Below the pieces are notes generated by a model. It did no database searches, was not told where the DNA came from, and saw only the letters and a list, made by a program, of their open reading frames with translations. A DNA stretch of 64,000 bases from a virus (taxonomy: Duplodnaviria > Caudoviricetes): the IMG/VR virus record IMGVR_UViG_3300013121_000039, positions 74,311-138,310 of that record; one strand, 5' to 3'. Positions 1 to 64,000 of this stretch are shown here, piece after piece. Position 1 is the first letter of the stretch, and every line of letters begins with the position of its first letter. Made by a program: the position numbers and the translations under genes.

Positions 1-770
1 TGGAGATGCGCCTCATGGCGCACTTCTCCGGCGACGAGAAGATGATCAAGGCCATCATCGACGGCATCGACCTGCACTGCTTCACGGTGTCGGAGATGTA
101 CGGCATCCCGTACGAGGAGGTCATCGGCGCCGTCAAGCACGAGAAGAAGTTCAAGAACGGCGACACCACCGAGCCTCTCTCGCAGCGTGAGGAGGAGCTC
201 CTCATCTACCGGCAGGCCGCCAAGGCCACCGGCTTCGGCATCATCTACGGCATCGGCGGCCCGCGGCTCGCGGCCCAGCTCACCAAGATGGGGTCGAAGG
301 TCTACTCGCCCGAGGAGGGCTACAAGCTCATCGACAAGTGGTTCGGCGTCTTCCCTGGCGTCCGGGTCTACATCGAGGACCAGAAGAACAAGATGCGGAT
401 GTTCGGCGCGGTCCAGACCCTGACCGGCCGCCTCCGCCGTGCTGGCGACATCGCCAACATGTCGAAGAAGGATGCCGGCCAGACCGAGCGCACCCTCATC
501 AACGCCACCATCCAGGGGTCTGCGGCCGACATCGCCAAGTCGGCCATGCTCCAGGCGGACTGCGACGCAGTGCTCCTGTCCTGTGGCGCAGCGATGCTCC
601 TCCAGGTCCACGACGAGCTCATCTTCGAGGTGGACGACGACGAGGAGAAGGTGAAGACGGCCAAGGCGCGCCTCAAGGAGATCATGGAGAACCCGTTCCC
701 CGGCCAGTCGCTCCGGGTGCCGCTGCCGGCCGAGGTCGGCGACGCGTACACCTGGGCGGCCGCCAAGTAG
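1..770 (+). CDS. polA: DNA polymerase family A, C-terminal part (5' truncated by window edge)
   Basis: Motifs RQAAKATGFGIIYG, NATIQGSAADI, LLQVHDELIFE. Confidence 0.95.
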   Translation, partial: EMRLMAHFSGDEKMIKAIIDGIDLHCFTVSEMYGIPYEEVIGAVKHEKKFKNGDTTEPLSQREEELLIYRQAAKATGFGIIYGIGGPRLAAQLTKMGSKVYSPEEGYKLIDKWFGVFPGVRVYIEDQKNKMRMFGAVQTLTGRLRRAGDIANMSKKDAGQTERTLINATIQGSAADIAKSAMLQADCDAVLLSCGAAMLLQVHDELIFEVDDDEEKVKTAKARLKEIMENPFPGQSLRVPLPAEVGDAYTWAAAK

Positions 771-780
771 GAGAGACACC

Positions 781-1515
781 ATGGGCTGCGACATCCACTT
801 CAGAGTCGAGAAGAAGGTCAAGGGGGTCTGGAAGGAGGTCCCAGGCCCTATGCGGACGTGCTTCGGCTGCGACGGAGACGGCAAGAAGCGGGACCAGGAC
901 GGAACGGTCACCGAGGAGAAGTGCTACTGGTGCAAGGGGCACGGTCGCCGGCGAGAGGAGTTCTACGAGGGTCGGAACTACCAGCTCTTCTCCATCCTCG
1001 CAGGCGTCCGTGACTACGGCGGGGTGAAGCCGATCAAGAAGCCGAAGGGCTTCCCGCGAGACGCCTCGGACACGGTGAAGAGGCGCTACAGGGGCTGGGG
1101 CGGGGACGCCCACTCGCCCTCCTGGTACAGCCTGAAGGAGATGCGCGACTTCGACTGGAGCCAGAAGGCCGGCTTCGTCGCAGGCATCATCACCATCAAG
1201 CAGTTCAAGGAGCTGAAGGAGTCTGGCAAGGAGCCGGAGTCCTACTGCCAGGGCATCGGCGGCCCCAACATCCGGGTGGTCGACGAGGGCTGGGCCCAGG
1301 AGCAGCTCCTCGTCGAGAAGATCTCCCTGAAGGAAGGGGAGAAGTCCGTCTTCGAGGACGGGGTGAACTACCACGTGCGCGCCGCGTGGGGGAAGCCGTA
1401 CAAGGACATGGCCGACAAGTCCTTCCTCAAGGTGCTCGACGAGATGGAGGCCATCGCCAAGAAGGCCAAGCTCAAGCAGGACCAGATCCGCATGGTCTTC
1501 TGGTTCGACAACTAG
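781..1515 (+). CDS. Conserved phage protein (MGCDIH...FWFDN type) with inserted CxxCxGxG zinc finger
   Basis: N-term MGCDIH, RNYQLFSILAGVR, C-term RMVFWFDN; CFGCDGDG/CYWCKGHG. Confidence 0.7.
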   Translation: MGCDIHFRVEKKVKGVWKEVPGPMRTCFGCDGDGKKRDQDGTVTEEKCYWCKGHGRRREEFYEGRNYQLFSILAGVRDYGGVKPIKKPKGFPRDASDTVKRRYRGWGGDAHSPSWYSLKEMRDFDWSQKAGFVAGIITIKQFKELKESGKEPESYCQGIGGPNIRVVDEGWAQEQLLVEKISLKEGEKSVFEDGVNYHVRAAWGKPYKDMADKSFLKVLDEMEAIAKKAKLKQDQIRMVFWFDN

Positions 1516-1524
1516 GAGGGGCAG

Positions 1525-1800
1525 ATGCCCAGGTACGAGGAAGAGAAGCTCCGACTCATCGCAGGAGAAGCACTCGGGGAGCTCATGCGCGCCACGGAGC
1601 TCCACGGCCCGATGCGCAGCGGGCACGAGGGCTACGCGGTCCTCAAGGAGGAGGTCGACGAGCTCTGGGAGATGATCAAGGTGAACCCCAAGAAGCTCAC
1701 CGAGATCCAGAAGGCGGAGCTCAAGCTGAAGATCCGTGAGGAGGCCATCCAGGTTGCTGCGATGGGCATGCGGTTCGTCCTGGATGTCTGCGGCCCGTGA
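1525..1800 (+). CDS. MazG-like all-alpha small protein
   Basis: EGYAVLKEEVDEL...EEAIQVAAM pattern; SD GGAGG. Confidence 0.6.
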   Translation: MPRYEEEKLRLIAGEALGELMRATELHGPMRSGHEGYAVLKEEVDELWEMIKVNPKKLTEIQKAELKLKIREEAIQVAAMGMRFVLDVCGP

Positions 1801-2093
1801 CCTTCACGGAGCTCATCGCCGCGGTGGCGAAGGACTCCAAGCTGCCACGTCATGTGGTGGCCGGAGTCCTTCGCTCCTTCATCAAGGTCTCCACCGCCGC
1901 CCTGGTGTCAGGGCGGGACGTTAAGCTGCGGTCGTTCGGCTCCTTCTACACAGTGGTGCCGAAGAGAAAGCCGCTGTTCGGTGGGCGCCGTTCCCCAAGA
2001 GGACACCCAGTCATCCGCTTCAAGGAGAGCCGCCATGGAGAAGTACGGAGTCGAGTTCGACCAGGAGAAGACGAAGACGTCGGGGAAGGGTGA
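1797..2093 (+). CDS. HU/IHF-like DNA-binding protein
   Basis: ELIAAVA...GRDVKLRSFGSF...IRFK. Confidence 0.8.
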   Translation: MTFTELIAAVAKDSKLPRHVVAGVLRSFIKVSTAALVSGRDVKLRSFGSFYTVVPKRKPLFGGRRSPRGHPVIRFKESRHGEVRSRVRPGEDEDVGEG

Positions 2094-2193
2094 CACCTGC
2101 CCGAAGTGCGGGCTGGCCATCGACCCCGCCACGCCCCGGTACTGCAAGACGTGCGGCACCGAGCCCTTCGAGAAGAAGCCGGACACCAAGTAG
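2035..2193 (+). CDS. Small zinc-ribbon protein (52 aa)
   Basis: CPKCG...CKTCG; AGGAG SD upstream. Confidence 0.65.
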   Translation: MEKYGVEFDQEKTKTSGKGDTCPKCGLAIDPATPRYCKTCGTEPFEKKPDTK

Positions 2194-2217
2194 TCCCCAC
2201 TCCGAGAAAGGTACGCC

Positions 2218-3495
2218 ATGGCCGTGAAGAAGGGCGGCGCAGCGCCAGCTGCGCCCAAGAAGGGTCTGTCGCGTAGTGATCGTGCCGCCGCAGTCGTGGA
2301 GTGGACCAACGACAAGATGAAGGGGCACGCCCAGGTCAAGGTGGCATCGGAGTACGTGCTGCCCTTCATGACGAAGAGGCTGCCGACCGGGCTCCTCTCC
2401 CTCGACGTGGAGCTCGGAGGCGGCTTCCCCGCCGGCGGCATCTCCCAGATCGTCGGAGCCAAGAACGCCGGGAAGAGCTACATCGCCTGGCAGGTGGCCA
2501 GACAGCAGCAGTTCTACAAGGGCGACGACTTCATGTGCCTGCTCGCCATGACCGAGATGCGTGCCGACCGCACGCAGGCCAAGCGTGCAGGAGTCGCCAT
2601 CTCCCTCGGCGACGACGACATCATCTCCCTGGAGAAGGCCCGGGTGGACCAGGGCCTCGCCAAGTTCTCGAAGGAGGAGCTGTCCTCTCTGCGCCACGAG
2701 GTTGGCACCTTCCACGAGGTCCACGCCACCAGTGCAGAGAAGCTCTTCGACGTGCTCCTCAAGGCCGTCGCGGACAACGCCTACCATCTCGTCATCCTCG
2801 ACTCCTTCGGCTCGATCATGAGCGCGGCCGAGTCCGAGGTGAAGACGCTGAACGACAAGACCTACGGCGGAGCCTCAGGCCCCATCTCGCAGTTCCTGAA
2901 GCACCTCACCTCCCTGCTGACCATGGACGACGGCACCGGGAACGCCAGGGACGTCTGCATCCTCGGCATCAACCAGATCCGCGACGCCATCGGTGATCCC
3001 AACCTGGAGTACCGCTCTCCCGGCGGCAAGGCTCTGGAGCACGCCAAGTTCGTCGACCTCCTGCTGCGCTCCGGCGCCGCCCAGGGGTACGAGGACAGCA
3101 TCTACACCTCGAACGGCACGAAGAAGCGCTTCATCCAGACCGGGAAGGAAGTGAACTGGAAGATCGTGAAGGGCAAGGCCGGCATCCACGAAGGCGGGAC
3201 CGGCAGCTACATCTTCGACTTCCGCACCGCCCAGGGCGACTTCTACACCGACACGCTGGTGGCCGGCGTCCGCAGCGGCGTCATCACGCAGTCCGGGGCG
3301 TGGCTCGGCCTTCCCAACCCGACCGACCCCTCGAAGAACCTCCTCTACGCCCAGGGTAAGGACAAGTTCCTGACCGCCCTCGCCGAGGATGCCATGAAGT
3401 GCGCGCAGGAAGATCGGACCGACTCGCTGATGAACCACATCCGCAACGAGGTCTTCAAGAAGCACGGCATCTTCATCAACTACGACTGGGAGTGA
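2218..3495 (+). CDS. recA: RecA/UvsX-like recombinase
   Basis: PTGLLSLDVELGGG, Walker A GAKNAGKS, VILDS, INQIR, PGGKALEH. Confidence 0.9.
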   Translation: MAVKKGGAAPAAPKKGLSRSDRAAAVVEWTNDKMKGHAQVKVASEYVLPFMTKRLPTGLLSLDVELGGGFPAGGISQIVGAKNAGKSYIAWQVARQQQFYKGDDFMCLLAMTEMRADRTQAKRAGVAISLGDDDIISLEKARVDQGLAKFSKEELSSLRHEVGTFHEVHATSAEKLFDVLLKAVADNAYHLVILDSFGSIMSAAESEVKTLNDKTYGGASGPISQFLKHLTSLLTMDDGTGNARDVCILGINQIRDAIGDPNLEYRSPGGKALEHAKFVDLLLRSGAAQGYEDSIYTSNGTKKRFIQTGKEVNWKIVKGKAGIHEGGTGSYIFDFRTAQGDFYTDTLVAGVRSGVITQSGAWLGLPNPTDPSKNLLYAQGKDKFLTALAEDAMKCAQEDRTDSLMNHIRNEVFKKHGIFINYDWE

Positions 3496-3498
3496 TGG

Positions 3499-3747
3499 AT
3501 GGCCAAGCTCCCCGACAAGCTGTTCAAGACCACCATCGTCATCTGGTCGGAGTACGACCCGAGCGCCAACAACATGGAGCTGGAGGATCTCGCTCGTGAG
3601 GCAACGGGCGGGGATGCCTACTGCTCCAAGCAGGAGGGGGAGTGGGTAGACCCGAGGATGGACGAGGCCTGGGACGGCTCCGAGTTCTTCGGTACCGACG
3701 ACGGCGAGGAGGATGAGGATGGCGAAGAGCCGGCAGCAGAAGCGTAG
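3499..3747 (+). CDS. Hypothetical acidic protein
   Basis: Tightly packed ORF with coding-like codon bias. Confidence 0.6.
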   Translation: MAKLPDKLFKTTIVIWSEYDPSANNMELEDLAREATGGDAYCSKQEGEWVDPRMDEAWDGSEFFGTDDGEEDEDGEEPAAEA

Positions 3748-4267
3748 TCGTCTGCAAGAGCGCCGCATCGCTGAAGAGGTGGGCGGCCGCACGCAGGCCG
3801 GGTCCGGATCCTCCTGGTCAGCTAAGAGTGACGTTCGCAGCATGGGCAGGCTCCGCGTCGAAGCCAAGTTCACCGAGAAGGGGACCTACTCGCTGAAGCT
3901 GGCGGACTGGCTCAAGATCAAGGACGAGGCCATCAAGGGCGGGCTGGAGACCCCAGCCATGCAGATCGAGTTCATCCCGCCAGGGGCCGCCGGCACCTAC
4001 AAGCTCGCGGTGATGAGCTACCAGCTCTTCCGGCACTGGCACGGCTTCTCCCAGGAGAAGACGCTCTTCGAGGCGGAGTTCTTCTGCACCGGGAAGCAGT
4101 TCACCATCGACTGGGTCGACGCCAGATCCCACTTCGTGAGCTCCATCGGCCGGGCCGGGCACGGAGTATGGCGGGTCGTCTTCGACCGAGGCCCGAACGA
4201 GCAGAAGGTCTCCCTCGCGCTCATCGAGTGGGACCTGTTCACCACCCTCCACGAGGAGCAGGAATGA
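3719..4267 (+). CDS. PD-(D/E)XK nuclease, Holliday-junction-resolvase-like
   Basis: QERRIA...GSG...SDV...VEAKFT. Confidence 0.7.
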   Translation: MAKSRQQKRSRLQERRIAEEVGGRTQAGSGSSWSAKSDVRSMGRLRVEAKFTEKGTYSLKLADWLKIKDEAIKGGLETPAMQIEFIPPGAAGTYKLAVMSYQLFRHWHGFSQEKTLFEAEFFCTGKQFTIDWVDARSHFVSSIGRAGHGVWRVVFDRGPNEQKVSLALIEWDLFTTLHEEQE

Positions 4268-4566
4268 CCTTCGACGAGATCATCAAGGAGATCGCCTCCA
4301 TCACCACCAGGGTCGAGAAGAAGACGATCCAGGAACTGGCGCTCAAGACCAGCGAGGAGGTCGGGGAGCTGGCCCAGGCCGTCCTCTCCGTCACCAGTGC
4401 CCCGGGCTGTCGCTACAAGCAGAAGACCTGGGACGACGTGGACGAGGAGGCGGTGGACGTCGTCATCTGCGCCTTCGCCACCGCGCTGAAGGGCGCGCCG
4501 GACCCGGAGCGGCTCAAGACCATCTTCGAGAGGAAGATGGCCAAGTGGAAGGAGAAGCTGGGATGA
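4264..4566 (+). CDS. MazG-like nucleotide pyrophosphohydrolase
   Basis: SEEVGELAQA...EEAVDV...KMAKW. Confidence 0.8.
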   Translation: MTFDEIIKEIASITTRVEKKTIQELALKTSEEVGELAQAVLSVTSAPGCRYKQKTWDDVDEEAVDVVICAFATALKGAPDPERLKTIFERKMAKWKEKLG

Positions 4567-5426
4567 GCAGGCCCGTACTGCACCTTCACACCATCGAGCA
4601 GTGGTACTCCGCGCCTGAGGGGGTCCGCGAGCTCGTGCTTCGGGCCCTCCGGGTCCGGGAACGGCTGTGGGCCTTTCGGCTCAAGCTGGAGCAGGAGAAG
4701 GTCGACCTGAAGGAGGCGAAGTGGATCCCGTGCGTGGAGTGTGACCAGACCGGGTGGAGGTGGAAGCACCCCCGCAAGCCTGGGATCCACCCGTCCGCCA
4801 TCTCGACCACACCGTGCCTCCTGAAGGTCTACTGGGAGGCGGTGGGGCGCGAGGCATCGGTCATGCACGAGGCCCGGGAGCTACTCATCTTCGACCTCGG
4901 GACCGCCGCGCACGACATGCTCCAGAGCTTCGGCATGGCCGGCGCCTGGGGGTCCTACTACAAGCCGGAGATCCCCATCGAGCAGACCCCACTCGCCCAG
5001 CAGCTCGGGCTGGTGGGCCATGCAGACGCCGACAACATCATCGTCATCGAGGACATCGCGGACGCCCCCATCATCGAGGTGGGGGTGGTGCACGAGTACA
5101 AGTCGATCAACGACAAGGGCTTCGAGAGCCTGCGCGGGAAGCCGAAGCCGCAGCACACAACGCAGGCCACCATCTACTCGGGCTGCCTCAATCGACCGCT
5201 CGTCGTCTACCTCTACTTCAACAAGAACAACTCCAACATCGTCGACTTCCCAGTGCCCTTCAACTACTCCGTCTGGGAGAACGTGGCCCAGAGGGCGATG
5301 GTGGTGAAGCAGGCACTCGAAGCGCAGGTCGAGCCCAAGGCAGAGGTGGGCTACCACTGCGGGCAGTGCCCGTACATCTACGGCTGTGACGCCTACAAGG
5401 CGTCCAAGCAGAAGAAGGGAGCATGA
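4563..5426 (+). CDS. Cas4/RecB-like PD-(D/E)XK exonuclease
   Basis: HPSA...GTAAH...GHAD...EYKS...QATIY...C-terminal CGQCPY..C. Confidence 0.8.
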   Translation: MSRPVLHLHTIEQWYSAPEGVRELVLRALRVRERLWAFRLKLEQEKVDLKEAKWIPCVECDQTGWRWKHPRKPGIHPSAISTTPCLLKVYWEAVGREASVMHEARELLIFDLGTAAHDMLQSFGMAGAWGSYYKPEIPIEQTPLAQQLGLVGHADADNIIVIEDIADAPIIEVGVVHEYKSINDKGFESLRGKPKPQHTTQATIYSGCLNRPLVVYLYFNKNNSNIVDFPVPFNYSVWENVAQRAMVVKQALEAQVEPKAEVGYHCGQCPYIYGCDAYKASKQKKGA

Positions 5427-5427
5427 C

Positions 5428-6009
5428 ATGATCGGCAGCCTCGTGGGCGTGCAGGCCATGGACGTGGAGCAGATCAAGCAGGCGCTCTCCGTCTCTGAGC
5501 AGGCGGCCCAAGCCGTGATCTCGAAGGGGTTCGTCTTCCCCGCCATCCCGCAGAACCAGAAGTACCACGGGGTTCTGCCCTCGAACCTCATCTTCCTCGA
5601 CGACAACAGCCTGGGAGACCTGCTCGGCGAGATCGCGACCTGGTGCAACTACGCCAACTCCGAGCTCGCCAAGGCCAGAGCGGCCAGGGACGAGTCGGAG
5701 GAGAAGATGAAGTCGGTGGTCTCCCGGCTCCGGCTCAACGTGAAGATGGTGACGGAGGGGAGGAAGCCGTCCAATCCGGAGATGGACGACATCGTCAACT
5801 CCGACCAGCGCACCATCGACGTGAAGAGGAACTACCTCTTCTGCCTCGCGGTCTACGACTACACCAAGCAGCTCGTGGACGCGGCCCAGCGCGACTGGGA
5901 GACTGTCTCCCGCCGCATCACCCAGCGCGGCCAGGAGATCGAGCGGCACAAGCGGACCGAGGGCGCCGGGACCGTGCCCGTCATGGCTGGCGCCTTCAGG
6001 AGGCCGTGA
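5428..6009 (+). CDS. Helical protein, possibly UvsY-like recombination mediator
   Basis: Coiled-coil ending VSRRITQR, near recA; function inferred. Confidence 0.45.
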   Translation: MIGSLVGVQAMDVEQIKQALSVSEQAAQAVISKGFVFPAIPQNQKYHGVLPSNLIFLDDNSLGDLLGEIATWCNYANSELAKARAARDESEEKMKSVVSRLRLNVKMVTEGRKPSNPEMDDIVNSDQRTIDVKRNYLFCLAVYDYTKQLVDAAQRDWETVSRRITQRGQEIERHKRTEGAGTVPVMAGAFRRP

Positions 6010-6677
6010 TGGGGAAGATCATCGGCATCATGGGCCAGGCGCGGGCAGGGAAGGACTCCATCGCTGCCTACCTGGCCGAGAACTACAACGCAGTCCGCCT
6101 CGGCCTCGCAGACCCCATGAAGCGCTTCTGCAAGGAGGTCTTCGACTTCTCCGACGAGCAGCTCTACGGGGACCAGCGAGACGTTTTCGACATCCGGTAC
6201 AAGCGCCTCTCCAAGACCAAGGCCGGGCTCCCGGTCTCTGCCACCAACCTCACGGCAAGGTACGCCCTCCAGACGCTCGGCACGGAGTGGGGCCGGAACT
6301 GCTACGAGAACGTCTGGATCGACTACGGCATCCGTGTCGCGCAGGAGCTGCTCCGAGATCCGTACCGCCGCTACACGGTGGAGCAGGGGCTGTACCTCGG
6401 AGCCAGCCCTCGCCCGACTGCCGGCGTCGTCTTCTCCGACCTGCGCTTCCGCAACGAGTTCGAGGCGGTGAAGAAGGCAGGAGGCTTCCTGGTCCGGGTC
6501 TACCGCCCAGGGGCAGACGGGGAGACGGCCGGGGTGTCCAAGCACGCCTCGGAGGAGGAGCAGAAGACCATCAAGGACGAGGAGTTCGACCTCATCCTCC
6601 GCAACAACGACACCCTCTCGCACCTCCACATGCTCGTGCGAGAGGAGCTCGCCCCGAGGGTCGGTCTCCTCCCATGA
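6009..6677 (+). CDS. Deoxynucleoside monophosphate kinase
   Basis: IIGIMGQARAGKD, ADPMK, LQTLGTEWGR, SDLRFRNE, HASE. Confidence 0.92.
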   Translation: MGKIIGIMGQARAGKDSIAAYLAENYNAVRLGLADPMKRFCKEVFDFSDEQLYGDQRDVFDIRYKRLSKTKAGLPVSATNLTARYALQTLGTEWGRNCYENVWIDYGIRVAQELLRDPYRRYTVEQGLYLGASPRPTAGVVFSDLRFRNEFEAVKKAGGFLVRVYRPGADGETAGVSKHASEEEQKTIKDEEFDLILRNNDTLSHLHMLVREELAPRVGLLP

Positions 6678-7057
6678 GGACGGACAACCCCTATGACTCT
6701 CCGCGAGTGCTTCGAGCCGTTCTCGAAGAGATCATAGAGCGCCTCCAGGTCGGGTTCGAATCCTTGAGGTTCGACCCGGCCTTTCTTCAACTGCTCCAGA
6801 ATGCCGCCGACCAGTACTGCTGGGCCATCGCGTACAGAGGGGTACCTCTCCTCCGGCTCATCACCATCGAGGCGAGCCTCTCCACTACCGAGGAAGGGGT
6901 GGTGAACTTCACCTTCCGCCCCCGGTCGGAAGATGGTCGGTGGCTGCTGGAGAAGATGGACCTCGTGGAGAAGGCCCCAGAGCTGCCGACCGTGAAGGAG
7001 ATCCACGAGAAGGCTGAGGCGCAGGGCATCAAGATCACCCGCATCGTGGAGATCTAG
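6674..7057 (+). CDS. Hypothetical protein
   Basis: ATGA-coupled ORF. Confidence 0.55.
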   Translation: MRTDNPYDSPRVLRAVLEEIIERLQVGFESLRFDPAFLQLLQNAADQYCWAIAYRGVPLLRLITIEASLSTTEEGVVNFTFRPRSEDGRWLLEKMDLVEKAPELPTVKEIHEKAEAQGIKITRIVEI

Positions 7058-7058
7058 C

Positions 7059-7262
7059 GTGAGAGGGCGACTGGCCTTCATTGGCAAGAAGCTGAAGCAC
7101 GTCTGGCTCCGGATCAGGTTCGGCACCATCACCGCCAAAGTCACAGGCACTGCGGGGGACAATGTCCCCGCGGAGATCGAGTTCTACGGACGAGGTGGGA
7201 AGCTGATCGGCTTCTGGGCCTACGGCTCGTTCCATCCCAAGTTCCCCTACCAGGGAGAGTGA
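7059..7262 (+). CDS. Hypothetical protein
   Basis: Packed ORF. Confidence 0.55.
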   Translation: MRGRLAFIGKKLKHVWLRIRFGTITAKVTGTAGDNVPAEIEFYGRGGKLIGFWAYGSFHPKFPYQGE

Positions 7263-7263
7263 C

Positions 7264-7494
7264 ATGGACCGCGACGCCAACCGCGGGCTGTATCAGAAGT
7301 ACATCGTGAAGCGTGCCGACGGCAGTCACCGGCGCGGACAGAAGCACGAACGCTGCAAGTACTTCGTGCTCGACCTCATCCACGACAAGTTCGCCGCGCC
7401 GGCCCTCTTGGCCTACGCCCTGGCGTGCGAGTCCACCTACCCCGAGCTCTCTCGGGACCTCAAGCACATCGTCAAGACGATGGGAGGAGTCTGA
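7264..7494 (+). CDS. Conserved small phage protein
   Basis: GLYQKYIVKRAD...YFVLDL.HD.FA..AL.AYA motif. Confidence 0.7.
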   Translation: MDRDANRGLYQKYIVKRADGSHRRGQKHERCKYFVLDLIHDKFAAPALLAYALACESTYPELSRDLKHIVKTMGGV

Positions 7495-7496
7495 CC

Positions 7497-8441
7497 ATGG
7501 AGAAGGGTTTCACCCAGAAGATCCTGGACCACGGCTACGTGAAGTTCATCGACAGCATGGGCACCGACGAGACCATCGTCGAGGCGGCGCGCATGTCCAC
7601 CAACAAGGGCTTCATCTCGTGGGAGCCCTACCGCGAGTGCTCGAAGTGCGGGCGGGTCGAGGCCCCGCTGATCGACCTCCCGAACTTCTTCGCAGGCGCC
7701 AAGGACTGCGAGCACAAGTGGGTGGAGAAGCCAGACGGCGACACCGGCTTCCTGGAGTTCCTCCTGGAGAACCGCCACACCTCGCCCTTCGAGCAGGTGG
7801 AGCTGGCCATCGAGGTGCAGGCGCCCATCTTCGTCTACCGCGAGTGGCACCGGCACCGGACCCAGTCCTACAACGAGCTCTCGGCGCGCTACACGCAGAT
7901 GCCGAACCTGCACTACGTCCCCGACGCCAGCCGGCTCAAGGCGGTGGCGTCGGCGAACAAGCAGGAGGCCAGCGTCGGCGACGGCTTCGCGGACCCGGAC
8001 ACGGCTCTCGAAGAGATCATGGCCGAGCAGCAGCGCATCTACGACAACTACGAGGACATGCTGAAGCACGGGGTCCCGAAGGAGATCGCCCGGGTCAACA
8101 CCCCCGTATCCCGCTACTCGCGGATGCGCGCCAAGACGGACATCTGGAACTGGCTCCACTTCCTGAACCTCCGCATGCGCCCCAACGCCATGTGGGAGAT
8201 CCGCCAGTTCGCCAACGCGGTGGCCGCCATCATCGAGGAGCAGTTCCCGAAGACCTACTGGCTCTTCGAGGAGTACATGCTCCACGCCCAGAGCTTCAGC
8301 CGCACCGAGATGAAGGTGCTGCGGAAGTTCTTCGCCACCCGGATGCAGCTCGACGGCCTCACGGACCTCATGGCGGGTGAGGTCGAGTCCAGGCCGAACG
8401 CCGTGAAGCGCGTTCGGACGCTCCTCGAAAAGCTCAAGTAG
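7497..8441 (+). CDS. thyX: Flavin-dependent thymidylate synthase
   Basis: HTSPFE, REWHRHRTQSYNELSARY, MWEIR. Confidence 0.95.
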   Translation: MEKGFTQKILDHGYVKFIDSMGTDETIVEAARMSTNKGFISWEPYRECSKCGRVEAPLIDLPNFFAGAKDCEHKWVEKPDGDTGFLEFLLENRHTSPFEQVELAIEVQAPIFVYREWHRHRTQSYNELSARYTQMPNLHYVPDASRLKAVASANKQEASVGDGFADPDTALEEIMAEQQRIYDNYEDMLKHGVPKEIARVNTPVSRYSRMRAKTDIWNWLHFLNLRMRPNAMWEIRQFANAVAAIIEEQFPKTYWLFEEYMLHAQSFSRTEMKVLRKFFATRMQLDGLTDLMAGEVESRPNAVKRVRTLLEKLK

Positions 8442-8448
8442 AGGACGC

Positions 8449-8454
8449 CATAAG
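8449..8454 (+). promoter_or_regulatory. CATAAG motif, putative phage-specific promoter -10 (also at 54551, 55101, 57512, 62270)
   Basis: Five intergenic copies upstream of + strand genes, each with (C/A)AA(G/A) 17 nt upstream. Confidence 0.55.
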
Positions 8455-8475
8455 AGAGGTGGAGGAACTCTTAGC

Positions 8476-9129
8476 ATGTACAACTACGAGAGCTGCCCCA
8501 TTGCCCCGTGGGTGGCCGAGATCGTGACCAGGATGCACGAGGCCGCGGCCGCAGGCACCCCAGTGGTCAACCTCTCCTACACGCACCCTCGCGGCTACAT
8601 CCCCAACCAGATCATCAGACGTCCAGAAGTCCGGAAGGTCATGGCCGGGTGGAGCTACGACAACGCCAGAACGGCCCCCACCCCGATACCGGACCACTGG
8701 TTCCTGCCCCCTGGTATCGACATCGCCTACGGCCCGCTCGCTCCGTTCGAGCAGGAGATCGCTCGTAGGGAGGCCGAGGCAGCCCAGGAGGCTGCGGCCA
8801 AGACCGCGATGGATGGGGAGAGGCACATCTCCGTCATCGACCTGACCACGTTCCACCCCAGGGGTGGAATCCCGCTCGTCGTCATGGCGAGACTGTCTCG
8901 ACGGAAGTCGAAGACCTGGCGGACGGAGATGCTCGCCGAGATCGAGCGGCTCCAGGGAGAGGCCAACCGGGCCGAGGCCTTCTCTCAGACGCAGAAGGAC
9001 CGGGCAGAGGCGATGGCATCCAAGGGCTCCGACCCCAACCCGCTCCTCGCCTCTGCTCAGAGGGAGCTGGAGAAGGCCGCCACGGCCAGGGCGCAGATCG
9101 TGATGATCAAGAAGGAGATGGGCTCGTGA
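8476..9129 (+). CDS. Hypothetical protein with C-terminal coiled coil
   Basis: GGAGG SD, 217-aa ORF. Confidence 0.65.
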   Translation: MYNYESCPIAPWVAEIVTRMHEAAAAGTPVVNLSYTHPRGYIPNQIIRRPEVRKVMAGWSYDNARTAPTPIPDHWFLPPGIDIAYGPLAPFEQEIARREAEAAQEAAAKTAMDGERHISVIDLTTFHPRGGIPLVVMARLSRRKSKTWRTEMLAEIERLQGEANRAEAFSQTQKDRAEAMASKGSDPNPLLASAQRELEKAATARAQIVMIKKEMGS

Positions 9130-9662
9130 ACATCCCGGACTTCAACGAGCATGGCCGGCGGCAGCGGATCCAGGTCTGGTACCCGGAACTGCCGCCGTCG
9201 GCCAACGCCATCTACTTCTCAGGGACCCGGCTGACGGATACCGCTCGCGAGTACAAGGAGCGGTTCCGTCAGTACATGCAGCAGTACTACGGGCACCAGC
9301 TCAACGAGTTCGTCGAGCCGAACGAGAAGTACACCGACCCGAAGGACGGGAAGACGAAGGACCTGCGCACGCAGGCCCCCAACCTCATCTTCGGGATCGA
9401 GCTCACCTTCTTCATGGACTGCCTCACAAGCTGGGGTGACTCGACTCTTCCCAAGAGCCGTCGAGCCAAGTTCCGCTTCGCCAAGACGGACGTCACCAAC
9501 CGCATCAAGTTCGTCGAGGACTGCTTCAAGACGGTTCTCGACATCGACGACTCCCTGACCTTCGACTCCAGGGAGCGGAAGATCCACAACCTGGAGCAGC
9601 AGGGCGTCCACATCGACTACTTCGTGGTGCCCGTCGAGCAGTACAACCTACCGAGGATCTGA
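9126..9662 (+). CDS. RusA-like Holliday junction resolvase
   Basis: PPSANAIY...DVTNRIKFVED...IDDS. Confidence 0.8.
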   Translation: MNIPDFNEHGRRQRIQVWYPELPPSANAIYFSGTRLTDTAREYKERFRQYMQQYYGHQLNEFVEPNEKYTDPKDGKTKDLRTQAPNLIFGIELTFFMDCLTSWGDSTLPKSRRAKFRFAKTDVTNRIKFVEDCFKTVLDIDDSLTFDSRERKIHNLEQQGVHIDYFVVPVEQYNLPRI

Positions 9663-10105
9663 TGCAGACGCTCAACCCGGACACTCTGCAACCGGTGGGC
9701 GGGGATGAGCTGAGGCAGCGACAAGGTCGAACGGGGGAGTTGGGGAACGGGAAGACCGTGTTCTGCCAACCCGACCTCTCGGACCCGTACGTCGTGCAGC
9801 ACGTCTCCCGAGTCATGTGCCTCACGACGCCGTACGCCGCCTGCCTGTCCTGTGCCCATCACCGGTTCGAGTACATCTTCGCCGTCCCCCAGCAAGAGGA
9901 CTGGGTGCTCTGCCCGCGCTGGAAGAACGGGGCTGACGGAGGTCCGCCGGACTACTACGTGCCGGTCTGGATGTCGGAGTGCCGTGCTACGCCACACACG
10001 TTCTGCTGTCACTGCCCTGGCAGAGAGGAGCTCGCGGACCTCTCGACGGACAAGCAGAAGGACGGATGGCTGGAGCGGTACAGACGCTTCACCAAGGAGG
10101 AGTAG
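9662..10105 (+). CDS. Cys-rich hypothetical protein
   Basis: Packed ORF with multiple Cys motifs. Confidence 0.65.
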   Translation: MQTLNPDTLQPVGGDELRQRQGRTGELGNGKTVFCQPDLSDPYVVQHVSRVMCLTTPYAACLSCAHHRFEYIFAVPQQEDWVLCPRWKNGADGGPPDYYVPVWMSECRATPHTFCCHCPGREELADLSTDKQKDGWLERYRRFTKEE

Positions 10106-10107
10106 AG

Positions 10108-10431
10108 ATGGTCCTTGAGGGCGACGAGCCCCTCTACGAGCTGAACGAGTCAGAGCTGCTGTGGATGGCTCGTCTTCAGGGGCTCCCGCTTCTTAGGCGA
10201 GGAATTCCGCGCGAGGAGCTCGTGGAACTCGTGTCGGGCAGCAGGGCCGTGGAGGAGAGACACCAAGCAAGCACCAACTACACGAGGGGACGGCTCGAAG
10301 ACTTCGTGCAGGCCAACATCGACCGGCTCCGTGGGCAGCTCCCAGGCTGCAACGGGCTGTGTCGAACCTTCCAGTGCACCGAAGGCAAGCACATGTCGTG
10401 CTTCATGCCGAACGAGGCACTGCTGCTATGA
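10108..10431 (+). CDS. Helix-extension-helix-like domain plus Cys cluster protein
   Basis: LNESELLWMARLQGL...IPREELVELV; CNGLC..C. Confidence 0.6.
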   Translation: MVLEGDEPLYELNESELLWMARLQGLPLLRRGIPREELVELVSGSRAVEERHQASTNYTRGRLEDFVQANIDRLRGQLPGCNGLCRTFQCTEGKHMSCFMPNEALLL

Positions 10432-11696
10432 GCACCTACCAAGAGTGTTTCACCTGTGCGAAGGTGGGGTACTGCTCAAAGACCGACGTGCAGAAGATCT
10501 TGAGGGGGTTTGTCTGCCCACTCTTCGCTCCGGTGACGGAGCCGATCATCATGGCGCGCTGTTCGATGATCGATCAGTACGGCCCCATCCCAGCAGCCCG
10601 CGCCATGCTGCACAGGCCGCCAGACGCGAACCAGGAGGAGCATGTCCAGATGACCTACGACGCCCCGCCAGCCCAGGGGACGACGTACGCTGACCGCCGC
10701 AAGCAGCTCGAAATCATGTCCTTCACCGAGGTGCGCCTTCTCGGCAACAAGCGGTACAAGACTGCCGACGGCCAGCCCGTGTTGGACTGGGACGAGTCTC
10801 TCCAGATCGACAGGAAGTCCCAGTCCATCGAGAAGATCCTCCAGTTCGAGCTCGTGAACGGCATCATCGTCCCCGACAACCAGCAGTCCACCCAACCGCA
10901 AGGAGCAGACCAGATGGCCCAGCAGCCCGTGCCCCCGCAGTTCCCGCCCAACGGCGCCCCCCAGATGCCGCAGGCCTTCCAGCCGCCGGCGCCCGGCGCC
11001 CAGCCGCAGCAGATGCCGATGCCGCCCAACGCCCCGCCCATGCCCCCGCAGATGGCGCCGCCGATGCAGCAGATGGCGCCCCCGCCGATGGGCCCGCCCG
11101 CCTTCCAGCCGCCCCCCGGCTTCGCCCCGCAGGCCGGCCCCGGCCCCATGGGCACCCCGCAGCTCCCGCAGACGGAGGCTCCGGCGCCCCAGGCGGGGGG
11201 CAAGAAGAAGCGGAACTCCGGCGCCGCCGCGGCGCCACCGCCGGCGCCCGCGCCCGGGCCGGGCACGCCCCCGCAGCAGCCCAACGCCCCCATGATGGCC
11301 CCGCCGGCCGGGCCCCCGGCCTTCCAGCCGGGCGGCTTCGCGCCGCCGCAGCAGGGCTTCCAGCAGCCCCAGCAGCCCGGGTTCGCGCCGCCCCAGCAGC
11401 AGGGCTTCGCGCCGCCCCAGGCCGCGCCGCAGCCGGCGCCCCAGGCCGCCGTGGACCTCACCCCGGTCCTCCAGCTCATCGACCAGGTGGGCAAGGCCGT
11501 CAACGCCCTCGGGGCCGCCGAGGGTGAGACCCTGGCGCGCCTGGAGCGGAACCTCCAGGTGCTCACCATCGGCGTCATGCACATCTACGGGTCGCAGACC
11601 CAGCTGATGCAGTGGCTCTCCGGCCAGAACAAGGCCGACGCCGTGCAGGACCCGACGAAGTTCGTCGAGTTCCTCTCCCAGTACCTCCCTCGGTAA
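10428..11696 (+). CDS. Protein with N-terminal Cys domain, long Pro/Gln-rich disordered linker and C-terminal helical domain
   Basis: About 180 aa of P/Q/G/A/M low complexity in the translation. Confidence 0.8.
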   Translation: MSTYQECFTCAKVGYCSKTDVQKILRGFVCPLFAPVTEPIIMARCSMIDQYGPIPAARAMLHRPPDANQEEHVQMTYDAPPAQGTTYADRRKQLEIMSFTEVRLLGNKRYKTADGQPVLDWDESLQIDRKSQSIEKILQFELVNGIIVPDNQQSTQPQGADQMAQQPVPPQFPPNGAPQMPQAFQPPAPGAQPQQMPMPPNAPPMPPQMAPPMQQMAPPPMGPPAFQPPPGFAPQAGPGPMGTPQLPQTEAPAPQAGGKKKRNSGAAAAPPPAPAPGPGTPPQQPNAPMMAPPAGPPAFQPGGFAPPQQGFQQPQQPGFAPPQQQGFAPPQAAPQPAPQAAVDLTPVLQLIDQVGKAVNALGAAEGETLARLERNLQVLTIGVMHIYGSQTQLMQWLSGQNKADAVQDPTKFVEFLSQYLPR

Positions 11697-11773
11697 GGAC
11701 GCCGGCAGCCGCGCCGGAGGGAGTGCCTCCTCCCTCCGGCCGGCGTCCCAATACCATCCCGCCCACGACCCTC

Positions 11774-11929
11774 ATGTCGCTGACCAGCGACCAGACGAAC
11801 GTGATGAGTGACGAGCAGCTCATCGCGTTCCTCGACTTCTACCAGGGCGTGCGGCTGCCTCAGGGCACTCCACGCTCAGTGCTGCTCTCCAAGCTGCACT
11901 CGGTCGCCATCGTCGCGAGGGACTTCTGA
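11774..11929 (+). CDS. Small HeH-like protein (51 aa)
   Basis: MSDEQLIAFL...GVRLPQGTPRSVLLSKL. Confidence 0.45.
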   Translation: MSLTSDQTNVMSDEQLIAFLDFYQGVRLPQGTPRSVLLSKLHSVAIVARDF

Positions 11930-12055
11930 GACGGTGAGAGAACGCGGTTACGAAATCAGGCGTCTCAGTCGCCTGTAGGGACTGCGCCAGGGGCGAGGTC
12001 AACCGCGCGAGATACCTACTCCGCGGCTCCAGCGTGAAGCCACTACCGAGCAGTG

Positions 12056-12096
12056 GAAGCAGGCCTGCGGCGAGTCCCCGGGCCTGCTTCTTTTTT
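12056..12096 (+). terminator. Rho-independent terminator
   Basis: GAAGCAGGCC...GGCCTGCTTC stem followed by T6. Confidence 0.85.
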
Positions 12097-12102
12097 ACCC
12101 AC

Positions 12103-12131
12103 TTGACTCTGCGGAACGTGCTGACTAAGGT
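12103..12131 (+). promoter_or_regulatory. Sigma70-type promoter of tRNA operon
   Basis: TTGACT-N17-TAAGGT. Confidence 0.75.
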
Positions 12132-12140
12132 GCTCCTCGC

Positions 12141-12296
12141 ATGACGCTCTTGTCGCAAACACGGTGGTCGGACTCAGTGGCCGAAAGGGCCCTGCTGTCC
12201 CACGTGTATGCGGCGATGGAGTGCGCCACCCTCGTGGCCTCCAAGCGCGACCCCCAGGCCCAGATCCCGTTCAACGGTAGCAGGCCCGGCCCATAG
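12141..12296 (+). CDS. Putative attenuator leader peptide (51 aa, all 20 amino acids)
   Basis: MTLLSQTRWSDSVAERALLSHVYAAMECATLVASKRDPQAQIPFNGSRPGP; ATG 9 nt after the -10 box. Confidence 0.65.
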   Translation: MTLLSQTRWSDSVAERALLSHVYAAMECATLVASKRDPQAQIPFNGSRPGP

Positions 12297-12364
12297 AAGA
12301 ACCACTCCAGAGTGGACCCCTTCTAGAGGCCGGGCGAGCAAAGGCTCCCCGGCCTCTTCGTTTT
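12284..12364 (+). terminator. Overlapping antiterminator (12284-12335) and terminator (12325-12364)
   Basis: Terminator AGAGGCCGGG/CCCGGCCTCT + TCGTTTT; alternative pairing GCCCGGCC/GGCCGGGC and TAGAAG/CTTCTA. Confidence 0.75.
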
Positions 12365-12398
12365 CCTGAGGAGGCACGGATGAAACGACAACCGACAT

Positions 12399-12470
12399 AG
12401 GTCCCCATGCCCAAGGCTGGCGAGCTGGTCTCCAAAACCGGCTGGGAGGGTTCGATTCCCTCGGGACCTG
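12399..12470 (+). tRNA. tRNA-Trp(CCA), atypical D arm
   Basis: Cloverleaf, loop CTCCAAA, TTCGATT. Confidence 0.85.
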
Positions 12471-12476
12471 CTGTAC

Positions 12477-12550
12477 GCCCTGGTAGCTCAGCTGGTAGCA
12501 GCGCCGCACTCGTAATGCGGAGGTCGCCGGTTCGACTCCGGCTCAGGGCT
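12477..12550 (+). tRNA. tRNA-Thr(CGT)
   Basis: Loop CTCGTAA. Confidence 0.92.
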
Positions 12551-12561
12551 CACAAGAAGAT

Positions 12562-12637
12562 GCGGCTCTAGCTCAGCTGGTAGAGCGCTGCCTTGCCAAG
12601 GCAGAGGTCGCGGGTTCGATTCCCGTGAGCCGCTCCA
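12562..12637 (+). tRNA. tRNA-Gly(GCC)
   Basis: Loop TTGCCAA, CCA end. Confidence 0.95.
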
Positions 12638-12641
12638 GTAC

Positions 12642-12723
12642 GGGGACGTTGACGGTAAGGGTACCGACGCCGGCTGTAAACCGGCTCTCCTTGAGCAACC
12701 TGGTTCGAGTCCAGGCGGCCCCA
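12642..12723 (+). tRNA. tRNA-Tyr(GTA)
   Basis: Loop CTGTAAA, long variable arm. Confidence 0.85.
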
Positions 12724-12737
12724 TTCGCAGCACCGCA

Positions 12738-12749
12738 GTTCTTTGACAA
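12738..12749 (+). promoter_or_regulatory. boxA-like antitermination site
   Basis: GTTCTTTGACAA resembles rrn boxA. Confidence 0.65.
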
Positions 12750-12776
12750 CTGAATCGCAGTGACAGTGAAGATGCA

Positions 12777-12847
12777 GGGACGGGTGCGTCCCACGATGCT
12801 CTGCGCCTGAACTCGTGTCAGGAGCAACATCAGCGCGCACCCGTCCC
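12777..12847 (+). ncRNA. Unassigned long hairpin RNA
   Basis: 12-bp closing stem GGGACGGGTGCG/CGCACCCGTCCC. Confidence 0.45.
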
Positions 12848-12858
12848 AGCAGTACTTC

Positions 12859-12929
12859 GCGTCTCTAGCTCTGGGGAGAGCAGTGGCCTTTTAAGCCGAA
12901 AGAAGTGGGTTCGACTCCCACGGGACGCA
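12859..12929 (+). tRNA. tRNA-Lys(TTT)
   Basis: Loop CTTTTAA. Confidence 0.85.
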
Positions 12930-12934
12930 CACAC

Positions 12935-13010
12935 GCCTGCGTAACTCAACTGGTAGAGTACTCGGCTCTTAACCGAGAAGTTGTGGGTTCGACTCCCTCC
13001 GCAGGTACCA
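12935..13010 (+). tRNA. tRNA-Lys(CTT)
   Basis: Loop CTCTTAA, CCA end. Confidence 0.93.
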
Positions 13011-13013
13011 TCT

Positions 13014-13091
13014 TCCTCGTTGGTGCAGTCAGCTGTTGAGCACGTCGCGCTTGAAGCGCGGAGGCCCTGGCCTTGCGATCAGGACGAGGAG
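13014..13091 (+). ncRNA. Aberrant tRNA-like element (loop CTTGAAG, non-canonical 8-nt T loop)
   Basis: Acceptor TCCTCGT/ACGAGGA, D stem GTGC/GCAC, no TTCG. Confidence 0.55.
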
Positions 13092-13097
13092 CATCAT

Positions 13098-13173
13098 GCG
13101 GCACTAGCTCAGTTGGTAGAGCGTCGGCTTCCCAAGCCGAAGGTCGCGGGTTCGAATCCCGCGTGCCGCTCCA
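13098..13173 (+). tRNA. tRNA-Gly(CCC)
   Basis: Loop TTCCCAA, CCA end. Confidence 0.95.
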
Positions 13174-13177
13174 GCAT

Positions 13178-13252
13178 GCGGGTGTAGCTCAGTGGTAGAG
13201 CTCTGGCCTTCCAAGCCGGGAGTCGACGGTTCGAATCCGTTCACCCGCTCCA
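13178..13252 (+). tRNA. tRNA-Gly(TCC)
   Basis: Loop CTTCCAA, CCA end. Confidence 0.95.
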
Positions 13253-13262
13253 TCTTCTCCGT

Positions 13263-13333
13263 ACCCGGGTAGCTTAATGGCAGAGCTCCAGCCTATGAAG
13301 CTGGCGATGCGGCTTCGAGACCCGCCCTGGGGG
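13263..13333 (+). tRNA. Atypical tRNA with ATG anticodon (His codon box), embedded in a larger structure
   Basis: CCAGC-CTATGAA-GCTGG; imperfect T stem and acceptor. Confidence 0.55.
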
Positions 13334-13497
13334 AGATCGTCGTGAGGGGTACTGAACCCCAATCGGCTACGGAGAGTACCGGGTCGCGAGGCCCGGGCAG
13401 GCCCTCCTCGATGAGTGGGGAGGTGGAAGATGCAGGGCCATCGGGGCCCGAGCCTCTGCCATGTCGGTGAGATCCCGGCCGCCTGACACAAGTTCGC

Positions 13498-13571
13498 AGA
13501 GGAGTCGTCCAACGGCAGGACGCTGGTCTTTGGAGCCAGCTATCTCGGTTCGAATCCGAGCTCCTCTTCCA
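13498..13571 (+). tRNA. tRNA-Gln(TTG)
   Basis: Loop CTTTGGA, CCA end. Confidence 0.93.
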
Positions 13572-13577
13572 CTTCGC

Positions 13578-13652
13578 AGGGGTGTAGTTCAACGGCAGAA
13601 CGTCTGGCTCTGGACCAGAAAGTTGAAGGTTCGAATCCTTCCACCCCTTCCA
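13578..13652 (+). tRNA. tRNA-Gln(CTG)
   Basis: Loop CTCTGGA, CCA end. Confidence 0.93.
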
Positions 13653-13656
13653 CCTT

Positions 13657-13732
13657 GCCGGCGTAGCTCAGTTGGCAGAGCAGCCGCCTTGTAAGCGGCA
13701 GGTCGCGAGTCCGACTCTCGCCGCCGGCTCCA
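13657..13732 (+). tRNA. tRNA-Thr(TGT)
   Basis: Loop CTTGTAA, CCA end. Confidence 0.93.
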
Positions 13733-13741
13733 TCTTCACAT

Positions 13742-13814
13742 TCCGGGGTAGCTCAACTGGCAGAGCGGGCGGCTGTTAACCGTCAGGTTGGGGGTTCGAA
13801 TCCCTCCTCCGGAG
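13742..13814 (+). tRNA. tRNA-Asn(GTT)
   Basis: Loop CTGTTAA. Confidence 0.95.
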
Positions 13815-13820
13815 CTTCAT

Positions 13821-13895
13821 GAGTCGCAAGTCATCGAGGGATGGCCGCGGTCTGCAACACCGCAGAGCGGAGTTCGACTCTCCGGCGACTCTCCA
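13821..13895 (+). tRNA. tRNA-Cys(GCA)
   Basis: Loop CTGCAAC, CCA end. Confidence 0.88.
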
Positions 13896-13899
13896 GTAC

Positions 13900-13974
13900 G
13901 GCCCTGTCTTCTAGCGGTAGGAAGCCGGACTCTCAATCCGGTAACGGCGGGTTCGATTCCCCCCAGGGTCACCA
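13900..13974 (+). tRNA. tRNA-Glu(CTC)
   Basis: Loop CTCTCAA, CCA end. Confidence 0.92.
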
Positions 13975-13979
13975 CTCAC

Positions 13980-14052
13980 GTCGCGTTCGTCCAGGGGCCA
14001 AGGACGCTGGCCTTTCAAGCCGGAAACGCGGGTTCGAATCCCGCACGCGATA
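13980..14052 (+). tRNA. tRNA-Glu(TTC)
   Basis: Loop CTTTCAA. Confidence 0.92.
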
Positions 14053-14055
14053 CTT

Positions 14056-14129
14056 CGGGGTGTAGCGCAGCCTGGTAGCGCGCCTGCCTTGGGCGCAGGA
14101 GGTCGCGGGTCCGAATCCCGCCACCCCGA
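14056..14129 (+). tRNA. tRNA-Pro(TGG)
   Basis: Loop CTTGGGC. Confidence 0.92.
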
Positions 14130-14192
14130 CTCGTATTTTAGGTTCAGGCCCGAAGCTAAAATAAGGGGCCGACCTGTGATGGCTTACTTCAA

Positions 14193-14266
14193 CAGCGTGT
14201 AGCTCAGCTTGGTAGAGCACCAGCTTGGGGTGCTGGGGGCCGGAGGTTCAAATCCTCTCACGCTGA
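14193..14266 (+). tRNA. tRNA-Pro(GGG)
   Basis: Loop TTGGGGT. Confidence 0.92.
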
Positions 14267-14272
14267 CTTCTT

Positions 14273-14346
14273 CGGGGTGTAGCTCAGACTGGTAGAGCGC
14301 ACGGTTCGGGACCGTGAGGTCGCTGGTTCGATTCCAGTCACCCCGA
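14273..14346 (+). tRNA. tRNA-Pro(CGG)
   Basis: Loop TTCGGGA. Confidence 0.93.
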
Positions 14347-14354
14347 CTCTTCAT

Positions 14355-14432
14355 CCGCTCGTAGCTCACGTGGCCCAGAGCACCCGCCTGATAAGCGGGA
14401 GGTAGGTGGTTCAAGTCCACCCGAGCGGACCA
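14355..14432 (+). tRNA. tRNA-Ile(GAT)
   Basis: Loop CTGATAA, CCA end. Confidence 0.93.
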
Positions 14433-14439
14433 TCTTCAT

Positions 14440-14514
14440 GGTGATGTTCGTCCAACGGCAGGACATGGGATTGTGGATCCCAGAATGAGAGTTCGACCCT
14501 CTCACATCACCCCA
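14440..14514 (+). tRNA. tRNA-His(GTG)
   Basis: G-1, loop TTGTGGA, CCA end. Confidence 0.92.
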
Positions 14515-14519
14515 TTCAC

Positions 14520-14612
14520 GGGGGACCTCTCCGCAGCGGAGGGTACATGCCCACCGGCTCTTGCGCGCCGACACGGCTAAGGTCCTGGGGTTGAAGTCCC
14601 CGGTCCCCCTCC
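14520..14612 (+). ncRNA. tRNA-like element with remodelled D and anticodon arms
   Basis: Acceptor GGGGGAC/GTCCCCC and T-like arm; interior hairpins non-canonical. Confidence 0.55.
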
Positions 14613-14620
14613 TTCGTCCT

Positions 14621-14695
14621 GGGGTCATCGTTCATCGGTCAGGACACCGGCCTGTCACGCCGGAGAGGCGAGTTCGATTCTCGCTGGCCCCGCCA
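14621..14695 (+). tRNA. tRNA-Asp(GTC)
   Basis: Loop CTGTCAC, CCA end. Confidence 0.94.
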
Positions 14696-14699
14696 TCTT

Positions 14700-14775
14700 G
14701 GAGCGATAGCTCAGCAGGTAGAGCACTGGTCTGAAGAGCCGGGTGTCGCAGGTTCGATTCCTGCTCGCTCCACCA
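14700..14775 (+). tRNA. tRNA-Phe(GAA)
   Basis: Loop CTGAAGA, CCA end. Confidence 0.93.
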
Positions 14776-14777
14776 CC

Positions 14778-14870
14778 CTTCGCAGCAACCTCATGAATCG
14801 CGATGCGGGACCCTACCCCGCCTCTCACGACGACGAGGGCCTCGGTACTTGCGGCCGCGGTGCTGCGAAG
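14778..14870 (+). ncRNA. Unassigned multi-branch structured spacer RNA
   Basis: Closing stem CTTCGCAGCA/TGCTGCGAAG with two inner hairpins. Confidence 0.45.
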
Positions 14871-14877
14871 ACTTCTT

Positions 14878-14950
14878 GGGGCCGTAGCTCAGTTGGGAGA
14901 GCGCCTGCTTCGCACGCAGGAGGTCAAGGGTTCGACTCCCTTCGGTTCCA
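14878..14950 (+). tRNA. tRNA-Ala(CGC)
   Basis: Loop TTCGCAC, G3:U70. Confidence 0.93.
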
Positions 14951-14953
14951 CAT

Positions 14954-15029
14954 GCGCGCGTAGTTCAGTGGCCAGAACGCTGCCTTGACATGGCAGAGAT
15001 CGCCGGTTCGAGTCCGGCCGCGCGTACCA
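14954..15029 (+). tRNA. tRNA-Val(GAC)
   Basis: Loop TTGACAT, CCA end. Confidence 0.93.
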
Positions 15030-15035
15030 CTTCCC

Positions 15036-15111
15036 GGGGCTATAGCTCAGACGGGAGAGCGCCTGGATGGCATCCAGGAGGTCGTCGGTTCGATCCCGAC
15101 TGGCTCCACCA
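15036..15111 (+). tRNA. tRNA-Ala(GGC)
   Basis: Loop ATGGCAT, CCA end. Confidence 0.94.
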
Positions 15112-15117
15112 CTTCAC

Positions 15118-15193
15118 GGGTCCATAGCTCCAACGGGAGAGCAGCGGCTTTGCAAGCCGACGGTTGCCGGTTCGAGTCCGGCTGGATCCACCA
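15118..15193 (+). tRNA. tRNA-Ala(TGC)
   Basis: Loop TTTGCAA, CCA end. Confidence 0.92.
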
Positions 15194-15207
15194 CATCAGG
15201 AGTACGC

Positions 15208-15423
15208 ATGCCGCGGCCGCCAGAGGCTCAAGCCCTCTTCGAAAGGAGCGGGATGTTCTCGACTCACGAGAAGTTGGTCTCCTTCCTCTACGAGCTGATG
15301 AGGGACCACCTTCCCCCAGGAGTCGTCGAGAGGCTCGTCCAGAACAACCAGGAGACTCCGGCGTCGCTGACGAACGGCTACCTGGCGCAGTACGCCAAGG
15401 ACCTCGCCGACCGACTCAAGTAG
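15208..15423 (+). CDS. Small hypothetical protein inside tRNA array
   Basis: AGGAG SD; LVSFLYELMRDHLPPGVVE...NGYLAQYA. Confidence 0.75.
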   Translation: MPRPPEAQALFERSGMFSTHEKLVSFLYELMRDHLPPGVVERLVQNNQETPASLTNGYLAQYAKDLADRLK

Positions 15424-15424
15424 T

Positions 15425-15498
15425 GCCGATGTAGCTCAGAGGCAGAGCACTGCCTTGGTAAGGCAGCGGTCTGGGTTCGACCCCCAGCATCGGCTCCA
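15425..15498 (+). tRNA. tRNA-Thr(GGT)
   Basis: Loop TTGGTAA, CCA end. Confidence 0.92.
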
Positions 15499-15502
15499 TC
15501 AT

Positions 15503-15580
15503 CCGCCCGTAGCTCAGCTGGATCAGAGCGCTTGACTACGAATCAAGAGGCCGGGGGTTCGAATCCCTCCGGGCGGACCA
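15503..15580 (+). tRNA. tRNA-Arg(ACG)
   Basis: Loop CTACGAA, CCA end. Confidence 0.94.
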
Positions 15581-15583
15581 CAT

Positions 15584-15661
15584 GCGTCTGTAGCTCAGAT
15601 GGAAGAGAGCGCTGGCCTCCGAAGCCAGAGGGCGGGGGTTCGAGTCCCTCCAGACGCGCCA
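15584..15661 (+). tRNA. tRNA-Arg(CCG)
   Basis: Loop CTCCGAA, CCA end. Confidence 0.94.
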
Positions 15662-15664
15662 CAT

Positions 15665-15739
15665 GCTCCTGTAGCTCAGGTGGACGAGAGCGGCTGTTTC
15701 CTAAACAGCAGGCCGGGTGTTCGAGTCACCCCAGGAGCA
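15665..15739 (+). tRNA. tRNA-Arg(CCT)
   Basis: Loop TTCCTAA. Confidence 0.92.
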
Positions 15740-15745
15740 CTTCAC

Positions 15746-15827
15746 TGCGGGATCGTCTAGTGGCCATGACACCGGGCTCATAACCCGGGGGCGAAAGCCA
15801 TCGTGGGTTCGAGTCCCACTCCCGCAA
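15746..15827 (+). tRNA. tRNA-Met(CAT), initiator-like, with long variable arm
   Basis: CCGGG-CTCATAA-CCCGG; variable hairpin GGC-GAAA-GCC. Confidence 0.85.
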
Positions 15828-15830
15828 CAT

Positions 15831-15906
15831 GCACGCCGAGGTAGCTGGAGACACCGCCTCTCTCACACGGAGGACTTGCTGGGTTCGATCCCCAGGGCGT
15901 GCACCA
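15831..15906 (+). tRNA. tRNA-Val(CAC)
   Basis: Loop CTCACAC, CCA end. Confidence 0.85.
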
Positions 15907-15913
15907 TCTTCAT

Positions 15914-15998
15914 GTCCAGGTGGCGGAACTGGTAGACGCACCAGCTTGAGGGGCTGGCGGGTAACACCGTGCGGGTTCGATTCCCGCCCTGGACACCA
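15914..15998 (+). tRNA. tRNA-Leu(GAG)
   Basis: Loop TTGAGGG, CCA end. Confidence 0.94.
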
Positions 15999-16003
15999 TC
16001 TTC

Positions 16004-16087
16004 GGTCGAGTGGCGGAATGGTAGACGCACCTGGCTCAGAACCAGGCGGGTAACACCGTGAGAGTTCGACTCTCTCCTCGACCACCA
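16004..16087 (+). tRNA. tRNA-Leu(CAG)
   Basis: Loop CTCAGAA, CCA end. Confidence 0.94.
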
Positions 16088-16091
16088 TCAT

Positions 16092-16172
16092 GCCCGAGTG
16101 GCGGAACGGTAGACGCGGCGGACTCAAAACCCGCTGCCGAGAGGCGTGCCGGTTCGAGTCCGGCTTCGGGCA
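16092..16172 (+). tRNA. tRNA-Leu(CAA)
   Basis: Loop CTCAAAA. Confidence 0.93.
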
Positions 16173-16211
16173 CTTCACGCAGTACCACTACAACAAGAAA
16201 GGAGCGTAGCG

Positions 16212-16756
16212 ATGGACACGTTGGTGTTGTCCCACGCCTACGAGCCCGTCGCACGCGTCCACTGGCAACGGGCCGTAACCCTCCTCTGGGAGGGCAAGGT
16301 CGAGGTCATCGAGGAGTACGAGAGCAGGACGGTCAGGTCGGTCACGCTGGAGTTCAAGATCCCCAGCATCATCCGCTTCCTCAACGTCATCCGCCGGCGC
16401 AAGCCGTCGATGAAGTTCTCGCGAGAGAACGTCTTCGCTCGGGACAAGGGCCGCTGCCAGTACTGCGGCAACAAGGTCACGAGAGCAGAGTCGACCTACG
16501 ACCACGTCACCCCGCGGTCGAAGGGGGGCGGGACGAACTGGGAGAACGTCGTCATCGCCTGCACCCCGTGCAACCAGCGGAAGAGCGACAAGACCCCGGC
16601 CCAGGCCGGCATGAAGCTGCTCTCGGTGCCGGTGAAGCCGGCGCACCTGCCTGGCACCACCAGGCTGACGTTCCTGCTCGACAAGAACGTGCCGCAGTCC
16701 TGGAAGCAGCTCATGATGGACTACGGCTACTGGCACGGCGAGCTGGAGCACGACTA

Positions 16757-16757
<1 letters not shown>
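16212..16757 (+). CDS. HNH endonuclease
   Basis: RDKGRCQYCG...DHVTPRSKGG..NWENVVIACTPCNQRK. Confidence 0.92.
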
Positions 16758-16848
<91 letters not shown>

Positions 16849-16914
16849 GCGTGTGTGGCCCCGAGCACCTTGGGTGTCTGGCACTCAGCCAGAGCGCACC
16901 ATCGGGGCATCCTT

Positions 16915-17004
16915 GGAAGAGTGGGTGAGTGGCTCAAACCACCGGCCTCGAAAACCGGACGTGGGGCAACCTGCGCGAGAGTTCGAATCTCTCCTCTTCC
17001 GCCA
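16915..17004 (+). tRNA. tRNA-Ser(CGA)
   Basis: Loop CTCGAAA, CCA end. Confidence 0.93.
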
Positions 17005-17009
17005 TCTTT

Positions 17010-17099
17010 GGAAGCGTGGCCGAGTGGCTCAAGGCACCAGCTTGGAAAGCTGGAGGTGGCTCCGGCTGCCCGCAGGTTCGAATCCTGCCGCTTCCGCCA
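17010..17099 (+). tRNA. tRNA-Ser(GGA)
   Basis: Loop TTGGAAA, CCA end. Confidence 0.94.
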
Positions 17100-17102
17100 T
17101 CT

Positions 17103-17193
17103 GGAGAGGTGGGCGAGTGGCTCATGCCGCCGGTTTGCTAAACCGGTCTGCGATCACATCAAAGCGAGGGTTCGAATCCCTCCCTCTCCGCCA
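17103..17193 (+). tRNA. tRNA-Ser(GCT)
   Basis: Loop TTGCTAA, CCA end. Confidence 0.9.
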
Positions 17194-17196
17194 CAT

Positions 17197-17273
17197 GCCC
17201 CCGTAGCTCAGAGGACAAGAGCAGCCGCCTTCTAAGCGGACGGTCGCTGGTTCGAGTCCAGCCGGGGGCACCA
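17197..17273 (+). tRNA. tRNA-Arg(TCT)
   Basis: Loop CTTCTAA, CCA end. Confidence 0.94.
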
Positions 17274-17297
17274 CTGTCACTACGACTCAGGAGTCCT

Positions 17298-17555
17298 ATG
17301 AAGAAGGTCGCGAAGATCACCGGCCGGGCGCTCTGCTACGACGTGCTGGAGTGCCCCATCTGCGAAGCCCGCACCGTCGTCAACGAGAACATGCCCTGGT
17401 GCGCCACGTGCGGCACCGAGTACTACCACGGCCGAGACGACCGGAAGACCGGCGCCAGACGCTGGGTCTTCGACACGAAGCGGAAGACGCCACAGTACGC
17501 CTGGGGCAAGGCCCTGAACCTGTCCGGCGGGATACGGATCGGGCCGAAGAAGTAG
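17298..17555 (+). CDS. Zinc-ribbon protein
   Basis: CPIC...CATCG; AGGAG SD. Confidence 0.7.
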   Translation: MKKVAKITGRALCYDVLECPICEARTVVNENMPWCATCGTEYYHGRDDRKTGARRWVFDTKRKTPQYAWGKALNLSGGIRIGPKK

Positions 17556-17588
17556 AGGGGCGGGCCGCTGCGCCCGCCCCTCTTTCTT
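17553..17588. terminator. Terminator between convergent units
   Basis: AGAGGGGCGGGC/GCCCGCCCCTCT + TTCTT. Confidence 0.75.
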
Positions 17589-17626
17589 AGCTCACTTCAC
17601 CATTGGAGTGGCCTTCCTTTCCCCAG

Positions 17627-17947
17627 TTACCCGCCGAAGAGCTTCTCGTCGCGGCACTGGATGCAGAACGTGTCTGCGTCTGGGTACTGCCCCTTCAACA
17701 TGAAGACCCGGTGACCGCAGGGCAGCTCACGAGTCCGGAAGTGCCGGTTCGTGTAGTGCGTCCGCATGTGCGAAGCGCGAGGGTGCTTGTCTCCCACGTC
17801 GATCGACACCTTCGGCCCAACCAGCCCCGGCTTGGGAGCGTGGTAGGACGACTTGGAGACGTCGGTGTAGTAGACCTTGCGCTTGTGGTGATGGTCAGTC
17901 GGGCCCCCGGACGAGCGCCTGCTGCGCCCGAAAACAAGGGTAGCCAT
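17627..17947 (-). CDS. Basic protein with C-terminal Zn finger
   Basis: AGGAGG SD; LPCGH...CIQC. Confidence 0.7.
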   Translation of the reverse strand: MATLVFGRSRRSSGGPTDHHHKRKVYYTDVSKSSYHAPKPGLVGPKVSIDVGDKHPRASHMRTHYTNRHFRTRELPCGHRVFMLKGQYPDADTFCIQCRDEKLFGG

Positions 17948-18051
17948 ACAGCCTCCTAGAGCTGGTCGAGATCAGGTCTGACCGCTGGCGCGCCTCACGG
18001 GCGCTGGGCGGGTTCTCGGGACCGGTCTAGGAGTGGGACATGACGGCGCGG

Positions 18052-18080
18052 AAGGTAGACGCGACGCCACGTAGAGTCAA
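18052..18080 (-). promoter_or_regulatory. Sigma70-type promoter followed by 4-codon uORF MSHS (18041-18027)
   Basis: TTGACT-N17-TACCTT on the minus strand. Confidence 0.65.
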
Positions 18081-18137
18081 GCGGTCATTTCCAAGCAGAA
18101 GGGGGCCCAGCTTGTACTAGGCCCCCTCGCGATCAAC

Positions 18138-18377
18138 TCAGCTTGCTTGCTTCAGGCGAATGAACTCATGCCAGCCGCACTTGTGGGGGCAGACGACGCT
18201 CGGGCTCACCTGGCCGTCGGCCGTGATGGTGTGGTTGACGAGGGACAGCAGATGGTCGCATTTCGGGCACACCAAGGCCACCGTCTGCTTGAAGACCGGA
18301 CCTGGGAAGACACTGGCGATCCATGGTCGCCAGCGTCCCTTGGTCCAAGCCCCGCCGTCTGGCAGGAGCTCCTGCAC
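18138..18377 (-). CDS. DUF6527-like small protein
   Basis: CPKC...VSPSVVCPHKCGWHEFIRL. Confidence 0.6.
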   Translation of the reverse strand: MQELLPDGGAWTKGRWRPWIASVFPGPVFKQTVALVCPKCDHLLSLVNHTITADGQVSPSVVCPHKCGWHEFIRLKQAS

Positions 18378-18787
18378 TAGAAGCTGCCCTTGATGCGGAT
18401 CCCAGTGGCCCGGCGGAAGGCGCCGGTCGGGTACTTCACGTCGCGCTCGGTGTAGTCGTCCACGACCTCTCGGTCCGCCGAATAGCCGCGGCAGACCTTG
18501 GCGTCCTGGTCACCCGGCAGCGCGTCGATGGCCGCCTGGGTCTGGTTGCAGCGGGAGCACTTGTCCTTCCCGGGCGGGAAGTAGTGCACCGCCATCTCCG
18601 ACGGCCAGTGGTGGAACTCCGCCACGTAGGGCCGCATGGTGGCGCGCTGCATCTCCGAGACGAAGCGGGCCATCATGCAGTCGGGGCAGGTCTCCTGCCC
18701 GCAGCCCCTGATCTCGGAGCCCTCCTTCGCGTTCCGGTCGCAGCCGTGTCCGCCCGTCGCTTCGATCACGATTCTGAAGTCACCCAT
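18377..18787 (-). CDS. Hypothetical Cys-containing protein
   Basis: GGHGCDR...CGQETCPDC; SD upstream. Confidence 0.7.
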   Translation of the reverse strand: MGDFRIVIEATGGHGCDRNAKEGSEIRGCGQETCPDCMMARFVSEMQRATMRPYVAEFHHWPSEMAVHYFPPGKDKCSRCNQTQAAIDALPGDQDAKVCRGYSADREVVDDYTERDVKYPTGAFRRATGIRIKGSF

Positions 18788-18842
18788 GTCTGCTCTCCTT
18801 CACTGCTCTGCGTTCACTGCCTCACTGCACTCGCTGCCAGTA

Positions 18843-19205
18843 CTACTGCTGCTCTGCGGGGAACTTCCGGCCCTCGCAGTCGTCCGTGATGATACCGTCT
18901 CGGATCCAGCCGTGGTAGATGCCGTGCACGTTGATGCTCGGGGAGACGGTGATCTTGGGAGCGGTCCCCGTCACCACCCAGCCGTCCCGGTTTCCGGAGC
19001 CGCCGATGTCCACGCAGTGCTCGTGGCCCCCGGGCAACTTCACGACGAGCGGCGGGCGCTTCCCGGCCCAGTCCCGGTCGTACTGGATCGAGGTCCAGTA
19101 GCGTCGGCTGCCCTCATCCTTGAGGAACCACGGGGCCGGCCACATGTCGCCGACCTTCGGCTTCTCAGGACGCTCCTCGTGGTAGGTGATAGGCCAGGCC
19201 ATCAC
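18843..19205 (-). CDS. DUF6527-like protein
   Basis: W.VTG.APKITVSPSIN...YHGWIRDG. Confidence 0.7.
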   Translation of the reverse strand: MMAWPITYHEERPEKPKVGDMWPAPWFLKDEGSRRYWTSIQYDRDWAGKRPPLVVKLPGGHEHCVDIGGSGNRDGWVVTGTAPKITVSPSINVHGIYHGWIRDGIITDDCEGRKFPAEQQ

Positions 19206-19525
19206 TTCGTCCCGTTCTTCACTGGCTCAGGCTCGCCGAGCGGGTCCTTGTCGTCCTTCTCGACCAGGCAGTGGGCGATCCCGGTGCAGGTCGCCCCGTA
19301 CATCTTCCTGATCGCGTCCGTCTTGCACAGCGCGCAGAAGAGGTTCGGCTCGTTGCGGCTGGTGATGACGATGAGCCGCTGCGAGGGGTAGTCGCGGACC
19401 AGAACCTCGTCTGGAGTGATGCTCTCCAGGCGGGCGCGCGGGAGGATCTCCTTGCGCTCACGATAGGAGAGCAGGGTCCTAGTGTCCCCCCAGAACACTG
19501 CCAGCTCTGGACGCCGCTTGCTCAC
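19202..19525 (-). CDS. Hypothetical protein
   Basis: Coupled ORF. Confidence 0.55.
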   Translation of the reverse strand: MSKRRPELAVFWGDTRTLLSYRERKEILPRARLESITPDEVLVRDYPSQRLIVITSRNEPNLFCALCKTDAIRKMYGATCTGIAHCLVEKDDKDPLGEPEPVKNGTK

Positions 19526-20994
19526 TGTGTCGCCTGATCACGCTTCAGCAGCTCCCTGAACTGGTAGTTGAGCCGTTCCTTGTCCTGCGAGAGACGGCTC
19601 AGGTACTCGTCGACGCCGAAGCCTGGGGAGCGCAGCTTCATCTTCTCAAGTACCCCTGACCGCGGGCGCGTGGCAAGGAATCGCTCGACGCGCACCTTTC
19701 GCTCCTCTGGTGGCAGATCAGCGTGACTCCCGTACCTGATGCCACGTCCTTCGACCTGCTTCAGCTTCTCGTCATTCCAGTGCGGCTCCATGACTTGGAT
19801 GAGGCGAGTCCCCTTGAGGTCGAGCCCCTCACCGCCGGCGCTGGAGAGCATCAGGGCCCTGAGCTTGCCTGCGTTGTATTGCCGCACGAGCTCGTCCCGC
19901 TCCTTCTTCTTCATCTGCCCGGTGAACTCGCCGAACGGGATCCCCTCCTGTGTCAGGCGTTCCTTGTACGGGTTGAGCCCGGCATCGAGGTAGTTGGAGT
20001 ACACCACCGCCTTCGACCTCGGGTTGGAGCCCAGCTCCTTCCGCAGGCGCTGGAAGGCCTCTTCGACCTTCGGCTCTTGGGGCGTTGCCTGCTGATCGTG
20101 GTACGGCCGAGTGGTGTTGGAGACCTGCCTGGCCCCGCCGAGGAAGGCGTTCAAGTCGCCGGCCTCTTGCTTGGTCGGCGGCAAGCCCTTGCGGACCTTG
20201 TAGCGGACCCAGAACGGCGCCTTCTTCATCAGCGTGTCGTAGTAGTCGAGCTGGTCCTTGGTCATCGGCACGCGCACGTCCTCGCGCGAGACCTCGGGGA
20301 AGTTCTCCTTGGCGCCCTCGTAGTAATCGACCCACTTGTCGAGTACCTGCTTCAGCTCCTTGCGCCTGCCCGGATGCAGGATGGGGACCGTGGAGCCCTT
20401 CACGCCGCGGAGCTTGGCGAGGAAGCCGGGGTCCTTCTTCAGGTTGTAGATGTACTTCTCCTCGAACTCCTTGCGGTCGACCGGCAGGACCTTCCCGCCA
20501 GCGGCGAGGTTCACGAGGGGCGAGATGTCGGCCGGCCGGTTGTAGAAGGGGGTGCCGGTGAGCAGGAGCCTCTTCTGAGCCTTGTTCTTCTTCAGGGACT
20601 CGTAGGTCTTGGTCCCAGGCTCGCGGGCCCGGTGGGCCTCGTCCACGACGAGCATGGGGCTGCGCAGCTCCGCCCCGCCGCGCGCCACGTTCTGCATCGA
20701 GAGGACGCGCGCCGGCTTGTGCTCGCCCTTCGTGTGCTTGGCGAGCTCCTTCTTGTAGTTGGCTTGGAGGGACGCCGGCACCACGACATCGGACGGCATC
20801 GCCATCGCATCCTGCGCCGCGATGGCGGTAAGGGTCTTGCCGGAGCCCAGGCCATGAGCCACGACGAGGCCTGGCTGGTCCTTCTCCTGGATGCGGTTGA
20901 CCACCCGCTGCTGGTGCGGCTGGAGCGGGGTGAAGACCTTGGCCTCCTTCAGGAGGCGGGCTGCGGACCGGAAGGCGGAGAGATGTGGGCTCAC
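19522..20994 (-). CDS. SNF2-family helicase
   Basis: HGLGSGKT, VDEAH, LTGTP, GGEGLDL, QVEGRGIR. Confidence 0.92.
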   Translation of the reverse strand: MSPHLSAFRSAARLLKEAKVFTPLQPHQQRVVNRIQEKDQPGLVVAHGLGSGKTLTAIAAQDAMAMPSDVVVPASLQANYKKELAKHTKGEHKPARVLSMQNVARGGAELRSPMLVVDEAHRAREPGTKTYESLKKNKAQKRLLLTGTPFYNRPADISPLVNLAAGGKVLPVDRKEFEEKYIYNLKKDPGFLAKLRGVKGSTVPILHPGRRKELKQVLDKWVDYYEGAKENFPEVSREDVRVPMTKDQLDYYDTLMKKAPFWVRYKVRKGLPPTKQEAGDLNAFLGGARQVSNTTRPYHDQQATPQEPKVEEAFQRLRKELGSNPRSKAVVYSNYLDAGLNPYKERLTQEGIPFGEFTGQMKKKERDELVRQYNAGKLRALMLSSAGGEGLDLKGTRLIQVMEPHWNDEKLKQVEGRGIRYGSHADLPPEERKVRVERFLATRPRSGVLEKMKLRSPGFGVDEYLSRLSQDKERLNYQFRELLKRDQATQ

Positions 20995-21737
20995 CAGCGA
21001 CCTCCGATGCCCCCTGCGACCCCCAGCTTGCCGTCTGTCGTGAACAGCACCCCAGCCTCCGCCTCCAGGCGGATAGGCCCCATCTCGAAAGGCGGGAAGA
21101 GCGCCTTCGGGCCGAAGTCCAGACCGGTCGCCCGGGAGTAGGTGGTGATGATGCCGGCCCCCCAGCGCTTCTCACGCCGTGTCGGCAGCACCACGACGTC
21201 AGACTTCGGGGCGTCCGTGGTGATGTAGTCGGTGAAGAGGACGAGCTCGGACGGGGTGGTGCGGATGCACTGCACGCGGCCGGTCAGCACCGTGTTGTCG
21301 TTCGGGGTCTTGTAGTGGAGCTCGTCGAGGGCTGCTGTCACCTTGTCGCCCTTCAGCAGCACGATGTCCTTCTTGTCCTCTGGGCACTCACGGGCAGGGC
21401 CCGGATCCCCTGGCACCGGCTTCTCCACGAACCGGATCTCCACCACCTTGATGAGCTTCGGCTTCTCGCCAAGCAGCTTCTCCAGTTGCTCGACCTGGGC
21501 CTTCCAGGCAGCGTCTTGGCGCAGGATCTCCTTCTCCTGCTTCTCCAGCGTCTTCTTGTTGGACTCTCGCTCCGCGACGAACTTCTCACGTTCGAGCTGG
21601 AGAGCCTCCTTGTCCTTCCGCAGGGTATCCCGCTCGCCTCGGGCGTTGTTCCAGTAGAAGGCGAAGACGATGATGACGATGAGGAGAGCGCCCCTCTCGA
21701 TCCAGATGCGGTACTCCTTCATCGCCTGCCAGTTCAT
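20991..21737 (-). CDS. Spanin-like protein (TM, coiled coil, beta-rich C-terminus)
   Basis: N-terminal TM, coiled coil, Gly/aromatic strands ending in W; follows holin-like genes. Confidence 0.55.
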   Translation of the reverse strand: MNWQAMKEYRIWIERGALLIVIIVFAFYWNNARGERDTLRKDKEALQLEREKFVAERESNKKTLEKQEKEILRQDAAWKAQVEQLEKLLGEKPKLIKVVEIRFVEKPVPGDPGPARECPEDKKDIVLLKGDKVTAALDELHYKTPNDNTVLTGRVQCIRTTPSELVLFTDYITTDAPKSDVVVLPTRREKRWGAGIITTYSRATGLDFGPKALFPPFEMGPIRLEAEAGVLFTTDGKLGVAGGIGGRW

Positions 21738-22108
21738 CGGCTCCCCCAGAGCCAGGCCCCCAGGCCCGTGAACATGATGTAGACCTCCATGTGCGTGGCT
21801 GTCGGGATCCGGTCACGCAGAAAGAGGTCCCGGTAGATGACCGCCAGGCCGAGACCTGCAAGGGCCATTGGCCCCCACCACGGACCGCCGCGGCTGCCGA
21901 AGAAGTGGCCGCCCATGGTGCCGTACAGCGCCGGCCAAAGCATCCACCGCTGAGACCCCTCCCGCATAGCATCGGTGAGGGGCGGGTCCCCGCGGATGAG
22001 CGCGATGACCTCGACAATGAGCAGCGCCACGCCGCACACCACCCACGTCCGGTAGGTGTACGGCATGAGCCGCCAGCCGAGCCACAACTCTCGCAGGAAC
22101 TCGATCAC
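21734..22108 (-). CDS. Multi-pass membrane protein (holin/antiholin-like)
   Basis: 3-4 hydrophobic segments in 124 aa. Confidence 0.55.
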   Translation of the reverse strand: MIEFLRELWLGWRLMPYTYRTWVVCGVALLIVEVIALIRGDPPLTDAMREGSQRWMLWPALYGTMGGHFFGSRGGPWWGPMALAGLGLAVIYRDLFLRDRIPTATHMEVYIMFTGLGAWLWGSR

Positions 22109-22437
22109 GGCTTCGGCGGTGCCGCCTTGAGCGGCTGCTCCCCTGTGACTTCGAGTCCGGCCATGGCCCTCGCCTGCTTCACGCTGTGGACCTTGTCGTA
22201 GAGCTCCTCGTCGGAGAGGTTGTCGTCCCCACCCTTGATGAAGCCCATGATGCCGGGCAGGGCCGCGATGCCGAGGGCGAGGGCCCAGCGCTTCACGGAC
22301 CACGTCTCCACCACGTCGACGCCCACGGCAGTCACCTGGGCGAGCATGCCGAAGAGCCAGCCGAGGAAGGCTCGGATCTGCTGCTTGTAGGGCTTGATGA
22401 ACTTCTGCCAGCTCTTCCACACCGTCTTGATGGTCAT
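22105..22437 (-). CDS. Holin-like protein
   Basis: Basic N-terminus, two TM segments, charged tail. Confidence 0.6.
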   Translation of the reverse strand: MTIKTVWKSWQKFIKPYKQQIRAFLGWLFGMLAQVTAVGVDVVETWSVKRWALALGIAALPGIMGFIKGGDDNLSDEELYDKVHSVKQARAMAGLEVTGEQPLKAAPPKP

Positions 22438-22446
22438 GCGTGCTCC

Positions 22447-25400
22447 TTAGCCGAACATGGTGGCGGACATCGTGAGGTTGTACGGGTAGACGGAGATGTC
22501 CGTGGGGTCGTAGGCGGTGAGGTTGATGTAGGTCTGGGCGTTACCTCCACCGCTGTCGACGGTCCTGGACACGCCCCAGGCGATGACCGCCAGCGTCTGC
22601 GGAACGTCGGGGTCGGCCGACCAGTCGTAGGAGATGTTCATGTAGTAGTCGTCGTTGGTGGAGGCGCGCCCGTCCGTCAGAGAGGCCAGCGCCGCCGCTT
22701 CGGCTTGCGTCACCGAGCCGGACCCGTTGAGCCCTCCGTGCAGGTTGAAGAACTCGCGCCACTTCCCCTGCTCGTTGAAGCCCGTCCGGGCGAAGGCATC
22801 CGCGTTGATCAGGGCCAGGCGCCCAGCGCCAGGAGCGATGTTCGCCCCGCCGATGTTGGCCGTCGTGAACGCGTCGCCCTGGATCAGGACACCGTTCACG
22901 TAGATGAGCACGCCCTGGGTGGCGTCATTCACCCTGGTCCGCACGTAGAGGCGGTACTTGCTGGGGCTCCCGTTCTTCCCCAGCGGCAGCATGGGAAGGG
23001 TGATCGGCGTCACCGGGGCGGTCACCATGTTGGCGCGGGTCGCCCCCGCCTTCGTCCCGAGGAGTGCGGTGAGCTGCCCGGGGTCAGTGGAGCCGGTCCC
23101 GATCTCCTTCTGCCCCAGAGTCCAGTACTCGTACTCGCCGTCGGTCACGGTGGCACCGGAGGTCGTCCCCAGGGCCCCGGGCCACCTGAAGCCGTAGACA
23201 TGAGCCCTGGTGTAGCCATCGGTGTACTTCTTGTTCGGAACCGAGCCGGCAGGGCTGGTCAGGACGTTCAGGTCCGGGGCGATCGGGGACGAGCCGAAGG
23301 TCTTCACCCCGTTGATCGTCTCGTTGCCGATGTTGTGGACGACCTGGGTGTCGACGGCCTTGAGGCCCAGCGCCGTCTTGTCGGCAGCCGACATGAATCC
23401 GGCCACCGACGTTGTCGCAGCTGCGTGGAGGCTGCCTCCGGCCTGGTCCCCGTGTGCGTGGGAGTGCAGGGCATCGGCACTGCCGCCGCCGGTCAGCGTG
23501 TTGAGGTTTGGCGCCGTGACGTTGGCGCCATTCGTGGTGCCGGTGGCCCCGATGGAGAAGCCAGACTGGATCGCCCCATGGGTGTGGTAGGAGTCCGCGT
23601 TCACGGCAGGACCGCCGAGGAGCACGGTGGTCACGGTGTCGAGCTGGTCCTTGGTGAGGACCACGTCCACCTCGCCGGTCTTGCTGAGGACCAGCCGTCC
23701 CTGGGTGCCGGAGACGTCGAGGCTGGCGCCTGGTGCCGACCTGGCACCGACCTGGACCTTCTTCGTCGACGTGACGGTGACGTCTCCAGAGAAGGTGGCA
23801 TTCTCAGAGACGCTGAGAAGGCCTCGGACCTGGGTGGTCGCGCCGCTCTTGCCGAGGAGGACAGAGAGCGCCACCGCGCCGATGTCGACGTAGTGCGAAC
23901 CGTCCTGGGAACGGAAGCTGGTTCCGCCGATCTGGGTCAGGTTCCGGGCCCACCACATCGCCGCCCCAGTGATGAGCGTCCGCCCTGCCAGGTCGAGGTG
24001 GAAGTCGGAGAGCAGGCAGTAGTCGCTGGCTCCACCCGTGAAGAAGGGGCCTGTGGCCCCAGGGTAGAGCGTGGCCATCGGAGTGGCACCGCGGATGGCC
24101 ACGGGCATCCCAGGCAGCACCCAGCCACCAGAAGGAGCCGTCTGGGTGCTGAGGACGATGACCTCGCAGTCACCCCGTGGCACGCCGCTGACCCGGACAC
24201 GGGTCAGGTACTCCAGCGCCTCCGTCAGCGTCGGGAACTGCCCGCCGTAGCCGACGGTGATCTGGGCCGCGAACTCAGCGGCCAGACGGGAGGCCTGGGC
24301 CACTGACGTGATGACCCCTGTGCCGGAGACCACGTTGACCGTGGCGACGAGCAGGCCCTTGCCATTCGTGTTCGGGGTCTTGCCAGCCAGCTCGTTGGCC
24401 GACGTGCCGTTGCGGGTCTCGGCAGCGAGGAAGCCGGCGCTGGTGCTGGCCTTGAGCTGGCAGTCCACCTCGTCCCAGTAGAGGTACCAGGTGGCGGAGC
24501 CGGTGCCGGGCGTGAACGTCTGACCCGGCACACGCACTGGACGACCGTGCCAGCGCACCATGAAGGGGCCGACGGTCATGCTGGTCGCCCCACCGGCAGG
24601 AGTCGGGATGTTGGGCCTGGAGAGGATGGCGTTGGGAAGGGGGTCGAAGTCGTGGACCAGGGACGTGAAAGCCCCGTAGCCCCGGTCGGCCAGGGCCTGG
24701 ATCTCACGATCATGGATCGACGCGGGCACCGGGGCCCAGAGGTCGAAGGACGCACCGGCCGGGATGGGGGGAGAGAAGACGACCCGGGCCCCGGTCGAGA
24801 ACTTGCTGCGGAGCACCGTGACGGTTCCGGCGCTGCCGGAGATGTTCTGGTTCAGCTCCACCACCGGCTGGTTCTCGTCGAGCACCGTGCCGACCATCCC
24901 CAGCTCGGCCGCCGACATGGGCCGGAGGGCGAGGTGGGTAGCATCGACGACTGCCTCGACCACCCAGCGCAGCCCGTTGTTGGAGAAGGGGTTGCTGCTC
25001 CCGGAGCCGTCGATCTGGACGAAGTCCCCGGGCTGGACCCCGGCACCGGTGAAGCTGGCCGTGTCGCACTCGACCACGGAGCCGTTCAGGATGTTCGAGA
25101 TGTTGAGCGCCGAGGTGACCGACTGGGGGACCCCGAAGAGCGACGTGCCGGCCACCTGGTCACGCACATCGACCACTCGGCTCTGGGAGACTTGTCCGGT
25201 CTGGGTGTCGATGAGGAAGTAGAGGTGGGCCAGCAGATCCTTCGCGGCTCCAGGGGCCAGCCCTGTGAAGACCCTCTCCGTCCCGAGGTCGTAGGTGGAG
25301 GTCGCGACGCCGGGGGACGTGATGGACGCGATCTTCTTCAGCACCACCTCGTGACGGACCAGGTCGGCGTACAGGACGTCCGTGTTGGCCATGACCCGAC

Positions 25401-25932
25401 CGAGCGACCGGGTCATGATGTCGGAGTTCAGGTTCTCGCCAGGGACCGGCAGAGAGGCATCGTTGGGCTGCCCCAGCCCTCGCCCCTCCGGGCTGGTGTT
25501 GAGGTCACCGCCCACGGAGAAGAACGACTGGGCCGCCACGTCGAACCCGAGTGCCTTGGCGGCCGTACCTCCCGTGACGCGGACCCGCCCACTGCTGCCG
25601 GCGATGGTCGACCGGAGACCGATGCAGCCGCCTGCGTCGAAGGCGAGGACGTTGATCCCGCCGGTCGAGGAGTTGATGGCGGAGATGACCGTCGCCAGGT
25701 ACGCCTGGTCCTGCACGTTCGCGGGAATGGAGACGCTGACCGAAGTCGGCACGCCGCCACTCACACCCTCGATGTCGAGGGTCTGGCCGTTCGTGACGCC
25801 GGCGAAGTACGGCTCGGGGGAGGACCCGTCGATGTCGGAGCGGCGCAGGTTGCCGCGGATGTTCGCCTGTGCTGGGCGCTTCAGGCTGCGGCCAGCGAGG
25901 GCGGGCCTGCGGAAGTAGGTCATCTGCGGCAT
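22447..25932 (-). CDS. Tail fibre / receptor-binding protein
   Basis: 1161 aa G/T/S-rich; ADALHSH, AGFMSAADK, ETINGVKTF fibre motifs. Confidence 0.75.
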   Translation of the reverse strand: MPQMTYFRRPALAGRSLKRPAQANIRGNLRRSDIDGSSPEPYFAGVTNGQTLDIEGVSGGVPTSVSVSIPANVQDQAYLATVISAINSSTGGINVLAFDAGGCIGLRSTIAGSSGRVRVTGGTAAKALGFDVAAQSFFSVGGDLNTSPEGRGLGQPNDASLPVPGENLNSDIMTRSLGRVMANTDVLYADLVRHEVVLKKIASITSPGVATSTYDLGTERVFTGLAPGAAKDLLAHLYFLIDTQTGQVSQSRVVDVRDQVAGTSLFGVPQSVTSALNISNILNGSVVECDTASFTGAGVQPGDFVQIDGSGSSNPFSNNGLRWVVEAVVDATHLALRPMSAAELGMVGTVLDENQPVVELNQNISGSAGTVTVLRSKFSTGARVVFSPPIPAGASFDLWAPVPASIHDREIQALADRGYGAFTSLVHDFDPLPNAILSRPNIPTPAGGATSMTVGPFMVRWHGRPVRVPGQTFTPGTGSATWYLYWDEVDCQLKASTSAGFLAAETRNGTSANELAGKTPNTNGKGLLVATVNVVSGTGVITSVAQASRLAAEFAAQITVGYGGQFPTLTEALEYLTRVRVSGVPRGDCEVIVLSTQTAPSGGWVLPGMPVAIRGATPMATLYPGATGPFFTGGASDYCLLSDFHLDLAGRTLITGAAMWWARNLTQIGGTSFRSQDGSHYVDIGAVALSVLLGKSGATTQVRGLLSVSENATFSGDVTVTSTKKVQVGARSAPGASLDVSGTQGRLVLSKTGEVDVVLTKDQLDTVTTVLLGGPAVNADSYHTHGAIQSGFSIGATGTTNGANVTAPNLNTLTGGGSADALHSHAHGDQAGGSLHAAATTSVAGFMSAADKTALGLKAVDTQVVHNIGNETINGVKTFGSSPIAPDLNVLTSPAGSVPNKKYTDGYTRAHVYGFRWPGALGTTSGATVTDGEYEYWTLGQKEIGTGSTDPGQLTALLGTKAGATRANMVTAPVTPITLPMLPLGKNGSPSKYRLYVRTRVNDATQGVLIYVNGVLIQGDAFTTANIGGANIAPGAGRLALINADAFARTGFNEQGKWREFFNLHGGLNGSGSVTQAEAAALASLTDGRASTNDDYYMNISYDWSADPDVPQTLAVIAWGVSRTVDSGGGNAQTYINLTAYDPTDISVYPYNLTMSATMFG

Positions 25933-25946
25933 GAGGTGTCCTCAGT

Positions 25947-26630
25947 TCAGTGACGGATTTCCCACTCCACCTGGAACTCCAGGGCGTTCGTCTTCTCGAC
26001 CGGCTCGGTGAGAGCCTTGTACGCCGCCGGAGCCTGTTGGAGAGCGTCGACCAGGTTCGTCTTGCGGCCGCCCTGCGCCTCGGTACCGGCGAAGAAGCCG
26101 TCGTCCGGGTTGCCGTCGGTGAAGAGCCCGAGCTCCGAGATCTGGATGGATGTCGTGAGGCCGAAGGTGAGCTCGTCCTCGGTGAAGACCCGCACGTACC
26201 GGACGGTGGTCCGCGTGGGCGAGAGCGGGAAGTCGGTCGCCGAGTGCGCGAGAGGGGCGAGGAACTCGCCCGCCACGTACGGCGCAGGCGTCACCAGGTT
26301 GGTGACGCCTGGATCCTCGGTCTGGTACCCAGTGCCGACTCCGAGGTAGGCCACCCGGTCGTTGCGGTAGGGAGTCGAGCCGCCGGGCTTGTACGTCTTC
26401 AGCATGGCGTCGAACTCGCGCCCGGTGTTGGTCCAGACGTTGTGCCCCTCGCGCCTGGAGCCGGGCACGATCTTGCCCCGCTCGCGCATCAGAGTGCGGA
26501 CCCAGCCACGCACCTCGACCACGCTGGGCTCGCCATCCCAGGCCCGCCCAGCGATGGCACGGCCCAGTCGGTTCCGGACTCGAAGCAGTCCTGCGTCCGA
26601 GACGCGGATGAGCTCGTTGAAGAAGGGCAT
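25947..26630 (-). CDS. Tail-fibre attachment/baseplate protein
   Basis: HNVWTNTGR...GVGTG...ISELGLF...VEWEI. Confidence 0.65.
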   Translation of the reverse strand: MPFFNELIRVSDAGLLRVRNRLGRAIAGRAWDGEPSVVEVRGWVRTLMRERGKIVPGSRREGHNVWTNTGREFDAMLKTYKPGGSTPYRNDRVAYLGVGTGYQTEDPGVTNLVTPAPYVAGEFLAPLAHSATDFPLSPTRTTVRYVRVFTEDELTFGLTTSIQISELGLFTDGNPDDGFFAGTEAQGGRKTNLVDALQQAPAAYKALTEPVEKTNALEFQVEWEIRH

Positions 26631-26631
26631 C

Positions 26632-29600
26632 TCAGACTCCCACAGGGGTCAGCGTGAAGGTGACGCGGTCGGTGATGGTACGGAGGGACTGGTCGAAGAG
26701 GAAAGGAGTTTCTCCGGCCCCGGTCTTCAGGAGCCGCACCTCGTAGGTGCCGAGCGGCGGGGCCGGGGTGAGCTTGAGCGGCGAGACGGTCTCGACGACG
26801 CTCGTCAGCAGGTCATCCTGCTGCACCTGGAGCTCATCCCCTGGGTCGAGAAGTCCGAGCAGGTCGTCCGGCAGGGTCGGGGAATCGGTCCCGTCGGCCG
26901 TGATCGTGTAGAGCTCGTTGGTGAAGGTCCCGGGCCGGTAGATGGCGAAGGTGGTCGGGGCCCCAGACAGGATAGGCGTGATCTGCACCTTGTCCCACAC
27001 CACGCCTGTCTTCTTGATGGCGATGACCGTGTAGGCCTGGCCACCCGCCACGAACCGATCCCCTGGGGCCACCATCCCGGCCCGGAGGCCTCCATCCACG
27101 GTGACCTCCGAGTAGTCGTAGGACGCCCCATTGTCCGGATCGACGAAGTTGAGGTCCGTGTGGTTGAGGATGTCTCCAGCGATCCGCAGGCTGCGGATGG
27201 CCCTCATGATGACGAAACGCTGCCCGGCGCTCTCGCTGAGCTGAGGCCCGTCGATGGTGAGCGTCGAGTCCGTCACCGTGAGGATCGGGTAGACCCCCTC
27301 CGTGGGACCGTTGACCACGAAGAGGAAGTCCCCAGGACTCACCAGAGGGGCCTCGAAGCTCTCACCGGTCCTGGGATTCACCAGACCTCCAGACGCGAGA
27401 GAAATGGCTCCCGTGTTGTCGATGGCCAGGTCCGACCCGCCGCGGAGGAAGTAGTACGGATCCTCGTCCCACCGCATGGGGGCGAGGCCGGAGAGGGTGC
27501 GGAGGTCGAAGATGGGAGCCGTCGGGAAGTTGAGGCCGGCCATGTCCACCAGCACCGGCGCGGTACCGACGGGGCTTCTCAGGTTGAGGCTGAGCTTGTC
27601 GTCGACGGTGACGTTGTCCTGGACCTCGGAGGTGTTCGAGATCACCAGGGCCACGTAGGACGGCGTGATGCGGCGCAGGAAGGAGGAGACGAGCCCGATC
27701 TCGCTGGGCTGGAAGACCGTGTCGTTGATGCGGATGCGCGCCGAGTGGGTGCTCTGGAGACGCTGCACCGCGGTCATGAGCGCCGCCGAAGACGTCTTGG
27801 AGTCCTCGACCGCAACGCCCTTGGACAGCGAGGCGAACGCTTCCACCACGTCCCCCACCTCGTACGGCTTCTGGGTGGCCGGGTTGACGTCGACGCCAGA
27901 GAGCTCCGACGCCAAGTCCACAGGGAAGGTGTAGACGCGGAAGACCCCAGTCGCGGCATCGGTGGTGTCGAGATCCTCGACCAGGATTCGCCCCATGGCC
28001 GGGTTGCCGTAGGCGTCCTTCCGGTAGGCCGTGTCGATGGACCGGATGATCCCCCGCCGCTCCGTGAAAGGAAGACCGAGCAGCAGAGAGGCGCCGAGGC
28101 GAACCTTGTCGACGGCCGGGCCATTCACGTAGGCGTACATGAGCCCGGCCACCGCCTGACGGTAGGAAGCCTGAGACGTCACCTTCTCCAGGTCTTGGCG
28201 GGTGAGCCCGACCAAGACCCCGAAGTTGCGCTCGATGTTCTCGGAGTTGTCGTAGAACGTGACCTCTCCCCACAGCCGTGCCGGCGCCGGGGACTTGGCC
28301 GAGAAGAGGCCTGGCACGAACCTGATGAAGTGGCCCGCCCGGCGGCGCTTCAGCGTCACCGTCCCCGTGACGAAGACGGACAGCGGGTGGGCCGAGATCT
28401 CCGAAGAGAGGAGCAGCTTGCTTCGAGAGAGGACTCTCATCACCTCGAAGGAGCCTGCCACCGGAAGAGGGCTGGCAATCTCCAGAGTGTCGCCGGGACG
28501 GATGCCCAAGTCGACGAAGTCGCCGCCCTCCACCTCGAAGACGTTGGTGCCCGTGCGGAAGGTGATGTCCCCGGAGAGCACGGATTGGCCGTCGACGACG
28601 TAGTGCTTCTGCTCCAGGGCGATGACGGGTGGCCGCGCGAGGAGGAAACGCTTCTCCCCCTTCACCAGGTAGGTCTTCCCACCATCCTCGACGGTCTCCG
28701 GCTGCACGATGAAGTCCTGGAGGGCCGGGATGGACCGCACAGTCTCGTCGACCGGGATCAGCCGGTTGCGCAGGATGTACTTCGGCTCGATCGTGAAAGT
28801 CCCCAGGGGGAGCTCGAACGACGCGGGAGTCGGAAGCTCCATCCCCCAGTACTTGCGCTGGAAGTAGATGGACTTCACGTAGGTGAGCAGGGTGGCCGCA
28901 TCCCCGGAGGCTGAGAACGAGCCATCCGGCAGGACCGTGCCAGCCTTCAGGGCGAGCCCCTCCACCACCCGCATCAAGATGGGTACCGAGACCTCCGGAA
29001 CGTCCCCATCCGTCACGACCTCATCCGTGAAGACGAAGCCGAGTCGGGTGCGATCGACTCCGACCACCTGGCACGGGACGTCAACCGAGACGTTCCCGAA
29101 GGTGATGGTGGAGACGAGCACGTCTCCCGTGGACACCCCAAGGTCCTCGAAGTCCTGGTCCGCAGAGACCAGCGTGTGGGGTGTGCGCCAGGCCAGGCTC
29201 TTGAGCCCAGGGACCAACACCTGCTGGTCGATGGAGACCGCCACCAGCGGCACACGCTGGTTCTCGTCCACTGCCGTGCGGGTCACGGTGTACGCCTGCC
29301 CGTTCACCACGATGAGGCGACCAGCCGTCAGGTCCGCCACGTCAGCAGATTCTGCCAGCGGGATGGAGATCGAATCGGAGAGGGTGGTCTCGGTCGAAGG
29401 GATGGAGAACCCGACCGGGCGGTAGATGGTCACCTGGGAGGACTCGCCGACCAAGCTGGACCCAGCCGGCTTCTTGTCCACCACGATGTACCCGCCGCTC
29501 CGGTCGACGATGCGGTACAGGCCGACGTTGATGCCGGACTTGATGATGGCCACGTCCCCGACCCGCACCTCCTCCAGGCCGGCAGCCTCCTCCGTGATGT

Positions 29601-30582
29601 AGTAGTCGAAGCCGAGGATCTCCGACATCACGAAGTCGTACCGCTTGGTGCCGCCCAGGGACCAAGTCGTGGAGCCGAAGTCGAACTGGATCTCGACGTC
29701 GCGCACGATGACGTCGCTGTTCTCGCCGGCCGTGTTGGACGGGTTCTTCGGCAGGTCGGTCGAGAGTCGGAAGCCTCCATGCTTGGCGGTGGTCCCCGCG
29801 ATGACGTAGCTCCCGACGTTCTCCGCATTGCGGGAGTAGAGGATGTCGATCTGGCGGCCAGCCAGATCGAGCCGCACGGTGCCTTGGAGGGCCACGAGCT
29901 CGTTGCGGTCCAGGATGACCGCCAGGCCGGTCTCGCCAGCAGCCCCTGTTGCCGCAGAGGTACCAGCTCGGTGGCTACCGAGGAAGATCGAAGAGCCTTC
30001 CGAGAGCGCCAGCTTCGGCTCGTACTTCATCCAGCGACGCTGGAAGAGGTCTTGGACGTCTCGAATGCTCTTGTTGAAGTCGATCTGGTAGAGCTTCAGG
30101 AGCTCTCCGCCGGCGATCTGGATGAGGGCGCTCCAGAGCGTCTCGAAGAACTCCCGGTCGTCGACCTGAGTCCAGACGTCCCGCAGGTAGCTCCAGATGA
30201 ACTTCCCATCGGGGACGAGACCACGGCCGTGTGGCACGGCGATGGAGCGGACGTCGATGGTGACCACCGACAAGGCGCTGTCGAAAACGCCGTTCGAGAC
30301 GACCAGGCCAATGACGTACTGGCCGACGACGTCCGGAGAGAATGACGTGAGGGCCCCGATGTCGTCGAGCGTCTTGAAGCCGTCAGCCGCAGCCTTCGAG
30401 CCGATGGGGAGAGACACGAAGGAGAAGTGGTAGGTGAGCACCCCACCGTCGGGGTCCGAAGAGAGCCGACCGTCGAGGGAGATGACCGACCCGAGGACCG
30501 CGAACTCCGAAGACACCACCAGGGACGCGACTGGGACCTTCTTCTCCGCGACGACGGCCGTGCTGATGAGGAAGGCGGTCAT
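26632..30582 (-). CDS. Large baseplate wedge protein with N-terminal PKD/Ig domain
   Basis: LDGRLSSDPDG...PDVVGQY PKD signature. Confidence 0.65.
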   Translation of the reverse strand: MTAFLISTAVVAEKKVPVASLVVSSEFAVLGSVISLDGRLSSDPDGGVLTYHFSFVSLPIGSKAAADGFKTLDDIGALTSFSPDVVGQYVIGLVVSNGVFDSALSVVTIDVRSIAVPHGRGLVPDGKFIWSYLRDVWTQVDDREFFETLWSALIQIAGGELLKLYQIDFNKSIRDVQDLFQRRWMKYEPKLALSEGSSIFLGSHRAGTSAATGAAGETGLAVILDRNELVALQGTVRLDLAGRQIDILYSRNAENVGSYVIAGTTAKHGGFRLSTDLPKNPSNTAGENSDVIVRDVEIQFDFGSTTWSLGGTKRYDFVMSEILGFDYYITEEAAGLEEVRVGDVAIIKSGINVGLYRIVDRSGGYIVVDKKPAGSSLVGESSQVTIYRPVGFSIPSTETTLSDSISIPLAESADVADLTAGRLIVVNGQAYTVTRTAVDENQRVPLVAVSIDQQVLVPGLKSLAWRTPHTLVSADQDFEDLGVSTGDVLVSTITFGNVSVDVPCQVVGVDRTRLGFVFTDEVVTDGDVPEVSVPILMRVVEGLALKAGTVLPDGSFSASGDAATLLTYVKSIYFQRKYWGMELPTPASFELPLGTFTIEPKYILRNRLIPVDETVRSIPALQDFIVQPETVEDGGKTYLVKGEKRFLLARPPVIALEQKHYVVDGQSVLSGDITFRTGTNVFEVEGGDFVDLGIRPGDTLEIASPLPVAGSFEVMRVLSRSKLLLSSEISAHPLSVFVTGTVTLKRRRAGHFIRFVPGLFSAKSPAPARLWGEVTFYDNSENIERNFGVLVGLTRQDLEKVTSQASYRQAVAGLMYAYVNGPAVDKVRLGASLLLGLPFTERRGIIRSIDTAYRKDAYGNPAMGRILVEDLDTTDAATGVFRVYTFPVDLASELSGVDVNPATQKPYEVGDVVEAFASLSKGVAVEDSKTSSAALMTAVQRLQSTHSARIRINDTVFQPSEIGLVSSFLRRITPSYVALVISNTSEVQDNVTVDDKLSLNLRSPVGTAPVLVDMAGLNFPTAPIFDLRTLSGLAPMRWDEDPYYFLRGGSDLAIDNTGAISLASGGLVNPRTGESFEAPLVSPGDFLFVVNGPTEGVYPILTVTDSTLTIDGPQLSESAGQRFVIMRAIRSLRIAGDILNHTDLNFVDPDNGASYDYSEVTVDGGLRAGMVAPGDRFVAGGQAYTVIAIKKTGVVWDKVQITPILSGAPTTFAIYRPGTFTNELYTITADGTDSPTLPDDLLGLLDPGDELQVQQDDLLTSVVETVSPLKLTPAPPLGTYEVRLLKTGAGETPFLFDQSLRTITDRVTFTLTPVGV

Positions 30583-30585
30583 CGT

Positions 30586-32949
30586 CTACACCCCACCGTA
30601 CTCGATCTCATCGACGTCGACATACAGGTCCGCCCGGCCGCCGAGAAGGGTCTCCACATCTTGGAGCTGCTGGGTGAGCTCGATCTCGTAGCCGGATGAG
30701 ACGCCCCACCGGAGGTGGGCCCACTTCGACGTGCCGGCGAACTCCTTCTCGAAAGAGCCGAAGGCGATGGAGGGGAGTCGTTGGTCCACATCCTGCTCTG
30801 GGGTGAAGTCTGCCCAGGGGATGGAGATGAGCGGGTCGGTCTTGAGCAGCCCGGGACCGTAGACCTCGATCTTGTAGTACGGCTGGTAGACGATGCGGTA
30901 GCTGCCCATGGCAAGCCAGTCGCAGTCGGCGGAGTGGCGCCGGCCCAGGGGCGTCTGGTTGATGATGTCCGCCACCGACCCGGCCCCAGGCACGATGGCG
31001 ATCTTCCGCCCGTGCAGACCGCAGTCGAAGAAGCCGACCGTGAGCTTGAAGAAGTCGTTGAGGGGCGACTCCTCCTGCCCGAAGTAGATCGTGACCCCAC
31101 AGCCCGTCCACTGCGACGCCTGGCCGGAGGTGCCGTCCACGTCCGTGTAGGAGACGACCTGGGCCCGGAAGTCCACCTGAGCCCCGCGCAGCAGCGTGAA
31201 GCGGTCCTCCTTGACGAAGAAAGCGTACTTGTCGGCCCCGGTCCCGAAGTCCTCCTTCGAGATGGTCGCCACCTCCGAAAAGGAGAAGCCGTTGGAGCCC
31301 GTCGCCTCGAAGGTGAAGCCGACCGACTCCGGGTCCACCGCGTCCAGAGACTCCCATGCCGAGTAGCGGTTGAGGTACGAGATGGCGGCGACGTCCACCT
31401 CGCCGTCAGCCACCACCGCACCGACGTGCCCCACCTCGAAGCGCCCGCCGGCGTTCCTGGCCGGGACGGTGACCTGGGAGAGGGGGATGCTGAGGAGTGG
31501 AGTGTCCATGTCCTCGACGAAGACCCTCAGCTTGTCGTTCTGGCGATCCCCAGTCAGACGCACCAGCCGGAGTCCGCGGTACTCCGACTCGACCACGACG
31601 CCCGCGTTCTGGGGGTATGCGTAGGCCCCGATTTCCCCCACGGCCCCCGGATCCAACAGCAGCCCCCAGGTACGCTGAAGCTGCGTGTCCAGGGCCGTGA
31701 GGACGAAGGCCGAGGTGCCGTCCTGCACCATCAACCCCACGCCGGTGTCGACCGAAGTCAGCCCGGTCACGTTGCCAGACATCCAGGCCTCCAGCGAGAA
31801 GCCTGAGGCGGCGGACTCCAGACACGGCTCGGAGCGGAAGATGGTGGAGGAGGCGAGACCGACGTTGGCTGGCTTCGCCAGCACGGAGTAGAGGGGGGTG
31901 AGGCGCCTGCCGGGCTGGAACCACGAGCTGACCGCCGGAGGGGCGGTCCCTCCAACCCTCCACATCCCGAGTGACTTGGCGGTCGGAAGGATGCGGTCGG
32001 AGGCACGGAACACCACCGGCAGATCGGGCCGCCGGCGCAGCCCGTGCCCGAGCCCGACCTCTCCGGACTTGATGCCCCAGTTGGCCTGCCTGTAGAGGGC
32101 GTAGTTCGTGATCTCGACGACGTCGCCGACCCCACCACCGTTGCCGAAGTAGAGCGTCAAGGCGTGTGAAGGCCCGCTGCGGCGCTGCGGGAACGCGCTG
32201 GTGTCAGGCTCGAACGGGCCGAGCTGCCCGAGGAGGAAGGAATCGACGAGCATCGGGGCATCGTGGGCCGGGCCCATGAGCCACAGATTCATGGACTGCG
32301 TCGCAGTCTCCACGTCGAAGTAGAGCGTGCACTCGCTGCCGTCCGCCCACGAGAGCCAGTCGATGTCGTACTCGGCCTGGAGCGGCCGAGCGGAGCTGAA
32401 GGCGTGCAGCGGGCCCCCCACCACCAGTGTCCCGTTCCCGCTAGCCCGCAGTGCGACGAAGAGGCCGGTGTTGCGGATGCCGTACTCGAAGCCTGCGTAG
32501 AGCGGGGCGATGTCCGAAAGGTTGTTCCAGTACCGAAGACCGGTCGTCCACGCCTGCGAGACCTTGAAGGAGACGGAGGCGAGAACGTCGCTGTAGGTCT
32601 TCGTCTCGGTGGAGATCTCGTAGAGGCCCTGGTCGACGCCCCCTGACCCTTCCCCGATGAGCAGGGAGGTGCCAGCGGCGGTGACCTCCGGTACGGCGGC
32701 AATAGGCCGGCGGCGCTCCGGGGTCTCCCTGGCCACCGTTGCGTAGCGCAGCAGATCCGTGTGGGCTTCTGGGAAGACGGCGACCCCGTTCACGCTCTTG
32801 TGGACGAGGTTCGAGACCGCCAGACGGGCCTTCAGGGAGGCCAAACGGACGAACTGCGTCTCCGACTTCACGCTCAACGCGACGGGGGTCCCCGGGAGGA
32901 AAGACTCGACGAAGTCGCCGGGTGCGGTATTGACAAGTCGCAGAGCCAA
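30586..32949 (-). CDS. Virion structural protein, beta-rich
   Basis: 787-aa ORF in tail module. Confidence 0.6.
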   Translation of the reverse strand: MALRLVNTAPGDFVESFLPGTPVALSVKSETQFVRLASLKARLAVSNLVHKSVNGVAVFPEAHTDLLRYATVARETPERRRPIAAVPEVTAAGTSLLIGEGSGGVDQGLYEISTETKTYSDVLASVSFKVSQAWTTGLRYWNNLSDIAPLYAGFEYGIRNTGLFVALRASGNGTLVVGGPLHAFSSARPLQAEYDIDWLSWADGSECTLYFDVETATQSMNLWLMGPAHDAPMLVDSFLLGQLGPFEPDTSAFPQRRSGPSHALTLYFGNGGGVGDVVEITNYALYRQANWGIKSGEVGLGHGLRRRPDLPVVFRASDRILPTAKSLGMWRVGGTAPPAVSSWFQPGRRLTPLYSVLAKPANVGLASSTIFRSEPCLESAASGFSLEAWMSGNVTGLTSVDTGVGLMVQDGTSAFVLTALDTQLQRTWGLLLDPGAVGEIGAYAYPQNAGVVVESEYRGLRLVRLTGDRQNDKLRVFVEDMDTPLLSIPLSQVTVPARNAGGRFEVGHVGAVVADGEVDVAAISYLNRYSAWESLDAVDPESVGFTFEATGSNGFSFSEVATISKEDFGTGADKYAFFVKEDRFTLLRGAQVDFRAQVVSYTDVDGTSGQASQWTGCGVTIYFGQEESPLNDFFKLTVGFFDCGLHGRKIAIVPGAGSVADIINQTPLGRRHSADCDWLAMGSYRIVYQPYYKIEVYGPGLLKTDPLISIPWADFTPEQDVDQRLPSIAFGSFEKEFAGTSKWAHLRWGVSSGYEIELTQQLQDVETLLGGRADLYVDVDEIEYGGV

Positions 32950-32994
32950 GAGGTTTCCTCAGGGATTACGTTCCGGCGATTATACGGAAGGGGT

Positions 32995-33309
32995 ATGTAC
33001 GTGCCCAGCTTCAACACGATGGACCCGGAGAGAATTCGGGAGCTTCTGGAGGCCAAGACCGAAGACGGGCAGAAGCTCTACCCGGATGTCTTGACCCCTC
33101 TCGCCCGCCAAGAGACAGCCCTCTTCCAGAGGACTCCCTGCCCGAAGTGCGGTTCCTCCTCAACCGCGGCTACGCTGAACACCCACCGTCCCTTCGCCCC
33201 AACCTCACCGCTGCCCAACATGATCGCCAGGTGCGTGGTGTGTCAGACGGAGTTCGACCCGAAGACAGGGATCATCACCCTGGCCACGCTCATCGACGGG
33301 TCAGCTTGA
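32995..33309 (+). CDS. Zinc-ribbon protein, antisense to tail module
   Basis: CPKCG...CVVCQ; fills intergenic gap. Confidence 0.65.
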   Translation: MYVPSFNTMDPERIRELLEAKTEDGQKLYPDVLTPLARQETALFQRTPCPKCGSSSTAATLNTHRPFAPTSPLPNMIARCVVCQTEFDPKTGIITLATLIDGSA

Positions 33310-36300
33310 TCTGCTCTCCGGAGACCGACGACGTGCCTGAGGCGTCGGCCCCTGGGATGAAGTAGATGAGACGCGGCGAGCCGCTGTACCCCACCTTCGG
33401 GTTGCTGGAAGCGGACCCACCCACCTCGTCTTCCGAGAACTCCACCCAGACACGCCTGTTCCAGTCGTAGAGGGTGACGGCCACCTTGGTCGGCGTGTCG
33501 GGGTTGCCACCGTTCTGGTCGATGAGCTTCTCGATCTCGGAGACGTCGACAGGCGTCTCGATGGAGAGCTGGTCGATGTAGCTGCGGATGGCCTTGACGA
33601 TGACCGCCGGATCTCGCCCACCGACGTAGGACGCGGTGTAGGAGACGTAGGCCGGAAGGAAGTGGCGGGCGAGCAGGTCGGCCGCCAACGTGCGGTCCGT
33701 GGGCGAGTCGATGAAGTTCTGGACGAGCCTCACGAGGTCCGCGCGCTCGTAGGAGATCTGGATTGGGGCCCCCACGAGACGGATGTACGCGTCCGGGGAG
33801 TCCGGACTGCCGAGAGGGAGCAGCACGACCGGCAGGTCGAGGAAGCCGGTCTCGCGGGTCGAGTAGCTGAGGGTCGTGTCCTCCACGGCGTGCCGGTAGC
33901 CGAGGGACGAGAATGTGCCGGGCTCCAGCGCGAGGTAGGAGTCCTTCGCGATGTTGGCGAGGTCGGATGGGGACAGCGAGACCACCTCGGTGTCGAAGTA
34001 GTAGAGCGCCCCGTCGACCTTCTTCGACATCTCGGTGGTCGTGATGCGCCTCTCGTTGTCCTTGAGGATCCGGTACGGCTGCCCCACACCGTCTCGGACC
34101 TGCGCAGCCGTCGTGCCGCCAGAGACCACCGAGTCGTTGGCGACGGCGGAGAAGGCGTAGTCGGACCGCTCAGACTCGTAGATGCGGAAGGGGACGAGGC
34201 CGACCATGTCCCTTCCACCGTAGTCGACCCCGTCCCAGAGCTGGGACGTGGGGGCGGGCAGGTCAGTTGCCGGGATGATCACCCAGCGAGTCACCCCAGC
34301 CCCGCTGGGGAATGCCGGCATGACGCTCTGGTCGGTCAGCACCACGTAGTCGCCGTGACCAGTGATGTCCTTGTTGAGCACCTCCTCGATGAGGAAGGTG
34401 CCCATGGCGCGGTAGTCGATGCCGAAGAGGCAGATGTACGCGCCGACATCCGAGTCCGTGAACGGCTTGGTGGCGCCAGAGAAGACCACGAACTTGGGGT
34501 CGCCGAAGTCGGTGGACAGCCCGTAGCTCGCGCCAGATCCAGACTTCGTGACCACTGGGGACGACGCGGAGAGGACCCTATCCACCGTCACCGTGTAGGC
34601 GTCGACGTAAGAGGTGATGCGGTAGCCGCCAGCGTCGTCTCCCGCATCGAGGCAGAGGAGGTTGCCCACCATAGCCGGGGTGAAGGGGCCGCCAGTGGAC
34701 TCCGGGGCGACGAGCTTCGAGCTCCCAGCCTCGGTGGAGATGATGGCCTGGCCCCACTTGTCGCCGTAGAGGAAGACCTCTTCGTGGACCGAAAGCGTGT
34801 CCCCCACGACGACCCCGGCCGTGAAGATCGGCAGCTTGGAGTCGTCCGAGAAGGCGACGGTGTTGGCCCCACCGACGACCAGGTCGCGCGGGAACTCCTT
34901 GGGATCGGTCTCGTCCCCCGTCGTAGCGGGCACGACCTGACGGGAGGAGTACCGCACCGGGTCGGGACGGTACTGGATGGCCTCGCCGGCATCCGTCGTG
35001 AAGCGGAAGAGCGTGGGCTGGGCAGCATCGGCGGTCTTCTGGGTGAAGACGGTCGGCTCCTTGAAGTAGCTGCGCAGGACGCCACGTGCCGGCAGCCCCC
35101 ACTCGTACCGGCACTGCACCATGTTGTTGAGGGCGGCCTCCACCTCGGAGACATCCAACGCCGCGGCACCGGCGTTGGAGATGGCGGTGGCCAGCTTCGA
35201 GCTGAGCGTGCTGTACCAGGTCGAGAAGAAGTCCGGGAACTGGAGAGGGAAAGAGAGGCTCTCCAGCCCTGTCGGCACGGCGTGGGCCGAGCAGAAGTCG
35301 AGGATGAGCTTCAGCGGGTCGACCGGGAACTCCCCGTAGATCTGGATGAAGTAGACGTAGGCATCGGTCGAACCGTCGACCTGGTAGCGGAACTTGTGGA
35401 CGGCGCGGATGAGGTAGTCGCCCTTGTTCGGCCCGTTCTTGATGGAGAGGCACTCCCCAGGATTCGGCTCGATGGGTGGCGTATTCACCGCATCCGAGAA
35501 GACCTCGGTGGTGGCCACGAAGAAGCTGGTCTTGCCCTTGGTGTCGGAGCGGGTGTCGAGCTCCCCGTAGGTGCCTGCTCCGAAGAGCATAGGCAGGTAG
35601 ACCCCATCGGCCCGATCGTAGCCGTTGGAGTACCGGCCACCGCCTGGCGAGGCGATGTTGGAGTAGGGATCGATGAGCCCAGCCAGGTCCGGCAGGACGA
35701 ACCCGGAGGCCGTCTGGCTCCCACCCAGCACCTTCGCCGAGGTCATCGGCCCGGTCGGCACCACTGCCACGGGGTCCGCCGGCGGGATCGACAGCCCGGT
35801 GGACTGTTGGGTGGAGTCGAGGAGCAGGATCTCCCGCACACGGACCAGCGGCCGCTCCACCGGCTCCTGGAAGTAGAAGACCTCGAAGGCGAGGTCGTAG
35901 CTGGTGGCGGAGAGCTTCTTGTTCAGGATGGCGCCCTGCCCGCCGAGCGTCGGGTCGAACGCCGTGATGGTGTAGTCCCCCGCATCCGGACCGGAGAGAA
36001 TGCGGAGGGTATCCCCCACCTTCGCCCCGTACTGGAGCAGGTCGGTGTTCGCGAGCGTGACGAGCTCGGAGCCGATGGTCGACTGGAGCACCTTCTGCTC
36101 CACGTTGCCGAACGGGAAGCGGACGGTGCGCGGCTCGAAGGGGTTGATGCGGATGTTCTTCAGGATGCGGTAGCGGACGTTGAGCTTCGAAGCCGTGAGG
36201 CTCTGCGCGAGACGCACCGTGCTGCCGGCGATCTCGCAGATGACGTAGGAGCCGGCGTCCGGCCCCTCCTCGATGAAGATGAGGTCTCCGACCTCCACTC

Positions 36301-37768
36301 CCGCATCCTGGAAGCTGAACGACGCCTCCGAGTCCGAGACTGCGTTGGTGGCGTTGGTGACGAGAGACAGCCGCTCCAGAGAGAAGTGCGGGTTCTTGGT
36401 CGTTGAGCCGAGCTTGCCCAGGTCGGAGAGTCCGTCGATGACCGCCTGCGTGACGTCCTGCGTCGAAGGCCGCACGTAGATGTCCGTGCGGCCGTAGATG
36501 TGGACCTCCCCGCTCGGAACGGAGAGGTCGACGGCCTCCCCTCCCGGCAGCGACGACACCTTGATCTGACTCTTCTTCGAGAACCCGCCCTCGAAGGACC
36601 TGGGGAGGGTAGAGAGGAAGTCAGAGAGCGTGTCCCCGAAGATCGTGCCGAGCACGTTCGACGGGTCGGACCACCGCACGAGGTAGGACCTCAGGAATCC
36701 GGACTCCGCCGCGGCCTGGTCGAAGAGGAGCTCCTCGACCACCAGACGCACCAGGCGCAGAGACTGCGGGACGCCGTCGATGTTGAGGTAGGCGTAGACG
36801 GAGTCACCGGCCGCAGGAGAATCCAGCTCCTCGCCTTCCAGGGTCCGGGCCCGCACGTAGGCCAGCTTGTCGTAGAGCTCCACCCTTCCGGTGATCCAGG
36901 AGTGGCCAGGACCAGAAGCCACCAGCAGGTCTCGCTGCATCTCCGGGTCCTTGGCCCCGATGACCTGCACGGCCCGCAGAGACCCGCGGAAGACCGAGTT
37001 GAGCAGCGCCGGCGCACCGCGCGGAGAGGTGAGGCTCCGCTCGGTCAGCGACTGCTCGGCGGCCTGCACGAACGCCGTCGAGTCCTGCTTCGCCGAGCCT
37101 CCGATGAACTTCGTGAGGTTCGTGACCTTGACGACGTTGGAGACGCCTTCGATGCCGACCAGGTCACCGACTGCGAGGTTGTAGGAGTCGCCAGGCTGCT
37201 CCGCGCGCAGCGGCACGTCGACGTAGAAGAGCGTGCCGTCCCTGTTGAAGGCCACGGTCTCGGCCGAGACCGTGAGCGGCAGAGTCGGGAAGAAGGAGAG
37301 GCCGGTGGAGCTGAAGGCCCTGGTGGCCAGCTCGATGCGGACATCGGTCGGGGTCTGGAAGTAGATCCGGCCGATGCCGATGGAGAAGCCGCCCGGGTCT
37401 CTGGTGTCGAAGAGGTTGGCGACGACCGCGTCGACGTCGTCGTCCGAGAGCAGAGTCGGGTCGATGACCGACTGGGACCGGCGGATGGAGTTCGTCTCCC
37501 GCTTCCAGGGCTCCAGGATGAGCTTCAGCGGGTTGACGAAGGTGTCCCTGATGGCCCCTGGGTCGGTGGCGTAGAGGTCCGGGAACTCCTGGGCGAAGCG
37601 GTCCGTCAGGAAGGAGTCGATGTCGGTCTCGAACGGATCCGCGCCGAGGTAAGAGAGGAGCGGGTCGACGAACTTCGTCTGAGCCGGAGAACCAGACGAG
37701 ACGTCCATCGACGGATCCAGAGCGAGGAGGCGGGTCTCGATGAACGACTTGAGTTCGGTGCTGGCCAT
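33290..37768 (-). CDS. Baseplate J-like protein (1492 aa)
   Basis: N-terminal GAIRDTFVNP...AEQPGDSYN...GG baseplate J pattern. Confidence 0.7.
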   Translation of the reverse strand: MASTELKSFIETRLLALDPSMDVSSGSPAQTKFVDPLLSYLGADPFETDIDSFLTDRFAQEFPDLYATDPGAIRDTFVNPLKLILEPWKRETNSIRRSQSVIDPTLLSDDDVDAVVANLFDTRDPGGFSIGIGRIYFQTPTDVRIELATRAFSSTGLSFFPTLPLTVSAETVAFNRDGTLFYVDVPLRAEQPGDSYNLAVGDLVGIEGVSNVVKVTNLTKFIGGSAKQDSTAFVQAAEQSLTERSLTSPRGAPALLNSVFRGSLRAVQVIGAKDPEMQRDLLVASGPGHSWITGRVELYDKLAYVRARTLEGEELDSPAAGDSVYAYLNIDGVPQSLRLVRLVVEELLFDQAAAESGFLRSYLVRWSDPSNVLGTIFGDTLSDFLSTLPRSFEGGFSKKSQIKVSSLPGGEAVDLSVPSGEVHIYGRTDIYVRPSTQDVTQAVIDGLSDLGKLGSTTKNPHFSLERLSLVTNATNAVSDSEASFSFQDAGVEVGDLIFIEEGPDAGSYVICEIAGSTVRLAQSLTASKLNVRYRILKNIRINPFEPRTVRFPFGNVEQKVLQSTIGSELVTLANTDLLQYGAKVGDTLRILSGPDAGDYTITAFDPTLGGQGAILNKKLSATSYDLAFEVFYFQEPVERPLVRVREILLLDSTQQSTGLSIPPADPVAVVPTGPMTSAKVLGGSQTASGFVLPDLAGLIDPYSNIASPGGGRYSNGYDRADGVYLPMLFGAGTYGELDTRSDTKGKTSFFVATTEVFSDAVNTPPIEPNPGECLSIKNGPNKGDYLIRAVHKFRYQVDGSTDAYVYFIQIYGEFPVDPLKLILDFCSAHAVPTGLESLSFPLQFPDFFSTWYSTLSSKLATAISNAGAAALDVSEVEAALNNMVQCRYEWGLPARGVLRSYFKEPTVFTQKTADAAQPTLFRFTTDAGEAIQYRPDPVRYSSRQVVPATTGDETDPKEFPRDLVVGGANTVAFSDDSKLPIFTAGVVVGDTLSVHEEVFLYGDKWGQAIISTEAGSSKLVAPESTGGPFTPAMVGNLLCLDAGDDAGGYRITSYVDAYTVTVDRVLSASSPVVTKSGSGASYGLSTDFGDPKFVVFSGATKPFTDSDVGAYICLFGIDYRAMGTFLIEEVLNKDITGHGDYVVLTDQSVMPAFPSGAGVTRWVIIPATDLPAPTSQLWDGVDYGGRDMVGLVPFRIYESERSDYAFSAVANDSVVSGGTTAAQVRDGVGQPYRILKDNERRITTTEMSKKVDGALYYFDTEVVSLSPSDLANIAKDSYLALEPGTFSSLGYRHAVEDTTLSYSTRETGFLDLPVVLLPLGSPDSPDAYIRLVGAPIQISYERADLVRLVQNFIDSPTDRTLAADLLARHFLPAYVSYTASYVGGRDPAVIVKAIRSYIDQLSIETPVDVSEIEKLIDQNGGNPDTPTKVAVTLYDWNRRVWVEFSEDEVGGSASSNPKVGYSGSPRLIYFIPGADASGTSSVSGEQIKLTRR

Positions 37769-37772
37769 TCGA

Positions 37773-38417
37773 TCACCTGACGGTCACAAGAGCTGCGTCG
37801 CCAACGACGTTGCGGAGGTCGATGACGCCGTAGAGGGTGGTGGTCTCCGAGTCGAAGCGGACGCTGGAGAGCGACGCCGAGAGGAGCCGCTCCTCGGGAG
37901 GGATGCGCCGGTTGTTGGCCTGGGCCCGGAAGACATTCTTCTTGGTCCTGTCCACCGCCATGGAGAGCTCGGCGGTGGCCCCATGCCCATCCGTCACGGC
38001 CTTGCCGATGATGGACCTCGCACCACCACCGCTCGCCTGATCGAAGATGTCCGAACCAGGCGTCGTGAAGAGCTCCAAGAGGAACTGCTGGATGAGTCGG
38101 TCGAGGCCGCCGACCATCCTCACCCCGCGACCCACGTTGAGGGAGATCTGAGCGTCCTGCGTCGACACGGCGGAGTCGGCCAGGACCAAGAGGGACCGGA
38201 GAGGGACCCCGACCTGCGAGTCCGGGATCCTGACCACGAGCCTCCCGGTCCCCATGATGACGAACTCTGGTGCTGCGACGTCGTTGTAGAGGATCTCGAC
38301 CGTCGAGTTCAGATCCTGGCCCAGGACGATGAGGGCCGGCGGCGAGAAGTTCCGGACTGGGGAGACCGAGGTGACCTTGAGGACGGTCCTGGCCTGGACG
38401 ATCTTGAAGTCCTTCAC
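37773..38417 (-). CDS. gp25-like baseplate protein
   Basis: LIQQFLLELFTTPGS...GGG motif upstream of J-like gene. Confidence 0.65.
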   Translation of the reverse strand: MKDFKIVQARTVLKVTSVSPVRNFSPPALIVLGQDLNSTVEILYNDVAAPEFVIMGTGRLVVRIPDSQVGVPLRSLLVLADSAVSTQDAQISLNVGRGVRMVGGLDRLIQQFLLELFTTPGSDIFDQASGGGARSIIGKAVTDGHGATAELSMAVDRTKKNVFRAQANNRRIPPEERLLSASLSSVRFDSETTTLYGVIDLRNVVGDAALVTVR

Positions 38418-38647
38418 AGGCTCTCCTCGCTCTCCAGCCCGGCCACGACGGCATCCACATGCGCCTCCAGCGTGGTGAGGCGCATCAGCTTCGCCACCCT
38501 CTTCGTGGACGGAGAGCCCTGGATGAGGTCGACCTGCTCCTGGAGAAGATCCCCCAGGGTCATGCCAGACAAGGCCTTCGTCATCGCGTCGCCGCGGACA
38601 GCCGAGTAGGCGGCGTGCAGGGACTCCTCGACGCTAGACCTGGCCAT
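38414..38647 (-). CDS. Hypothetical protein
   Basis: Coupled ORF. Confidence 0.55.
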   Translation of the reverse strand: MARSSVEESLHAAYSAVRGDAMTKALSGMTLGDLLQEQVDLIQGSPSTKRVAKLMRLTTLEAHVDAVVAGLESEESL

Positions 38648-40700
38648 CCCACACCTCCCCGGCCGAGATGGAGGCGCCTGCGGAGTCCTGCACCGTCGAG
38701 GGCAGGGCGGACACGGCCACCGCGGACGTCGCCTTCAAGAAGGTGCCGGCGTAGCTGGCCATGTCCTCGTCCAGTTCCAAGAGTGCCTGAAGGTCGCACC
38801 GCAGCAGCAAGTCCGTCGCCCGGTCGTAGTTCTTCTCAGCCAGGGTGAGGAGGATGCCGTCAACGATCCGACGCTCCTCGTCAGCGGCCCCTGGCGGGAG
38901 CATTGTCGACGGGTCCCCCAAGAGGTTCAAGAGTGTTGTGAGGTGGGATGCGAGAGAGGAGAGCGCCTTACGAGCCTCCCCTCTCTGGGCCTGAGTCTGC
39001 GAGGCCATGAGAGAAGCGAAGAGGCGGTCCAAGACCGCCAAGTCTGTCGCGAACTGCGTCTTCCTCCAGCTCTTCAAGAAACGGTTCAGGGCAGGGAAGA
39101 GTGCGTCGTAGCACTGCGTCAAGGCACTGGAGGCGTAGAGGGGGCCCGTGAACGACTCCACAGCCCTCTCCAAGTAGACCGTCGGCAGGTCCACGTCCTG
39201 CACCAAGATCCCATCAGCCTTCTTCGAGCCGAGGCGCACGGTGTCCCCCACTTGGAGGACGTCCCCGGGGGCGAGCTCCAGGAGCACCAAGGTCTTGGTC
39301 AGGGCACGGTGCTGGCCCGTGATGCCGAACGAGTCAGGGGCCGAGACCGTCACCACGGTCCCAGGGGCCGTCTCCGGCCCCTCGATGAGGACCCTGTCGT
39401 CAGACGTCGCGGTGAAGGAGAACGTCGGGAAGAGAAGGCCGAGCGCATCAGCCGCATCCCTGGCACTCACCTTCTGGGAGCCGGTCTTCCCGACCGTGAG
39501 GCCGAGAACGGAAGCGCCCGTGGACTGGAAGTACTTCTTCGTCCCAGTCGTCGTCCCCAGCGAGAAGAAGGCCCCGCCCGGCTCCACACGGAGCGACTCC
39601 GACCCAGGAGCGTAGAACAGCACCCGGTTCGAGGTCCCGGCGTAGGACGCTGCCCGGACGGTGGAGGGGGCACGGAAGTTGAAGTCCGTCACCAGGTCGA
39701 GGACCGTCGCGTACGGGCCGGCCAGCTGCACCAGAGTGGGATCCGACAGGTCGGTGGAGAAGACGACCTGCCCAGGGGCACTCATCGGGAACTGGATGGG
39801 GTCGGAGATGAGGAAGGCCGAGGCTGGGACGAAGAAGGTGAAGGCGATGTTGTCGATGCTGAATACCGGCGAGGCGCCGAGGTCGAAGGGGCCCTGCTGG
39901 CTGAGGATGGACACCGTCTCCGGAGAGCTCTCGACTTGAGTGCCGGCAGGGACTGGAGGGTCGAACAGCGCGGGCGGGGATGTGATGGTCGACACCGCGG
40001 CTCTGGCCGCGATGAGGCGCACAGCGATGTCACGAGAAGCTGCTGGGTCCCCTCCCGCGTCCAGATGCGCCAGGATGTCTTCCAGGTCCGCGCGGGCACG
40101 CGCCACAGCGGAGGTCCCCAGCATCGCGGAGAAGGGGGAGGCGGTGAAGTTCTCGATCCCGACGGCCAGCGTGTAGAGGCGGCTCAAGGTCTCCGTGTGG
40201 AGATCCTTCAAGGCGGCCAGGTCGCTCGGCAAGTCCCGCAACGCCTCCGACGCCGGGCGGGTGAGCTGTGAGGCCCCCTTCTTCCGCACGTTCCTGGAGA
40301 TGTGACGGGTGAGGAACTCCTGAACCGCCCGCTCAAAGACCTGGACGGAGCCGTTTCCTGAAGGGAGACGGGGGAGGTTCTCCATCTGGAGCAGCGCCGA
40401 TCTGGCCGTGGCCAGCACGTCCGCTCCGCCCAACTTGGTGGAGAAGTTTCCCAAGTCGGAGATGTCCGACTGGAGCGCCGTCACCTGGCTCAGCTCGGCC
40501 TGGACCGCCTTCATCAAGCCGTTGCGAGCCAGGTGGGCCAGGTAGAGCGCGGTGCGGGGCTTCAGCAGGAAGGTGAGGGCGATGGAGCCGAAGATGGCGG
40601 ACGCGTTCAGCCCGGAGCTCTGGGCCCCAGGATCCCTTGGTCCCGAAACGCTCTGCGAGAGGAGCGCGGAGACCTGGTCGCTGACCGTCCGCGCTGCCAT
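38634..40700 (-). CDS. Virion structural protein
   Basis: About 688-aa ORF in tail module. Confidence 0.6.
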   Translation of the reverse strand: MAARTVSDQVSALLSQSVSGPRDPGAQSSGLNASAIFGSIALTFLLKPRTALYLAHLARNGLMKAVQAELSQVTALQSDISDLGNFSTKLGGADVLATARSALLQMENLPRLPSGNGSVQVFERAVQEFLTRHISRNVRKKGASQLTRPASEALRDLPSDLAALKDLHTETLSRLYTLAVGIENFTASPFSAMLGTSAVARARADLEDILAHLDAGGDPAASRDIAVRLIAARAAVSTITSPPALFDPPVPAGTQVESSPETVSILSQQGPFDLGASPVFSIDNIAFTFFVPASAFLISDPIQFPMSAPGQVVFSTDLSDPTLVQLAGPYATVLDLVTDFNFRAPSTVRAASYAGTSNRVLFYAPGSESLRVEPGGAFFSLGTTTGTKKYFQSTGASVLGLTVGKTGSQKVSARDAADALGLLFPTFSFTATSDDRVLIEGPETAPGTVVTVSAPDSFGITGQHRALTKTLVLLELAPGDVLQVGDTVRLGSKKADGILVQDVDLPTVYLERAVESFTGPLYASSALTQCYDALFPALNRFLKSWRKTQFATDLAVLDRLFASLMASQTQAQRGEARKALSSLASHLTTLLNLLGDPSTMLPPGAADEERRIVDGILLTLAEKNYDRATDLLLRCDLQALLELDEDMASYAGTFLKATSAVAVSALPSTVQDSAGASISAGEVWDGQV

Positions 40701-41137
40701 CAAGCGTCCTCGAACATCTCTCCGATGAGGCGGCGCTCAGCCTCGGCCAGGACGAGAGGGGTCGCCGAATCCCTCTCCAGGTGCTCGATCTTGGCGACGT
40801 GTTCCTTGGTGAGGTGGCGGGCCCAGGCCCGGATCTTCTCCGGCGGCAGGTCGACCAGATGGCAGACGTTCTCGAAGGAGTTGAAGAGCTCGCTGGGCTG
40901 GAAGAGCCAGACGAAGGCGTACTCGGCGATCTTCCGATGCTCCAGCTTCAGGGAGTCCCGGTAGCTCACCCAGTCGAAGGCCGCCCGGATGATGACCTTC
41001 ATCCAGAGCGCCCGGTACCCCACGTAGCGGTCGACGCTGCGCTGCATCGAGTCTGGCATCGACCGACACGCGCTGGGGTAGTACGTCACGTCCGGCACGA
41101 GCCGGTTCGCCATCTTCGCCAGGGCCTGTTGGGTCAT
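40700..41137 (-). CDS. Hypothetical protein
   Basis: ALW..VI.RA..D...WLF...SFENVC pattern. Confidence 0.65.
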   Translation of the reverse strand: MTQQALAKMANRLVPDVTYYPSACRSMPDSMQRSVDRYVGYRALWMKVIIRAAFDWVSYRDSLKLEHRKIAEYAFVWLFQPSELFNSFENVCHLVDLPPEKIRAWARHLTKEHVAKIEHLERDSATPLVLAEAERRLIGEMFEDA

Positions 41138-42048
41138 GACACGTTCACCGTGAGGGTCGGAGTCCCGATGTTGTAGGTAGGGAGGCGGAGCGGGTAGAGG
41201 TCCGGCCGGATCGAGGCTGTGATCTCGAAGGTGCCGGTCGCCTTGCCCAGGATGACGAGTACGCCGTCGGATGTGCGGAAGGAGACGTCAGCGAGGAGGG
41301 AGTCCGAGGCGTCGAACTGGATGAGGTTCCCGAGGTCCGCGGAGTGCGTCTGGAAGTCGCTGAAGGCAACCTCGACCGGCACCTCCACGAACTGCCCGAT
41401 GGTCACGGCGACAGGCGACGGCAGGCCGAAGGTGAGGGCAGTCGGCTCGGGGTGGATGAGCTCGATGAGGTTGGCCGTGGACCGATCCGGCACGACGATG
41501 GTCCAGAGCTCGTCCTCCTCCCCAGAGTAGGTAATCCAGTACTTGCCGGTGCGGAGCAGGTCGACCGACACGAACCCGTTCGCGTCAGTCCGGAGCTCCA
41601 CAGCCGACGAAGACACCATGGCGCTGTCCACGACCTTCGGGGCCCTGAGCAGCAGCTCGGACTCTGCCGAGATACGGACCATGGCATTCGCCACTGGCTG
41701 GTTGCGGAAGTTGATGAACCTTCCGATGCAGCGGCAGACCCTTGGGTCGAGTGGGACGCCGAAGACGCCGACCGGGGTGGCAGCGACGGTGAAGCCGTTC
41801 GGGGCCTCCGGCAGCTCTGGCTCGTTCACCACCGCCGTCTGCGGCATGGCGAAGAGGAAGCCTGCTTTGAAGAAGCGCAACTCGTAGGTCCCGCCCGGGA
41901 GCAGGAGAGATGCGCGGCCATCGGCGTCCGTCGACCCCATGCCCACCTGCTGGAACGTGGTCGGGTCGAACGCACCGACCACCGCTCCTTCGATGGGCGC
42001 TGGGGTTGCGGAGTCGTCCTCCACGTACACGTTGACTGGGACGGCCAT
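41134..42048 (-). CDS. Ig/carboxypeptidase-regulatory-like repeat structural protein
   Basis: PIEGAVV...TDADG...GTYELRF. Confidence 0.65.
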   Translation of the reverse strand: MAVPVNVYVEDDSATPAPIEGAVVGAFDPTTFQQVGMGSTDADGRASLLLPGGTYELRFFKAGFLFAMPQTAVVNEPELPEAPNGFTVAATPVGVFGVPLDPRVCRCIGRFINFRNQPVANAMVRISAESELLLRAPKVVDSAMVSSSAVELRTDANGFVSVDLLRTGKYWITYSGEEDELWTIVVPDRSTANLIELIHPEPTALTFGLPSPVAVTIGQFVEVPVEVAFSDFQTHSADLGNLIQFDASDSLLADVSFRTSDGVLVILGKATGTFEITASIRPDLYPLRLPTYNIGTPTLTVNVS

Positions 42049-42969
42049 CTACAGCGACCTCCGCGTGAGGAGTGGGGGAGTCGTCTGAACCGTGAACGGG
42101 TCGGCCACGTCGGAGAGGGCACTCATGAGGTCGAACGCCGGCGTGGCAGGAACCGTGATGACGCGAACGAGACTGGTCCCCTCCACTGCGACGCACACCC
42201 GCGCGCCTTGGGCGAGGGGGAATTGCAGGAAGCCGTTCTCGTCAGCGGTGTAGAGGCGGGACCCGCCGTCGACGAAGCGGGACCCCACCGACCCGACCTC
42301 CGGCGCGACGATGATCGTCGTCCTGGCCGGCCGACCGTCGATGGTGGTGAACCGGGCCGTAGCCAGGCTCACGGGAACGTCCGACAGCGGTGCCTGCGAA
42401 CCGGCAGCCAGCGGAGAGACCTTCGAGACGGGGTTCGCCCCGTTGTCGCTGTAGCGCCACTGGTACCTGGAGAGGCTGGAACCGGAGACGTCGAAGTAGA
42501 CGTAGAGGGTCTGCTCCGCCACGAGCGCTGGGCGCTGGTCCTTGCCATACACGATCCCAGTCGGGAAGCCGAAGAAGGCGGCCCCCTGGGTCACCTCCAG
42601 GGAGCTGGCCCGACCAGAGGAAAGGGTGCGGAGCACCACCGTCCCATCGACTACGCTGGCCACGCCTGGCACGGCAGCCTCGATGGCCGACACGACCTGC
42701 GCCGGCGTCCAGTCAGCGAAGACTGGGGAGAAGGTGACCGACTGCGCCTCCCCGCCGTCGAGGCTGAACGCCAGGGTCATGCCGCCGACCCGGAAGTAGG
42801 ACGCCTTCTTGGAAGAGACCCGAGCCGGCTCGGCAGACGGAGCGGTGATCTCGACGACCTCGTTGTCCGCCCCAGAGGTCTCGAAGATCTCGATGGTCGT
42901 GAAGCCCAGGTCGAGCAGCGTGGCGATCTCGCCAGCCATGACCGACACGGTGTTGACGAGCGTGCTCAT
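42049..42969 (-). CDS. Virion structural protein
   Basis: Beta-rich; TADENG repeat-like motif. Confidence 0.6.
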   Translation of the reverse strand: MSTLVNTVSVMAGEIATLLDLGFTTIEIFETSGADNEVVEITAPSAEPARVSSKKASYFRVGGMTLAFSLDGGEAQSVTFSPVFADWTPAQVVSAIEAAVPGVASVVDGTVVLRTLSSGRASSLEVTQGAAFFGFPTGIVYGKDQRPALVAEQTLYVYFDVSGSSLSRYQWRYSDNGANPVSKVSPLAAGSQAPLSDVPVSLATARFTTIDGRPARTTIIVAPEVGSVGSRFVDGGSRLYTADENGFLQFPLAQGARVCVAVEGTSLVRVITVPATPAFDLMSALSDVADPFTVQTTPPLLTRRSL

Positions 42970-42983
42970 CTACTCCTCCGCTG

Positions 42984-43304
42984 CTAGTGCTTCTTCTGAC
43001 GCGGCGGAGGCTCGGGAGGAGCTCCGATGGCGTTGGTGATGCGCTTGGCGGCCTCTTGTCCCTTCTTCTTCTCGTCGATGACTTCCTGAAGCGAAGCAGA
43101 GACGGTCTGGTAGAAGCCGGTGACTTCGCCGTGCTGCTTGGTGTCCCTCGGGACCATGATGGGATCCGAACTCTCCGCATGCACGATGTCCGAGAACTCC
43201 GGCGGCGGGCTGTCGGTCTTCTCGATGGTCTTCAGCTCCTCCTCCGCCACGTACTTGGCAAACCGCTTGTCCCGCAGACGCTGGAAGAACTTGACGATCC
43301 CCAT
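42984..43304 (-). CDS. Hypothetical protein
   Basis: Packed ORF. Confidence 0.6.
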   Translation of the reverse strand: MGIVKFFQRLRDKRFAKYVAEEELKTIEKTDSPPPEFSDIVHAESSDPIMVPRDTKQHGEVTGFYQTVSASLQEVIDEKKKGQEAAKRITNAIGAPPEPPPRQKKH

Positions 43305-43310
43305 GACCGC

Positions 43311-43637
43311 CTACCGATCCCGCATGAGCGCCGAGACCATGTCCCCGATGCGATCCAGGGCCAGGTTGGTCTCCTTCTGGGCAGCCGCATGCTCGCTGAT
43401 GATGTCCACGAGCTGAGTCGCGATCTTGTGGGAGTCGTCCACTCGCTTCTCCTGCGTCGCAGCCACCCGCTGCCCCATGTCATCCTGCCGCTTGGCAAAC
43501 TCGTCCTGCATCTTCCGCATCTCGGTGTTAAGACGAACCGTGTCCCTCCAAAGCCAGATCATGCCGACCACGGGCGCTGCCAGAAGCAGTCCGAAGAGCC
43601 CGTAGCTGTCGATCATCAACTTGAGAAACGAATCCAT
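43311..43637 (-). CDS. Single-TM coiled-coil protein (holin-like)
   Basis: YGLFGLLLAAPVVGMIWLW then coiled coil. Confidence 0.55.
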   Translation of the reverse strand: MDSFLKLMIDSYGLFGLLLAAPVVGMIWLWRDTVRLNTEMRKMQDEFAKRQDDMGQRVAATQEKRVDDSHKIATQLVDIISEHAAAQKETNLALDRIGDMVSALMRDR

Positions 43638-43844
43638 CTACTTCCCAGAGAGGTATGAGGCGATGTCCTTCTCAGCCACGGCGGAGACAGCGTCGATCCC
43701 AACGTCCTGAAGCCCGCGTCCCTTCTGGCCTGTCCTCATGACGGCCTTCAAGACCGCCGCCTCATTCGTCAGGCGCAGCCTCTCCTTGGAGACGTACTCC
43801 TTGGTGGCCTGCTGGAGCGCCTTCAGCTTGGGAGAGGCGGCCAT
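43638..43844 (-). CDS. Hypothetical protein
   Basis: Coupled ORF. Confidence 0.55.
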   Translation of the reverse strand: MAASPKLKALQQATKEYVSKERLRLTNEAAVLKAVMRTGQKGRGLQDVGIDAVSAVAEKDIASYLSGK

Positions 43845-44755
43845 CAGTCCATCCACTTCTTCATCTTGGTGCGCAGCACCTTGCGAATCTTGGAGACCTT
43901 GGTGACGTGCCAGCCGAGCCTCTTGGCGAGCACGCCGGTGCTCAGGGCTGGCTTCCCTCCGTCCCGCGGGTAGACGAGCTCGTGGACCTTCTTCTCGTCC
44001 GGCTTCAGCCCGTGGTAGATGAGCCGCGCCGCCATCAGCTCCTGGTTCAGGGCAGTCGAAGTCGCGCCTTCCAGCACCTCGCCACCAGCGTCGATGTCGA
44101 GGCCGCGGCGGACCTGCCGGTGCACCATGAGGGCGTCGTTCTCGGACAGCCGCTTCCCGGTCCAGTCCTTCGAGTGGGTGTGCTCGACGATCTGGTTGAG
44201 GGAGGGCTGGTACCCCAGCTTGGCGGTCAGCTCCTCCTGTGCGGTGCGGAAGGGCGTGATATTGTCAGCCACCTCATCGGAGATCTTGGCGGTGTTCTGG
44301 TACTTGCGGACGAAGCGGCCCAGCCCACGCAGGTGGTTCACGATGTGGGTGGTGAGGTTGGCCCCGCCCTTCATCGACGGATTCCAGCTCTCCAGCGCAT
44401 CGTAGTAGAGCTTCGTCGCCTCGCCGAAGATGGCGTCCCGGTTCACCTCGACGCCGCGCCACTTGTTGACCTCCTTGTTGAGGAGGGACTGGTGGCTCTT
44501 CCAGAGAGGAGTGAAGTGGTCAGGGTGCTTGTCGTTCTGGACCCAGCTGTGCCAGAGCTCGACCTCGTTCTTGCGGGTCTTGCTCAGGCGGGCCTGACGC
44601 TCTGCCTGACTCTCCACCGGCTTGACCGCCGGCGGCTTCGGGACCTCGATCTTCGGAATGCGAAGCGCAGGCGGCTTCAGGGAACCCGCGTTCTTGGCCG
44701 CGAGCTTCCCGAGCACCCACTCCAGAGCCTCCACCTGTCGTCCGGAGTCCGCCAT
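43844..44755 (-). CDS. Sigma70-family RNA polymerase sigma factor (SigF/FliA-like)
   Basis: Region 2 ALESWNP..GANLTTH, region 3 ELTAKLGYQPS, region 4 LKPDEKKV...LAKRLG...VSKI. Confidence 0.8.
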   Translation of the reverse strand: MADSGRQVEALEWVLGKLAAKNAGSLKPPALRIPKIEVPKPPAVKPVESQAERQARLSKTRKNEVELWHSWVQNDKHPDHFTPLWKSHQSLLNKEVNKWRGVEVNRDAIFGEATKLYYDALESWNPSMKGGANLTTHIVNHLRGLGRFVRKYQNTAKISDEVADNITPFRTAQEELTAKLGYQPSLNQIVEHTHSKDWTGKRLSENDALMVHRQVRRGLDIDAGGEVLEGATSTALNQELMAARLIYHGLKPDEKKVHELVYPRDGGKPALSTGVLAKRLGWHVTKVSKIRKVLRTKMKKWMD

Positions 44756-44759
44756 CGCA

Positions 44760-46094
44760 TCAGGGGGTGCCGCCGGACATCATGGCCGTGGAGGGACGGG
44801 CGCTCTTCGGCGGCTTGAGGCTCACCGTGGGCCTGGTGCCGGCCCCACCAGGCGCCGCCGAGACCTTGAGGAGCTCCGGGTAGCGGCGCTGGGCCTCCGT
44901 GAGCTGCGAGTACGCCAGCTTGTCGAAGAAGGAATCGACGCTGGCGTACTTGTGCTGCCGCATCTCCCAGAGCATCTCCTGGTGACGCCGTTCCGCCGCC
45001 ATGTCCTTGGCGAGCTCGTGGTGCGCCACGTGACTGGCGATGGACCGATCGACACCCTTCGAGCTCTTGGAGTGCTTCTTCGCGTGCTCGATCTTGCGGT
45101 GGTCGTCGGACGCGAGACCCAGCCCGAACAGGCCTCCCAGCGCGCCTCCAGCCATGGCCCCCACCGGCACGCCGACGCGGCCATGACCAGCGCCCAGGAG
45201 GCCGCCGAGCCCGGCGCCGATGGCGGCGCCGGTGAGCCCTGCCTTCCCGTAGCCAGTGGGCTCCTCCTTGGCCTTGCGCTTCAGGTACTTCCCGTGCAGC
45301 TCCTTGCGGACACGGTACGGGATGGCGCCGTGGTAGCTCTCGCCCGGCACGTGCTCTCCGAAGATCTTGGCGAGCTTCTTGAGCGAGGCCGTCTTGGCGA
45401 GCATGGGCGCCATGGTCTCGGCGCCCTCGGCCTGGGCGAAGAGGCCCTTCACCTGCCGCTGGGCCTTCGCCTTGGCCACGTTGGCCTGGTCGAAGAGGGT
45501 CTCCGCCTCGGCACGGGTGGCCGCCCGGGTGAGCACCTTCGCTTCGGTCTGCGCCCGCTCCTCGGCGCCGAGGTTCGACACGGCCACCTTCTTCATGGCG
45601 TTCTCCTTCTTCCACGTCTTGCGACGGTGCTCCTTCCGGAGCTTGTGGGCGATGCCGAGTGTGGCGCCGGTGGCGAGGATGCCGGCCTTGACGCGGGGCG
45701 GCAGCTTCCCCTCGTACCACTTCTCGTTCATGATCTTGAAGCCTGGCTTGCCGTGCTTCTGCGCATGCTGGTGGAGAGCGGCCAGGCCCGTCTCGACAGC
45801 GTCTCCGGTGAACTTGGCCGCGCCAGCGCCGCCGAGCGCGTGGACCCCGTAGTTGAGCGCCTTGTCGTACTTCGTGGGCGGTGGGTCGTCGTCGTGCTTC
45901 TTGATGAGCCTCTTCAGCGCAGGCAGCACGTCCGGCCTCGGGCCGGCCGTCTTCTCAGCCTCCATCTCGGCTCGAATCTGCTCGGCCTTGGTGAGGATCT
46001 GCTGCGCCTTCTCGTAGGCAGCGCTCGGCATGGGCTGAGGCTGCGGATAGCTCCGCAGGGTCTCCGCCGAGAGGCCGAAAGGATGGACGCTCAC
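44760..46094 (-). CDS. Putative internal virion protein with glycine zippers
   Basis: GAAIGAGLGGLLGAG, GAMAGGALGGLFG; repeated KxA motifs. Confidence 0.6.
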   Translation of the reverse strand: MSVHPFGLSAETLRSYPQPQPMPSAAYEKAQQILTKAEQIRAEMEAEKTAGPRPDVLPALKRLIKKHDDDPPPTKYDKALNYGVHALGGAGAAKFTGDAVETGLAALHQHAQKHGKPGFKIMNEKWYEGKLPPRVKAGILATGATLGIAHKLRKEHRRKTWKKENAMKKVAVSNLGAEERAQTEAKVLTRAATRAEAETLFDQANVAKAKAQRQVKGLFAQAEGAETMAPMLAKTASLKKLAKIFGEHVPGESYHGAIPYRVRKELHGKYLKRKAKEEPTGYGKAGLTGAAIGAGLGGLLGAGHGRVGVPVGAMAGGALGGLFGLGLASDDHRKIEHAKKHSKSSKGVDRSIASHVAHHELAKDMAAERRHQEMLWEMRQHKYASVDSFFDKLAYSQLTEAQRRYPELLKVSAAPGGAGTRPTVSLKPPKSARPSTAMMSGGTP

Positions 46095-46402
46095 TAGCCC
46101 CCCTGCTGGCGCCGGATCTCACGCCCCATGCGCCAGTCCTCGTGCATCTTCTTGAGCTTGCGCTCCCCGACGAGGGCGAGGGCCCCACCGGAGAGGGCGG
46201 CCGCCCCGACATGCCTGGCGTTCACGCCCGCGCCCTTGAAGAGGTTCTTGGCGGCGGGCACGTCGAACTTGCGCTTCACGAAGCGCTCGGAATTCTTGAG
46301 GACGGTGGAGGCCATGCGCGGCCGGATCCCGGTCCGGGTGAACCCGCCGGCCGCGATCTTGGTCAGCTCGTCCATGAAGGCCGACACGATGCTCTCGTTC
46401 AC
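46094..46402 (-). CDS. Putative internal virion protein
   Basis: AFMDELTKIAA N-terminus, Gly/Ala hydrophobic segment; AGGAGG SD. Confidence 0.6.
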   Translation of the reverse strand: MNESIVSAFMDELTKIAAGGFTRTGIRPRMASTVLKNSERFVKRKFDVPAAKNLFKGAGVNARHVGAAALSGGALALVGERKLKKMHEDWRMGREIRRQQGG

Positions 46403-46459
46403 AGAAACCTCCTAGTCTTCCGAGGATACACGGGGCTTTCTCCCGTGAGAACGGGAGAG

Positions 46460-49400
46460 TTACCCCACGAATCCCAGACCCCGGTCCTTCAAGGCCAGGC
46501 GGTACTCCTTCACCCTGGCGAGCTTCTGCCACCGCACGTCGTAGCTGGCCTTCAAGGCTTCCGCCTGGGACCGCCCCATTCGCGCGAGGACTGCGTTGTC
46601 GGTCAGGCCACAGAGGTTCTTCTGCTCGACGCAGGCCTCGTGGACCGAGAAGGTGTGGAACCCGGCCGCCCCCTTCACCACGGAGACCGTAGAGCCGGAG
46701 ACCTTCAGCACCAGGTCGTAGGAGCCGAGCAGGTCCCTCTTGGTGGCCACTGGCCGCCTGGTGTACGTCTCGACGAACTCGTCGACGTCCAGCTTGGCCA
46801 GACGCACCTTGCCGTAGGTGAAGGCGAGGAGGTTCACGGCCTTCTCGATGGAGACGAGTCCCTTCTGCATCTCGATGGTCCGCAGACGCTTCTTCAGGGC
46901 CTCCGTCTCCTCGCCGGGCATGACGAAGACCCCGTCCGGCTCATCCTGCTCTACCGGACCGACCTCCAGCACCAGGTCGTCCACGATGGAGCCGCAGCCG
47001 AAGAACTTCTGGTAGACCTGCTTCCCCACCTTGTTGTTGTCATACGAGGAGGACAGCCAGGTGGGCTGGACGGCGTACTCGAATGGCACGTCCTCTGGAG
47101 CAGCTCCGGTCGGCACCGCCACCGTCTCATAGACCATGATGCGGTCGTAGTAGTAGGACTTATCGAGCTCCTTGTACCCGCCGAAGACCTCGATGAGCTT
47201 CACGGTTCCGCCGTGGAACCCCTTGGAGCCAATGGACACCCGACCGCCCTCGGTCGGCACCTTGATGACCTTCCCGGTCATCGACGTCGTCTCGGTGGTC
47301 GCGTTGGTGGCGGCCTCCCGAGAAGCGGCGTCCTTGGGCACCTGCACCTCGACCGGCTTCTTCACCGCTACCTTCTTCTTCTCCAGGATCTCGACCCCGT
47401 CCTTGACTGCCTTCCTGGAGTAGGACAGCTCCGACTCCGTCAGGTACCTCTTCGCCGTGACCAGGTCCGTGTTTCCCACGGCCGCCGCGTTCTGCGGCGT
47501 GCAGTCTCGAAGGAACTGGAGGAGCTTCTTGTCCTTCTTGGCCTCGGTGAGCGAGACGACGTACCGAATGGTCTTGTAGAAGGCCCCGCTCTCCCGCGTC
47601 TTCGCGACCACGCTGCCGACGAACTCATCGTCGATGCCGAGGTGGTTCCTGACGTGGCTCAGGGAGAACGTGGTGGAGCCGCCGTCCTGTCCGATGGAGT
47701 GGCTGATGCCTTCGACCATACCGAGGAACTGCGGAGGCGCCCCCAGCTCCCGGGCCGGGTCCTTGGCGCCTCGGATCTTCTGGACCGGGTCCTCCCCGGC
47801 CCCCAGCTTACGCAGGTAGAACGGCTCGTTGATGACCAGGGCAGGGAAGCCGCAAGCGAGGTAGGGCATGAACCGGCCTGCGCCGTTCAGGGTGCGCGGT
47901 CCGATGCGGTACTTGAAGAAGTGGTGCAGCCCGACTCGCTGGGTCCAGGTGATGGTGAGGTTGTTGAGTTTCTTGGCGTCGGCCGGATCTCGCCCGCGCA
48001 GGGAGCCGTTGGCGAAGGAATCTGGCAGCCACTCCTCGCGGGCCACAATGCCTGTGTGGAGCTCGTGGTCCATGAGGACGCGCCACTTGTCCTTGATCAC
48101 CTTGGCCGCGGCGCTCGTCTCATTCCTCAGCGACGGCTGGAGGAACTGGTTGGCCGTGAGGTAGTCCTGCCCGGTCACCATCGAGTGCTGGAAGATGGCG
48201 ACGCGCGTGGTCTCGTCGATCAGACTCCGGTCGTAGGTGATCTGCGTGTACTGCTCCGGGAAGATCACGTTGCAGGTCGGAGGGGCAGCCATGTAGCAGT
48301 CCGGCCTGAAGATCTGCGTCCTGAGACGCTGCTGCCCGCTGACGTAGTGCGTGCTGCCAGGCACGTCGACCGTCTGCTCGAAGGCCGCTTCGATCTGCGT
48401 CCTGAGCCCCTTGAGGTACAGGAGCGCCGTCTTCTGGCGCGTGACCACCTCTCGGTCATTCTGCTGATCGTTCTTGCTAGCCAGTGCTGCGAGAGACTCC
48501 AGGTACTGCGAGACCGACTTCGCCTGGGCGTAGAGCTTCCCCCAGCTCACCATCTTCGGAAGCATCTCGTCCCGCACCGTGATGGAGTACGTGGAGAGCG
48601 TGGGCCCCGGCAGTCTCTCATCTCCTGCGGACTGGAGCAGCGCCATCCCGTTCTGAAGCACGACGCGGACAGCGTTGATGAACGGCGACTTGAGGAGCTT
48701 CTCCTGGTGTGGGGGGACCTTGACCGGCTTCTTGTCGAAGGATGGGTCGAACTTCGCAACCGGGTTGGGGACCACCTGGTAGTAGACGTACTGGCAGAGC
48801 AGCTTGAACATGTCGCGCAGCGAGATCTGTCCGGACTGGCCCTGGAGGTCGTTGTAGAGCCACTTCCAGAAGACCTGCACGGAGAGCACGTTCTGCGCCG
48901 TCGAGTCGTTGTCCTCGGCCACGATCTGGCTGAGGAGGTGGGCCCGCAGCTCTGCGATGGTGAAGAAGTCGTTCACGCCCAGCGAGTGGTTCCGCAACCC
49001 GCCCATGATCTCCATGAGCGCGATGATGCCGCCCGCCAGGCCCTTCACGTCGGTGAGGCCAGGAGTCTGCGGCTTCGAGAGGATCCAGGCCCGCAGCTGC
49101 TCTCCCTGGCTCTGCGTCGGGACGTTGGCGAAGAGTGCCTCGTTGGAAGCGTAGAGGCGGCCGCGCGAGACGAAGGCGTTGCCCTGGGGGCCGTAGTCCA
49201 TCATCGTCGCCTGGAGGAAGTCCCAGTACGAAGAGAAGTCGAGGCACTGGAGGACCACCGCCCGGTTGATGGGCGTCTTCACATAGGAGAAGCCGGCGAA
49301 CTCTCCCGAGAAGAGGAGCTTGTAGGCCGAGTCGGAGAGCTCGGTGTCCCCGCCGTCCGCCGCCCGCAGGTCTGCCAGGGAGACCCGTCCCGCCTTCTCC

Positions 49401-49597
49401 ACCCCGGCAGAGGGTTCTTCCAGGAAGAAGAGGTGCACCATGGTCCGCGCCTTGAGCTGGAGCACCTCGGGCAGCGGTACGACCTGGATGGCCGCGGCGG
49501 CCGGCGCGAAGACGTTGGCCGTGACCTGGGCGGAGATGACAGGCACCTCCAGGCCCTCCAAGAACAAACGCAGGTGGAGCGGCTTCGCCAGGCTCAC
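46460..49597 (-). CDS. Baseplate hub/tail protein (1045 aa)
   Basis: LRLFLEGLEVPV...; GFPALVI...GMVEGISHSI hub-like strands. Confidence 0.65.
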   Translation of the reverse strand: MSLAKPLHLRLFLEGLEVPVISAQVTANVFAPAAAAIQVVPLPEVLQLKARTMVHLFFLEEPSAGVEKAGRVSLADLRAADGGDTELSDSAYKLLFSGEFAGFSYVKTPINRAVVLQCLDFSSYWDFLQATMMDYGPQGNAFVSRGRLYASNEALFANVPTQSQGEQLRAWILSKPQTPGLTDVKGLAGGIIALMEIMGGLRNHSLGVNDFFTIAELRAHLLSQIVAEDNDSTAQNVLSVQVFWKWLYNDLQGQSGQISLRDMFKLLCQYVYYQVVPNPVAKFDPSFDKKPVKVPPHQEKLLKSPFINAVRVVLQNGMALLQSAGDERLPGPTLSTYSITVRDEMLPKMVSWGKLYAQAKSVSQYLESLAALASKNDQQNDREVVTRQKTALLYLKGLRTQIEAAFEQTVDVPGSTHYVSGQQRLRTQIFRPDCYMAAPPTCNVIFPEQYTQITYDRSLIDETTRVAIFQHSMVTGQDYLTANQFLQPSLRNETSAAAKVIKDKWRVLMDHELHTGIVAREEWLPDSFANGSLRGRDPADAKKLNNLTITWTQRVGLHHFFKYRIGPRTLNGAGRFMPYLACGFPALVINEPFYLRKLGAGEDPVQKIRGAKDPARELGAPPQFLGMVEGISHSIGQDGGSTTFSLSHVRNHLGIDDEFVGSVVAKTRESGAFYKTIRYVVSLTEAKKDKKLLQFLRDCTPQNAAAVGNTDLVTAKRYLTESELSYSRKAVKDGVEILEKKKVAVKKPVEVQVPKDAASREAATNATTETTSMTGKVIKVPTEGGRVSIGSKGFHGGTVKLIEVFGGYKELDKSYYYDRIMVYETVAVPTGAAPEDVPFEYAVQPTWLSSSYDNNKVGKQVYQKFFGCGSIVDDLVLEVGPVEQDEPDGVFVMPGEETEALKKRLRTIEMQKGLVSIEKAVNLLAFTYGKVRLAKLDVDEFVETYTRRPVATKRDLLGSYDLVLKVSGSTVSVVKGAAGFHTFSVHEACVEQKNLCGLTDNAVLARMGRSQAEALKASYDVRWQKLARVKEYRLALKDRGLGFVG

Positions 49598-49605
49598 GGA
49601 GGCTC

Positions 49606-51033
49606 CTACGGCACCGAGGAGAGAGACACCTTCAGGTTCTGGAGCTGGGCGATGGAGGACGTCGAGAGGTTCTCTTGCAGGAAGGAGTTCGTATCCGTCC
49701 CTGACCGGTTGACGGCATCGTCGATGAGGGCGAGGTCTCCCAGCGCCTCCGTACCTCCGGCCACGATGGGAGAGGCGGCGTCCAGGGCGACGTTGACCCC
49801 TTGGACACCGCCCCGCACAGTCGACCTGGCCGAGCTGATGACCTGCATGCCGACATCCGTCTTGGCCGCGAGACCGATCACCGACGCCACCTGCGCTGGT
49901 GGGACGATGAAGCCGCGGTCGGCCCACCGCTGCGCCTCCTCGGCCATGACCTGCTCGTTGCGGAGGTAGGCGGACCAGCCCGAGAACGTGTCTGCCATGG
50001 CACGGCCGTAGGCGGTCGATGAGGACTCGTAGACCGGCTCGGCGCCCACGAACTCGTCCGCGTTGTCGCCGAAGGTCGTGTAGCGGATGACGGTGCGGCC
50101 GATGAGACCGGCCGGCTCCTCGGCGAGCTTCACCGGCTCGTCGTCGAAGACCGTGGCGCCGAGGAAGCCCACCGGCACCCTCACAGGGTTGCCGAGGATC
50201 GAGTCGATGGAGCCGGAAGCGTTGTTGACGATGGAGTGGACCTTGGACCAGGTGTTCTGGACCACCCGCAGGGCATCCGTCGCGATGGCCTCGATGAGCG
50301 AAGGGTTCGGCCGGCCGCTGAAGTCGGCGATTCCACCCCTCGGCACCAGCATGGGCCGGTACTCGCTGTCGCTGTAGAACGAGGTGAGAGGGGCCTTGTC
50401 CGACTGCTTGGCGTTCGAGTCTCCGACCTTGGCGAGGTCGATGTAGTCGAGCACGAAGAGCTGGAACGTGAGAGGGACGTAATTCCTCTCCTGCGCCTGC
50501 TTGGAGGAGGCGCAGGAGAGGATGTACCCGGCCACCATCGTCTTATCGAAGGTGAGGTACACCCTGGCGTCGTTCTGCACGCACTTCGTGCCGCGCAGGT
50601 AGTTGTCGTAGTTGTGCCACCACTCGGCTTCCCAGTTGAAGTCGAAGGTGTTGAGCAGCACACCCTGGATGGTCAGGACCCTGGGGCGCTCGCCGAAGAA
50701 GAAGATGTAGGCCTCGCCGAAGGTCTCCAGCACCTGCTGCTTCTCAGCCCTCTCTTCGGAGACGCTCTGGATGAGGAAGTTCGTGTAGTCGTAGGACGCT
50801 GTCTTGTCACCGAGCTTGAGGTCGTAGCCCGGCGCTGCGCCGGCGTTGACGAGCGGCAGCGGGGTCCCGTCCCCAAGCATGAGCCGCATCGTGGCGTAGG
50901 TGTCCTCCCGCAGCTCGATGCCGCGGGTGGGCCTGCGGACGTTGCCACGGCCGTCCATGTTCGGCTTCCCGAGCCGGGCAACCTCGGACTCGGTGGTCTT
51001 CTTGAAGCGGTCGGGGATGACGGCGACGATCAT
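49606..51033 (-). CDS. Tail-tube-initiator-like protein
   Basis: NFLIQSVSEERAEKQQVLETFGE.YIFFFGERP; after tape measure. Confidence 0.6.
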   Translation of the reverse strand: MIVAVIPDRFKKTTESEVARLGKPNMDGRGNVRRPTRGIELREDTYATMRLMLGDGTPLPLVNAGAAPGYDLKLGDKTASYDYTNFLIQSVSEERAEKQQVLETFGEAYIFFFGERPRVLTIQGVLLNTFDFNWEAEWWHNYDNYLRGTKCVQNDARVYLTFDKTMVAGYILSCASSKQAQERNYVPLTFQLFVLDYIDLAKVGDSNAKQSDKAPLTSFYSDSEYRPMLVPRGGIADFSGRPNPSLIEAIATDALRVVQNTWSKVHSIVNNASGSIDSILGNPVRVPVGFLGATVFDDEPVKLAEEPAGLIGRTVIRYTTFGDNADEFVGAEPVYESSSTAYGRAMADTFSGWSAYLRNEQVMAEEAQRWADRGFIVPPAQVASVIGLAAKTDVGMQVISSARSTVRGGVQGVNVALDAASPIVAGGTEALGDLALIDDAVNRSGTDTNSFLQENLSTSSIAQLQNLKVSLSSVP

Positions 51034-51239
51034 CTCTCCACCCCGGTCCTGATGAGGATGTCCCGGATGTCACGGCTGACGCGGTGCTCCGGGTGCTCCA
51101 CGCCGTTCGCGAGCTCGGCCGCACGCAGCCTCATCTCCACGACGAGAACGTCCTCGATGGTGGGATTGTCGAGAACGAGGACGGTGTGGGGCCTCCCGTC
51201 CAGCACGACTTGGGAGCGGATCTCGGTGCGGAATGGCAT
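51030..51239 (-). CDS. Hypothetical protein
   Basis: Packed ORF. Confidence 0.5.
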   Translation of the reverse strand: MPFRTEIRSQVVLDGRPHTVLVLDNPTIEDVLVVEMRLRAAELANGVEHPEHRVSRDIRDILIRTGVER

Positions 51240-51241
51240 CG

Positions 51242-54200
51242 CTAGGAGCCCTTGCCGTTCTGCGGCGACTTGCCGTTGATGGCGTCACGGTTGGCTGTGT
51301 AGTTCGTCCGCTCGTCGACCTTGACGTTGAAGTGGTCAGCGATGCCGAGAAGGGCGGACGTCATCGTGCGGAAGAGCACGATCTGCTCCTTCTCCTTGGC
51401 CTCCTTCATGGAGGCGCTGGAGGTCGCAGCAGCCGTCCGGCCGAGCACGTCTCGCCCAGACGCCTGGGTCAGCTTCTCCACAACAGAAGCGTCGAGGCCG
51501 ACGATGTCCTTCGCGCCTCCGACACCGGTGAGACGGGCGATGGTGTCGGCCCCCAGGCCGGTCTTCTCCATCAACTCGGCCACCGTCGCGGAGCCCTTGC
51601 CGACCAGCCCCTGCAAGTTCTTGGAGGTCGTCTGCCTCTGTTCGATGGCGGCTCGGACGATGGACGGCAGGCCGCCGAGGGTCGACTTCTGGTCTGCCTT
51701 CGACAAGGAGTTGTAGGCGGAGACCGCCTTGTCGAGCGACTGCATGGCTCCGCCAGCGTCACCCTTGCTGAGAGAATCCGAGAGCGAGGAGAGGACGCTG
51801 CTGAGGGGGCCCTTGGAGGTGCCGGCTGCCCCTGCGACGTCCGAGGCCATGTCCTTCAGAGCGCCCTGGAAGGCCAGGTTGTCGGCATCGGAGAAGGCGG
51901 CTCCAGCGCGGCCGAGGACGTCCTTGGTCGACTCGCCCCACCGCAGCGTGAAGCTGCTTTCCTTGTCGAGCGCCGCGTTGACGATGTCCCACTCGTCCCC
52001 GGACAAGGAGACCTTGCCCCCAGTAGCGCGACGGAGTGCGGCGCTGTCCTTCTTCCGCAGAGCGTCTCGAACAGCTGCCCCGTTCGGCCCGCCAGCGAAG
52101 GCCTGGGTGACGGCCTCTCGGATGTTGGAGTTGGCCGACATGGCCCCGGCGCCCTCAGACCCGAACAGACGGCGAAGGTCGCTCTGGGCATCTCGCAGGT
52201 TCTTGTTGACCGTGTTGACGTCCAGCGCCTTCACCTCCCGCTGGAGCGCCCCCTGCATGTCGAGCACGCCTCCCGCGGCCTTGTTGCCGGCCCCCAGCAG
52301 GTAGGTCGCCGCATCCATGATCTGGGTCTCGACACCGTTCGCGTCCCGCCGCGACAGCCTGCGCTGGATGGACGACAGAGCGTCCTGGGTTCGGGCGTCG
52401 CCCTGGACGGCCTCTCTGGCCATCTCGAACTTCTTGGTGTCGGTGGCGTCGCGGAACTCCTTGCTCTCGTAGAGCTCGTTGATGATGCGCGCCGCCGCGT
52501 CTCGGCCATGGGTCTCCGACTCCCCCACGATGGCCATGTTGCCCTTCTGGAGCCACGCCGCACGAGAGTTCACGCCCTCGGCCGACGTCACACCCAGCAT
52601 CTCCTTGTAGCGGTCGAGCTGGGCGGCCTCGGTCCGTCCCGTGTCGTTGTCGCCGCGCATGACGAAGGCCCCGAACTCCGTGGAGCGGAGCCATCCTGAA
52701 GCCCGAGACGTGAGGGAGCCTCCTCCGCCCAGCTGGGGACCCGCGCTGACCTTGGCCAGGCGCTTCAGGTCACCACTGGCCATCGCCGTCCGGAACTCTT
52801 CCCGAGCCGACTTCGTTGCCGTGATGATGGCGTCGTTCTGAACGTCTGCCAGGATTTCCTCGATGTAGGTCCCGATCCCCGTCGAGAACTCTGCGCCAGC
52901 CTCACGGAGAGGCTCCATGAGCGAGTTCTGGAGCCTCTTGCTGAGACGCTTGCCGATGCCCTGGGCCGAGCCGTACTCCCGACGCATGGCCTGTCTCTTC
53001 ACCATCTCGGCCACAGCGCGCCGCTCTTCTCCGACCCCAGCCCCATTCTCCTTGAGCAGGGAGGTGATGAGGTCCGCCTGCTCCTCGGAGGCCCCGTACT
53101 GCGACTGGAGGATGTAACCCGCTGCCTCCGTGTCCGTCCCAAGCGCGCCCTGGAGCAGCTGGAGCATCGCTTCTCCACCGCCCATCGAGGCGAACTGCTG
53201 GCCGAGCTTGGTCTGGTGCCTCTCGAAGGCGATGACGTTCTTCCGGTTGCCCATCATCTGCCGGCCACGCTGGCGGATGTCGTCCATCGAGAGGTTCCCG
53301 GCGAGGTGCTGCCTCATCAGGTCCTCGTCGATGCCCACCTCGCCGTTGGGCCCCACCTTCATCATGCCGGCCAGCATGAAGCGGCCCGGGCCGGACCCCG
53401 CCACGCGCATGCCGAAGTTGGCGAGCATGCCGGCGGCGTCGCCGATGCCCTCTTCCCCAACCTTCCCGGTGATGTTCGCGATGGTCTCCTGGAGCCCGAC
53501 GTTGCCTCGCACCGCCGCACCGAGACGCTGTGCGATGTTGGTGACCGCCTGGGCCCCCAGCCGGCGAGAGCCGCCGATGGCCGTCCCGAACGCCGCCCCC
53601 TGCTCCTGCATGGCCATGACCTGCTCCTGCGTCATCCCAGTCATCGACTGGGTGACACGGGTATTCATGGCGTTCACGAGCTGGTCCTTGCGTCCGAAGA
53701 AGCCGACTCGCTGAGAGTGAGCGAAGAACTGGGTGGCCTCCTCCATGGTCGAGCCGATGACCCTGGAGATGTCCCGGACGGTGGTGATGGCCTCCTTCAT
53801 GCGGCGGCCGAACTCGTTGGCATCCCGCACGCCTTGCATGACGCCGGCCTGCTTGAGCTGCGGCAGGATCCGAGTGACCTCTTCGAAGCTCGTCATGAGC
53901 TCCGGGATCATCTGGAGCTGCCGGATACGAGAGCCGATCTGCGCTGCGTCTTGACGAGAGAACCCGGCCCCCGTCATGGAGGCGGGGTTGGCGAAGTTGT
54001 AGTTGCCGACGGCCGTGTTGGCGAGAGCCTGTTGATGCATGCCGGTGGCGAACGACGTCATGCCATGCGCCGCAATGGCCACGGGCGCTGCCATGAGCCC
54101 AGCGGCACCAAGAGACGCGCCCATTCCGAGACCGGCTGCTCTCGCTGCCATGTACCCGGAAGCGGGGTTGAACATCGGAGACGTCCCGCCCAGCATCGAG

Positions 54201-54481
54201 CCGATGAACGGAGTCGCTGACGCGGCTCCGGCCATCATGGCGTTCGCCCGGTTCCCGACGCCGTACCCGTAGGCGCCCCCGTAGTTGAACGCCCCTGGCA
54301 TGTGCTGCCCAGGGGCGACCGGCATCGCGGGCTGTCCCATCATCGGGGACGTGCCCCAGCCACCCATCCCGCCTCCGTAGGCGAGAGGGTTGACTCCGGC
54401 CTGGGCAGACATCGCCTGCTGCTGGAGGAACCAGTTGTTCTGGTCCGAGATCTGTTGAGCGATTTCTGAGGAAGTGGCCAT
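51242..54481 (-). CDS. Tape-measure-like protein
   Basis: 1079 aa A/G/M/Q-rich helical protein heading the tail module. Confidence 0.65.
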   Translation of the reverse strand: MATSSEIAQQISDQNNWFLQQQAMSAQAGVNPLAYGGGMGGWGTSPMMGQPAMPVAPGQHMPGAFNYGGAYGYGVGNRANAMMAGAASATPFIGSMLGGTSPMFNPASGYMAARAAGLGMGASLGAAGLMAAPVAIAAHGMTSFATGMHQQALANTAVGNYNFANPASMTGAGFSRQDAAQIGSRIRQLQMIPELMTSFEEVTRILPQLKQAGVMQGVRDANEFGRRMKEAITTVRDISRVIGSTMEEATQFFAHSQRVGFFGRKDQLVNAMNTRVTQSMTGMTQEQVMAMQEQGAAFGTAIGGSRRLGAQAVTNIAQRLGAAVRGNVGLQETIANITGKVGEEGIGDAAGMLANFGMRVAGSGPGRFMLAGMMKVGPNGEVGIDEDLMRQHLAGNLSMDDIRQRGRQMMGNRKNVIAFERHQTKLGQQFASMGGGEAMLQLLQGALGTDTEAAGYILQSQYGASEEQADLITSLLKENGAGVGEERRAVAEMVKRQAMRREYGSAQGIGKRLSKRLQNSLMEPLREAGAEFSTGIGTYIEEILADVQNDAIITATKSAREEFRTAMASGDLKRLAKVSAGPQLGGGGSLTSRASGWLRSTEFGAFVMRGDNDTGRTEAAQLDRYKEMLGVTSAEGVNSRAAWLQKGNMAIVGESETHGRDAAARIINELYESKEFRDATDTKKFEMAREAVQGDARTQDALSSIQRRLSRRDANGVETQIMDAATYLLGAGNKAAGGVLDMQGALQREVKALDVNTVNKNLRDAQSDLRRLFGSEGAGAMSANSNIREAVTQAFAGGPNGAAVRDALRKKDSAALRRATGGKVSLSGDEWDIVNAALDKESSFTLRWGESTKDVLGRAGAAFSDADNLAFQGALKDMASDVAGAAGTSKGPLSSVLSSLSDSLSKGDAGGAMQSLDKAVSAYNSLSKADQKSTLGGLPSIVRAAIEQRQTTSKNLQGLVGKGSATVAELMEKTGLGADTIARLTGVGGAKDIVGLDASVVEKLTQASGRDVLGRTAAATSSASMKEAKEKEQIVLFRTMTSALLGIADHFNVKVDERTNYTANRDAINGKSPQNGKGS

Positions 54482-54580
54482 GGGGCGCAGAGCGTCGCGA
54501 GGCCGGTCTAGGGTAGCAGTCGCCCCCTACAAGGCCAAGGGTTTCGACGTCATAAGAAAGGGAACCCTCAGGAGGCTCAC

Positions 54581-55087
54581 ATGCTCGGCTTTCTTGTCCT
54601 CGCCAGGGCCGTCTTCAAGATGTCCCCAGTCGGCGCGGCCCACTCCACCCTCAAGCACTCTTCCCGCACGGCCGAGGCCTACCGGCGGATGGCCAACCTC
54701 CGTCTCATCGAAGAAGAGCAGCGTCTCGGGCTGAATCGAGAAGAAGAGGCCTTTTCGCTCCGCCAACACGGTGAGCGAGAGCAGCTCTTCCCGTTTCGGC
54801 TCGCGGCCGAGAACTTCCCAGGCTTCGAGAAGCTCCTCGGCCAAGACCTGACCGGCGAGTACCTCTGGAAGCTCTCGGAGTGGAACGAGCTCTCGCACTG
54901 GCTCCAGGTCCTCTACCTGAACAGCACCCGGGAGAAGAAGATCGGCGCAGGTCGGGACGGCCGCTGGCTGCTCCAAGTGGGCCAGGCTCGGTGGAAGGTC
55001 AAGAAGCTGAAGGAGGACGCCTTCGCGAACGCGGCCAAGTTCTCCGACATGCTCACCAACTACGACTTCATCATCCGAGAAAACTGA
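54581..55087 (+). CDS. Hypothetical protein
   Basis: AGGAGG SD, CATAAG upstream. Confidence 0.7.
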   Translation: MLGFLVLARAVFKMSPVGAAHSTLKHSSRTAEAYRRMANLRLIEEEQRLGLNREEEAFSLRQHGEREQLFPFRLAAENFPGFEKLLGQDLTGEYLWKLSEWNELSHWLQVLYLNSTREKKIGAGRDGRWLLQVGQARWKVKKLKEDAFANAAKFSDMLTNYDFIIREN

Positions 55088-55104
55088 GAGCGGAGGTCGT
55101 CATA

Positions 55105-55153
55105 AGACGCCTACCGACACACGGCACTCTTCGCCATGTGTCGGTAGGCGTCT
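55105..55153. repeat. 17-bp perfect inverted repeat
   Basis: AGACGCCTACCGACACA / TGTGTCGGTAGGCGTCT. Confidence 0.9.
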
Positions 55154-55341
55154 CGAACAGCTCTCGCTTCTTAGCTATTCGTGAAATCACGCCGACTGTT
55201 GTCACTGCCTTCCAGCGGTAGTAGAAGGGCAGGCACGCCTCAGCCCCTGCAAGGCTGGCGTGCAAACAAGGGGACGCCCCCGTGCGCAAGCTCTATCCCG
55301 CCCCGGCGGGCTCGCCCATCCTCGCCCTCCAGTAGCTCACC

Positions 55342-55376
55342 AAGGCCCTACCTCCCCACCGAGGTCGGGCCTTTTT
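55342..55376 (+). terminator. Terminator-like hairpin in RNR leader
   Basis: AAGGCCC...GGGCCTTTTT 15 nt before the ATG. Confidence 0.65.
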
Positions 55377-55391
55377 ACGTTCGGAGTCACC

Positions 55392-64000: not shown

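Follow-up and report, generated by a model that had tools for sequence, protein, structure and literature searches.

A candidate leader-peptide attenuator of high amino-acid diversity at the start of phage tRNA arrays

Introduction

The leader-peptide attenuators of enterobacteria, among them trpL, hisL, leuL, pheL, the ilvGMEDA leader (Ile/Leu/Val) and the thr leader (Thr/Ile), have several features in common: (i) a short leader ORF is translated, (ii) the 5' arm of a terminator pairs alternatively with an upstream segment, and (iii) the position of the ribosome selects the structure, an upstream stall resulting in read-through. In E. coli, the pheST attenuator subjects a component of the translation apparatus, a synthetase, to leader-peptide control that is specific to one amino acid (Phe codons) and feeds back via the decoding rate. 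T-box riboswitches, located upstream of aminoacylation-related genes, sense the tRNA state by a terminator/antiterminator switch that binds one specific uncharged tRNA directly and needs no translation. In the pyrBI attenuator, the outcome is set by how closely the ribosome trails the polymerase towards the terminator that ends the leader ORF, and a close ribosome prevents termination.

The tRNA arrays of phages are usually viewed as constitutive cargo that serves codon usage, offsets host tRNA decay or allows escape from anticodon nucleases; to our knowledge, the regulation of phage tRNA genes is largely unknown. In the present work, we analyze an element preceding a tRNA array in a 64,000-nt stretch of the Caudoviricetes record IMGVR_UViG_3300013121_000039 (hereafter, the window), which stems from a large, uncultured phage. 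Like the enterobacterial attenuators, this element combines a short leader ORF with a terminator whose 5' arm can pair upstream, and a ribosome is predicted to choose between the two structures by its position, with read-through after an upstream stall. It differs from them in being phage-encoded, in its often leaderless mRNA, in the lack of a match to the Rfam leader families, in its proposed targets, which are tRNAs instead of biosynthetic enzymes, and in its leader peptide, which has about one residue of each amino acid and no runs of regulatory codons. It is laid out in three segments; no pause hairpin or anti-antiterminator (1:2 pairing) of the trp kind was identified in the leader folds, so that, unlike in trp, read-through is the predicted default without translation. 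With pheST the element would share feedback via decoding, although pheST senses a single amino acid and controls no tRNA genes; with T-boxes it would share the sensing of tRNA state, but its sensor is a conserved ORF. As in pyrBI, the distance between ribosome and polymerase would be decisive, whereas a ribosome arriving on time is predicted to cause termination. We found no published account of an all-amino-acid leader attenuator gating phage tRNAs in the literature.

Organization of the leader locus and the tRNA array

The features of the locus are listed in Table 1. The promoter, the ORF, hairpin A and the terminator were all located in the sequence where an earlier sequence-only reading had placed them. 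Upstream, the predicted terminator of the preceding gene block insulates the leader promoter against transcription from that block. Only 9 nt separate the TAAGGT box from the ATG at 12141, and the leader mRNA is therefore expected to be leaderless or nearly so. In all 64 kb of the window, the strict pattern TTGACN-N16-18-TAnnnT occurs once on the + strand, at the leader promoter; a generic promoter scan did not report it. Segment 1 of hairpin A holds the last codons and the stop codon of the leader ORF, segment 2 is at the same time the 5' arm of the terminator, and a small apical hairpin (12302-12315) lies within hairpin A. The mini-ORF downstream of the terminator is probably a remnant of a small gene: at the equivalent position, the related locus L023 encodes a 40-codon zinc-ribbon ORF with its own RBS (L023:4237-4359). 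Four studies (activated sludge, soil, anaerobic digester) contributed DNA contigs whose leader sequence is identical to that of the window and which thus provide no natural variation to analyze. The sequencing runs listed for this phage included no RNA run.

Table 1. Coordinates of features of the leader locus and the tRNA array in the window
Feature	Position	Strand	Description or basis
Intrinsic terminator of the upstream gene block	12055..12096	+	13-bp stem, -26.7 kcal/mol, then CTTTTTT
Sigma-70-like promoter	12103..12131	+	TTGACT (12103-12108), 17-nt spacer, TAAGGT (12126-12131)
Leader ORF	12141..12296	+	51 codons and TAG stop (12294-12296), all 20 amino acids
Hairpin A (putative antiterminator)	12284..12335	+	Segment 1 (12284-12299) pairs with segment 2 (12320-12335)
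Intrinsic terminator	12326..12364	+	9-bp outer stem, bulge, 4-bp inner stem, tetraloop, U-rich tract 12355-12364
RBS GAGGAGG and 6-codon mini-ORF (12380-12400)	12368..12400	+	Between terminator and tRNA-Trp
Array of 41 tRNA genes	12400..17273	+	ARAGORN, Rfam tRNA hits, inter-tRNA gap sequences
56-codon ORF embedded in the array	15253-15423		
HNH endonuclease gene embedded in the array	16212-16756		
85-codon zinc-finger ORF	17298-17555		Directly after the last tRNA
Terminator-like GC-rich hairpin and T-tract	17554..17590	+	After the zinc-finger ORF; read directly from sequence

The array serves all 20 amino acids. The number of tRNA genes given in the sequence-only reading had to be raised from 40 to 41 on the basis of ARAGORN, the additional one being an odd tRNA-His with the anticodon ATG. 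The gene order Trp-Thr-Gly-Tyr-Lys, and so on, is common to the related loci L022, L023, L045, L051, L063, L122 and L123. A covariance model scan detected no second attenuator inside the array; there is one element per array, at its start. No relatives of the zinc-finger ORF were found by search, and the hairpin following it is likely the end of the transcription unit.

Composition of the leader ORF

The 51 codons of the leader indeed include all 20 amino acids and 35 distinct sense codons. By chance, all 20 amino acids occur in 1.1% of windows of this length taken from real genes, in 1.7% of independent draws from codon usage and in 0.5% of Markov non-coding ORFs. The leader covers 34 tRNAs, as had been claimed, out of 41 instead of 40, and leaves seven instead of six anticodons untouched (TTT, CCC, TCC, ATG, GAC, TGC and TCT). 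Coverage of at least 34 tRNAs has a probability of about 0.1% under every null model; no open window of 51 codons in the 138-kb genome covers more tRNAs than the leader, other loci reaching 33. The codons described as rare are rare: TTG, CAA, ACA, TCA, TAT and CCA account for 2-9% of their synonymous families, and AGG for 15%.

The ORF resembles coding sequence (GC3 of 0.86, P about 6e-4) and is predicted by a gene caller (P0004 in the protein collection). Outside its own leader family, it has no homologue among 1.84 billion cluster representatives. This exhaustive protein search with the leader peptide returned the query itself and one artefact, the tandem-repeat protein P0005, and no relatives of the peptide or of the 445-aa protein encoded upstream were found in IMG/VR. 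Since GC3 periodicity runs past the stop to about 12390, recoding of TAG was considered and rejected: there is no suppressor tRNA, and leaders of related phages also end with TAA or TGA. A shadow ORF on the minus strand (12125-12274), which shares third-codon positions with the leader, was rejected as well; it is not conserved, its frame being open in 8 of 18 loci.

Conservation in related phages

We searched for related loci with the HNH gene that is embedded in the array and with a covariance model. Including the window, this gave 18 loci; the other 17 come from phage genomes whose tRNA array is syntenic or related, among them the GenBank virus Rctr197k. The same arrangement lies upstream of the array in all 17 further genomes. 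A leader ORF of 41-58 codons occupies the equivalent place in all 18 loci, and its stop codon is located in or beside segment 1, which spans positions -19 to +11 relative to the stop. The distance from the stop codon to the U-tract is 54-66 nt. In each related locus, segment 1 holds 6-11 nt of pairing to the 5' arm of the terminator and tRNA genes follow; when each locus was folded separately, segments 1 and 2 paired in every one. The promoter arrangement was found in 16 of the 18 loci, with 7-14 nt between the -10 box and the start codon in 12.

Coding and structural constraints are both apparent in the family. The leader frame is open in all 18 loci, compared to 2-9 loci for each of the other five frames, and the mean GC3 of the leaders is 0.73 versus 0.56 for GC1 and GC2. 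For the antiterminator (17 sequences), 75% of the alignment cells are paired, and the covariation score of 0.391 exceeds that of shuffled alignments (0.162; none of 500 as high); its outer helix is 80% paired, with compensatory changes in five of eight pairs. The terminator (16 sequences) is 88% paired, with compensatory changes in 11 of 13 pairs and a score of 0.515 versus 0.194 in shuffles, again with none of 500 as high. As a control, sliding the partners by 1-3 columns reduced the score of either helix to at most 0.21. Within the nearest clade, part of the peptide is conserved, and the C-terminal halves of L022 and L023 differ only by synonymous changes; a role at the peptide level is thus conceivable.

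Several searches gave no additional members. A DNA search of the leader region against cultured phages matched only tRNA-Trp, a pattern search of the viral_contigs DNA gave one chance hit (L021), and a metagenome scan with the leader-peptide alignment confirmed nothing. The 15 hits of a 20-nt motif scan (L028-L042) lie inside unrelated coding genes and are due to chance. A relative found through the dNMP kinase (L002) is a fragment without tRNA genes. Two loci with relatives of the upstream 445-aa protein (L007 and L008, 57-59% identity) have no array at this site and are therefore uninformative on the leader. The closest cultured relative by HNH identity, Myxococcus phage Mx1, has scattered tRNA genes, and the covariance-model hit in its genome is no attenuator but a plain terminator that follows a gene of 153 codons. 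The weak model hits L129 and L130 correspond to ordinary terminators that have no tRNA genes in their vicinity.

Alternative RNA structures

In the window, the minimum-free-energy fold of the leader, with a z-score of -4.1 relative to shuffles, contains hairpin A (-31.6 kcal/mol). The terminator stem (12326-12356, about -28 kcal/mol) leads into TCTTCGTTTT. The sequence-only reading had treated the two as mutually exclusive. This applies only to the outer 8 bp of hairpin A; the inner TAGAAG/CTTCTA stem can coexist with the terminator, and 7-8 of the 13 stem pairs of the terminator are contested. Folding of both conformers showed that the antiterminator and terminator states are nearly isoenergetic; with just 8 bp competing, switching should thus depend on kinetics. 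In these calculations, the ribosome was modelled solely by blocking its footprint. Upstream of segment 1, folding gives one small hairpin (about 12266-12277), and segment 1 has a weak alternative pairing with 12254-12260.

The element matches none of the leader families in Rfam. An Rfam scan of 11500-18500 with E-values up to 1 yielded only tRNAs and chance hits, with nothing in 12096-12399; at the leader, neither the T-box (RF00230; specifier loop, T-box sequence) nor any of the amino-acid operon leaders of Rfam (His, Thr, Trp, Leu and others) was matched.

Amino-acid diversity of the leaders

The sequence-only reading had raised the question of whether relatives keep diverse leaders while their sequences diverge, and the family does so. 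Ten of the 18 leaders contain 20 different residues, five contain 19, two contain 18 and one contains 17; those with 19-20 residues (15 of 18) have 41-53 codons, and the median peptide identity is about 29%. For 17 leaders, the Fisher-combined P for this excess ranges from 1.7e-7 (independent draws) to 1.7e-10 (real-gene windows), and for the 15 non-redundant ones from 3e-6 to 6e-9, values that overstate independence because the leaders are homologous. Uncommon residues (C, W, Y, H, F, N, D and the like) are in most cases present as a single copy per leader, and the position of W varies between leaders.

The composition of the leaders follows that of the arrays. In three distant phages, the leaders have no W and Y (one also has no V), and the arrays sampled there lack tRNA-Trp and tRNA-Tyr (and tRNA-Val); in these leaders, amino acids for which the array has tRNAs are overrepresented (P = 0.03, 0.04 and 0.0014). 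Each of the five 19-residue leaders misses one amino acid, W, V, K, E or H, and in the cases of W, V and H the phage's own array does have a tRNA for the missing residue. The stronger claim that a leader samples nearly every isoacceptor did not hold across the family, since codon diversity is no higher than expected from uniform synonymous choice (Fisher P about 0.09) and fits relaxed codon bias.

A further claim was that a stall at any tRNA would release segment 1. We expect this for the upstream codons, but the last 6-7 are so close to segment 1 that a ribosome stalled there should mask it. In the window, these positions include the only Asn and both Gly codons of the leader, and the single Trp of many relatives is encoded 3-8 codons ahead of the stop.

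Proposed mechanism and alternative explanations

From the directly observed sequence features, conservation, covariation and excess of amino-acid diversity, we infer that the ORF is translated, in which direction the switch works and which physiological signal it reads. We consider it rather probable that the element is a ribosome-mediated transcription attenuator that gates the phage tRNA operon and senses the overall supply of aminoacyl-tRNA. The geometry of the relatives, the covariation of both helices and the diversity of the leaders support the trp/his-type attenuator suggested in the earlier reading. According to this model, host RNA polymerase would start at the sigma-70-like promoter and produce a leaderless or near-leaderless mRNA for the 51-codon peptide, in which segment 1 can pair with segment 2, the 5' arm of the terminator about 60 nt downstream. 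A ribosome keeping pace would reside on the stop codon while segments 2 and 3 emerge; with segment 1 thus masked, the terminator would form and the 41 tRNA genes would remain untranscribed. If the ribosome lags or stalls upstream, segment 1 would be free, the antiterminator would form first and transcription would enter the array; read-through is likewise predicted when there is no translation at all. As the leader holds every amino acid, it would report the aminoacyl-tRNA supply as a whole. A shortage of tRNA or amino acids would induce the array, and phage tRNAs that restore decoding speed would exert negative feedback.

Instead of aminoacyl-tRNA supply, the same switch might sense a more general signal, for example how many ribosomes are available, how tightly transcription and translation are coupled or when host shut-off begins; the all-20 composition would then be a by-product, for instance if elongation needs to run at an average, unbiased rate. 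The geometry requires just a ribosome on time at the stop codon, codon diversity stays within relaxed codon bias and no more than 17-18 different residues occur in each of the three distant leaders. We nevertheless regard this explanation as unlikely: the divergent leaders greatly exceed every null model in amino-acid diversity, the distant ones lack those residues for which their arrays have no tRNA, leader compositions are enriched for array-served amino acids, and aminoacyl-tRNA supply is the natural signal for a switch whose regulated genes are tRNAs. Still less likely is a functional small protein followed by its own terminator, with hairpin A as a part of a compound terminator or a stabilizing 3' structure, and with the array transcribed by leakage or from unrecognized promoters, so that no switch would regulate it. 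The gene-caller prediction, the GC3 of the ORF and the conserved C-terminal half in the nearest clade would agree with a protein, whereas the low identity within the family and the lack of homologues outside it do not. Nor would a protein account for the pairing of segment 1 with the terminator arm in all 18 loci with compensatory changes, the constant place of the stop codon relative to the RNA switch or the confinement of the element to the starts of tRNA arrays, and a search of the window's + strand revealed no second sigma-70-like promoter.

The shape of hairpin A, long and nearly perfect (about 20 bp with internal loops) and directly upstream of the tRNA precursor, would also suit a processing site, e.g. 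for RNase III, separating leader from precursor, with the terminator overlap incidental. We assign this a slim chance, since it leaves the conserved ORF, the stop position, the stop-to-U-tract distance and the amino-acid diversity excess unexplained. Processing and attenuation at hairpin A could coexist. Least probable in our view is that the ORF arose by chance in GC-rich intergenic DNA beside an ordinary terminator. In DNA of 65% GC, a random frame of 51 codons is open in about one case out of four, and the all-20 composition of the window alone is a 0.5-2% event chosen after the fact; the comparative data (18 of 18 loci conserve the arrangement, openness is specific to the leader frame, GC3 is periodic and the helices covary) already make it very unlikely.

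Implications

If the attenuator reading is correct, the phage probably restricts the production of its own tRNAs to phases of slow translation by ribosomes. A broader interpretation, that a family of large phages from soil and sludge has a homeostat of the whole tRNA pool, a leader with roughly one of each amino acid that measures decoding speed and whose composition tracks the array repertoire in the course of evolution, seems to us evenly balanced between right and wrong. Under such a homeostat, any limiting aminoacyl-tRNA, whether due to starvation, host shut-off or host nucleases cleaving tRNA, would switch on a nearly complete phage tRNA set; the link of the leader to anticodon nucleases is speculation. 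The element is simple and testable, about 260 nt in length, and could be used for studies of transcription-translation coupling on leaderless mRNA. It also allows one to ask directly whether defence systems targeting tRNA induce phage tRNA sets. If the proposed mechanism is true, classical attenuation would be extended from sensing one amino acid in biosynthetic operons to a global sensor controlling RNA genes, and phages would gauge translational capacity and make tRNAs as needed, with feedback inherent in the system.

Organization of the leader region in the window

The record spans 138 kb with 65% GC and is estimated to be ~72% complete; the window is its final 64 kb. The window carries a single cassette, in which a near-complete tRNA set is headed by a leader ORF with all 20 amino acids. 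Examination of the sequence and its folding confirmed the coordinates and pairings that the sequence-only reading had assigned to the promoter, the ORF, hairpin A (the antiterminator) and the terminator. Hairpin A had also been described as mutually exclusive with the terminator: the pairing exists, but its competition with the terminator is limited to the outer 8 bp of hairpin A.

Features of the leader region and the tRNA array in the window
Feature	Position	Strand	Energy	Remarks
Intrinsic terminator of preceding genes, strong	12055-12096		-26.7 kcal/mol	
Promoter-like TTGACT, 17-nt spacer, TAAGGT	12103-12131			9 nt to ATG
Leader ORF, ATG start	12141-12296			51 codons
Hairpin A, long	12284-12335		-31.6 kcal/mol	5' arm: last three codons and TAG stop
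Intrinsic terminator	12326-12356, U-rich tract to 12364		~-28 kcal/mol	5' arm: 3' arm of hairpin A
tRNA array, 41 tRNA genes	12400-17273	+		three small protein genes within or directly after
Terminator-like hairpin	near 17554-17590			

The entire leader folds more stably than shuffled sequences (z = -4.1), hairpin A is included in the minimum-free-energy structure, and the hairpin A and terminator states are nearly isoenergetic. The strict promoter motif has a single occurrence on the plus strand of the 64-kb window, at 12103, which fits one transcription unit running through the array to the terminator-like hairpin downstream.

The stretch from the terminator to tRNA-Trp (12368-12400) contains a mini-ORF of 6 codons, whose end coincides with the first base of tRNA-Trp, together with a strong ribosome-binding site (GAGGAGG). 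In the related phage locus L023 (4237-4359), the equivalent position is occupied by a zinc-ribbon ORF of 40 codons that likewise has a ribosome-binding site, and in another, L122, by ~380 nt of additional sequence; the mini-ORF is probably a remnant of a small gene borne on the read-through transcript. The array includes a tRNA-His-like gene with anticodon ATG (A34) at 13262-13334, which scores 49.9 bits, below its neighbours, and a normal tRNA-His (GTG) at 14441, described as lying beside it; the ATG anticodon is also present in the array of the related locus L045. The leader promoter has the motif [AC]TAAGG at its -10 position (12125), and two intra-array gaps contain it as well (14161 and 14577), as possible internal promoters for a phage-encoded polymerase. 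The upstream 445-aa protein (10359-11696) has conserved N- and C-terminal domains and a long Pro/Gln-rich low-complexity centre. In two loci encoding proteins 57-59% identical to it (L007 and L008), the same ~51-aa gene follows and there is no tRNA array; thus, the array plus leader behaves as an insertion at this site.

Identification of related loci

Direct searches with the leader, the leader DNA and the flanking genes yielded either no match or relatives without an array at the site. Low-coverage contigs of this phage from runs X1, X2, X4 and X8, obtained in four different metagenome studies of activated sludge (2019), soil (2024) and anaerobic digester (2025), match the window at 100% identity where they cover 10300-13300, the leader included; this points either to a clonal phage with a very wide distribution or to a common source of the samples.

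As a marker for relatives, we used the array-embedded HNH endonuclease (16212-16756), which has hundreds of homologues with 60-80% identity, many of them within syntenic tRNA arrays of the order Trp-Thr-Gly-Tyr-Lys-Lys-Gly-Gly and so on. A covariance model of the switch was built on ten arrays whose start lies inside the fetched locus. Nothing else in the 1.37 Mb of fetched loci matched it; each array thus has one element, invariably at its head. The model revealed seven more elements in full records of further relatives, and it identifies an element in the GenBank virus Rctr197k (KX853510.1, 190315-190396, minus strand). This brings the total to 18 loci; the genomes measure ~100-536 kb. The closest cultured relative in terms of HNH identity, Myxococcus phage Mx1, lacks the element, and no cultured member of the family was found.

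Other genes were observed around these arrays. GGDEF (diguanylate cyclase) genes adjoin or sit inside the arrays of two relatives (L010:2630-3385 and L023:11053-11919), and a TROVE/Ro60-like gene is present in L023 and in phage Mx1. In L056 (2816-2890), where the leader ORF has a ribosome-binding site, a tRNA-like sequence that ARAGORN did not call (anticodon CAT) separates the promoter from this ORF; an odd tRNA-like gene is located just upstream of the leader promoter in L023 (3884-3958).

Conserved architecture of the proposed switch

Each of the 18 loci was folded singly, without an alignment. All of them have (i) a terminator with a U-rich tract (-19 to -31 kcal/mol), (ii) an upstream segment 1 that holds 6-11 nt of the terminator 5' arm, segment 2, in the nascent RNA, and (iii) a stop codon (TAG, TAA or TGA) inside or adjoining segment 1, which, counted from the stop, falls within -19 to +11 and typically covers -9 to 0. 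The distance from the stop codon to the U-tract is 54-66 nt in every locus. Upstream, 16 loci have TTGAC-N, a 16-18 nt spacer and a TA-initial hexamer (9 of them with the complete TAnnnT form). The -10 element ends 7-14 nt ahead of the start codon in 12 of the 16, implying a leaderless or nearly leaderless mRNA; the 5' untranslated region measures 34-67 nt in four loci, and a ribosome-binding site is present instead in two.

The covariation analysis used model-based alignments that were fitted to the structures and are thus favourably biased, the single-sequence folds being the independent check. In these alignments, 88% of the terminator helix cells are paired, with compensatory changes in 11 of 13 pairs and a covariation score of 0.515 compared with 0.194 for shuffled alignments (0/500 as high); sliding the partners by 1-3 columns gives at most 0.21. 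The antiterminator has 75% paired cells and compensatory changes in 14 of 18 pairs, and it scores 0.391 compared with 0.162 (0/500 as high; slid partners, at most 0.21). The contested outer antiterminator helix is 80% paired, with 5 of 8 pairs compensated. The three segments, the third being the terminator 3' arm, change jointly between loci: GCCCGGCC, GGCCGGGC and CCCGGCC in the window; GCCTGGC, GCCAGGC and CCTGGCC in L045; GGGTGGC, GCCACCC and GGGTGG in L056. Two mutually exclusive helices, each kept by compensatory change, indicate that the element is an RNA switch, as judged from sequence comparison.

Amino-acid diversity of the leader peptides

From the promoter-proximal start to the segment 1 stop, an open frame of 41-58 codons is present in 18/18 loci, and the remaining five frames are open in just 2-9. 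The family mean GC3 is 0.73 versus 0.56 for both GC1 and GC2; the window leader has a GC3 of 0.86 versus a GC1 of 0.59 and a GC2 of 0.55 (P ~6e-4), which is a coding-sequence signature in this genome. The GC-rich third-position periodicity of the leader frame runs ~90 nt beyond the TAG (12297-12390), through the hairpins and across a second in-frame TAG that precedes a TGA; it may be due to chance or be a relic of a longer ancestral ORF.

The leader peptides have no homologue beyond this set among 1.84 billion cluster representatives and no family match in Pfam or PHROG. Their median identity to each other is ~29%, and the C-terminal half is common to the nearest clade (the window, L022, L023 and L122). 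Nevertheless, ten of the 18 leaders contain all 20 residues, and the others contain 19 (five leaders), 18 (two) or 17 (one), whereas length-matched windows of each phage's own genes contain on average 14.6-17.8. The Fisher-combined probability of this diversity ranges from 1.7e-7 (independent draws) to 1.7e-10 (real windows) for 17 leaders and from 3e-6 to 6e-9 for 15 non-redundant ones, values that are optimistic because the leaders share ancestry. Cys, Trp, Tyr, His, Phe, Asn and Asp usually occur exactly once per leader; in one clade the single Trp lies close to the N-terminus, and in most others it precedes the stop by 3-8 codons. Such a distribution does not suggest residue-by-residue inheritance. 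Hence, in a check set beforehand for the sequence-only reading, diversity proved to be kept while the sequence diverges (19-20 residues in 15/18 leaders).

For the window alone, all 20 amino acids within 51 codons are found in 1.1% of this genome's real-gene windows, 1.7% of independent codon-usage draws and ~0.5% of open frames in Markov-generated non-coding sequence. The leader does touch 34 array tRNAs, as previously counted, out of a total of 41 rather than 40. At least 34 are touched by 0.085% of codon-position-preserving shuffles, ~0.1% of sequences in Markov nulls and none of 40,000 codon-usage draws. This value is the genome maximum among all open 51-codon windows in six frames; other loci reach 33, so that the leader lies in a smooth distribution tail. 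These post hoc figures are suggestive, and the relatives supply the decisive evidence.

The proposal that the leader samples the whole set of isoacceptors did not find support across the family. When the peptides are fixed, both the variety of codons in the leaders and the number of array tRNAs they touch exceed the expectation from the phage's own codon usage (Fisher 3.5e-6); compared with uniform synonymous choice, neither is in excess (Fisher ~0.09), and relaxed codon bias thus accounts for the family-wide signal. Only the clade of the window itself shows unusual exact-cognate coverage. The tenable claim is "pan-amino-acid", not "pan-isoacceptor".

A partial check of repertoire matching was possible in the three most distant elements (G009, G012 and G015), whose arrays open with His or Asn rather than Trp. 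Their leaders lack Trp and Tyr, and one also lacks Val; the downstream tRNA sets, as sampled, contain neither tRNA-Trp nor tRNA-Tyr, and tRNA-Val is absent in the Val-less locus. These leaders are enriched for amino acids served by their arrays (P = 0.03, 0.04 and 0.0014). The match is inexact: they contain Leu, Phe and Ser without matching tRNAs in the sampled regions, and some 19-residue leaders omit an amino acid whose tRNA the array has.

Comparison with known systems and proposed mechanism

In logic and anatomy, the element is a leader-peptide attenuator. It matches no Rfam family and is not a T-box. The closest known systems are the multivalent ilvGMEDA and thr leaders and the pheST leader; in contrast to these, the target here is tRNA genes, the sensor comprises one of each amino acid instead of runs of a few, and the element has three segments, is phage-encoded and often lies on a leaderless transcript. 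Full-text literature searches found nothing on such control of tRNA genes; in papers on tRNA array units, likewise with an embedded HNH gene, the words promoter, terminator and leader are absent.

We infer that the switch responds to ribosome position. Given the conserved 54-66 nt from the stop to the terminator, a ribosome starting at the 5' ATG and pacing the polymerase would reach the stop roughly when segments 2 and 3 emerge. Its footprint would then cover segment 1, the terminator would form, and transcription would end ahead of the tRNA genes. When a 30-nt footprint at the stop was blocked in silico, the RNA adopted the terminator fold with segment 1 covered, as proposed. With the ribosome held further upstream, the equilibrium fold of the complete RNA shows no clear antiterminator preference, and in folds of the nascent RNA before the terminator 3' arm segment 1 pairs with segment 2; the switch would thus have to be kinetic. 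A delay at any codon further upstream would keep segment 1 exposed, so that it captures segment 2 first and the polymerase reads through. Folding established neither a pause hairpin nor a 1:2 hairpin. The default state without translation is predicted to be ON, and a stall in the last 6-7 codons should mask segment 1, not free it. A C-terminal Pro-Gly-Pro ahead of the stop is frequent among the leaders; it could slow peptide release, keeping the ribosome on segment 1, or may equally reflect the GC-rich stem that encodes it.

Since every amino acid is present in the leader, the array would be induced whenever any aminoacyl-tRNA runs short and would be turned off again once decoding recovers.
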